Below, piece by piece: positions 1 to 27,964 of a DNA stretch of 27,964 nt. The stretch lies in the NCBI GenBank assembly GCA_022705465.1, contig JAKJEK010000001.1, positions 1-27,964 of the forward strand, in the 5' to 3' direction. Made by a program: the position numbers and the translations under genes. The DNA comes from Patescibacteria group bacterium. Its GTDB lineage: Bacteria; Patescibacteriota; UBA1384; XYA2-FULL-43-10; 1-14-0-10-43-13. How positions within the stretch are numbered: the first letter of the stretch is position 1; each line of letters begins with the position of its first letter. Below the pieces are notes generated by a model, which was not told the origin of the DNA, searched no databases, and was given only the letters and a program-made list of their open reading frames with translations.

Positions 1-1
1 A

Positions 2-478
2 AATGAAACAGATGGTCTCGATGGTTTGGCTGGCGGGATTTTCGCATTATCTTACGGTGCTTACGCTTTTATTGCTTTGACTCTTGGAAAAGCTGAGTTA
101 GCGGTGTTTTGCGCAACGGTAATGGGAGCGCTAATGGCATTCTTGTGGTTTAATATTCCGCCTGCAAGGTTTTTTATGGGTGATACAGGTAGCATGGCGC
201 TTGGAATGACACTCGGAGTTATTGCTTTTCTTACTAATTCTGTGATTGTGTTACCGATTATTACACTTGTATTTGTGGTTGAGGGTCTGAGTTTTATAAT
301 TCAATATACATCGAAGAAGCTGCGCGGTAAAAAAGTCTTTTTGTCCTCTCCTCTGCACCACCATTTAGAGGCAGTGGGGTGGCCTGAGTACAAGATTACC
401 ATGCGTTTTTGGATTATCAGCGGAGTTGCTTCGGTAGCTGGGTTAATTATCGCATTAGTAGGACGAGGTATTGTTTAG
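2..478 (+). CDS. mraY: Phospho-N-acetylmuramoyl-pentapeptide transferase, 5'-truncated by window edge
   Basis: Frame is open from base 2 (NETDGLDGLAGG, the MraY NxTDGLDGL motif), so the track's TTG at 26 is internal. Also FMGDTGS and PLHHH motifs and multiple TM helices. Confidence 0.97.
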   Translation, partial: NETDGLDGLAGGIFALSYGAYAFIALTLGKAELAVFCATVMGALMAFLWFNIPPARFFMGDTGSMALGMTLGVIAFLTNSVIVLPIITLVFVVEGLSFIIQYTSKKLRGKKVFLSSPLHHHLEAVGWPEYKITMRFWIISGVASVAGLIIALVGRGIV

Positions 479-487
479 GAAGATTAA

Positions 488-1939
488 ATGACTAATAGAG
501 ATCTTGCAACAAAAAAGGTGGCAGTATTGGGTCTTGGAATTGAAGGGGCGGCAGTGACCCGGTTTCTACGCGGTAAAGTTAATACATTAACTGTTTTGGA
601 TCATGCGAAACGCAAGGAGATGTTGGAGAAGGCTCAAGGCGAACTACGAGTTCAGCTAGAACAGATTTGGGATGATCCGGACATCGCCAAGGAGGTCGGC
701 GATGACTATATGGACAAGCTTGATCGGTTTGACATTGTGTTCCGAACTCCGGGCATCTCTTATAATAATGAAAAGATTCAAGAGGCGATAAGTAAAGGAG
801 TGGAGATTTCCAGCCAGATTAAGTTGTTTTTTGATCTTTGCCCGGCGCGAATAATCGGGGTGACCGGAACAAAGGGTAAGGGCACTACATCATCTTTAAT
901 CTACGAGGCACTTAAGAATCAAAGCGAGCAAGATGGTTCAGAGTTCAAAGTTTTTATTGCTGGGAATATTGGTTATCCGGCAATAAGCTTGTTGCCGAAG
1001 CTAAGTAGTAAAGACATAGTGGTGTTGGAACTGTCCAGTTTTCAACTGATGGATCTCGATCAAAGTCCGCACATAGCGGTTGTGACTAATTTGGATGTTG
1101 AGCATCAGGATTATCATAAAAGTCTAGAAGAGTACCACAAATCAAAATATAACATTCTTGCTCATCAGGAGGAAGGGGATTTTGTCATATTAAATCTTAA
1201 CTCCACATTTCCTGGCGAGTGGTTGCTAGGGGTAAAAAGTGACGTAGTGTATTTTTCCTCCGATGAAGATGAGCGTGCAGAAGCTTTTGTTCGTGAAATT
1301 TCAGGCGACCAGGGAGTGGTGGTAAAATCAGGTGATAAAGAGCAGCTTGTTTGTCGTCAGAGTGAGATTAAGCTGGTTGGTCGGCACAATTTAGAAAATA
1401 TTGCTGCTGCATCACTTGCTTATTGGTTCGCCTTGGCGCCGTCATCTAATAGCGACTTTATGCAAACATTGCGTCGGACGGTCAAGGAATTTACAGGATT
1501 GCCGCATCGCTTGGAGCTTGTGGCGGAAGTCGATGGCGTGAAGTACGTTGATGATTCATTTGGAACAACGCTGGGTCCGACCATTGCGGCAATTTCTTCA
1601 TTACCTGAGAATAAAGTGATAATACTGGGCGGTAGTAGCAAGGGGGCTGATTTCAAGCCATTGGCAGAGCGGATAGCGCAAAGCAATGTATCAGCTGTTG
1701 TGCTAATTGGTGATGAGGGGCCGCGATTAGAAAAGGCTTTGTCGGCGGCAGGTTACATGGGCACAATAGCGTGGGGTGGAAAGACGATGGAAGAAATTGT
1801 TGGTTGTGCTCGTTCACTTGCTCACAGCGGAGAGGTAGTTGTGCTTTCACCAGCCTGTGCAAGTTTTGGGTTATTTCGGGATTATAAGGACAGGGGAGAG
1901 CAGTTTCACCAGGTAGTGGCAAAACTTAAAAACAAATAA
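488..1939 (+). CDS. murD: UDP-MurNAc-L-Ala:D-Glu ligase
   Basis: GLGIEG N-terminal loop, GTKGKGTT P-loop, GNIG, LELSSFQL, GLPHRLE, SPACASF; position between mraY and ftsW. Confidence 0.95.
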   Translation: MTNRDLATKKVAVLGLGIEGAAVTRFLRGKVNTLTVLDHAKRKEMLEKAQGELRVQLEQIWDDPDIAKEVGDDYMDKLDRFDIVFRTPGISYNNEKIQEAISKGVEISSQIKLFFDLCPARIIGVTGTKGKGTTSSLIYEALKNQSEQDGSEFKVFIAGNIGYPAISLLPKLSSKDIVVLELSSFQLMDLDQSPHIAVVTNLDVEHQDYHKSLEEYHKSKYNILAHQEEGDFVILNLNSTFPGEWLLGVKSDVVYFSSDEDERAEAFVREISGDQGVVVKSGDKEQLVCRQSEIKLVGRHNLENIAAASLAYWFALAPSSNSDFMQTLRRTVKEFTGLPHRLELVAEVDGVKYVDDSFGTTLGPTIAAISSLPENKVIILGGSSKGADFKPLAERIAQSNVSAVVLIGDEGPRLEKALSAAGYMGTIAWGGKTMEEIVGCARSLAHSGEVVVLSPACASFGLFRDYKDRGEQFHQVVAKLKNK

Positions 1940-1960
1940 CAGTAGAGATTGCGATTATTA

Positions 1961-3055
1961 ATGGAAAAAGCCTTAAAGAAACATCCTGACTATTTACTTT
2001 CACTAATCGTGTTTGCGTTAGTGGCATTTGGTTTGATTGCAATTTATTCGGTATCTAAATATTACTCCTGGGAGGTGACCAACGAAGTTACCGATAAATT
2101 GTTTCTAAGGAAGCAGCTGGTCTGGTCAGTGTTAGGCTTAGTGGCTTGGGCAGTGTTCCAATCATTTGACTACCGTCACTGGCAGAAGCATTCGGCTTCA
2201 ATGTTCTTTATCACGATAGGACTAATTTCTTTACCGATAATTTTTGGCGGTAGGCACTGGGTAAACATATGGGGTGGTCAGTTTCAGCCATCCGAGCTAG
2301 GAAAATTAACATTTATAATTTATTTGGCCGGCTGGTTTGCAAGTAAAAAGGAAAATCTGAAAGAGGTACGAAAAATGTTTCCGGCATTTTTGCTAGTGAT
2401 GGCCGCGTTGTGTTTTATGATGATTTGGCAAGGGGATCTGGGCACGCTGACGATTTATGTTGCAATCGCAACGGCGATTTTTGTAGCTGCGGGCTCTTCC
2501 CTATCACACTTATTCTTAGCAGGTTCTTTTTCGATGCTGATGGTCTACTTGGCTGTGAAGTTGGAGCCATACCGTTTGGAGCGCATAACAACCTTTTTAA
2601 ATCCAGACCAAAACCTTCTTGGTTCCGGTTACCATATTCGAAATGCTCTTATAGCAGTGGGCTCGGGTGGCTTGTGGGGCTTGGGTTTTGGACAGAGCAG
2701 GCAGAAATTTCTTTATCTGCCAGAAGCACATACTGATTCGATATTCGCAATCGTTGCTGAGGAATTAGGATTTGTTAGAACGGCGTTGATATTAATTGCC
2801 TTTGCCTTTATTGCCATTAGGGGTTTTAAGATAGCAGCAAATGCACCCGATACATTTTCTCGTTTATTGGCTACGGGAATCACCGTGTGGATTACGTTTC
2901 AGGCGATCATTAATGTTGGTGCAATGTTATCAATGATGCCGCTAACTGGAGTACCATTACCGTTTGTAAGCTATGGTGGTTCATCGATGATTTTCTTGTT
3001 GGCTGCAGTTGGGATACTGATCAATATTTCAAAACATTGTAAGGTTGGTAGATAG
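1961..3055 (+). CDS. ftsW: SEDS peptidoglycan polymerase FtsW
   Basis: QPSELGK, GYHI..ALIAVGSGG..G.G.G.S.QK..YLPEAHTDSIFA, GVPLPFVSYGGSS. Location between murD and murG favours ftsW over rodA. ATG at 1961 preferred to TTG at 1949. Confidence 0.95.
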   Translation: MEKALKKHPDYLLSLIVFALVAFGLIAIYSVSKYYSWEVTNEVTDKLFLRKQLVWSVLGLVAWAVFQSFDYRHWQKHSASMFFITIGLISLPIIFGGRHWVNIWGGQFQPSELGKLTFIIYLAGWFASKKENLKEVRKMFPAFLLVMAALCFMMIWQGDLGTLTIYVAIATAIFVAAGSSLSHLFLAGSFSMLMVYLAVKLEPYRLERITTFLNPDQNLLGSGYHIRNALIAVGSGGLWGLGFGQSRQKFLYLPEAHTDSIFAIVAEELGFVRTALILIAFAFIAIRGFKIAANAPDTFSRLLATGITVWITFQAIINVGAMLSMMPLTGVPLPFVSYGGSSMIFLLAAVGILINISKHCKVGR

Positions 3056-3056
3056 T

Positions 3057-4220
3057 ATGAAGAGGGAGAAACAGAAAAAAGTAATACTGGTTGGTGGCGG
3101 TACTGGCGGACACATTGTGCCGATAATTGAGATATATAAACGCTTGAAGGAAAGCGGTGAAAATGTTTCTGTGACGGTTGTTGGAGCCGGTACAGAGGTT
3201 GAAAAACATTTATATAAGTCGTTAGGTGATAGCTATAAGAAAATTACAACCGGTAAATGGAAGCGCCAACTTACCGTTACTAATTTGGCAGAGATGGGCA
3301 AGTTTATACTGGGCGTTATACAGTCGCTATGGGTGGTGTTTGGGATTCGACCCGGCGTGATATTTGCCAAAGGTGGATACGCGACTTTGCCTGTAGTAGT
3401 GGCGGCGAAACTGATGCGGATTCCTTATTTTATCCATGAATCAGATATTGAGATGGGGCTGGTAAACAAAATTGCTTCCCGGTGGGCAAAGAAAGTATTT
3501 GTCGGATTCCCGCTTAAATTCTATCCAGATTTACCTGTCGATAAATTGGAGTATTCCGGACCAATCGTACGTTCTGAGTTGCAAGAGAATTGCTCGGCAC
3601 GATTGCAAACCTTTTCGTTTACAAATGATCTACCGGTAATTTTTGTTACAGGTGGAAGCCAAGGGTCTTTAACTATCAATCGAAATGTGGCAAAGGCACT
3701 GCCTGAACTGCTGAAACGGTATAATGTAATTCATCAGGCGGGTGCAAATGATTTGTCCTGGCTGCAGGAATATAAGGAATCTGCATTGTCTTCAGCGGTG
3801 CATAAAAGATATTTTTTGGTGGATTTTTTAAAGTTTGAAGACGGTAGGGATTTAATGGTGGATGCGATATGCTTAGCCGATTTGGTGATAGCAAGGGCTG
3901 GAGCAAATACGATTTCAGAATTGGCTATCAAGGGTAAGCCTATGATATTGATTCCATATAAACACGCCGCGAGCGATCATCAGACGAAGAATGCTCGCTT
4001 TCTCGAAGAATTAAATGCAGCACTAGTTATTTCTGATGACAAGTTGACACCCAGGAATATAATTGAAAAGATAGATGAGCTGTTTTTGAATGACGGTCGA
4101 GAGCTTAAGTTATTGGGACATAATGCAATGGAGATGTATTCCAAAAACGGCGCTGATGCCATATTGCAAACAATATTACATCAGCTTCAGCTCAATAAGA
4201 AGAAGAATAATCAGAAATAG
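3057..4220 (+). CDS. murG: Undecaprenyl-PP-MurNAc-pentapeptide GlcNAc transferase
   Basis: GGGTGGHI, KGGY, HESD, GGSQG, RAGANTISE, DHQTKNA motifs. ATG at 3057 lies 1 nt after the ftsW stop. Confidence 0.96.
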   Translation: MKREKQKKVILVGGGTGGHIVPIIEIYKRLKESGENVSVTVVGAGTEVEKHLYKSLGDSYKKITTGKWKRQLTVTNLAEMGKFILGVIQSLWVVFGIRPGVIFAKGGYATLPVVVAAKLMRIPYFIHESDIEMGLVNKIASRWAKKVFVGFPLKFYPDLPVDKLEYSGPIVRSELQENCSARLQTFSFTNDLPVIFVTGGSQGSLTINRNVAKALPELLKRYNVIHQAGANDLSWLQEYKESALSSAVHKRYFLVDFLKFEDGRDLMVDAICLADLVIARAGANTISELAIKGKPMILIPYKHAASDHQTKNARFLEELNAALVISDDKLTPRNIIEKIDELFLNDGRELKLLGHNAMEMYSKNGADAILQTILHQLQLNKKKNNQK

Positions 4221-4259
4221 CCATTTGGGTTTTGCGGGTAGATTTGAATAAGAGGAAGT

Positions 4260-5552
4260 ATGAAATATCATTTCATCGGTGATCAAGGTGTTTCCATGAA
4301 GGGGCTAAAGGCTTTTATGGAACATTTAGGATGCGAGGTGAGTGGCTCTGATCTAAAAACCACCGGTCATCGGGCAGAGAACGTTTCGCCTGATGTTAAT
4401 GTTGTGGTGAGAACGTCAGCTGTTGCTCCTGGCTCGCCAGGATGGGTTGAGGTGGAGGCGGCGATTAGTATGGGCATAACAGTTATAAAACGCTCTGAAC
4501 TTCTTGGAGAGATTACTCGCAATATGAAGCTTATTGCGGTTTCGGGTATGCATGGAAAAACAACAATTACGTCTCTCGCTGGTTTGTTGCTGGTTGAGGC
4601 GAAGATGGATCCAACGGTTTTGGTCGGGGAAGATGTTGAGGCATTTGATGGTGTGCTTAGAATCGGTCATTCGCCATGGTTTGTGGCTGAAGCATGTGAA
4701 TACGATCGTAGTTTTTTGGATTTGCAACCACAGATATTGATTTTGACCAATATTGAAGAAGAGCATCTGGATACTTATCCAAAAGGATTGCCAGAGATAA
4801 TGGACACTTTCCGTCAATATATATCACGAGTTAGAGAGGGTGGAGTGGTGATTGCTTGCGCAGATGATGAGAATGTAAATAAGGTTCTGTCGTCGGTTCA
4901 GCCGGGAGTTTCGGTTATACGTTATGGGTTTAAGTCGGATCGGTATAATAGACTTGACTATTCACTATCTGTTCCGGGTCAACACAATATTCAAAATGCC
5001 TTGGCAGTTACGGCACTAGCTGATTATTTAAAAATTCCATCACCGGTAGTTGAGCGGGTGTTGAAAAGTTTTCATGGGGCTCACCGACGTTTCGAATACA
5101 AGGGGAATTATCATGGCGCTGATTTGATTGACGACTATGGTCATCACCCAACTGAGATCAAAGCGACGCTACAAGCGTTGGCAGAGCGGTATTCGGGCAA
5201 ACGGAAAATCGTGGTGTTTTGGCCTCACCAGTATAAGCGCATTAAGCCATTATTGGAGCAATTTGGGGAAGCTTTCAATCAGGCTGATGAGGTAATTATC
5301 AAACCGATATTTCTTGTGCCTGGGCGGGATGAAAAACTTGATGTATCTTCGGAGGATGTTGTTGCCAGGGTGAAGCGACATAATATTTCAGCGCGCGTTA
5401 TTGAGACCGATAAGGAGATTGAGGATTACTTGGTAAATACGCTTGATAGCCAGAGCGTACTGTTAACAATTGGTATTCCACCGGTTTATAAAATTTCCGA
5501 TTCATTAATGGCGAAAAAACTAGAGCAGGAGACAATGCCGTTCTCACGATGA
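4260..5552 (+). CDS. murC: UDP-MurNAc:L-Ala ligase (compact form)
   Basis: GMHGKTT P-loop, EACEYDRSFL, EHLD, G.HRRFE, DDYGHHPTEI; TGA overlaps the murB ATG (ATGA). Confidence 0.93.
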   Translation: MKYHFIGDQGVSMKGLKAFMEHLGCEVSGSDLKTTGHRAENVSPDVNVVVRTSAVAPGSPGWVEVEAAISMGITVIKRSELLGEITRNMKLIAVSGMHGKTTITSLAGLLLVEAKMDPTVLVGEDVEAFDGVLRIGHSPWFVAEACEYDRSFLDLQPQILILTNIEEEHLDTYPKGLPEIMDTFRQYISRVREGGVVIACADDENVNKVLSSVQPGVSVIRYGFKSDRYNRLDYSLSVPGQHNIQNALAVTALADYLKIPSPVVERVLKSFHGAHRRFEYKGNYHGADLIDDYGHHPTEIKATLQALAERYSGKRKIVVFWPHQYKRIKPLLEQFGEAFNQADEVIIKPIFLVPGRDEKLDVSSEDVVARVKRHNISARVIETDKEIEDYLVNTLDSQSVLLTIGIPPVYKISDSLMAKKLEQETMPFSR

Positions 5553-6496
5553 ATAAGAACGAAGATAATACATTGAGGTATTTTCAGCAAGAATTGGGTG
5601 ATGGTATCACCCGAGAGATTTCCTTGTCTGATTATACGCGTGTCGGTGTGGGCGGGAAAGCAAAATACTTTTATGTGTCGTCGACGATCGATGACTTAAC
5701 AAATGCGATTGGTACTGCTTTTTCATTAGGCGTTCCATACCAGGTTGTTGGCGAAGGCAACGACATTGTGCCTTCGGATGCTGGTTATGAGGGGTTGATA
5801 GTTAAAAATGTGAGCTCAAACATTGTGTTTAGTCCAGACATGTCAGAGGTGGTGGTGGACTCGGGTGTAGGACTGTCGCGATTAATTAACCTAGCAGCCA
5901 GTCGGGATATGGGAGGGTTGGAATTTTTGGCTGGAATGCCTGGCACTGTTGGCGGTGCTGTCTACGGCAATTACGGTGTTGGGGATTATGCATTAGGCGA
6001 TTATGTAAAGTCGGCAACAGTGCTGATGGAGCGTCAAGGTGAATTGATTATAGGCAATTTCCCCGGTAAATGGATGAACTTTGGTCCATCTACTTCTAAG
6101 CTTAAGGAAACAACTTCAAAGTTTAGACCGGTAATCTTGACAGTTAGATTGCAATTGGCCAGGCGGCGCAAAGATGAGATACTATCGTTAATACAGGATA
6201 GCTTGTTGGCTCGGCAAGCAGAATCTGTTGGTGATCAACGGGCAATTAGAAACTTCTTTAAACAACCGAGCGGTAAGAACTATCCACCGATTGATCACTT
6301 GCTTAATGAAGCGGGTGTTCGCAGGGTTAGGATAGGTGGTGCAGGGGTTTCTAAAAGGAATCTAAACGCAATCATCAACCTAAAAAACGCGACATCTTCA
6401 GATGTATGGGAAGTGGCGCAAAGGATAAAAGAGCTGGTTGCTGAGCGGTTTGGTTTCGCACTTGAGGAAAGAGTTGAATATTTGGGGAAATGGTGA
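5549..6496 (+). CDS. murB: MurB-family FAD protein (UDP-GlcNAc-enolpyruvate reductase homolog) with degenerate active site
   Basis: GGKA, GLEFLAGMPGTVGGAV, FFKQP and LEERVEYLG align to short-type MurB; dcw position. Catalytic Arg/Ser/Glu appear substituted (see findings). Confidence 0.88.
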   Translation: MNKNEDNTLRYFQQELGDGITREISLSDYTRVGVGGKAKYFYVSSTIDDLTNAIGTAFSLGVPYQVVGEGNDIVPSDAGYEGLIVKNVSSNIVFSPDMSEVVVDSGVGLSRLINLAASRDMGGLEFLAGMPGTVGGAVYGNYGVGDYALGDYVKSATVLMERQGELIIGNFPGKWMNFGPSTSKLKETTSKFRPVILTVRLQLARRRKDEILSLIQDSLLARQAESVGDQRAIRNFFKQPSGKNYPPIDHLLNEAGVRRVRIGGAGVSKRNLNAIINLKNATSSDVWEVAQRIKELVAERFGFALEERVEYLGKW

Positions 6497-7308
6497 GAAT
6501 GACTCACTTCCAAAAGCAAAAAAGATCATGGTATAGGAGTCGTCGAAGATATCGTTCTCCCCTGCTTTCGGCTGGACGGGTTGTTAAAGAGAGGTCGCGA
6601 ATTAAGATTCCGTGGGTATGGGCACTAAAATTAGCCAAGGTGTTACCGATTTTTGGAGTTGTGTATTTTGTGTTCTTTTCCAAGTTTTTTGCCATCCAGG
6701 ATGTAATTATTGAAGGTAATAGTTATATTCCAACTGAAACTATTGCGCAGCAGATTCCCCGGGGAAAAAATATCTTTCTGTTTAAGATATCATCCGCAAA
6801 GATAAATATGATGAGGCAGCTGCCAGAGATTAGGGATTTGGCTATCTATCGGGGTTTGCCAAATGCTATTAAGGTAGTGGTACTTGAGCGGGAGGGGCGG
6901 ATTGCATGGGAGACCAGCGGTGAAAGATTCCTGGTTAGTTCTCAGGGTGAAGTAGCTAAAAGAGTTATGGTCGGGGAGAGTATTGATGGTATGCCACTGA
7001 TTATCGATAAGCAGAATTTCCCGGTTCAGGTTGGTTCTGTGCTGACAACTGCCAGTTTTGTAAGCTTTGTTAGTAACGTTTATGATCAGATGTATGGGGT
7101 AGTAAATTTAAGGCCAACGTATTTTGAGGTTGATGAAACGACTTTCGATATTATTCTTCATACGGAGGCTGGTTACTACATAAAGTTCAACACAATGCGT
7201 TCGAGTCGAAAGCAGTTGGAAAACTTAAAGAAGGTGCTGGTAGAAAAGGGTGGGGAAGTTCATGAGTATATTGATTTACGGATCGATGGTTGGGCATACT
7301 ACAAATAA
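6490..7308 (+). CDS. ftsQ: Cell division protein FtsQ/DivIB
   Basis: Basic N-tail, single TM, POTRA-like segment (IQDVIIEGN...LPNAIKVVVLER), C-terminal EYIDLR motif; dcw position. Alternative ATG at 6499. Confidence 0.85.
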   Translation: MVRMTHFQKQKRSWYRSRRRYRSPLLSAGRVVKERSRIKIPWVWALKLAKVLPIFGVVYFVFFSKFFAIQDVIIEGNSYIPTETIAQQIPRGKNIFLFKISSAKINMMRQLPEIRDLAIYRGLPNAIKVVVLEREGRIAWETSGERFLVSSQGEVAKRVMVGESIDGMPLIIDKQNFPVQVGSVLTTASFVSFVSNVYDQMYGVVNLRPTYFEVDETTFDIILHTEAGYYIKFNTMRSSRKQLENLKKVLVEKGGEVHEYIDLRIDGWAYYK

Positions 7309-7343
7309 TTGGTTGAATTGTTAAGCGACGGTTAGGAGTATAG

Positions 7344-8831
7344 TTGCGAAAAAAGTGGGTTGTTTCAGAGCGTAAATATAACAATCTTATTGATCAGCTG
7401 CTTTATAATCGGGGGATTATCGGTGAACACAGTGATGACACCTTGAGGGATAAGTTCTTATCACCGGATTTTCATAGGGATCTGCACGATCCTTTATCTT
7501 TGTCAGATTTTGAAGTAGCGGTAGAGAGACTTAAGAAGGCAAAAGAGGGTGGTGAGAAGATCGGAATATTCGCTGATTACGATGCGGATGGCGTGCCTGG
7601 TGCCGCACTATTATATAAAGCTCTAACGCAAGCTGGGGTGGGTGTGGAAGTATTCATTCCGGAGCGTGAAGATGGTTACGGTTTAAGCAAAAAAGGCATT
7701 GATCATTTGGCGGCACTTGGATGCCGGATAATCGTTTCAGTTGATTTGGGAATACGAAATATTGATGAAGCAAATTACTGTAAAGAGATTGGTGTTGATT
7801 TAATTATTACCGATCATCATTTATCTGGAGATGTATTGCCGAATGCACTAGCAGTGGTGAACCCGAAAATAGAAGGAAGCAAGTATCCATTCACTGGATT
7901 GGCCGGTTGCGGTGTAGCTTACAAGGTCGTTCAAGGTTTATCGTCTGTTTTTCCAGAGATTGACGAACCGTTTTTAAAGTGGAACTTGGATCTGGTGGCA
8001 ATATCAACCATTTCTGATATTGTGCCGCTAATTGATGAAAATCGCATGTTGGCTTCATATGGTCTGCTAGTGTTGAAACGGACCAGAAACACCGGGTTGC
8101 GTGCTTTGTATAAGGCGGCAAAGATAGAGCCAGACAGAATTGATGCCTATTCGGTTGGCTTTCAGATCGGCCCAAGAATAAACACGCCAGGCAGGATTGA
8201 TCATGCATTGAAATCTTTTGAATTACTAACAACGAACGATGAGGCAAGAGCTGAGGAAATTGCAACGTGGCTAAATGAGAAGAATTTGGAACGTCAGACG
8301 GAGATGGAAAAGATATTTAATGAGGCAACGGCTCAAGTTACGGATAACAACCTGGATAAAAATAAAATAATTATTGTATCCGGGAAGTGGCATAGAGGTT
8401 TGCTTGGTCCGCCGGCCAGTCGGTTGGCTGATTATTATCACCGGCCAGTAATTGTATTTGCAGATGAGGAAGATTATTGCACCGGAAGTGCACGGAGTGT
8501 TGAGGGAGTAAATATTGTCGATTTGTTGGAGGCGGTTGCCTCAAAGATTGGTAAGTTTGGTGGGCATGCTGGAGCGGCTGGTTTAACTGTTACAAAAATG
8601 GGGTTGGCAGATTTCACTAAAGCAATTATTGAAGCAGCGAACGAACGAATCAATGAAGCAGCGCTACAGCAAGTTATTAAAGCGGATGCGCTAGTTGATG
8701 TTCGCGAATTGTCCAGGCAACTATGTTATGATTTAGCAAAACTGGAACCATTTGGGTTGGCTAACCCAAAGCCGATTTTTGCCCTAAAGGGTGTGCAAAT
8801 TACTTTCAAGGCAAACATCTGTCATCGATAA
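7344..8831 (+). CDS. recJ: ssDNA exonuclease RecJ, DHH/DHHA1 part; reading frame breaks before the C-terminal OB fold
   Basis: TTG start with AGGAG 5 nt upstream; DYDADG, DLG, DHH, GGHAGAAG, EPFGLANPKP motifs. Terminal KANICHR is out-of-frame sequence. Confidence 0.93.
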   Translation: MRKKWVVSERKYNNLIDQLLYNRGIIGEHSDDTLRDKFLSPDFHRDLHDPLSLSDFEVAVERLKKAKEGGEKIGIFADYDADGVPGAALLYKALTQAGVGVEVFIPEREDGYGLSKKGIDHLAALGCRIIVSVDLGIRNIDEANYCKEIGVDLIITDHHLSGDVLPNALAVVNPKIEGSKYPFTGLAGCGVAYKVVQGLSSVFPEIDEPFLKWNLDLVAISTISDIVPLIDENRMLASYGLLVLKRTRNTGLRALYKAAKIEPDRIDAYSVGFQIGPRINTPGRIDHALKSFELLTTNDEARAEEIATWLNEKNLERQTEMEKIFNEATAQVTDNNLDKNKIIIVSGKWHRGLLGPPASRLADYYHRPVIVFADEEDYCTGSARSVEGVNIVDLLEAVASKIGKFGGHAGAAGLTVTKMGLADFTKAIIEAANERINEAALQQVIKADALVDVRELSRQLCYDLAKLEPFGLANPKPIFALKGVQITFKANICHR

Positions 8832-9010
8832 TTAAATGTGGTGAACAGAAATTTAAATCAATTTTTTTCAACTGCTTATCAGAAGAGATTCACATTAAGA
8901 GGGATACGTTGTATAATATAGTGTTCCATCTTGATCTTGACACATGGAATGGCCAAGAGAGGCTATCTTTCAATTTATTAGATATTAAGCCATATGAGCA
9001 AGAAATCTAG
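8807..9010 (+). pseudogene. recJ: Out-of-frame C-terminal (OB-fold) fragment of recJ
   Basis: The -1 frame reads QGKHLSSIIKCGEQKFKSIFFN...DLDTWNGQERLSFNLLDIKPYEQEI*, matching the RecJ GKHL...WNG...L.L.D tail. Its stop overlaps the radA start by 17 nt. Confidence 0.8.
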
Positions 9011-10277
9011 AAAAGTATTTGTATGTAATAGTTGTGGTAATGAATTTGCTGCATGGAGCGGTCAGTGTTTGGCGTGTGGTGAGTGGAACACATTGTCAGA
9101 GTTTAGTGTGGAATCGGCAGCAGCGTCCGTTAGAACGAGTGAGCTCAAACCCCAGAAATTATCCGAAATCCCCAGCTCCAAGCATGAACGTATAAAAAGT
9201 GACATCTTGGAATTTGATAGGGTGGTTGGTGGCGGCATCGTGCCCGGTTCAATTATTTTGGTGGGTGGTGAGCCGGGGATTGGAAAGTCGACTTTGTTGC
9301 TGCAGATTTCTGCCAAGATTGGGAAGGCATTGTACATCAGTGGTGAGGAATCGTTAGGTCAAATCAAAGAACGTGCAGATCGCCTAAAGGTCGATGCTAA
9401 CAGAATTGAATTGGTTGCTGACGGTGATTTGGAGGCAATCGAACAGCATATCAGGCAGACTTCGCCATCATTTATTATTATCGATTCAATCCAGACGGTA
9501 TTTTTAAATTCTGTTCCATCGACAGCTGGTAGTTTGGTTCAGGTTCGAGAATCGGGACTGTTTTTGCAAAGACTGGCAAAAACTTCCGGCATTCCAATCG
9601 TGATAGTTGGACATGTGACGAAAGAGGGTTCGATCGCAGGGCCACGTACTTTGGAGCATCTGGTTGATGTAGTGTTGTATTTTGAAGGAGATCGCTATCA
9701 CGATATTCGGATATTACGTGGAGTTAAGAATCGTTTTGGCCCAACGAACGAGGTGGGAATATTTACAATTCAAGGTGAAGGATTGGTTGAGGTGAGAAAT
9801 CCTTCAGATGTATTTTTGGAGGAGAGGCAGAAATCTCCAGGAAGTGTGATAACAGCTACACTGGAGGGCACGCGTCCGATACTGGTAGAGGTGCAGGCGC
9901 TTGTAACACCAACTCATTTCGGTTATCCGAGACGGATGAGTTCAGGTTTCGACTTAAACCGTTTAAATTTGTTGGCGGCTGTAATTTCTAAGACAACCAA
10001 TGTTAACTTGAGTAACCATGATATTTATTTAAATGTTACGGGCGGAATCAAACTCCAGGAGCCATCAGTTGATTTAGCCGTTGTAGCATCAATAATCTCG
10101 TCATATAAAAATACGGCTATACCGGCAGACCTTTGTTTATTTGGAGAAGTTGGTTTGTCGGGGGAAATAAGAAGAGTGCGCCGACAACAAGATCGGACCA
10201 AAGAGGCAGAGGGTCTTGGTTTTCGGGTAGCGCAAGACACAAGACACTTATCCCAAATAATGAATTTATTTGCCTAA
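8994..10277 (+). CDS. radA: DNA repair protein RadA/Sms
   Basis: Zn finger CNSCG...GQCLACGEWNT, Walker A GEPGIGKST, IIDSIQT, KNRFG motif, Lon-like C-terminal domain. Confidence 0.97.
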   Translation: MSKKSRKVFVCNSCGNEFAAWSGQCLACGEWNTLSEFSVESAAASVRTSELKPQKLSEIPSSKHERIKSDILEFDRVVGGGIVPGSIILVGGEPGIGKSTLLLQISAKIGKALYISGEESLGQIKERADRLKVDANRIELVADGDLEAIEQHIRQTSPSFIIIDSIQTVFLNSVPSTAGSLVQVRESGLFLQRLAKTSGIPIVIVGHVTKEGSIAGPRTLEHLVDVVLYFEGDRYHDIRILRGVKNRFGPTNEVGIFTIQGEGLVEVRNPSDVFLEERQKSPGSVITATLEGTRPILVEVQALVTPTHFGYPRRMSSGFDLNRLNLLAAVISKTTNVNLSNHDIYLNVTGGIKLQEPSVDLAVVASIISSYKNTAIPADLCLFGEVGLSGEIRRVRRQQDRTKEAEGLGFRVAQDTRHLSQIMNLFA

Positions 10278-10330
10278 CGCCAAAATGGAAGTAGGACTAT
10301 AGTGTGATAAATGTGCTGGGTTGATGCAGC

Positions 10331-13135
10331 TCAGGGAGTCTTAAATGTTTTTTCGGCTGAAGCTTTCGAGTTTCCACTAAGATCTACGGACTGAACCCTG
10401 AAGTAGTAGCGGGTGTTTGGTGATAGTCCGGTTATTGTAACGGAATGGGCTTTACTAAGCGAAGAGCTAATATCGGAAACATAAATGTAGTCGCTAAGCT
10501 TGCTGCGTTCTCGCGTGTCCAGGAAGACTTGAGAGGTTGCTGGTTCGTTAGTTGTCCATTCGATTACGACTGAATTTGCACTAGGGGTTGCTTTTATATT
10601 ATCGATTATCGGGGCGTCACTATCCTGACTAATACTAATAGTAACTGAACTTGTGCTTGTTGCGCCGAACTCAGTTGTCGCTCGGGCAGAAATTTTATGA
10701 TTGCTGTCAGCCGAAAGGGTGTCGGCGTTAAAGCTCATGGTATATGGTGGATTGGTAACCGTGCCAATAGAGATATCATCAACAAAGAACTCTACAGAGG
10801 TAATAGCGAACGGACTGTTTACATCAGCAGAAATCTGTATTTCACCCGAGACACTACTGCTGTCCACTGGGTTTGTGATGGTGATTGCCGGTGAAAAATC
10901 TTTAGCGGAGCAAAAGTCTTTGGGGGCTGAGTCGTAGAAACCATTTGCCTGAGCCCAAGCACGCACAGGTCCTTCCCAGTTGGGTCGATCAGGAAACTCG
11001 GATTGAACGATTGTGATAACACGAACCTCGGTAAGAACTTGAGGAAGATCCTCGGGGGCTTTTTTGTTTAATCCTTTACAAAGGTTCATAGGCAGGTGAA
11101 TGTCGTCCTTATCGGTGGGAACCTGCCAGCTGGCAAATATATCTTTGGTAAACTCTCTAGAGTATTGAGATGGGAGTTTGTTGGAGTACTTTTCCACTTC
11201 AACTTCAACAATGTTTTCTGGTCGCTCAAACTGTTCGGGCTCTATGCCTTCCAATGCGCTTTCGATAAAACGATGAAATATCGGTCCGGCAACAATCGAG
11301 CCATCTGCTCCTGTTTTCATTTTTACACCGTTGCTGTTACCGACCCAGACGGCAACGGAAATAGATGGGGTGTAGCCGACGGTCCAGGCATCTTTATAGT
11401 CAGAAGTTGTCCCGGTTTTTGCTGCAACCGGCCGATTTGGGAAGAAGAGGGATGATCGGGGGCCAAAGACTGGAGTTCTTGCTTCGTTATCAGAGAGAAT
11501 GTGACTTATTTGATATGCGATTTGCGGGTCAAGTGCTTTGCGGCCAACATCTTCGGTGGGCTTGTATTCAAATAAGGTTCGATTCCTGGAGTCCGTGATT
11601 TTTACAACACTTTTTATGTCGTGTTTGATGCCTTTGTTGGCGAATACACCAAAAGCCCCGGCCATTTCGACAGGTTTAATTTCTCCTACCCCAAGAGCAA
11701 GTGATAGGCCGTAGCGATCGCGGTCGGTTAAGGAGGTAATGCCAAGATCTTCGGCAGTGCGGATGACGTTGTCCATGCCGACCATTGCAAACATTTTCAC
11801 GGCCGGGATGTTAAGAGAGTTGGCAAGTGCGTGGCGGGTGGTGACAGGTCCGCTGAATCTGCCGTTGTAGTTTTGAGGTATGTACCCACCACCAAAGTCG
11901 GTTTGAAGATCAAATAAGATCTTTGATGGAGAATATTCTTTCTTTTTAAACGCAGCGGCATAGGTTATTGGTTTGAATGATGATCCGGGTTGACGAGGTG
12001 AATCTGCCACATTAACATTGCCGTCAATGCTGGTATCAAAAAAGTCTTTTGAACCAACCATGGCTAATATTTGTCCAGTTTTGGGATCGATGGCCGTAAT
12101 GGCGGCATTACTGGCACCGTATCGCGATAGCTTGCCAACTTCCTCGGCTACAGCTGCTTCAGCTTTTTTCTGAAGTTCATAGTCAAGGCTGGTAATAATA
12201 CGTAACCCTTCTTGTTGAATTTTTTCTTCACCATAATCCTCCGCTACTTGTTCCAACACATACATGGCGAAGTGGGGCGCTAAAATGGTATCACGCCTGG
12301 CTTTTAGTGTGGTACCAAGAGTGGTTGTATCTTCTTGCTTGGCCTTTTCGGCTTCTTCGGCACTGATTTTGCCGGTTTCGTGCATACGATCAATCACATA
12401 ATTGCGGCGAGCAACTAACTCTTTAACGTGAGTACCGTAGGGTGAGTAGTAGGTTGGAGCACGAGGTATAGCAGCCAGAGTCGCTGACTCAGCGATGGTG
12501 AGATCGAGTGCAGACTTACCGTAATACATTCTCGCGGCTGCTTCGGCACCAGCGGTACTGTTGCCGTACGGAATTTCGTTGAGATACATGGTTAGGATTT
12601 CATCTTTGCTGAACATCATTTCCAGCTCGATTGCCAAAATAAGCTCTTTAATTTTCCTGGTAAGTGATCGATTAGGATTTAGGAGAGCATTTTTAACGTA
12701 TTGTTGAGTAATGGTTGAACCGCCACGAGCTCGTTTAGTCTTTCCTGTAACTTTTTCCATAACTGCTGATACAACGGCAGCACTATCAAATCCATGATGG
12801 CTATAGAATTTAGCATCTTCGGTAGCAATCGTGGCATCTTTAAGGTATTGAGAGATCTGGTCGTTTTTGACGATTGTCCTCTTTTGTTCGCCGGTCTCAT
12901 ATAGCAAAATCTCGCCGGTTCGATCGAAGATTTTGGTTGATTCGCTAGCTTGCCGATTTGCAATTTTGCTTGGGGTGGGGAGATCTTTAGTAAACCAGGC
13001 AAAGACAATGGCTGTCGATAACAACATAAAAGCTGCCGCATAAGCAAGATAAAGCGGCGCTTTCTTAAGTAATCTCCGAGTAATGATTGCCCTTTTAAGG
13101 GGCTTTCTCGTTTGATTGAAGGTAAATTTCTTCAT
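10331..13135 (-). CDS. Class A penicillin-binding protein (PBP1A family) with C-terminal bacterial Ig-like and FN3-like domains
   Basis: N-terminal TM; transglycosylase EDAKFYSHHG, GGSTITQQ, RKIKE; transpeptidase SSFK (SxxK), SLN, KTG. Tail: ITITNP...VEFFVD...PY (Ig-like) and WTTNEPATSQV...GLSPNTRYYFRV.S.D..GN (FN3-like). Confidence 0.95.
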   Translation of the reverse strand: MKKFTFNQTRKPLKRAIITRRLLKKAPLYLAYAAAFMLLSTAIVFAWFTKDLPTPSKIANRQASESTKIFDRTGEILLYETGEQKRTIVKNDQISQYLKDATIATEDAKFYSHHGFDSAAVVSAVMEKVTGKTKRARGGSTITQQYVKNALLNPNRSLTRKIKELILAIELEMMFSKDEILTMYLNEIPYGNSTAGAEAAARMYYGKSALDLTIAESATLAAIPRAPTYYSPYGTHVKELVARRNYVIDRMHETGKISAEEAEKAKQEDTTTLGTTLKARRDTILAPHFAMYVLEQVAEDYGEEKIQQEGLRIITSLDYELQKKAEAAVAEEVGKLSRYGASNAAITAIDPKTGQILAMVGSKDFFDTSIDGNVNVADSPRQPGSSFKPITYAAAFKKKEYSPSKILFDLQTDFGGGYIPQNYNGRFSGPVTTRHALANSLNIPAVKMFAMVGMDNVIRTAEDLGITSLTDRDRYGLSLALGVGEIKPVEMAGAFGVFANKGIKHDIKSVVKITDSRNRTLFEYKPTEDVGRKALDPQIAYQISHILSDNEARTPVFGPRSSLFFPNRPVAAKTGTTSDYKDAWTVGYTPSISVAVWVGNSNGVKMKTGADGSIVAGPIFHRFIESALEGIEPEQFERPENIVEVEVEKYSNKLPSQYSREFTKDIFASWQVPTDKDDIHLPMNLCKGLNKKAPEDLPQVLTEVRVITIVQSEFPDRPNWEGPVRAWAQANGFYDSAPKDFCSAKDFSPAITITNPVDSSSVSGEIQISADVNSPFAITSVEFFVDDISIGTVTNPPYTMSFNADTLSADSNHKISARATTEFGATSTSSVTISISQDSDAPIIDNIKATPSANSVVIEWTTNEPATSQVFLDTRERSKLSDYIYVSDISSSLSKAHSVTITGLSPNTRYYFRVQSVDLSGNSKASAEKTFKTP

Positions 13136-13147
13136 GTTTGTTTTCGC

Positions 13148-13176
13148 TTTACATTATACAATGAGACTGATAATAT
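13148..13176 (+). promoter_or_regulatory. sigma70-type promoter for tyrS-argS
   Basis: TTTACA (13148-13153), 17 nt, TAATAT (13171-13176). A second extended -10 candidate TGtTATTAT lies at 13195-13203. Confidence 0.55.
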
Positions 13177-13181
13177 GTAAA
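13153..13181 (-). promoter_or_regulatory. sigma70-type promoter for the PBP gene
   Basis: Minus strand TTTACA (13181-13176), 17 nt, TATAAT (13158-13153). The ATG at 13135 would have a leader of only about 11 nt. Confidence 0.65.
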
Positions 13182-13242
13182 CGGAAAAACGTTGTGTTAT
13201 TATACTATCGTTAAGTAAATAAATCAAGGTATGGAGAATCTC

Positions 13243-14412
13243 ATGAGAAAGGATTTTTTTGTGCGTGGGGTGGCGGAAATAATTGAAGAGAAATCCTTGA
13301 AGGATAAGCTTAAGTCCGGAAAGACCCTTCGTATCAAAATGGGGGTTGATCCAACTAGGCCCGATTTGCATCTTGGGCACACGGTAGCGATCAGAAAGTT
13401 GCGGGAGTTCCAGGAAGCGGGCCACAAGGTCATTTTTTTAATTGGTGACTTTACCGCAAAAGTCGGAGATCCTTCAGGAAAAAACAAGACGCGCCCAATG
13501 CTCGATGACCAGGATATTTTACGCAACGCGCAGACATACCTTGATCAGGTGGGAAAGATATTGGATATCGAAAAAACAGAATTGCGTAGAAACTCCGAGT
13601 GGTATTCAAAGATGGATTTCAACGATATTTTGCAAGTGGCAGCGAAGTTTACTGTGGCGCAGATTCTGGAGCGGGATGATTTCGAAAAAAGACTAAAGGG
13701 TGGATCAGACATTGGAATGCATGAATTACTTTATCCTATTATGCAAGCCTATGATTCGGTTATGCTCGAAGCTGATGTGGAGATGGGTGGTACTGACCAG
13801 AAGTTTAATATGTTGGCGGGACGTTCTCTTCAGAAAAAGATGGGGCAGGCGCCTCAGGACGTGATGACAATGAAACTGCTAGTTGGCTTGGATGGAAAAG
13901 AGAAAATGAGCAAGTCGCTCGATAACTATGTCAGTATTACCGAGGAGCCATCGCTACAGTTTGGTAAAATAATGTCCATTCCCGACAACTTAATTATTGA
14001 ATATTTTGATTTATGTACAGACATACCAAAGACAACAGTTGCTAAATACCAATCGGAAATGGAGAACGGGGCGAACCCAAGAGACTATAAGGAAAAGTTG
14101 GCGCTTGAGATCGTAAAGATGTATCACGGAAGCGAGTCGGCCAAAGAGGCAAAAGAGAGTTTCGTGCGTCAGTTCCGTGAGAAAGAGCTACCCGAAGACA
14201 TGCCCGAAGTGAAACTGGAAGGCAGGTACAAGCTTCCATTGTTACTGATAAGTCTTGGTGCAGTGGGATCCAATTCGGAAGCCAGGCGTTTAATAGAGCA
14301 GGGTGGAGTGAGAGTCGATGGTGCGAAATTGGAAGATCCAAACTCAATTGTTTCCGTCTACGGAGGCATGGTAGTTCAAGTTGGGAAAAGACGTTTTTAT
14401 AAAATTAAATAG
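13243..14412 (+). CDS. tyrS: Tyrosyl-tRNA synthetase
   Basis: GVDPT..DLHLGH (HIGH), GG.DQKFN, KMSKS, C-terminal S4-like domain. ATG 13243 has GGAG 6 nt upstream; in-frame ATG 13231 is the alternative. Confidence 0.97.
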   Translation: MRKDFFVRGVAEIIEEKSLKDKLKSGKTLRIKMGVDPTRPDLHLGHTVAIRKLREFQEAGHKVIFLIGDFTAKVGDPSGKNKTRPMLDDQDILRNAQTYLDQVGKILDIEKTELRRNSEWYSKMDFNDILQVAAKFTVAQILERDDFEKRLKGGSDIGMHELLYPIMQAYDSVMLEADVEMGGTDQKFNMLAGRSLQKKMGQAPQDVMTMKLLVGLDGKEKMSKSLDNYVSITEEPSLQFGKIMSIPDNLIIEYFDLCTDIPKTTVAKYQSEMENGANPRDYKEKLALEIVKMYHGSESAKEAKESFVRQFREKELPEDMPEVKLEGRYKLPLLLISLGAVGSNSEARRLIEQGGVRVDGAKLEDPNSIVSVYGGMVVQVGKRRFYKIK

Positions 14413-14435
14413 AATGCAAGCATATAAGAGGTTTA

Positions 14436-16094
14436 ATGGTATACGAGGTTGTAAGAAAAGAGGTTGCTGAAGCGGTTGATCGCGCTGGATATCAGATGCC
14501 GGCAAACATTAAGATTGATGAGCCGCCAAGACCAGAGATGGGCGACTTTGCAACAAATGTTGCAATGTTGATTGGTCGGGAATATGGGATTCATCCGACT
14601 GAAGCGGCGGGAAAGATTGCTGATCAGTTGAGAAAGTTTAGTGAGATTGAGGAGGTCGAGGTTGCCGGCCCAGGCTTTCTTAATATATTTCTGTCCGATG
14701 ATTTCTACCTGAATGGTTTGCGGGATGTGCTTGACCAAGCCGAAGAATATGGCCATAGCCTAATTGGCAAAGGTCAGAAAGTAAATGTTGAGTATATTTC
14801 AGCTAATCCCACTGGTCCTTTGCATGTAGGAAATGCACGTGGCGGTCCAATCGGTGAGGCATTGGCCAACCTGTTTTCATTTTTGGGATATCAGGTGGAC
14901 AGAGAATTTTATGTTAATGATATTGGCGGTCAGGTCGATAGGTTTGCAGAGTCCTTGTACTACTGGTACGCAGTAAAGGAAGACTCAAGAGTGTCTTTTC
15001 CTGAGGGCGGGTATCCGGGCGAGTATATCAAAGAGATTTCCGAAGAGATACAGAAGAGCAAAGCAAAAGAGCTGGCGCAACTACGTCAGATGGAGGATAT
15101 TGTTGAGTTCTTTAAACTTGAAGGATTAGCAAGAATTGTCAGCCAGATCAGAGAAGATTCAGGATTACTAGGAATTACCTTCGATAACTGGATTTATCAG
15201 AGTGAGTTTGAGATAAGTGGCGAGTCGCAAGATGTTGTTACCAAGCTAAAAGATATTGGCGCTACGGTTAACAAGGAAGGTGCGCTCTGGTTTAAACGTC
15301 CAGATGATCCAGATTTGGCTGACCGAGAGAGTGTATTGAGAAAAAGTGATGAAACAGGAACTTTGACGTATTTTGCTGATGATATCGCATATCATAAGGA
15401 TAAGTATGAGCGCGAGTATGATCTGTTAATAGATGTATGGGGAGCAAATCATCACGGTCATGTCCCAAGACTCAACGCTGCGGTTTCGGTGTTGGGTTAT
15501 TCGCCAGACAAATTGAGAATCGTTTTATACCAGTATGTGCGTCTAAAGCGCGGCGGGGAAGTGGTCAAAATGGGTAAGCGTTTTGGAAATTTCGTAACAC
15601 TAAGAGAAATTATTGAAGAAGGTGTAACAGCTGATGCGTTCAAATATTTTATTTTAACTCAAAACCCTGATACACCGATGGATTTTGATCTGCAATTGGC
15701 AAAAGACACGTCGGAAAAAAATCCAGTATTTTATATCAAATACGCCCACGCTAGAATTTGTAGTATTTTGCGTAAGGCCAGCGAGCAAGGGCAAGATAGT
15801 CTATCGCAACCAGACCTTACTTTACTGGCGGCAAATAAAGAAAAAATGTTATATAAGGAACTGATTAAGTTTCCTGAGTTGTTGTCAAATGTGGCATTGG
15901 ATTTTCAGATTCAAGCGATTGCACACTACGCATACAGAATTGCCGGATTGTTTCATGATTTTTACACAGAGTGCCAAGTGCTTGGTGAGGATCAGAAGTT
16001 GACAGCTGCACGTCTTGCTTTAACAAGGTCAACAAAATATGTTCTAGCCAATGCCCTCAAGATTCTTGATATCGAGGCTCCGGAAAAGATGTAA
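14436..16094 (+). CDS. argS: Arginyl-tRNA synthetase
   Basis: GDFATN, GPGFLN, VEYISANPTGPLHVGNARG, KMGKR (KMSKS-like), YIKYAHARICSI, PEKM C-terminus. Confidence 0.97.
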   Translation: MVYEVVRKEVAEAVDRAGYQMPANIKIDEPPRPEMGDFATNVAMLIGREYGIHPTEAAGKIADQLRKFSEIEEVEVAGPGFLNIFLSDDFYLNGLRDVLDQAEEYGHSLIGKGQKVNVEYISANPTGPLHVGNARGGPIGEALANLFSFLGYQVDREFYVNDIGGQVDRFAESLYYWYAVKEDSRVSFPEGGYPGEYIKEISEEIQKSKAKELAQLRQMEDIVEFFKLEGLARIVSQIREDSGLLGITFDNWIYQSEFEISGESQDVVTKLKDIGATVNKEGALWFKRPDDPDLADRESVLRKSDETGTLTYFADDIAYHKDKYEREYDLLIDVWGANHHGHVPRLNAAVSVLGYSPDKLRIVLYQYVRLKRGGEVVKMGKRFGNFVTLREIIEEGVTADAFKYFILTQNPDTPMDFDLQLAKDTSEKNPVFYIKYAHARICSILRKASEQGQDSLSQPDLTLLAANKEKMLYKELIKFPELLSNVALDFQIQAIAHYAYRIAGLFHDFYTECQVLGEDQKLTAARLALTRSTKYVLANALKILDIEAPEKM

Positions 16095-16098
16095 AAGT

Positions 16099-16134
16099 AA
16101 TTAAAAAGCGATCAGAAATGGTCGCTTTTTAATT
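16099..16134. terminator. Bidirectional intrinsic terminator between convergent argS and the PP2C-like gene
   Basis: aattaaaaagcga-tc-agaaat-gg-tcgctttttaatt: 13-bp perfect inverted repeat with A/T tracts on both arms. Confidence 0.85.
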
Positions 16135-16149
16135 TATCTAGACTGACGG

Positions 16150-18384
16150 TTAAATGTTTACTTCGAAGATGTTACCATCGGAAAGTATCCACAATTTTTG
16201 TAATTTTGAGTTAACAACAAAGTCGTGAATTTGGGCGCCATCGAGAGTGTACTGATTTATAAACTCGCCGGTTTTGCTGAATTTGACAATGCGATTTTGT
16301 TTGTTGTCAAAGATATACAGATATGGAGTATCACTATTGGTAAATATGGAAGTTGGTTGTTCGATTTGAATATTAGGTACTGGAAGGGGCTTGAGTGAGA
16401 AGGTAGTTTCGTGTGTGCCACGAGTGAACTTGGTTACGGCAGTGTCGCTGTGAAGGACATAAATGTCGCCGTCTACGGCCAGGTCGATTGCATTGCTGAG
16501 TGATGGTTTACGTGAAGTAGTGTAAGCGCTGGCCTTTGAGTAGGTTGGTTTATGATCGGAGTATTTCCAGATCTGGTTTTCGGACGCATCCAACAGATAG
16601 ATGTTTGTTGAATAACTGCCGATTGCATTCGCGTTTTTCCAGATGCCTTGTTCGTCCTCCGTCGCTACTTCACTAAAGGTGCTGGTTAGTGGATCGTAGA
16701 GCAACACTTTGTTTTTATCGGTGTATATGAATACTTTATTGGTGTTGTGCGAATTCGTGAGGTCAACTGCGGTACCGTATTCTTTGCCAATTGAAGCGAC
16801 TAGTCGCGAATCCCAGTCTTGAGTATGGGTGGAATATATTTTCCCGTTATCACCTATTCCAAGAATTTCTGAACTAAAGAGGGTAAACTTTTTGATATTG
16901 TTGCCAAGTGCTGTTGCTGGTGACGAAGCGTAGACGCGTTCTGTCGCGGTTAGATTGTCGAGTGATAGTTGGATTTCTTTGACGAGTTGAGCGGAGCTGT
17001 CTTTGGTTGGAGCATATTCCAGCGATTTTTGTGCGGTCTCCATAGCTTGATACATTTTCTCAACTCCACCAGTTTTACCTAGGGCAACGTCCTCTTTGGC
17101 AGCGTTGAACAATACTCTGGCTTCATCGTATGATTTAGCAAGGGTATTCTCCTGTATCATTTGCTGCTGAGCTGTGCTTTTATTGTGAATTTTTAGGTAA
17201 ACACCTAAGACGAGAATGGCAATCAAAGTGGCATAAATATACTTGCGGTTCTGTGGTTTTGGCAGTGACCTGACAAATGAACCAATTCGATTAAGAATTG
17301 CTTGAACTGCTGGTGAAGTTTTCCCGACAATTTGACTAATAAGTGATCGGTAGCCGCTAGTTGTGTGTTGTTTTATTGTGTTAAGGGCGGAGGAGTCACT
17401 AATTTTGGAAGCCGCCTTGTGGGCAATTGGTTTTATGGCTGGTGAAATGTTGTCACTGATTTTTTCAGCACGTTTCTTGCCTTTACTGATTAATTCATGA
17501 CTTTTAGGGCCATACTTATCGTGCCAGGACTGTTGAAAGGAGCTGATTAAACGACCGGTGTTTTCCTTTGTCCAGCGATAAGAACTTGCGGTTTGTTTAA
17601 CGATTTTGTCCTGATACGGGGTGATATTTCGCCTGAACTTTTTCAAGGGTGTGTCGATGGGGTCGTCTAAATAAAATTGTTCTGGAAGATCATCCAAGGT
17701 TTGATTTGAAGCTTCTTTTAAATTGATGATTTCAATGGAGATGGCATTAAGATTGGTTACCTTCAGTCGTCTGAAATATAGGTAAAGTTCATTTATTATG
17801 GTTTTAGCTGTGCCATTGGCACTCATTTTTCTTAAACGGTCGAGCGAGAGGTGATTATATAGCTCGTTAGTGCCCAGAATAATGCGATCTCCTTCACTGA
17901 CTGATCCACTGATAACATTACTGAAGGCTTGTTTTGATGATGGCGGTTCGTGCAGGCTAGGGCGTTCAGTGATCGTAGAGATTTTACCGTTGCGATAGAT
18001 ATGGCCGGAGACACTTCCTGTTTGAGCGAGTAGGATTTCTTCGTGCGTTGCCAGACCGATGACTGCATTGAGATTGCCTATCCAATCTTTTTCACCACTT
18101 TGGGCTAAACTGCCGAGAGACTCATTAATCTTAACAATAATGTCTTCAAACAGCTCTTCAAGTGGTTTGTTGGGGTCATTGATTTCGTAATTATCAATGG
18201 TTTTGGTAATCGTTTTGGGGACTTTGGTTGAGGGAAACCAGGGACATAGGACCTCAATCAAATAGAAAAAGAATGCTTGGGGCATTTTCTCTTTATCGAT
18301 TTTTCCGCTGAATAAAAATCGGTCTGAGGTTTTTCCTCTAACCGTTAAATAGGCTGATCTAGTAATAATGTCAGATTTAGCCAT
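16150..18384 (-). CDS. Bitopic membrane protein: N-terminal PP2C/PPM-like domain, linker, TM, extracytoplasmic helical segment and NHL-like beta-propeller
   Basis: LNAVIG...ILLAQTG...IYRNGKI and GDRIILGTNEL fit a PP2C-fold pattern; TM YIYATLIAILVLGVYL; repeats such as AIDLAVDGDIYVL and YLYIFDNKQNRIVKFSKTG. GGAG upstream of ATG. Confidence 0.7.
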   Translation of the reverse strand: MAKSDIITRSAYLTVRGKTSDRFLFSGKIDKEKMPQAFFFYLIEVLCPWFPSTKVPKTITKTIDNYEINDPNKPLEELFEDIIVKINESLGSLAQSGEKDWIGNLNAVIGLATHEEILLAQTGSVSGHIYRNGKISTITERPSLHEPPSSKQAFSNVISGSVSEGDRIILGTNELYNHLSLDRLRKMSANGTAKTIINELYLYFRRLKVTNLNAISIEIINLKEASNQTLDDLPEQFYLDDPIDTPLKKFRRNITPYQDKIVKQTASSYRWTKENTGRLISSFQQSWHDKYGPKSHELISKGKKRAEKISDNISPAIKPIAHKAASKISDSSALNTIKQHTTSGYRSLISQIVGKTSPAVQAILNRIGSFVRSLPKPQNRKYIYATLIAILVLGVYLKIHNKSTAQQQMIQENTLAKSYDEARVLFNAAKEDVALGKTGGVEKMYQAMETAQKSLEYAPTKDSSAQLVKEIQLSLDNLTATERVYASSPATALGNNIKKFTLFSSEILGIGDNGKIYSTHTQDWDSRLVASIGKEYGTAVDLTNSHNTNKVFIYTDKNKVLLYDPLTSTFSEVATEDEQGIWKNANAIGSYSTNIYLLDASENQIWKYSDHKPTYSKASAYTTSRKPSLSNAIDLAVDGDIYVLHSDTAVTKFTRGTHETTFSLKPLPVPNIQIEQPTSIFTNSDTPYLYIFDNKQNRIVKFSKTGEFINQYTLDGAQIHDFVVNSKLQKLWILSDGNIFEVNI

Positions 18385-18581
18385 AAATCTCCGTTCCTAG
18401 AAATAACCCTCAGTTTGGACAGAGTTACTGATCTAAATTCTGTATTTATCTGAGGTTGCAAGAATTGTATAAGGCCTGTCGGTAACAGTAGGTACTACAA
18501 TTCATTTTACCAAAAAGGACCAACAAACAAAACCTTTGCCGCGGGCAAGTGAATGAATTTGCGGTGGCAAATGCCGGAGTG

Positions 18582-18610
18582 ATGCAAAAACGTCGAAAGT
18601 GTGTTAATAT
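18582..18610 (+). promoter_or_regulatory. sigma70-type promoter upstream of the candidate ncRNA
   Basis: ATGCAA (18582-18587), 17 nt, TAATAT (18605-18610), with TG at the extended -10 position. Predicted start about 18616-18617. Confidence 0.55.
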
Positions 18611-18615
18611 GAGGG

Positions 18616-18778
18616 TGCTCCGCTGGGACGTAAATTGGGCGAACATTTATAATCAGGGTTTCTATAATGGAACTGCTCTAACAACTGTTGGAGTTGGACT
18701 TATATCTAACCAAACCGTGGTTTGGTTGTGCGGTCACCCACTTGGGCTTTGCGGCCAATTTATAGTTTCGGCGGAGCA
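18616..18778 (+). ncRNA. Candidate structured ncRNA (6S RNA-like or novel)
   Basis: 18616-18638 pairs with 18755-18778 (23 bp, one bulge, four G-U pairs), extendable by 5 bp, with internal hairpins. The helix starts at the predicted TSS. Identity is not established. Confidence 0.6.
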
Positions 18779-18851
18779 AATTCAGCGAGGAAATGATGTT
18801 AATACATAATGGGCGGTAGGCCTTTTGTTGTTTTAATTCAGGTTGAGAATT

Positions 18852-18927
18852 CGGGGTGTAGCACAGTTGGTAGTGCGCTGGGCTGGGGGTCCAGAGGTCC
18901 GCGGTTCGAGTCCGCGCACCCCGACCA
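18852..18927 (+). tRNA. tRNA-Pro (anticodon GGG), CCA encoded
   Basis: Acceptor CGGGGTG/CACCCCG, D stem GCAC/GTGC, anticodon stem CTGGG/TCCAG with loop CT-GGG-GG, T arm CGCGG-TTCGAGT-CCGCG, 3' ACCA. Confidence 0.98.
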
Positions 18928-19072
18928 TCCTTTATTTCCACCTTTATTCTGACAAATTGGAGCCACGGTGGACTCGGGAGTTACGGGTATGGGTCGTTGT
19001 TGGGTAAGAATGTGTTTGTGGTAGTGCGTTTATTTTTGTCGGTAAACAGACCAACTGGGTCTGAAGTACATG

Positions 19073-19126
19073 ACAAAAAAACAGATCAGTTGTTTTCGAG
19101 GGAAAACGGTGGATCTGTTTTTTTGT
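19073..19126. terminator. Long hairpin/bidirectional terminator overlapping the 3' end of the 1154-aa gene
   Basis: 15-bp perfect inverted repeat acaaaaaaacagatc (19073-19087)/gatctgtttttttgt (19112-19126), plus 9 inner pairs and a GAGG loop; 7-nt T tract on each strand. Confidence 0.75.
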
Positions 19127-22100
19127 TTGACGTATGGACTGGATGTTTTGGTTTAGCTGCTAGCTCCAGGTTGTTTTCCTGGGTAACAGTAGTTTGCGTC
19201 AGTCTTTCGACCTGCGAATTAATTCTTTTGAGTGTTGAGATAACCAACGACTTTGGCTCTGTATCCCGAGCATTATCACGCATCCAGTCCAAATTTGTAT
19301 TGACTAGTCGATCAATTATACGCGGAGGAAGCATTTCCGCCTTACCGTCAACTCTCAGCATTATACTTAGCGCATTTTCGACTTGTTGCCAGGGCACGTG
19401 ATTACGTTGAAGGTAGCCGGTGATAATGGTAGCTGCCTCATGGACATGCGGTTCTCTGGCAAATTCCTGATAGGTTCGTTTAAACGATAAGGCTGGTTGC
19501 TCAACCGGTTGTGGTCTGTGTTGGTGTTGTCTCGGTCTTTGTTTATCGTGCAGTTTAGCTTCCTGTGTCAGGGTTTGATAGTGTTCATTAACAGCTGCGA
19601 CAATGGCATTGCCTCTCACGTCACCTTCGTTGTTGGGTAGTAAGATATTAAAGGCTACCCGGATACTATCACGCAGTTGTTTGAGCGAGTAATCGGGAGG
19701 GAGAGCTAGGTAGGTTTTGAGAGTATCGATATCTTTGATTTGGATTCCAGCCTGTTCTGGAGCAATGGTGAGATTTTGAATTAGTTTTTCGAAGTTCTTC
19801 TGAGTATGGTTAAGCCTTTGTTGTTCGGCCGGAGGCAGATTGGAGATTTCATGGGTTGGTTGGTATCTTTTTTCTTCTCTGGCGCCGACTTGCACAAGAA
19901 CTCTCTCCAGTGCTTCTTTGGAAGTTAGCTTGGAGTCGAGTTCTTTGAGCCGTTTTGCCCTCCTGGTTAACTCGTTTTGTGCAACAAAGGTTTCGAAATC
20001 AGGGACTGGAGCGGAACCCAGTTTGACTTTACCGTCAATCTGATCGATAACGTGCTGATAGCGAGTGGTGGCCACTTCAACGAGTTTTTCTTGGGATATA
20101 TCATTGAATGCAACTTGTTTCTCTGGAGTTTCGTGTTTGATGGTACGGGGTTTTTTTGCGGCGGTCGCTGCGGTTGGCGGTTCCGGTGCCTCATGTGTGA
20201 CGGGCTCAGGTTGTTGTTCTGGCTGCCTTGCATCAGTAACTTCTGGTTTCGGTTGGTCTGTTTCAGTAGCTGGTTGACTGTCGTGTAAGCTCGATTCTTG
20301 CGTTGTGTGTTTTGGTTGTTGATTGGGAGGTGCTGTTTTGGTGCCTTGTACCGATGCCGGACTTTGTTGTTTTTCATAGAGTTCAAAAAGGGATTTGCGA
20401 ACGTTTTCCCATTCTTTGGTAGCAGTTTCTAGCCTGGCCTCTAACCTAGCTCTTTGATCGGTATTGCCTCTTGCCTGTGATATTTGATCTTCCAGGGTTC
20501 GCATGGTCTCTTCTTTGTGCTGAACAGAACTGTAGAGCATGGAAAATTCTTTTAAATTTTTCAGTTGATGCTCAGTCTCCTTTTTAGTTTTCTCTGCATC
20601 AAGATACTCCTTTTCTTTAGCAGAAAACTTGGCTTTATCTATGTAAGATGCTGATTCTATCTGATCCAGTTCGCCTTCCAATTTTTTCAGCAGGGCATTT
20701 GTTTCGGCCAGGGAGCTTCGTAGTTTTGCTAGCTGGCTGGCATTTTCTTGCACGAATTGGGCAAATTCTTTTTTGGTAGGGGGTGGTGCCTCTGGTGTAG
20801 CGGCAGGTTCGACTAACTCGGATTCAGCGGTTGACTGTTGACTGCTACTTTCGATCGTTGCTAGCTCCTCGTGGATGTTGCGCCAAATGTCCTGTCGTCT
20901 CTGATACATGGCATTATAGGTTTGGGCTACGTTATTCATTTGTTCAACGAATAATGCTACCTGAGTTCGGCTAAATTCTGCCGCTGATCCTGAGCCGGTT
21001 GCATTGTTGCGAAGGGCGCGCAAATTGTTTTGAAGTTGGCGATGCTGATGGACCAGATTTCCTAAATTTCTCTCAAGTCTTCTTGATTCAATAAATAATT
21101 GCTCAACTCTTGTTAGAGTTGTTATCTCCGTGCGAATCCGTTCTTGTTCTGTTAGCAAGGCCTGGCGTTGCTGGGCGATGGCTTCCCGTGTTTGAAGAGC
21201 GTCTGGTACTTGAAGTGCTTTTTCCTGTTCCTCGAGCTGTTTGAGTTCGGCATCAATAGCCATAGAGCGTTGCCGTAGTTCATAATAGCGTGATGTTTTT
21301 TCCCAAGCTTTTTCACGAAGTTCGTTAGTAATTTTGAATGGTAATGTCTCAGTTTTTTCTACCGGACGTTGGGCTTCGGGTCTTGTTTTGGTTTTTTCGG
21401 TGACAGTGGGTGCAGCTTGAGCGGGGCGTGTTTCGGATTGGGGTGGACGTGCAACTCGAACAGTATCATTATTTCTTAAGAGTCCGTCAACCACTTCGGC
21501 GCGAAGTTGTTCTTGCTGGATGTTGCCGCCTCGGGTGGTGGCAATTTCACCGGCTGCTTTCATAAATAGACCCATCATGGCGGAGCCAATGCCGATTTTG
21601 CCGATGGTGGGTAAGGCAGTGCCCATGGTGTGGACCAGGGATCCCCCCATTTTAAATGCTCCAGTATGACTAACTATGTCGCCTGGATTGTAGATAAAGT
21701 TAAAGCCATTAAAGAGTGAGCCAACCGTCCGATGTCCATGCTGGCCAACTCCCATTGGCAGGCCCCAAAGCAAGCCGAAGACGGCGGTGGTGGCAGCGCT
21801 AGCCACAGTGCGTTGGGTTTTCATTTTCTTCTCTAAGGCCATATGGGAATTTTCTTTTTCCAGAATTGCCGCTTCTGATTTTGATATTGTAATTAACAAG
21901 GGTTCAAGCGCTTGGGCAAAGGCTTCCTGGTCGATTTTTCTTGCTTCGAGTTGTTGTTCAAGTTCACGGATTTGTTTAATTGGCCCGTCTTCGATTTCTT
22001 TTAGAGCCTTGCGTTTCTCGTCTTCTAATTTAAGCCGTTCTTTTCGGCCGCGCATGAGATACTGCAGCGTTTCGAATCCGCCCTCAACAGCTGTTTGCAT

Positions 22101-22550
22101 GCCTAGGCTATACAACATCGGGGCGGCAATGAAAGCGGCACCTCCGCCAGTCAGAATGGTTGCGGTGGAGGCCAGAGCGGTGCCCGCAAGAATTTTACTA
22201 CCAACCTTGATAGCTTTGCCCCAGCCCGTCGTTTCGAGTTTGCGTCTGATTTTACCGACTAGTCCCTTACCATAGCGCTGTTCTAGGCACTTTTCTTCAC
22301 GGGTTTTAATTTGGCTGGTTAATTGGTCGGCAAATGAGAGCCTTTCGGCTTTTTGCTTTTTTTCGTTTTTTTCGTGATTCTCTGGAGGTATCGGTCGCGT
22401 TTCGTTGTGAGGTGGGGTGGGTGTGTTCAGCGTTTCCGGTAGTTTTGTAATATTTTCTGTGTCTTGGTTATGCGGATTTTCCTCATGCAATATAAGTGCA
22501 TTTCCGGCACTTGATTCTTGTGTGGGATTGTATCCTGGTCGTTCTCCCAT
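19086..22550 (-). CDS. Large hypothetical protein A (1154 aa): disordered N-tail, hydrophobic-hairpin/coiled-coil domain, long coiled coils, P/T/E/Q-rich linkers, helical C-terminal region
   Basis: Long ORF, GGAG 7 nt upstream of ATG, no signal peptide; residues ~70-335 align by eye to protein B. Confidence 0.85.
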   Translation of the reverse strand: MGERPGYNPTQESSAGNALILHEENPHNQDTENITKLPETLNTPTPPHNETRPIPPENHEKNEKKQKAERLSFADQLTSQIKTREEKCLEQRYGKGLVGKIRRKLETTGWGKAIKVGSKILAGTALASTATILTGGGAAFIAAPMLYSLGMQTAVEGGFETLQYLMRGRKERLKLEDEKRKALKEIEDGPIKQIRELEQQLEARKIDQEAFAQALEPLLITISKSEAAILEKENSHMALEKKMKTQRTVASAATTAVFGLLWGLPMGVGQHGHRTVGSLFNGFNFIYNPGDIVSHTGAFKMGGSLVHTMGTALPTIGKIGIGSAMMGLFMKAAGEIATTRGGNIQQEQLRAEVVDGLLRNNDTVRVARPPQSETRPAQAAPTVTEKTKTRPEAQRPVEKTETLPFKITNELREKAWEKTSRYYELRQRSMAIDAELKQLEEQEKALQVPDALQTREAIAQQRQALLTEQERIRTEITTLTRVEQLFIESRRLERNLGNLVHQHRQLQNNLRALRNNATGSGSAAEFSRTQVALFVEQMNNVAQTYNAMYQRRQDIWRNIHEELATIESSSQQSTAESELVEPAATPEAPPPTKKEFAQFVQENASQLAKLRSSLAETNALLKKLEGELDQIESASYIDKAKFSAKEKEYLDAEKTKKETEHQLKNLKEFSMLYSSVQHKEETMRTLEDQISQARGNTDQRARLEARLETATKEWENVRKSLFELYEKQQSPASVQGTKTAPPNQQPKHTTQESSLHDSQPATETDQPKPEVTDARQPEQQPEPVTHEAPEPPTAATAAKKPRTIKHETPEKQVAFNDISQEKLVEVATTRYQHVIDQIDGKVKLGSAPVPDFETFVAQNELTRRAKRLKELDSKLTSKEALERVLVQVGAREEKRYQPTHEISNLPPAEQQRLNHTQKNFEKLIQNLTIAPEQAGIQIKDIDTLKTYLALPPDYSLKQLRDSIRVAFNILLPNNEGDVRGNAIVAAVNEHYQTLTQEAKLHDKQRPRQHQHRPQPVEQPALSFKRTYQEFAREPHVHEAATIITGYLQRNHVPWQQVENALSIMLRVDGKAEMLPPRIIDRLVNTNLDWMRDNARDTEPKSLVISTLKRINSQVERLTQTTVTQENNLELAAKPKHPVHTSNKKTDPPFSLENN

Positions 22551-22571
22551 AAAACTTCTCCGTTGGTTTGG

Positions 22572-22892
22572 TTATCTTTGTTGTTTGGTTAGGCTAAGAA
22601 TCTCTTCTTTGAAAGCTAAAACTTCCTCGGCGGCAATTTGATCAAGGTCTATACCCTTATCAAACAAGGCCTTCTTAACTTTTTTGGCATTTTTTTCTTC
22701 GGTAAGATCTTCGAGAATACTGGTGCCTTCGGTTAAATCATTTACCCGAGCTGATATCCTACCAAGGATTATTTTAACCATTAATTCGGAGATTCTCGAT
22801 TTTTGAAGTTGCGGTATATTATCAATACTGAGCAGCTCAAATATGCTTTTCCCAAGAACCGAATTATTAATCGTACCGTTTGAATTATTCAT
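22572..22892 (-). CDS. Small helical protein, DUF5663-like (copy 2)
   Basis: SIFELLSI...RISARV..L....GIDLDQIAAEEVLAFKEEILSL; clear paralog of 25210-25566; ends 21 nt before protein A. Confidence 0.8.
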   Translation of the reverse strand: MNNSNGTINNSVLGKSIFELLSIDNIPQLQKSRISELMVKIILGRISARVNDLTEGTSILEDLTEEKNAKKVKKALFDKGIDLDQIAAEEVLAFKEEILSLTKQQR

Positions 22893-23027
22893 TGTGTTGC
22901 AAAATAATTAAATTTGTTATTGCATTTGTCGTTGGTGAATAATCAGGATCCTTGTCGTGGACAGGTTTAGGAGGTTCTGGCTTTTTAAGTTTTATCTTTA
23001 GAGGGAGAGGACAATCTTTTTGTTTGC

Positions 23028-25190
23028 TTAATTGCCTGGTGGTTTTGGGGAATCCTGTCCAGAAGGACCTGACGGCGAAGGCGGGTCGTCGGGTTTCGGG
23101 GAACCGGGGGCGGTTGGATTATCTGGTCCGTTGCCGTTTTGGTTGGGGTTGTCATCATTTTCTAATTTTTCGATCTTGGTGATCTCGGTAAGACCGGTAT
23201 CCGGATCGTCTTTACGTTCGACCACATATCCCAGTTTGCGAAGAGTATCAACCAACCATTCACCAAGCTTATTGCCAGTGGAAAACGGTCCAATTTTCTT
23301 TTCTGTAATTGCGCTCTGTAAACGGTTTAACCACTTTGCTTTTTCCTGTTCGTTTGTTTTGATCTCGTCTGGCAAATATTGGTCGTGTTCGGTGTTGCTG
23401 GGCTTCTCGGGTTTGAGTTTGTCTGGCAGCAGACCTTTTCGTTCGTAAAAGTCCCGGATGTCTTTCCGGTGTCGTTCAATGTCGCGTTCATAATCGGCGA
23501 GAATCCGGCGGTGGGTTTTGAGTAGCTTGTCTCGGTCTGGCGATTCGTCGTATTTTTCTATGCGCTGGATGTGTCCCTTGATACGTTCTGCCCCTCGTTT
23601 CATGTCTTTGAGATCCTGGTACTTTATCAAAGCACCGTGGTATTCGTCGCGCAGGTCTTTTTGCTCTTTGGTTAGTTTTGCAATTCTATCGTTTAGATCT
23701 TTAATTTTTTGTCTATCTTCGTCGGTCTTGTCCTGTTTTTTAAACAACTCCTCTCTTTCTTTGCGAAAGTTGGATAATTCTTCATCTATCTGTTTTAGTC
23801 TGTCGCGAATTTCATCTTCTTTTGCTGCCCGTTCTTCCATAAATTCATCAAAGGTGTCGAGTTTTTTCTCGGGTGAGATAAGTTGTGGCTCTGGCGCGGG
23901 AGGAGAGTCTTCTTTTTTCTTTTCTGGCGCGGGTGGTGTTGAGGGTGGTTCTGCTGGGGGAGTTGGGGCTTCTGGTTTTTTACTGCCATTGCCACTGGGC
24001 GGAGCGAAGTCGGGCTCACCGTACTGGTATTTTTCATTTTTTTCAGAAATTTGTTTTGGTTTTTTGATTGCAGAGTAGAGAAGCCCGCTAAAAGCAGCAA
24101 ATAAGCCGACGTAGCCTTCGGCAGGTAGGCCGTGGCCAAGTACGTGGCCAGTATCACCGCCAAGAAGATGGAACGGGTTAAAGTGCCCCATTGTCTCAAC
24201 GTTGCTTGGGGCAGCACCTTCATATAGGAATTCCGCTCCTTTTCTAATCGACCAAAGGGTGTGATGATATCTGGAGCCGTCCGGAATTGCTTGACCATCA
24301 AAATTTTGGGCGCCAAGAGAAACGCCATTAAGGGCACCGACGGCGATAGTTGCATATGCTCCATATTTAACACGAAAAGCGTGCTGGGCTTTATGCAAGC
24401 TGGCAAGCTGATTGCTTTGCTCAATGACTTTTTCCTCAGTTCTGGCAATATTGGCAACAATTTCTCTGGCCCATTTTTGATATTCGTCATAAGACATTTG
24501 ATCTTGTCTTTTTTCGAGGTCTTGGTAGCGCTTGATCTGTTGCTCCAGTTCACAGTGAGCCGCGTTCATTTCCAGACGGACACTTCGTTCTTTTGAGACT
24601 TCCCCATATATGACTTGTCCGATTTCCATAACACCTTCAATTGCGGTGCGCATAGCTCGCATGTGAAGGTATGGAGTAAGAAGTAGGGCTGGCGTGCCGT
24701 AAAACCCGGTTACAAGTGAGGCTCCGATAGTGCCAAGGGCGATTTTTCCGACTGCTTTGACAAGACGGCCTATCGGTTTTTCGTTCAACAGTCTGGATAC
24801 CTTACCTTTCAAGCCTTTTCCGTAGTGTTGTTCTAGTCTTTCGTTCTCACGTTTTCTGATTGTGCTTATGACATCGGAGGCGTTTTGCAAGCGCCATTCT
24901 CTTTTTTCTTCTTTTTTTTCTTCGGTTTGCCCGATTTGTGTTTCAGGTTTTTTGGTTTGCTGAGCCCGATTTGGTCCCGAAGGTCGTGGGTTCTCGTCGA
25001 TATCGCTATCGTCATCATCGGGGTTGGCTAGTTGATTTCGTTTTTCCCCGCGCTCACGCCGATTTCTTTTTTGGTTCTTACGCCCGTTTGACGGCTCGGC
25101 TAACGCACCTTCTTCTGGAACTGTAAAAGGAGCATCGGTTGTGTCGTCGGTTCTGTCCGGGTTTGGTGAGCCGCTAAGTTTTTCTGCCAT
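23028..25190 (-). CDS. Large hypothetical protein B (~720 aa), paralog of protein A in the N-terminal domain; Pro-rich linkers and charged coiled coil
   Basis: ATG at 25190 (MAEKLSG) preceded by GGGAGGG; the track's TTG start at 25253 overlaps the upstream gene and is less likely. Confidence 0.85.
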   Translation of the reverse strand: MAEKLSGSPNPDRTDDTTDAPFTVPEEGALAEPSNGRKNQKRNRRERGEKRNQLANPDDDDSDIDENPRPSGPNRAQQTKKPETQIGQTEEKKEEKREWRLQNASDVISTIRKRENERLEQHYGKGLKGKVSRLLNEKPIGRLVKAVGKIALGTIGASLVTGFYGTPALLLTPYLHMRAMRTAIEGVMEIGQVIYGEVSKERSVRLEMNAAHCELEQQIKRYQDLEKRQDQMSYDEYQKWAREIVANIARTEEKVIEQSNQLASLHKAQHAFRVKYGAYATIAVGALNGVSLGAQNFDGQAIPDGSRYHHTLWSIRKGAEFLYEGAAPSNVETMGHFNPFHLLGGDTGHVLGHGLPAEGYVGLFAAFSGLLYSAIKKPKQISEKNEKYQYGEPDFAPPSGNGSKKPEAPTPPAEPPSTPPAPEKKKEDSPPAPEPQLISPEKKLDTFDEFMEERAAKEDEIRDRLKQIDEELSNFRKEREELFKKQDKTDEDRQKIKDLNDRIAKLTKEQKDLRDEYHGALIKYQDLKDMKRGAERIKGHIQRIEKYDESPDRDKLLKTHRRILADYERDIERHRKDIRDFYERKGLLPDKLKPEKPSNTEHDQYLPDEIKTNEQEKAKWLNRLQSAITEKKIGPFSTGNKLGEWLVDTLRKLGYVVERKDDPDTGLTEITKIEKLENDDNPNQNGNGPDNPTAPGSPKPDDPPSPSGPSGQDSPKPPGN

Positions 25191-25209
25191 ATTCCCTCCC
25201 GTTTGACGC

Positions 25210-25566
25210 CTAGTTTTGGTCGTCGCCAGCAGCCTCGTCTTCTTTGGCAGCAATTAGGTTGATAATTTCGATTTTATAGTTGAGAACTTCTTGAGTGGCG
25301 ATTTGGAGTGGGTCGATTTTATGTGACTCGAAGAAATTTTTTATTGCATTGTCATCATCTTGGTCGAGCAACTGTTCGAATTGGCGGATTTCCGGTTCTT
25401 GCAAGCGGTCTAAGATGCGAGCAATGATGCGGTTTTCTACTGTTTGGACCATATCGTTAATCATTTTTTGTTTTGTTTCCTCGGGGGCGTCTTTGAGATC
25501 CAAGAGTTCGAAAATGTTTTTCTCAATTAAGCCTTGAGGATCAACATCATTAATCCATGATGGCAT
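25210..25566 (-). CDS. Small acidic helical protein, DUF5663-like (copy 1)
   Basis: AGGAGG 5 nt upstream; NIFELLDL...ENRIIARILDRL.E.EIRQFEQLL...IATQEVLNYKIEII resembles the CPR-enriched DUF5663 pattern as I recall it. Confidence 0.82.
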   Translation of the reverse strand: MPSWINDVDPQGLIEKNIFELLDLKDAPEETKQKMINDMVQTVENRIIARILDRLQEPEIRQFEQLLDQDDDNAIKNFFESHKIDPLQIATQEVLNYKIEIINLIAAKEDEAAGDDQN

Positions 25567-25599
25567 AGCGCCCTCCTAATAAACAAATGGTTATTTATT

Positions 25600-25628
25600 A
25601 TTATAGATCGTTGATGTGTAAAAGGCAA
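25600..25628 (-). promoter_or_regulatory. sigma70-type promoter for the duplicated module
   Basis: Minus strand TTGCCT (25628-25623), 17 nt, TATAAT (25605-25600); leader of about 27 nt containing AGGAGG. Confidence 0.55.
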
Positions 25629-25684
25629 CGAAACATGCCTGAATTTCAAGTTGGGTGCACAGATAACCGATGTATTGGCCGTTG

Positions 25685-25693
25685 TGGTATAAT
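25685..25693 (+). promoter_or_regulatory. Extended -10 promoter (TGgTATAAT) for the hydrolase gene
   Basis: Perfect TGnTATAAT ending 8 nt before the ATG at 25702; no SD. Confidence 0.6.
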
Positions 25694-25701
25694 GAAAACA
25701 A

Positions 25702-26370
25702 ATGACTGAGAATGGCACCCAACAAGAAAGTGTGATGATTCCGCTCGATGAAGTGATGCTAGAAGGGATTCTGGCAACACCTGAAAAAACGAGAGGTATG
25801 GTGATATTTGCTCACGGAAGTGGAAGCAGCCGATTCAGTCCGCGCAACGCCTATGTGGCGAAAGTACTAAGGTCTTACGGTTTGGGAACTTTTCTTTTCG
25901 ATCTACTCACAGAGGAGGAGAATAAAGATTATGAGAACCGTTGCAATATTGATTTGTTAGCGTTTAGATTGAAGGCTGCAACAAGCTGGGTAATGGGCCA
26001 GCCAGGCTTGGGAGAGGTTGGAATTGGTTACTTTGGTGCCAGTACAGGGGCAGCTGCGGCACTTGAGGCCGCAGCGGATTTTGGTGAAAAAATCGGGGCG
26101 GTGGTATTGCGTGGTGGCCGTCCGGATTTAGCAATAAGCGTGGTGGGCAGAATAGTATCGCCAACGCTGTTTATTGTGGGTGGCAATGATGAGGTAGTAA
26201 TTGAATTAAACCAGCGGGCTTATAATATGCTTCATTCGGAAAAGAAATTGGTGGTTATTCCCGGGGCAACTCGTTTGTTTGAAGAACCAGGAAAGTTAGA
26301 AGAGGTTGCCCAAACAGCCAAAGATTGGTTTGTTAGATATCTAAAGAAGGAGAAGGGCTGGGTCGTATGA
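25702..26370 (+). CDS. Dienelactone-hydrolase-like alpha/beta hydrolase (PRTase-associated type)
   Basis: IFAHGSGSSRFSPRN, DLLT..E, GYFGASTGAAAAL nucleophile elbow, RGGRPDL, IVGGND, PGATRLFEEPG.LEEVA. Confidence 0.9.
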   Translation: MTENGTQQESVMIPLDEVMLEGILATPEKTRGMVIFAHGSGSSRFSPRNAYVAKVLRSYGLGTFLFDLLTEEENKDYENRCNIDLLAFRLKAATSWVMGQPGLGEVGIGYFGASTGAAAALEAAADFGEKIGAVVLRGGRPDLAISVVGRIVSPTLFIVGGNDEVVIELNQRAYNMLHSEKKLVVIPGATRLFEEPGKLEEVAQTAKDWFVRYLKKEKGWVV

Positions 26371-26576
26371 TGGAGTGGTTTTGTCATGCCAGGATAAGTG
26401 TGGGTATGCCGCCGCCAACGGTAAGGCAGCGAGTGGTGTTGGTGCGCGGTGCGAAAAAAGTGTTTGATCGAGTCCGACCTGAATTGATTAGGTTGGACTT
26501 ATTAAATTAGTAAGACTTTATGGTTGGCGATTAAATTAGTAAGAAGATCCAGTGATTAATGGGAGAGGAGGTAGGT

Positions 26577-27212
26577 ATGCGTTTTCAAGATCGAAAAGAT
26601 GCAGGAGAGCAACTGGCGCATAAGCTGGATGAGTATAGGGGTTTGGATGTGGTGGTCTTTGCCCTACCACGAGGTGGAGTGGTGGTAGGTTATGAAATTG
26701 CGCAATATCTAGGTGCGCCGTTAGACTTGATAATAGTTCGTAAAGTTGGACATCCTCAAAATCCTGATTATGCAATTTGTGCGGTTGCGGATGATGGCCA
26801 TGTATTATGTAATGAGCGGGAGATAAATAGCATTGATCGGCATTGGCTGGAGCACCGGCTTAATAATGAGAAGACGGAAGCGATGAGGTGGCGACAGTTG
26901 TATCTTAATAATCGCCAACATCCTGCGGTTGAAGATAAAATTGTTGTATTGGTTGATGACGGCATCAGCACAGGATTAACATTTTTATTGGCAGTGGAAG
27001 AATTGAAGCACTACCAGCCGAAGGTGATTATTGCAGCAGTACCCATTGCTTCAGAGGAAGTATCAGATGCAATTCGGTCAGAGGCTGATGAGCTGGTGGT
27101 ACTAAATATTCCGTTTGATTATGAAGGGCAAATAGGGGCTTACTATGATGAATTTTATTCGGTAACAGACGATGAGGTTGTGCGTTTGATGCAACGCGCA
27201 CCTCAGAAGTAA
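26577..27212 (+). CDS. Type I phosphoribosyltransferase-like protein
   Basis: FQDRKDAG..LA, LPRGGV.VG, VRKVG.P.NP, PRPP loop LVDDGISTGLT, AVP, YYDEF..VTDDEV. ATG 26577 has AGGAGG 5 nt upstream (the track uses 26559). Confidence 0.9.
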   Translation: MRFQDRKDAGEQLAHKLDEYRGLDVVVFALPRGGVVVGYEIAQYLGAPLDLIIVRKVGHPQNPDYAICAVADDGHVLCNEREINSIDRHWLEHRLNNEKTEAMRWRQLYLNNRQHPAVEDKIVVLVDDGISTGLTFLLAVEELKHYQPKVIIAAVPIASEEVSDAIRSEADELVVLNIPFDYEGQIGAYYDEFYSVTDDEVVRLMQRAPQK

Positions 27213-27269
27213 TGGTTGCATAGGGAGTGTTTGAATTAGGCTTGTTTTGGAATTGGTTTAGCGATAACA

Positions 27270-27301
27270 GTGGCGACGCTTAGGGTGTCCGCTTTTTATT
27301 T
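27270..27301 (+). terminator. Possible weak intrinsic terminator after the PRTase gene
   Basis: Imperfect GC hairpin (gacgc/gtgtc core) followed by tttttattt. Confidence 0.3.
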
Positions 27302-27342
27302 GTCCGAAAAAAATCTGAGGAATAAGAATTGATAGTCTAGTC

Positions 27343-27371
27343 TTGACCAAAACAGACATAGGTGGTAATAT
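27343..27371 (+). promoter_or_regulatory. sigma70-type promoter for the last gene
   Basis: TTGACC (27343-27348), 17 nt, TAATAT (27366-27371) with extended TG. Confidence 0.65.
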
Positions 27372-27411
27372 ACTATTCACAATACAATCGTTATGAGGAG
27401 GGGGATAGTTA

Positions 27412-27964
27412 ATGAAGCGATATATTGGGGTAACTGGCTACATGAGTCGACAGGAGATTGCGGAAACGGCGGAATTATTTCCGCAGGATGGTCCGAAACT
27501 GATGGCAGGAATTCTTGCCAGTTCGAAGACACTGGCCGGGCAGACCGACAGGTATCCGGGCCGATATCCCGCAATGGCAGTGTGGCCGGGTATTCTGCCA
27601 TTGTACAAGAGGGACCAAAGAGTGTACCACCTGGTACATTACTGTACGGATCAGCCAAAAGAACTCGCCCAGCAGCTTGAGAGAGTAACTGATGCGTTCG
27701 GCTGGGAGTACCTAGACGGTTTTCAACTTAACATGGTCTGGCCGGCGGTAGGAGAGATTGAGGCATACCTGCGAAGAAATGCCGGCACAAACATTGTGTT
27801 GCAGGTGGGTGAAGGGGCAATCCGGGAGGCGGGGTTTTCGCCGAAGGAGATCGCTGATAGGGTCCGGCCGTATCAGTATCTTATTTCAGCTGTGCTACTG
27901 GACCGAAGTGGCGGAACAGGCAAACCGTTGGTGACGGAGTGGTTGCGGGGATGCGTGGCAGAAC
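27412..27964 (+). CDS. TrpF/PRAI-like TIM-barrel hypothetical protein, 3'-truncated by window edge (absent from the ORF track)
   Basis: AGGAGGGG 7 nt upstream of ATG; frame open for 184 codons: MKRYIGVTGYMSRQEI...LMAGILASSKTLAG...YPGRYP...LVHY...GFQLNMVWP...IVLQ...VLLDRSGGTGKPL. LLD.SGGTG resembles the TrpF LLD...GGTG motif. Confidence 0.8.
   Translation, partial: MKRYIGVTGYMSRQEIAETAELFPQDGPKLMAGILASSKTLAGQTDRYPGRYPAMAVWPGILPLYKRDQRVYHLVHYCTDQPKELAQQLERVTDAFGWEYLDGFQLNMVWPAVGEIEAYLRRNAGTNIVLQVGEGAIREAGFSPKEIADRVRPYQYLISAVLLDRSGGTGKPLVTEWLRGCVAE

Follow-up and report, generated by a model that had tools for sequence, protein, structure and literature searches.

A probable divergent 6S RNA gene upstream of tRNA-Pro(GGG) in a Patescibacteria genome

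The window, by which we mean the whole stretch of 27,964 nucleotides that was analysed, is from a Patescibacteria genome (G000; ~0.95-Mb assembly in 158 contigs). The locus of interest consists of a promoter, a structured RNA, a short spacer and a tRNA-Pro(GGG) gene, and its features are listed in Table 1. The genes around it encode a 744-aa membrane protein of unknown function, a GT4 glycosyltransferase, an M50 peptidase and a zinc-finger protein, and give no functional clue. The gene for the 744-aa protein (16150-18384, minus strand; no Pfam match) is a conserved neighbour of the RNA gene, found at 24 of 30 loci. It lies divergently upstream in the family to which the window belongs, and downstream on the same strand in the sister family. 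An ORF of 86 codons (18549-18809, plus strand) that overlaps the RNA has no Pfam match.

Table 1. Features of the RNA locus and of its downstream partner (positions in the window)
Feature	Position	Strand	Basis and remarks
Promoter: -35-like ATGCAA (18582-18587), 17-nt spacer, extended -10 TG-t-TAATAT (18602-18610)	18582-18610	+	Read from the sequence
Probable 6S RNA (ssrS) gene, Patescibacteria type	18616-18778	+	~163-167 nt; fold, R1 score of 154 bits, loci shared by R1 and RF00013
Closing stem, 5' strand, with near-invariant UAAAUUGG at the top	18616-18641	+	Pairs with 18752-18778; by analogy, the putative downstream-duplex strand copied by RNAP into pRNA
Central bubble, 5' strand, AACAUUUAUAAUCA	18642-18655	+	Unpaired in consensus folds; aligns with AU-rich gAaaauuuuuauaaua of Rfam 6S; by analogy, the putative pRNA template and start region
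GGG of helix P2a, apical edge of the bubble	18656-18658	+	Pairs with CCC 18737-18739; RNAalifold on short forms
Two lineage-specific inserted hairpins (~18659-18672 and 18675-18694)	18659-18694	+	Covary (helices 4 and 5)
Apical module	18697-18735	+	Helices 6 and 7
A-CCC (3' strand of P2a), then central bubble, 3' strand, ACUUGGGCUUUG	18736-18751	+	6S signature: CACCCACUUGG
Closing stem, 3' strand, CG-G-CCAAUUUAU-A-GUUUCGGCGGAGCA	18752-18778	+	MFE fold, covariation
Spacer preceding the tRNA; contains a weak 4-bp hairpin and U-rich run at ~18811-18835	18779-18851	+	Fold of the spacer; 73 nt
tRNA-Pro(GGG), conserved downstream partner	18852-18927	+	ARAGORN, Rfam

A preliminary description of this DNA, made from the letters alone, had proposed a long helix of 23 bp with one bulge, formed by 18616-18638 and 18755-18778. 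This helix was reproduced exactly as the minimum free energy (MFE) fold of the plus strand, where it is lengthened by C18640-G18641 pairing with C18752-G18753. The MFE of the plus strand (18610-18785) is -71.6 kcal/mol, compared with -46.1 +/- 3.9 kcal/mol for dinucleotide shuffles (z -6.56, n=200), and none of the 200 shuffles was as stable. The minus strand folds much more weakly (-47.5 kcal/mol, z -3.7), and R1, a covariance model built from six relatives that all belong to the window's family, scores 154 bits on the plus strand of the locus and 28 bits on the minus strand. Both the fold and the score therefore agree with the earlier choice of the plus strand as the functional one, which had been made on G-U pairs that occur on that strand only.

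The interior of the RNA had been described as an open bubble holding several independent hairpins, and this picture has to be replaced. Comparison of relatives gives a central bubble of the 6S type and an apical stem, with two lineage-specific hairpins that, in the window copy, branch off between helices P2a and P2b. Of the three inner hairpins that had been proposed, the first, at 18676-18693, does exist, but it had been drawn one position out of register, with a loop of only 2 nt; the hairpin spans 18675-18694. The second, placed at 18708-18727, is also present and spans 18707-18728. It corresponds to P3, in which 18707-18715 pairs with 18720-18728 under a CGUG cap. P3 is separated from P2b (GACU 18697-18700 with GGUC 18732-18735) by an asymmetric internal loop, UAUAUC / UGC. 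The third, a ccca/tggg hairpin at 18737-18746, was not borne out, as only 63 % of the cells are paired and covariation is zero in the comparison. Instead, CCC 18737-18739 pairs with GGG 18656-18658, and the same pairing, GGG-a-gccc / gggc-a-CCC, is present in the Rfam 6S consensus.

Homologues of the folded region were recovered by BLASTN from several genera within the window's family, and an RNAalifold consensus of six relatives, computed on a MAFFT alignment, contains 51 pairs, 22 of them with compensatory changes. Wherever R1 matches a genome it does so exactly once, and this is the case for 36 of 44 genomes of the order (30 of the 33 that are of high quality) and for 60 of 151 sampled genomes of the class. 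In a 151-genome sample of the phylum, 22 genomes have a match, again a single one each, and 17 of these lie outside the window's class. The alignment of 30 sequences leans towards the structure, because it was fitted to the model. Standard pairs fill 88.5 % of pair cells (67.6 % when shuffled), and double-sided changes are seen in 46 of 51 pairs, compared with 33.2 +/- 2.2 in shuffled alignments (46 is reached in 0 of 500) and 22-30 when the partners are slid by 1-3 columns. The closing stem (helices 1-3) has double-sided changes in 21 of its 24 pairs; pairing in the apical helices 6 and 7 reaches 93-96 %, with such changes in each of their 13 pairs. The MAFFT-based folds, which are independent of the model-fitted alignment, agree with its structure. 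The conservation and covariation in relatives that the preliminary description had proposed as a check are present, and the locus is a real, strand-specific, single-copy RNA gene, neither a repeat nor a coding region.

Not all members of the order have the full-length form. Ten of the 30 are short forms of 127-137 nt, which do not include the two variable hairpins. Their RNAalifold consensus (MAFFT alignment, n=10), with compensatory changes in 25 of 36 pairs, consists of a long closing stem topped by the near-invariant UAAAUUGG/CCAAUUUA, and a central bubble whose 5' strand is AU-rich and ~17-19 nt long and whose 3' strand, of ~15-18 nt, starts with ACUUGG. Above the bubble are P2a (GGG/CCC) and a covarying P2b of the GACC/GGUC type, followed at the tip by an asymmetric internal loop, CAAUAUUU / GUGM, and a covarying 9-bp hairpin with a CCGUGG cap. 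The CCCAC motif is invariant in 29 of 30 sequences from the order. At the other extreme, the copy in G021 (L049:1501-1731) reaches 231 nt owing to the insertion of a perfect ~90-nt hairpin at the P2 junction.

The promoter is as had been described, ATGCAA and TAATAT separated by 17 nt. TAATAT (18605-18610) ends 5 nt before the closing helix and, since TG is found two bases upstream, it is an extended -10 box. The position of the -10 box is conserved, with at least five of six bases matching TATAAT in 26 of 30 relatives and TGn in 16 of 30. The -35 box is weak (ATGCAA, 3/6 matches), and for this reason a generic consensus scan found no full sigma-70 promoter match at the locus. From the conserved extended -10, the start of the RNA is placed at the first bases of the closing stem.

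Downstream of the stem, the weak hairpin and U-rich run that had been noted at 18811-18835 are present, though the stem is of 4 bp only, and a terminator scan called none on the plus strand of the spacer. The 3' end of the window RNA would probably be formed either at this hairpin and U-run or after read-through into tRNA-Pro, with RNase P cleavage at the 5' end of the tRNA and trimming back to the stem. Many homologues (L047, L055, L059, L064, L083, L084, L094 and others) have 4-6 consecutive U residues immediately behind the closing stem, so that the stem itself may act as an intrinsic terminator; the window copy does not have this run. A tRNA-Pro gene on the same strand lies within 130 nt downstream in 14 of 30 members of the order, with gaps of -2 to 55 nt, and tRNA-Pro is found within 400 nt in 13 of 38 genomes from other orders or classes (in G072 tRNA-Pro(GGG) is 14 nt downstream). 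As the RNA and the tRNA are only 1-10 nt apart in several genomes, an RNase P cut at the tRNA 5' end would there make the 3' end of the RNA. In the other 16 of the 30, no same-strand tRNA-Pro is found within 130 nt, and the tRNA of G021, G245, G280 and G259 is encoded on the other strand. In G011 (L025:1640-1726), a tRNA-Pro-like gene downstream of the RNA gene has an apparent insertion of at least ~25 nt after the anticodon region, with the layout CTGGG, CGCCGCCCAGAGGGCTCTGCCCGGCG, GGGGTCC. ARAGORN called no tRNA at this position, and the gene could be an intron-bearing or a disrupted tRNA.

The relationship of this RNA to 6S RNA is indirect. With Rfam 15 at the gathering cut-off, only tRNA-Pro(GGG) was found in the window, and a permissive search (E <= 10) of 18400-19000 and of the 186-nt core matched neither RF00013 nor any other family, so that 18616-18778 is without an Rfam assignment. 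RF00013 also gave zero matches in 20 related loci of the order and class. However, RF00013 and R1 match the same locus on the same strand in nine genomes, all outside the window's order. The scores in bits, RF00013 then R1, are 73.2 and 40.7 in G292, 60.2 and 26.3 in G207, 48.2 and 45.7 in G275, 41.7 and 42.8 in G072, 40.9 and 25.6 in G191, 37.6 and 24.9 in G257, 31.3 and 26.5 in G258, 31 and 26.9 in G180, and 30 and 16 in G142. Of these, G292, G207 and G275, which belong to other classes, exceed the RF00013 gathering threshold of 46.4 bits, and the window copy is below it. The E-values of R1 at the RF00013 loci are as low as 7.8e-8 per genome, and 1.7e-9 in a search of two loci. Seven of the nine genomes (G292, G207, G275, G191, G257, G258 and G180) are from the phylum sample. 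The remaining two, G072 and G142, contain the only two RF00013 matches in the 151-genome class sample, and both are at R1 loci. RF00013 revealed no further 6S candidate in G000, and none above the cut-off in the 151 class genomes.

Shared motifs point in the same direction. At the bubble, the Rfam 6S consensus reads '...CCgAaaauuuuuauaauaGGGagccc' and 'gggcaCCCACCUgg...GGuUCaA', and its counterpart in the window is GGGCGAACAUUUAUAAUCAGGG and GGUCACCCACUUGG...GGCCAAUUU. The signature of the window bubble is an AU-rich 5' strand followed by GGG, with ...CACCCACUUGG on the 3' strand, and the CCCAC region matches 'caCCCACCUgg' of the Rfam consensus. The conserved bubble flanks, GGGAGCC on the 5' side and GGC-A-CCCACCUGG on the 3' side, are present in the window at 18637-18659 and 18732-18746. 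The rod fold, made up of closing stem, central bubble and apical stem-loop, is also present, with the two inserted hairpins added in the window copy. The apical module (YCAAUAUUU, a hairpin with a CCGUGG-type loop, GUGMGG) is likewise found in the Rfam-positive 6S RNAs of other classes, and Rfam-positive Patescibacteria RNAs carry, one after the other, UAUAUUU, the CCGUGG-type hairpin and GUGCGG. Synteny with tRNA-Pro is shared as well. The window copy is too divergent and too branched to be matched by RF00013, and its membership of the 6S family therefore rests on transitive homology via R1 and on these shared motifs.

On this comparative sequence evidence, we conclude that 18616-18778 (plus strand) is very probably the single 6S RNA (SsrS) gene of the genome, of a divergent Patescibacteria type. 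The preliminary description had left the choice between a divergent 6S RNA and a new class of non-coding RNA. The former is favoured by an RNA that is conserved, covarying and single-copy, has a conserved promoter and is homologous to loci recognized by RF00013. Counting against it are the lack of an RF00013 match for the window copy, the branching of its apical part by two hairpins, unlike the simple 6S rod, the appearance of the modelled release hairpin as the MFE structure in only about half of the relatives, and an apical internal loop and hairpin loop that are far more conserved in sequence than is usual in 6S RNA. This last feature could reflect an additional or different partner. The lack of a direct Rfam 6S match for the window copy and the unusual sequence conservation of the apical module across the phylum would also suit an undescribed housekeeping RNA that merely resembles 6S, for example one serving as scaffold for a protein that is specific to Patescibacteria and recognizes both the apical loop (CAAUAUUU/GUGM) and the hairpin loop CCGUGG. 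We consider this very unlikely, as the same module occurs inside RNAs that score above the Rfam 6S cut-off (G292, G207 and G275), the bubble motifs fit the 6S consensus, and R1 and RF00013 coincide in nine genomes. An RNA like Ms1, which would be 6S-shaped but bind core RNAP in place of the sigma-containing holoenzyme and tune the level of RNAP and not the use of promoters, would account for the failure of RF00013, given that Ms1 is reported to be a structural relative of 6S that takes its place in lineages without a 6S match in Rfam (PMC9130861). It is nonetheless a very unlikely explanation: the relatives are homologous to RF00013-positive RNAs, the 3' side of the bubble keeps the canonical 6S motif of the CCCACCUGG type, and the Rfam scans matched the RNA to no other family.

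The position upstream of tRNA-Pro in 14 of the 30 order members, and in other classes, raises the question of whether the RNA might not be independent but act in cis, as a leader of the tRNA-Pro(GGG) transcript or an element for its processing. We regard this as highly improbable, because 16 members have no same-strand tRNA-Pro within 130 nt, four genomes have the tRNA on the opposite strand, many homologues have their own U-run straight after the closing stem, and the conservation is that of 6S RNA. A palindromic repeat or MITE could explain the long inverted repeat, and the overlapping ORF could be a real gene, yet there is exactly one copy per genome, changes are compensatory and G-U pairs are on one strand only. 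Moreover, indels and insertions of whole hairpins fall out of codon register and the ORF is without a Pfam match, so we give these two possibilities practically no credence. The size and the long-hairpin shape are compatible with a highly divergent SRP (4.5S) RNA, and neither the small nor the large bacterial SRP model of Rfam (RF00169 / RF01854) found an SRP RNA in five genomes of the family. This identity has next to no probability either, as the RNA does not contain the GNRA-AGCA motif of domain IV and its protein partners Ffh and FtsY are missing. Three further candidates were rejected. RNase P RNA was found elsewhere in the genome (in four of four good genomes), and the window RNA is therefore not RNase P RNA. 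A T-box on the minus strand, suggested by the resemblance of CCAAGUGGGUGACCGC to a T-box sequence, was dismissed because the minus strand folds and scores far worse and the G-U pairs are on the plus strand. Likeness to 5S rRNA or to a K-turn, seen by eye, had no Rfam support and the wrong order of motifs.

SRP RNA is excluded on the ground that these genomes lack Ffh and FtsY. Neither an SRP54-type GTPase (Ffh/FtsY) nor an Ffh M domain was found in the five family genomes, and neither a full-length SRP54-type GTPase nor an M domain in the 151-genome phylum sample. In the class sample of 151, a full-length SRP54-domain match was found only in G091 (an assembly of 190 contigs), and the other 56 SRP54 matches were weak and covered a P-loop of ~50 residues. 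A tBLASTn search of G000 with genuine Ffh found nothing, and a crude scan for the SRP domain IV pattern returned only noise. SecY, used as the control, was found in five of five genomes, which indicates that the method works on these genomes. Many CPR bacteria lack SRP subunits (PMC8080830), and the absence here is an already known trait.

If the window RNA is a 6S RNA, its mode of action can be proposed by analogy. In E. coli 6S and B. subtilis 6S-1, the rod with its bubble mimics an open promoter in the active-site cleft of the RNAP holoenzyme with the primary sigma factor (PMC8876501). The window RNA would occupy this holoenzyme in the same way, with the closing stem acting as the downstream duplex, the apical stem as the upstream '-35' side and the 3' strand of the bubble (CACCCACUUGG) as the non-template '-10' strand. 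When NTP levels rise, the 5' strand of the bubble and, in the closing stem, the UAAAUUGG strand would serve RNAP as template for a short pRNA. Synthesis of the pRNA would free the 3' strand (GG-CCAA...), which may then pair with UUGG/GGCU of the 3' bubble to form a small hairpin, and the RNA would be released. Typical 6S RNAs are ~200 nt long, and a 6S-1 truncated to 78 nt still cycles in vitro (PMC8876501), so that natural forms of 127-167 nt are plausibly large enough.

A hairpin that begins directly after CCCAC covaries across the phylum, with CCUGG/CCAGG, CCUAG/CUAGG, CCUGA/UCAGG, CUUGGUU/AACCAAG and other pairings. Within the order to which the window belongs, the 3' arm of this hairpin (GACCAA) doubles as the top of the closing stem, and the two structures are therefore mutually exclusive. 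When the presumed template strand was masked in the folding model, the 3'-bubble hairpin was the MFE structure in 11 of 21 relatives; the window copy formed a GGCU/GGCC hairpin instead. This modelled refolding would parallel the release hairpin that forms in the 3' bubble of E. coli-type 6S RNA.

We do not regard this as a new kind of RNA, since Rfam already recognizes 6S in some other Patescibacteria lineages. What is particular to the lineage is the apical module, the short forms and the linkage to tRNA-Pro(GGG), which extends across the phylum. More tentatively, and with somewhat less than even confidence, these features might define a distinct subclass of 6S RNA, with a conserved apical module (internal loop YCAAUAUUU / GUGMGG and a hairpin of 8-9 bp under a CCGUGG cap) at the site of the '-35' mimic, forms as small as ~127 nt, and a dicistron of 6S and tRNA-Pro(GGG) that is matured by RNase P. 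The module is conserved across the phylum at a site that is elsewhere a loose '-35' mimic, and in such a subclass this would imply a contact peculiar to the lineage, made with sigma region 4 or else with an additional protein. Among the papers covered by the literature search, none dealt with 6S RNA in CPR/Patescibacteria. The gene takes the place of the "missing 6S" in an entire class of ultra-small bacteria, which annotation based on Rfam had left blank and, as these organisms have very few regulators, a global RNA brake on RNAP may rank among the chief means by which they control growth phase. From the family come a covariance model, the shortest natural variants of 6S and a conserved arrangement of 6S and tRNA-Pro, which suggests maturation dependent on RNase P. 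To 6S specialists, the conserved apical module offers a testable clue to the reading of the "-35" side.

The window RNA and its relatives resemble the 6S/SsrS RNAs of RF00013, such as E. coli 6S and B. subtilis 6S-1, in having a closing stem, a large central bubble and an apical stem-loop, an AU-rich strand on the 5' side of the bubble that leads into GGG(A)GYCC, a 3' side of the form ...GRC(A)CCCAC(C/U)UGG, and the potential for a small 3'-bubble hairpin that overlaps the downstream helix. There is likewise one gene per genome with its own promoter of the sigma-70 type, and relatives in other Patescibacteria classes pass or approach the Rfam cut-off at the homologous locus. They differ from RF00013 RNAs in that the window copy is invisible to the model and carries two extra hairpins on the apical stem, in the phylum-wide sequence conservation of two apical loops, the internal one and CCGUGG, and in the conserved downstream tRNA-Pro(GGG). 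Compared with the typical 6S RNA of ~200 nt, the Patescibacteria relatives also include forms of 127-137 nt. 6S-Flavo (RF01685) is a lineage-specific 6S model that is kept separate from RF00013 in Rfam, and is a precedent for a 6S subfamily at the level of a phylum that has diverged too far for the general model and needs a covariance model of its own. The window RNA did not score against RF01685 in the all-Rfam scans, and it differs from 6S-Flavo in both taxon and apical module. Ms1, an RNA found in Actinobacteria, is ~300 nt long, binds core RNAP and, to our knowledge, has no RF00013-positive homologues. Common to Ms1 and the window RNA are a 6S-like rod with a bubble and an occurrence where RF00013 fails (for Ms1, as reported in PMC9130861). 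Unlike Ms1, however, the Patescibacteria family does have RF00013-positive homologues.

Follow-up and report, generated by a model that had tools for sequence, protein, structure and literature searches.

Organization of the array

The window, meaning the whole 27,964-nucleotide stretch of DNA that was analyzed, comes from a Saccharibacteria-like member of the Patescibacteria, for which the description as a probable episymbiont in the sequence-only reading is reasonable. Four genes on its minus strand form one operon-like array in the order S1-L1-S2-L2, with the alternating small and large open reading frames (ORFs; 118, 720, 106, and 1,154 residues) that had been read from the letters. The array is located ∼10 kb past the dcw genes, with housekeeping genes as neighbors, and has the following features:

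25600..25628, minus strand: promoter-like site TTGCCT-17-TATAAT heading the array, the region's best consensus match (10/12)
25210..25566, minus strand: S1 gene, encoding an acidic (pI 4.2), all-helical DUF5663 protein of 118 residues
23028..25190, minus strand: L1 gene, encoding the 720-residue large partner
23991..24935, minus strand: L1 N-domain, residues 86 to 400 (AF2 and family alignment)
24747..24905, minus strand: predicted S1-contact region of L1, residues ∼96 to 148 (model segment residues 11 to 63)
22572..22892, minus strand: S2 gene, encoding the 106-residue DUF5663 paralog
19086..22550, minus strand: L2 gene, encoding the 1,154-residue large partner with a long coiled-coil and Pro-rich tail
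21516..22385, minus strand: L2 N-domain, residues 56 to 345 (jackhmmer and profile matches)
19074..19125, minus strand: terminator-like hairpin and U run, overlapping the L2 stop codon

Each L gene starts shortly after its S gene stops, at gaps of 19 and 21 nucleotides (nt) as first described, and each gap holds a Shine-Dalgarno-like sequence (GGAGG/GGAGA). The L1 start was assigned to the ATG behind the Shine-Dalgarno sequence GGGAGGG, which gives 720 residues, the length also found in the database record; an alternative TTG start at 25253, from a mechanical ORF call of 741 residues, would overlap S1. The promoter-like site, a pattern match, lies 34 nt 5' of S1. At the far end of the array, the hairpin has a minimum free energy of −29.4 kcal/mol (z = −6.97) and was equaled in stability by 0 of 200 shuffled sequences; a simple terminator scan missed it because of its long loop. 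The two sites agree with the claim that a promoter candidate heads the array and a strong terminator closes it. The 135-nt spacer between L1 and S2, scanned on the minus strand, contains no terminator- or promoter-like site.

S1 and S2 are paralogous DUF5663 proteins

BLAST aligned S1 and S2 with 34% identity over 92 residues (E = 4e-12), in line with the paralogy noticed by eye. Both had been called DUF5663-like; against Pfam this held for S1, which matches DUF5663 (PF18908) at 34 bits with a gathering cutoff of 23.7 (E = 4.5e-8), but not for S2, which is too diverged to match the Pfam model and was recovered with a profile built here from the small-protein family (E = 1e-27). Sixteen of 18 aligned small partners match Pfam DUF5663 at E ≤ 0.1. 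The family is acidic (median pI 4.5 over 26 small partners), with values of 4.2 for S1 and 5.5 for S2, and the AF2 model of S1 (pLDDT 87) has four main helices.

Fold comparisons of S1 stayed at noise level, both with Foldseek against the PDB (E ≥ 1.1) and with VIA-align (Z ≤ 6.5), and no hit of a PDB profile search fell below E = 0.08, hence no solved-structure relative supporting a chaperone fold. The AFDB neighbors of S1 are uncharacterized proteins, a few of them automatically named “Trigger factor C-terminal” or “DUF2059,” names that serve as leads only. Replacement of trigger factor by DUF5663 was considered and rejected, as trigger factor is present in 21 of 21 relatives searched, the source genome included. 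Word-indexed homolog searches with S1 and L1 returned only the queries themselves. Pfam lists DUF5663 as a family of unknown function, and the literature searched holds no mention of it.

L1 and L2 share an N-terminal domain with predicted membrane features

The claim that the large proteins have a common N-terminal domain was borne out: identity between L1 and L2 is 27% over 462 residues (E = 2e-29), with the similarity restricted to an N-terminal domain of ∼290 residues, and the family of this N-domain comprises 136 cluster representatives. L1 consists of a disordered leader (residues 1 to 85), the conserved N-domain (residues 86 to 400), a Pro-rich linker, and a coiled-coil tail. Its N-domain, modeled by AF2 from a 62-sequence alignment (pLDDT 85, pTM 0.79), contains basic helices, a 30-residue uncharged Gly/Ala hairpin, and a coiled-coil hairpin, followed by two further hydrophobic helices that flank a small His/Gly-conserved beta element. 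The N-domain is basic (pI 8.9 to 9.6), and charge and hydropathy profiles show flanks rich in K/R, placed in agreement with the positive-inside rule for an N-in/C-in protein; the hydrophobic helices of L1 are weak (Kyte-Doolittle 1.4 to 1.7), and one carries charges. The N-domain may insert into a membrane, with N-in/C-in the most likely topology.

Searches with the L1 N-domain found no match in the PDB (E ≥ 0.47), the AFDB clusters (TM ≤ 0.32), or the ESM Atlas (TM ≤ 0.31); the best VIA-align hit, the HD-PTP coiled coil at Z = 10.2, falls under the helical noise level. In ESM Atlas feature searches, the N-domain retrieved phage hypothetical proteins at 0.76, short of any useful level, and the L2 tail retrieved no usable match. 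All weak fold echoes of the L1 N-domain come from long-helix proteins, namely BAR, SMC, and Alix V domains. An assignment as a polytopic VirB6/TrbL channel subunit of a type IV secretion system was set aside, since the TrbL/VirB6 profile of Pfam matched neither L1, L2, nor their relatives. Like phage tape-measure proteins, L is large and coiled-coil with Gly/Ala hydrophobic segments, and a small tail-assembly chaperone gene precedes the tape-measure gene; the top PDB sequence match is in fact a tape-measure protein, at a nonsignificant E = 0.34. The tape-measure assignment was nevertheless rejected, given 0 families in PHROGs, no phage genes nearby, and a chromosomal, phylum-wide family.

The C-terminal tails are hypervariable

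Beyond the N-domain the L proteins carry fast-evolving, cassette-like coiled-coil tails. Alignable pairs make up 4% for tails versus 39% for N-domains, and by a crude heptad count the tails are coiled-coil-like over 20 to 27% of their content. In one genome, two modules have 100% identical S proteins and first 420 residues of L, followed by unrelated tails. Among 108 family tails, a Metallophos domain was found in 2 and GT9 in 1, together with a weak DnaJ match; the other 105 have no recognizable enzymatic or toxin domain. Neither the L1 nor the L2 tail matches a Pfam family or toxin domain, and PHROGs, NCBIfam, and PADLOC returned 0 families, with PADLOC run on all four proteins; an anti-phage defense system was rejected on this result.

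These data bear on the toxin-immunity option of the sequence-only reading, in which S, as an immunity protein or antitoxin, would neutralize a toxic L. A small upstream gene for a predicted binding partner, and a conserved N-terminal part joined to a variable C-terminal part as in polymorphic toxins, are what such a pair would show. Yet toxin domains are missing from L1, L2, and the 108 tails, as are PADLOC, PHROGs, and NCBIfam matches, and L far exceeds type II toxins in size. Polymorphic immunity genes also follow their toxin gene, whereas here L1 is followed after 135 nt by S2, and L2 by the terminator, leaving no immunity-gene candidate; the modeled contact of S, moreover, is with the conserved N-domain rather than the variable tail. 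We regard a toxin-immunity or toxin-antitoxin function as very improbable.

The pair is conserved and widespread in Patescibacteria

The pairing was to be doubted if the small gene proved unlinked to the large family elsewhere. In family-level relatives, however, 16 of 18 DUF5663 genes are followed by an ORF of 596 to 2,043 residues at −71 to +42 nt, and all four large N-domain homologs looked up in metagenomes have a DUF5663 gene directly upstream, each matching the S profile (E = 1e-17 to 1e-25). In a phylum-wide sample, 40 of 53 small genes directly adjoin an ORF of 450 residues or more on the same strand, compared with 63 of 245 other ORFs of 80 to 200 residues. In several distant loci the “∼590-residue large upstream ORF” is IF-2, so part of the count of small genes with a large ORF before them comes from another conserved context. 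The entire S-L-S-L array is kept in another genus, where S1 is closest to its S1 counterpart (54%) and S2 to its S2 counterpart (41%). The N-domain of the syntenic orthologue shows just 30% identity, and no alignment could be made of the tail. The near-absolute reciprocal linkage in close relatives and the S-L-S-L order elsewhere support the view that each L has its own small partner and that the two are inherited as a unit.

The module was present in about 28% of the 301 genomes sampled, frequently in several copies; here, a genome of ∼1 Mb has about five paralogous pairs. Its neighborhoods differ, including a phosphoribosyltransferase (PRTase) gene, a glycosyltransferase, coupling ATPases, and infB; in the source genome, one S-L pair lies directly before mraZ. 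The S-L pair is restricted to Patescibacteria and widespread there, and no description of it was found in the literature searched.

One further partner arrangement comes from Candidatus Southlakia epibionticum ML1, in which SEML1_0161, 0162, and 0163 encode a large hypothetical protein beside DUF5663 proteins (Wang et al., Cell 2023, PMC10633639). Transposon sequencing called a DUF5663 gene, SEML1_0162, and the preceding 767-residue gene, SEML1_0161, essential, and the family was flagged as core and Patescibacteria enriched (PMC10633639, Table S1). Unlike the array in the window, this locus reads large-small-small and lies between infB and fmt/def; given the reversed gene order and the infB neighbor, the essential pair may be a functionally different subclass.

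A stable two-subunit scaffold of the envelope or cytoskeleton, with S as a permanent subunit or regulator of a membrane-anchored coiled-coil organizer of division or shape, would account for the coiled-coil-like tails (20 to 27%), the echoes of BAR, SMC, and Alix V folds, the positions before mraZ and ∼10 kb beyond the dcw genes, and the essentiality of the related pair in coculture. Core scaffolds are usually conserved and single copy, however, as against about five paralogous pairs here, and neither the divergence of the syntenic orthologue nor the variation in gene neighborhoods between loci suits such a role, which we consider improbable.

S1 is predicted to bind the L1 N-domain

Complex models of S1 with L1 gave ipSAE values of 0.64, 0.64, and 0.62, against 0.00 for the best control; of 80 solved complexes 58 reach the mark used, as do 2 of 110 mismatched pairs, a calibration that is only approximate here because our own alignments were fed to the models. 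The modeled interface passed its controls. S1 is placed on the basic helices immediately N-terminal to the Gly/Ala hydrophobic hairpin of L1, and the contacted stretch plus hairpin is the sole part common to all large-partner classes (hhalign 89.5% and 96%). Conservation at the interface residues did not significantly exceed that of other residues (P = 0.07 and 0.29). A mirror-tree comparison of S and L gave a Mantel r of 0.43, a value inflated by identical duplicates and relatedness, with 0 of 2,000 permutations as high; nearest neighbors were concordant in just 7 of 26 cases. Codiversification of S and L is weakly supported by the mirror-tree comparison, and binding of S1 to the basic helices of the L1 N-domain is a prediction of the models.

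Coupling ATPases and known chaperone systems

Tandem VirD4/TraG-like ATPase genes lie one to three genes downstream of the pair at 5 of 12 family-level and 9 of 40 phylum-level loci, or 14 of 52 (about a quarter) taken together. In the five genomes checked, the pair-linked ATPases are the best conserved of just 2 to 4 such genes per genome, and one large protein linked to them (L020) shares its N-domain with L1 and L2. The window contains no secretion gene, and the source genome has just a VirD4-like fragment, which lies next to mobile-element-like genes on a different contig. Most coupling-protein genes of Patescibacteria do not adjoin virB4, and that of S. epibionticum is reported as nonessential (PMC12102498).

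Several secretion systems offer comparisons for the S-L pair. VirE1 and VirE2 of Agrobacterium are a type IV secretion chaperone and its substrate, VirE1 being small, acidic, helical, and encoded just upstream of VirE2, to which it binds. Eag (DUF1795) chaperones serve prePAAR/TMD effectors of type VI systems, and Lap1/Lap2 serve LXG toxins of type VIIb systems; these partners, too, are encoded upstream and bind a conserved N-terminal transmembrane-helix or helical region of effectors with variable C termini. Like VirE1, S1 and S2 are each a small acidic protein encoded immediately upstream of, and coupled to, the large partner, to judge by their pI, short gaps, and Shine-Dalgarno sequences, and many related S-L loci have a link to a VirD4-type ATPase. 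The VirE proteins show no sequence or fold similarity to S and L, however, and L differs in its hydrophobic helices and coiled-coil tail. Eag and Lap systems differ in folds and secretion systems, and have recognizable toxin domains and downstream immunity genes.

L could accordingly be viewed as a type IV substrate passing through the VirD4-like ATPase, with S as its secretion chaperone or adaptor, L then entering a host membrane or delivering its tail. The linkage to well-conserved ATPases, the shared N-domain of L020, the VirE-, Eag-, and Lap-like architecture, and the rare tails that are cytoplasm-acting enzymes (Metallophos, GT9, and the weak DnaJ match) lean this way. The genomic context of the window and of the coupling genes leans the other, as do the 105 of 108 tails lacking a recognizable enzymatic or toxin domain, and a resident polytopic protein would account at least as well for the positive-inside pattern. 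We consider export possible, though on balance unlikely. The more specific proposal, in which the S-L pairs supply the Patescibacteria type IV apparatus with its missing cargo, S presents L to the VirD4-like ATPases, and the L hairpin inserts in the host membrane and brings interchangeable tails into or onto the host, strikes us as rather doubtful. Of the chaperone-effector module first proposed, the partner pairing stands; secretion of L and action on a host are hypothetical.

A proposed chaperone for an envelope protein

We favor, at a probability of roughly 0.5, a Patescibacteria-specific two-gene unit in which a dedicated chaperone or adaptor, S, serves a membrane-inserting envelope protein, L. 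The small, acidic, cytoplasmic S would be made just before L from the same transcript and would grip the basic, amphipathic helices immediately before the weakly hydrophobic Gly/Ala hairpin, keeping the membrane-inserting N-domain soluble, passing it to the membrane, or both. In many genomes S could possibly hand L to the adjacent VirD4-like coupling ATPases. L would be seated in the cell envelope by its hairpin and two transmembrane helices, N-in/C-in, with the ∼60-residue conserved His/Gly element outside and a long, fast-evolving tail. The window would then hold two anciently duplicated S-L copies in one operon.

A large part of bacterial diversity belongs to the Patescibacteria, which live attached to other microbes, and most of the proteins that form or use their contact sites are unknown. 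The S-L module is of interest as a phylum-restricted unit, found repeatedly beside VirD4-like ATPases, with a related arrangement essential in the one Saccharibacterium that is genetically tractable. If the type IV cargo reading were true, the multicopy, fast-evolving S-L-S-L arrays would be a repertoire for host range or host manipulation. If DUF5663 were assigned a role as binding partner of a new membrane-inserting domain, thousands of “hypothetical” genes would gain an annotation, and envelope biogenesis or host interaction in Patescibacteria could be approached through a concrete, testable system.

Organization of the array

Four closely packed genes occupy positions 19086-25566 on the minus strand of the window, two small genes (S1 and S2) each preceding a large partner (L1 and L2):

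25566-25210, minus strand: S1, 118 aa
25190-23028, minus strand: L1, 720 aa, counted from the ATG after GGGAGGG
22892-22572, minus strand: S2, 106 aa
22550-19086, minus strand: L2, 1154 aa

This layout, with its ORF sizes, had been described in the sequence-only reading, and the other features claimed there were also borne out. The small proteins are paralogs (34% identity, E 4e-12); likeness between L1 and L2 is restricted to a common N-terminal domain (27% identity, E 2e-29); and 19 or 21 nt separate each small-gene stop from an SD-preceded large-gene start. The region's best promoter-like sequence lies 34 nt upstream of S1, and a strong terminator candidate, a hairpin of -29.4 kcal/mol (z -7) with a U run, overlaps the L2 stop codon. 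The Pfam check proposed for both small proteins held for S1, which passes Pfam's own cut-off for DUF5663, but not for S2; S1 was the only array protein given a significant family.

The array lies among housekeeping genes: the dcw cluster, RecJ, RadA, PBP1a, TyrRS, ArgRS, and tRNA-Pro. Between ArgRS and tRNA-Pro lies a 744-aa ORF (16150-18384, minus strand) without a Pfam or NCBIfam family. The nearest relatives of RadA are from MAGs labelled Candidatus Saccharibacteria (58-65%). The window's genome (∼0.95 Mb, 158 contigs, 81% complete) carries additional small-plus-large pairs on contigs C120 and C65, and on contig C97 the order is large then small, placed before mraZ.

Conservation of the pair

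The small-large pair is a conserved unit, and a survey of gene neighborhoods showed the linkage from both sides. In family-level relatives, an ORF of 596-2043 aa follows the small gene at -71 to +42 nt in 16 of 18 cases; conversely, a small gene lies directly upstream in all four large-family members looked up (small-protein profile E 1e-17 to 1e-25). The small-protein profile found the family in 83 of the 301 genomes sampled across the phylum, often in multiple copies or arrays. Across 40 fetched loci, 40/53 small genes directly adjoin, on one side or the other, a same-strand ORF of 450 aa or longer, compared with 63/245 for other ORFs of 80-200 aa. A search of 1.84 billion proteins with a profile of the large N-terminal domain retrieved 136 cluster representatives, which are large proteins save for a few shorter entries. 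Genus G013 keeps the entire array, adjoining the same divergently oriented phosphoribosyltransferase gene; since S1 and S2 are each closest to their own counterpart there (54% and 41%), the duplication is older than the genus split.

DUF5663 has a second phylum-wide context, rpsA-infB-(0-2 large hypotheticals)-DUF5663, facing fmt/def (loci L082, L085, L086, L090, L093, L096, L104, and L105). In Candidatus Southlakia epibionticum ML1 this place is held by SEML1_0161-0163, of which 0161 and 0162, counted as essential, were called GD/ES/ES and 0163 NE/GD/GD (PMC10633639 Table S1). Trigger factor was found in all relatives searched, and DUF5663 is therefore no substitute for it.

The small protein and its predicted contact with L1

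S1 is acidic (pI 4.2; family median, 4.5), has no hydrophobic leader, and is predicted to fold as a helical bundle (pLDDT 87), for which fold and profile searches of solved structures identified no relative. Models of the S1-L1 complex gave ipSAE values of 0.64, 0.64, and 0.62, whereas the best of three controls scored 0.00. Of 80 solved complexes, 58 reach the ipSAE mark used, as do 2 of 110 mismatched pairs, counts that are rough given our own alignments. The modeling supports, though it does not demonstrate, binding of S1 to L1. The predicted contact on L1 spans residues ∼96-148, from basic helices to the start of a hairpin. By profile-profile comparison, this stretch and the hairpin are the part common to L1/L2 and more distant large partners (89.5% probability with the glycosyltransferase-linked class, 96% with the ATPase-linked one). 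Predicted interface residues showed no significant excess of conservation over the rest.

The large protein

In each large protein a disordered leader, with a family median of 73 aa, precedes a domain of ∼290 aa with a confident AF2 model (pLDDT 85, pTM 0.79), for which the libraries searched gave neither a fold nor a sequence match. Basic helices lead into a charge-free, 30-residue Gly/Ala stretch with central Gly/Pro that forms a helical hairpin, and next comes a long coiled coil of antiparallel helices. After that, a hydrophobic helix is followed by a small β element in which Gly and His residues are invariant, and the domain closes with one more hydrophobic helix. K/R-rich flanks lie ahead of the hairpin, ahead of the second hydrophobic helix, and behind the last helix, and the β element is K/R-poor, a distribution around the hydrophobic segments that fits an N-in/C-in topology with the β element outside. 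This charge pattern favors a large protein that stays in the producing cell's own membrane.

The tails, Pro-rich linkers plus coiled coil, evolve very fast. L1 and its syntenic orthologue share 30% identity in the N-domain, and their remainders cannot be aligned; only 4% of tail pairs can be aligned, versus 39% of N-domain pairs. Two adjacent modules in another genome (G142:C3, locus L068, 3652-12446) have small genes that are 100% identical and large proteins identical over their first 420 aa, with unrelated tails of 896 and 1149 aa, which points to recent gene conversion or an exchange of tail cassettes. Among 108 tails, Metallophos occurs in two and GT9 in one; one full-length family protein has a weak DnaJ match. 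The calcineurin-like phosphoesterase domain is C-terminal in P0087 (L063, 1771-6153; E 6e-23) and P0017, and the GT9 match, in another large-family tail, has E 4e-16.

VirD4-like ATPase neighborhoods

At 5 of 12 loci from family-level relatives and 9 of 40 from the phylum-level sample, two VirD4/TraG-like ATPase genes and a Sigma70_r4/HARE-HTH gene lie 1-3 genes downstream of the pair. In five genomes, the VirD4/TraG-like genes beside the pair are the best conserved of only 2-4 such genes per genome, and the ATPase-linked large protein L020 contains the full L1/L2 N-domain. The alternative location, with the large protein exported via the coupling ATPases, is favored by these neighborhoods at loci elsewhere and by the cassette-like tails.

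The conserved cluster downstream of some pairs (L020, 5756-12381; L021, 7147-14576) encodes a small coiled-coil protein, two unknown proteins of ∼260-320 aa, a VirD4-like ATPase, a ∼170-aa protein, a Sigma70_r4 plus HARE-HTH protein, and another VirD4-like ATPase, with no nearby virB4. A T4SS survey of Patescibacteria found thousands of VirD4 homologues, mostly distant from virB4, and proposed possible exaptation; it makes no mention of the DUF5663-large pair (PMC12102498). Neither the window nor its genome shows a VirD4-like cluster, just a fragment on contig C56 (1-10237), where a VirD4-like gene is truncated by the contig end and a replication-relaxation-like gene (276 aa) and ORFs of 901 and 1097 aa come after it. 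This region may be a mobile element instead of the relatives' chromosomal coupling-ATPase cluster.

Role of the pair

Toxin-immunity, a candidate role in the sequence-only reading, was checked for the pair, as were phage-remnant and defence-system readings; none found support. Its chaperone-effector proposal stands in part: export is no firmer than an own-membrane location, with neighborhoods and tails set against the charge pattern, and the chaperone half agrees with the best-supported reading, in which the small protein would be a dedicated binding partner, a chaperone or adaptor, for the new membrane-inserting domain of the large one.
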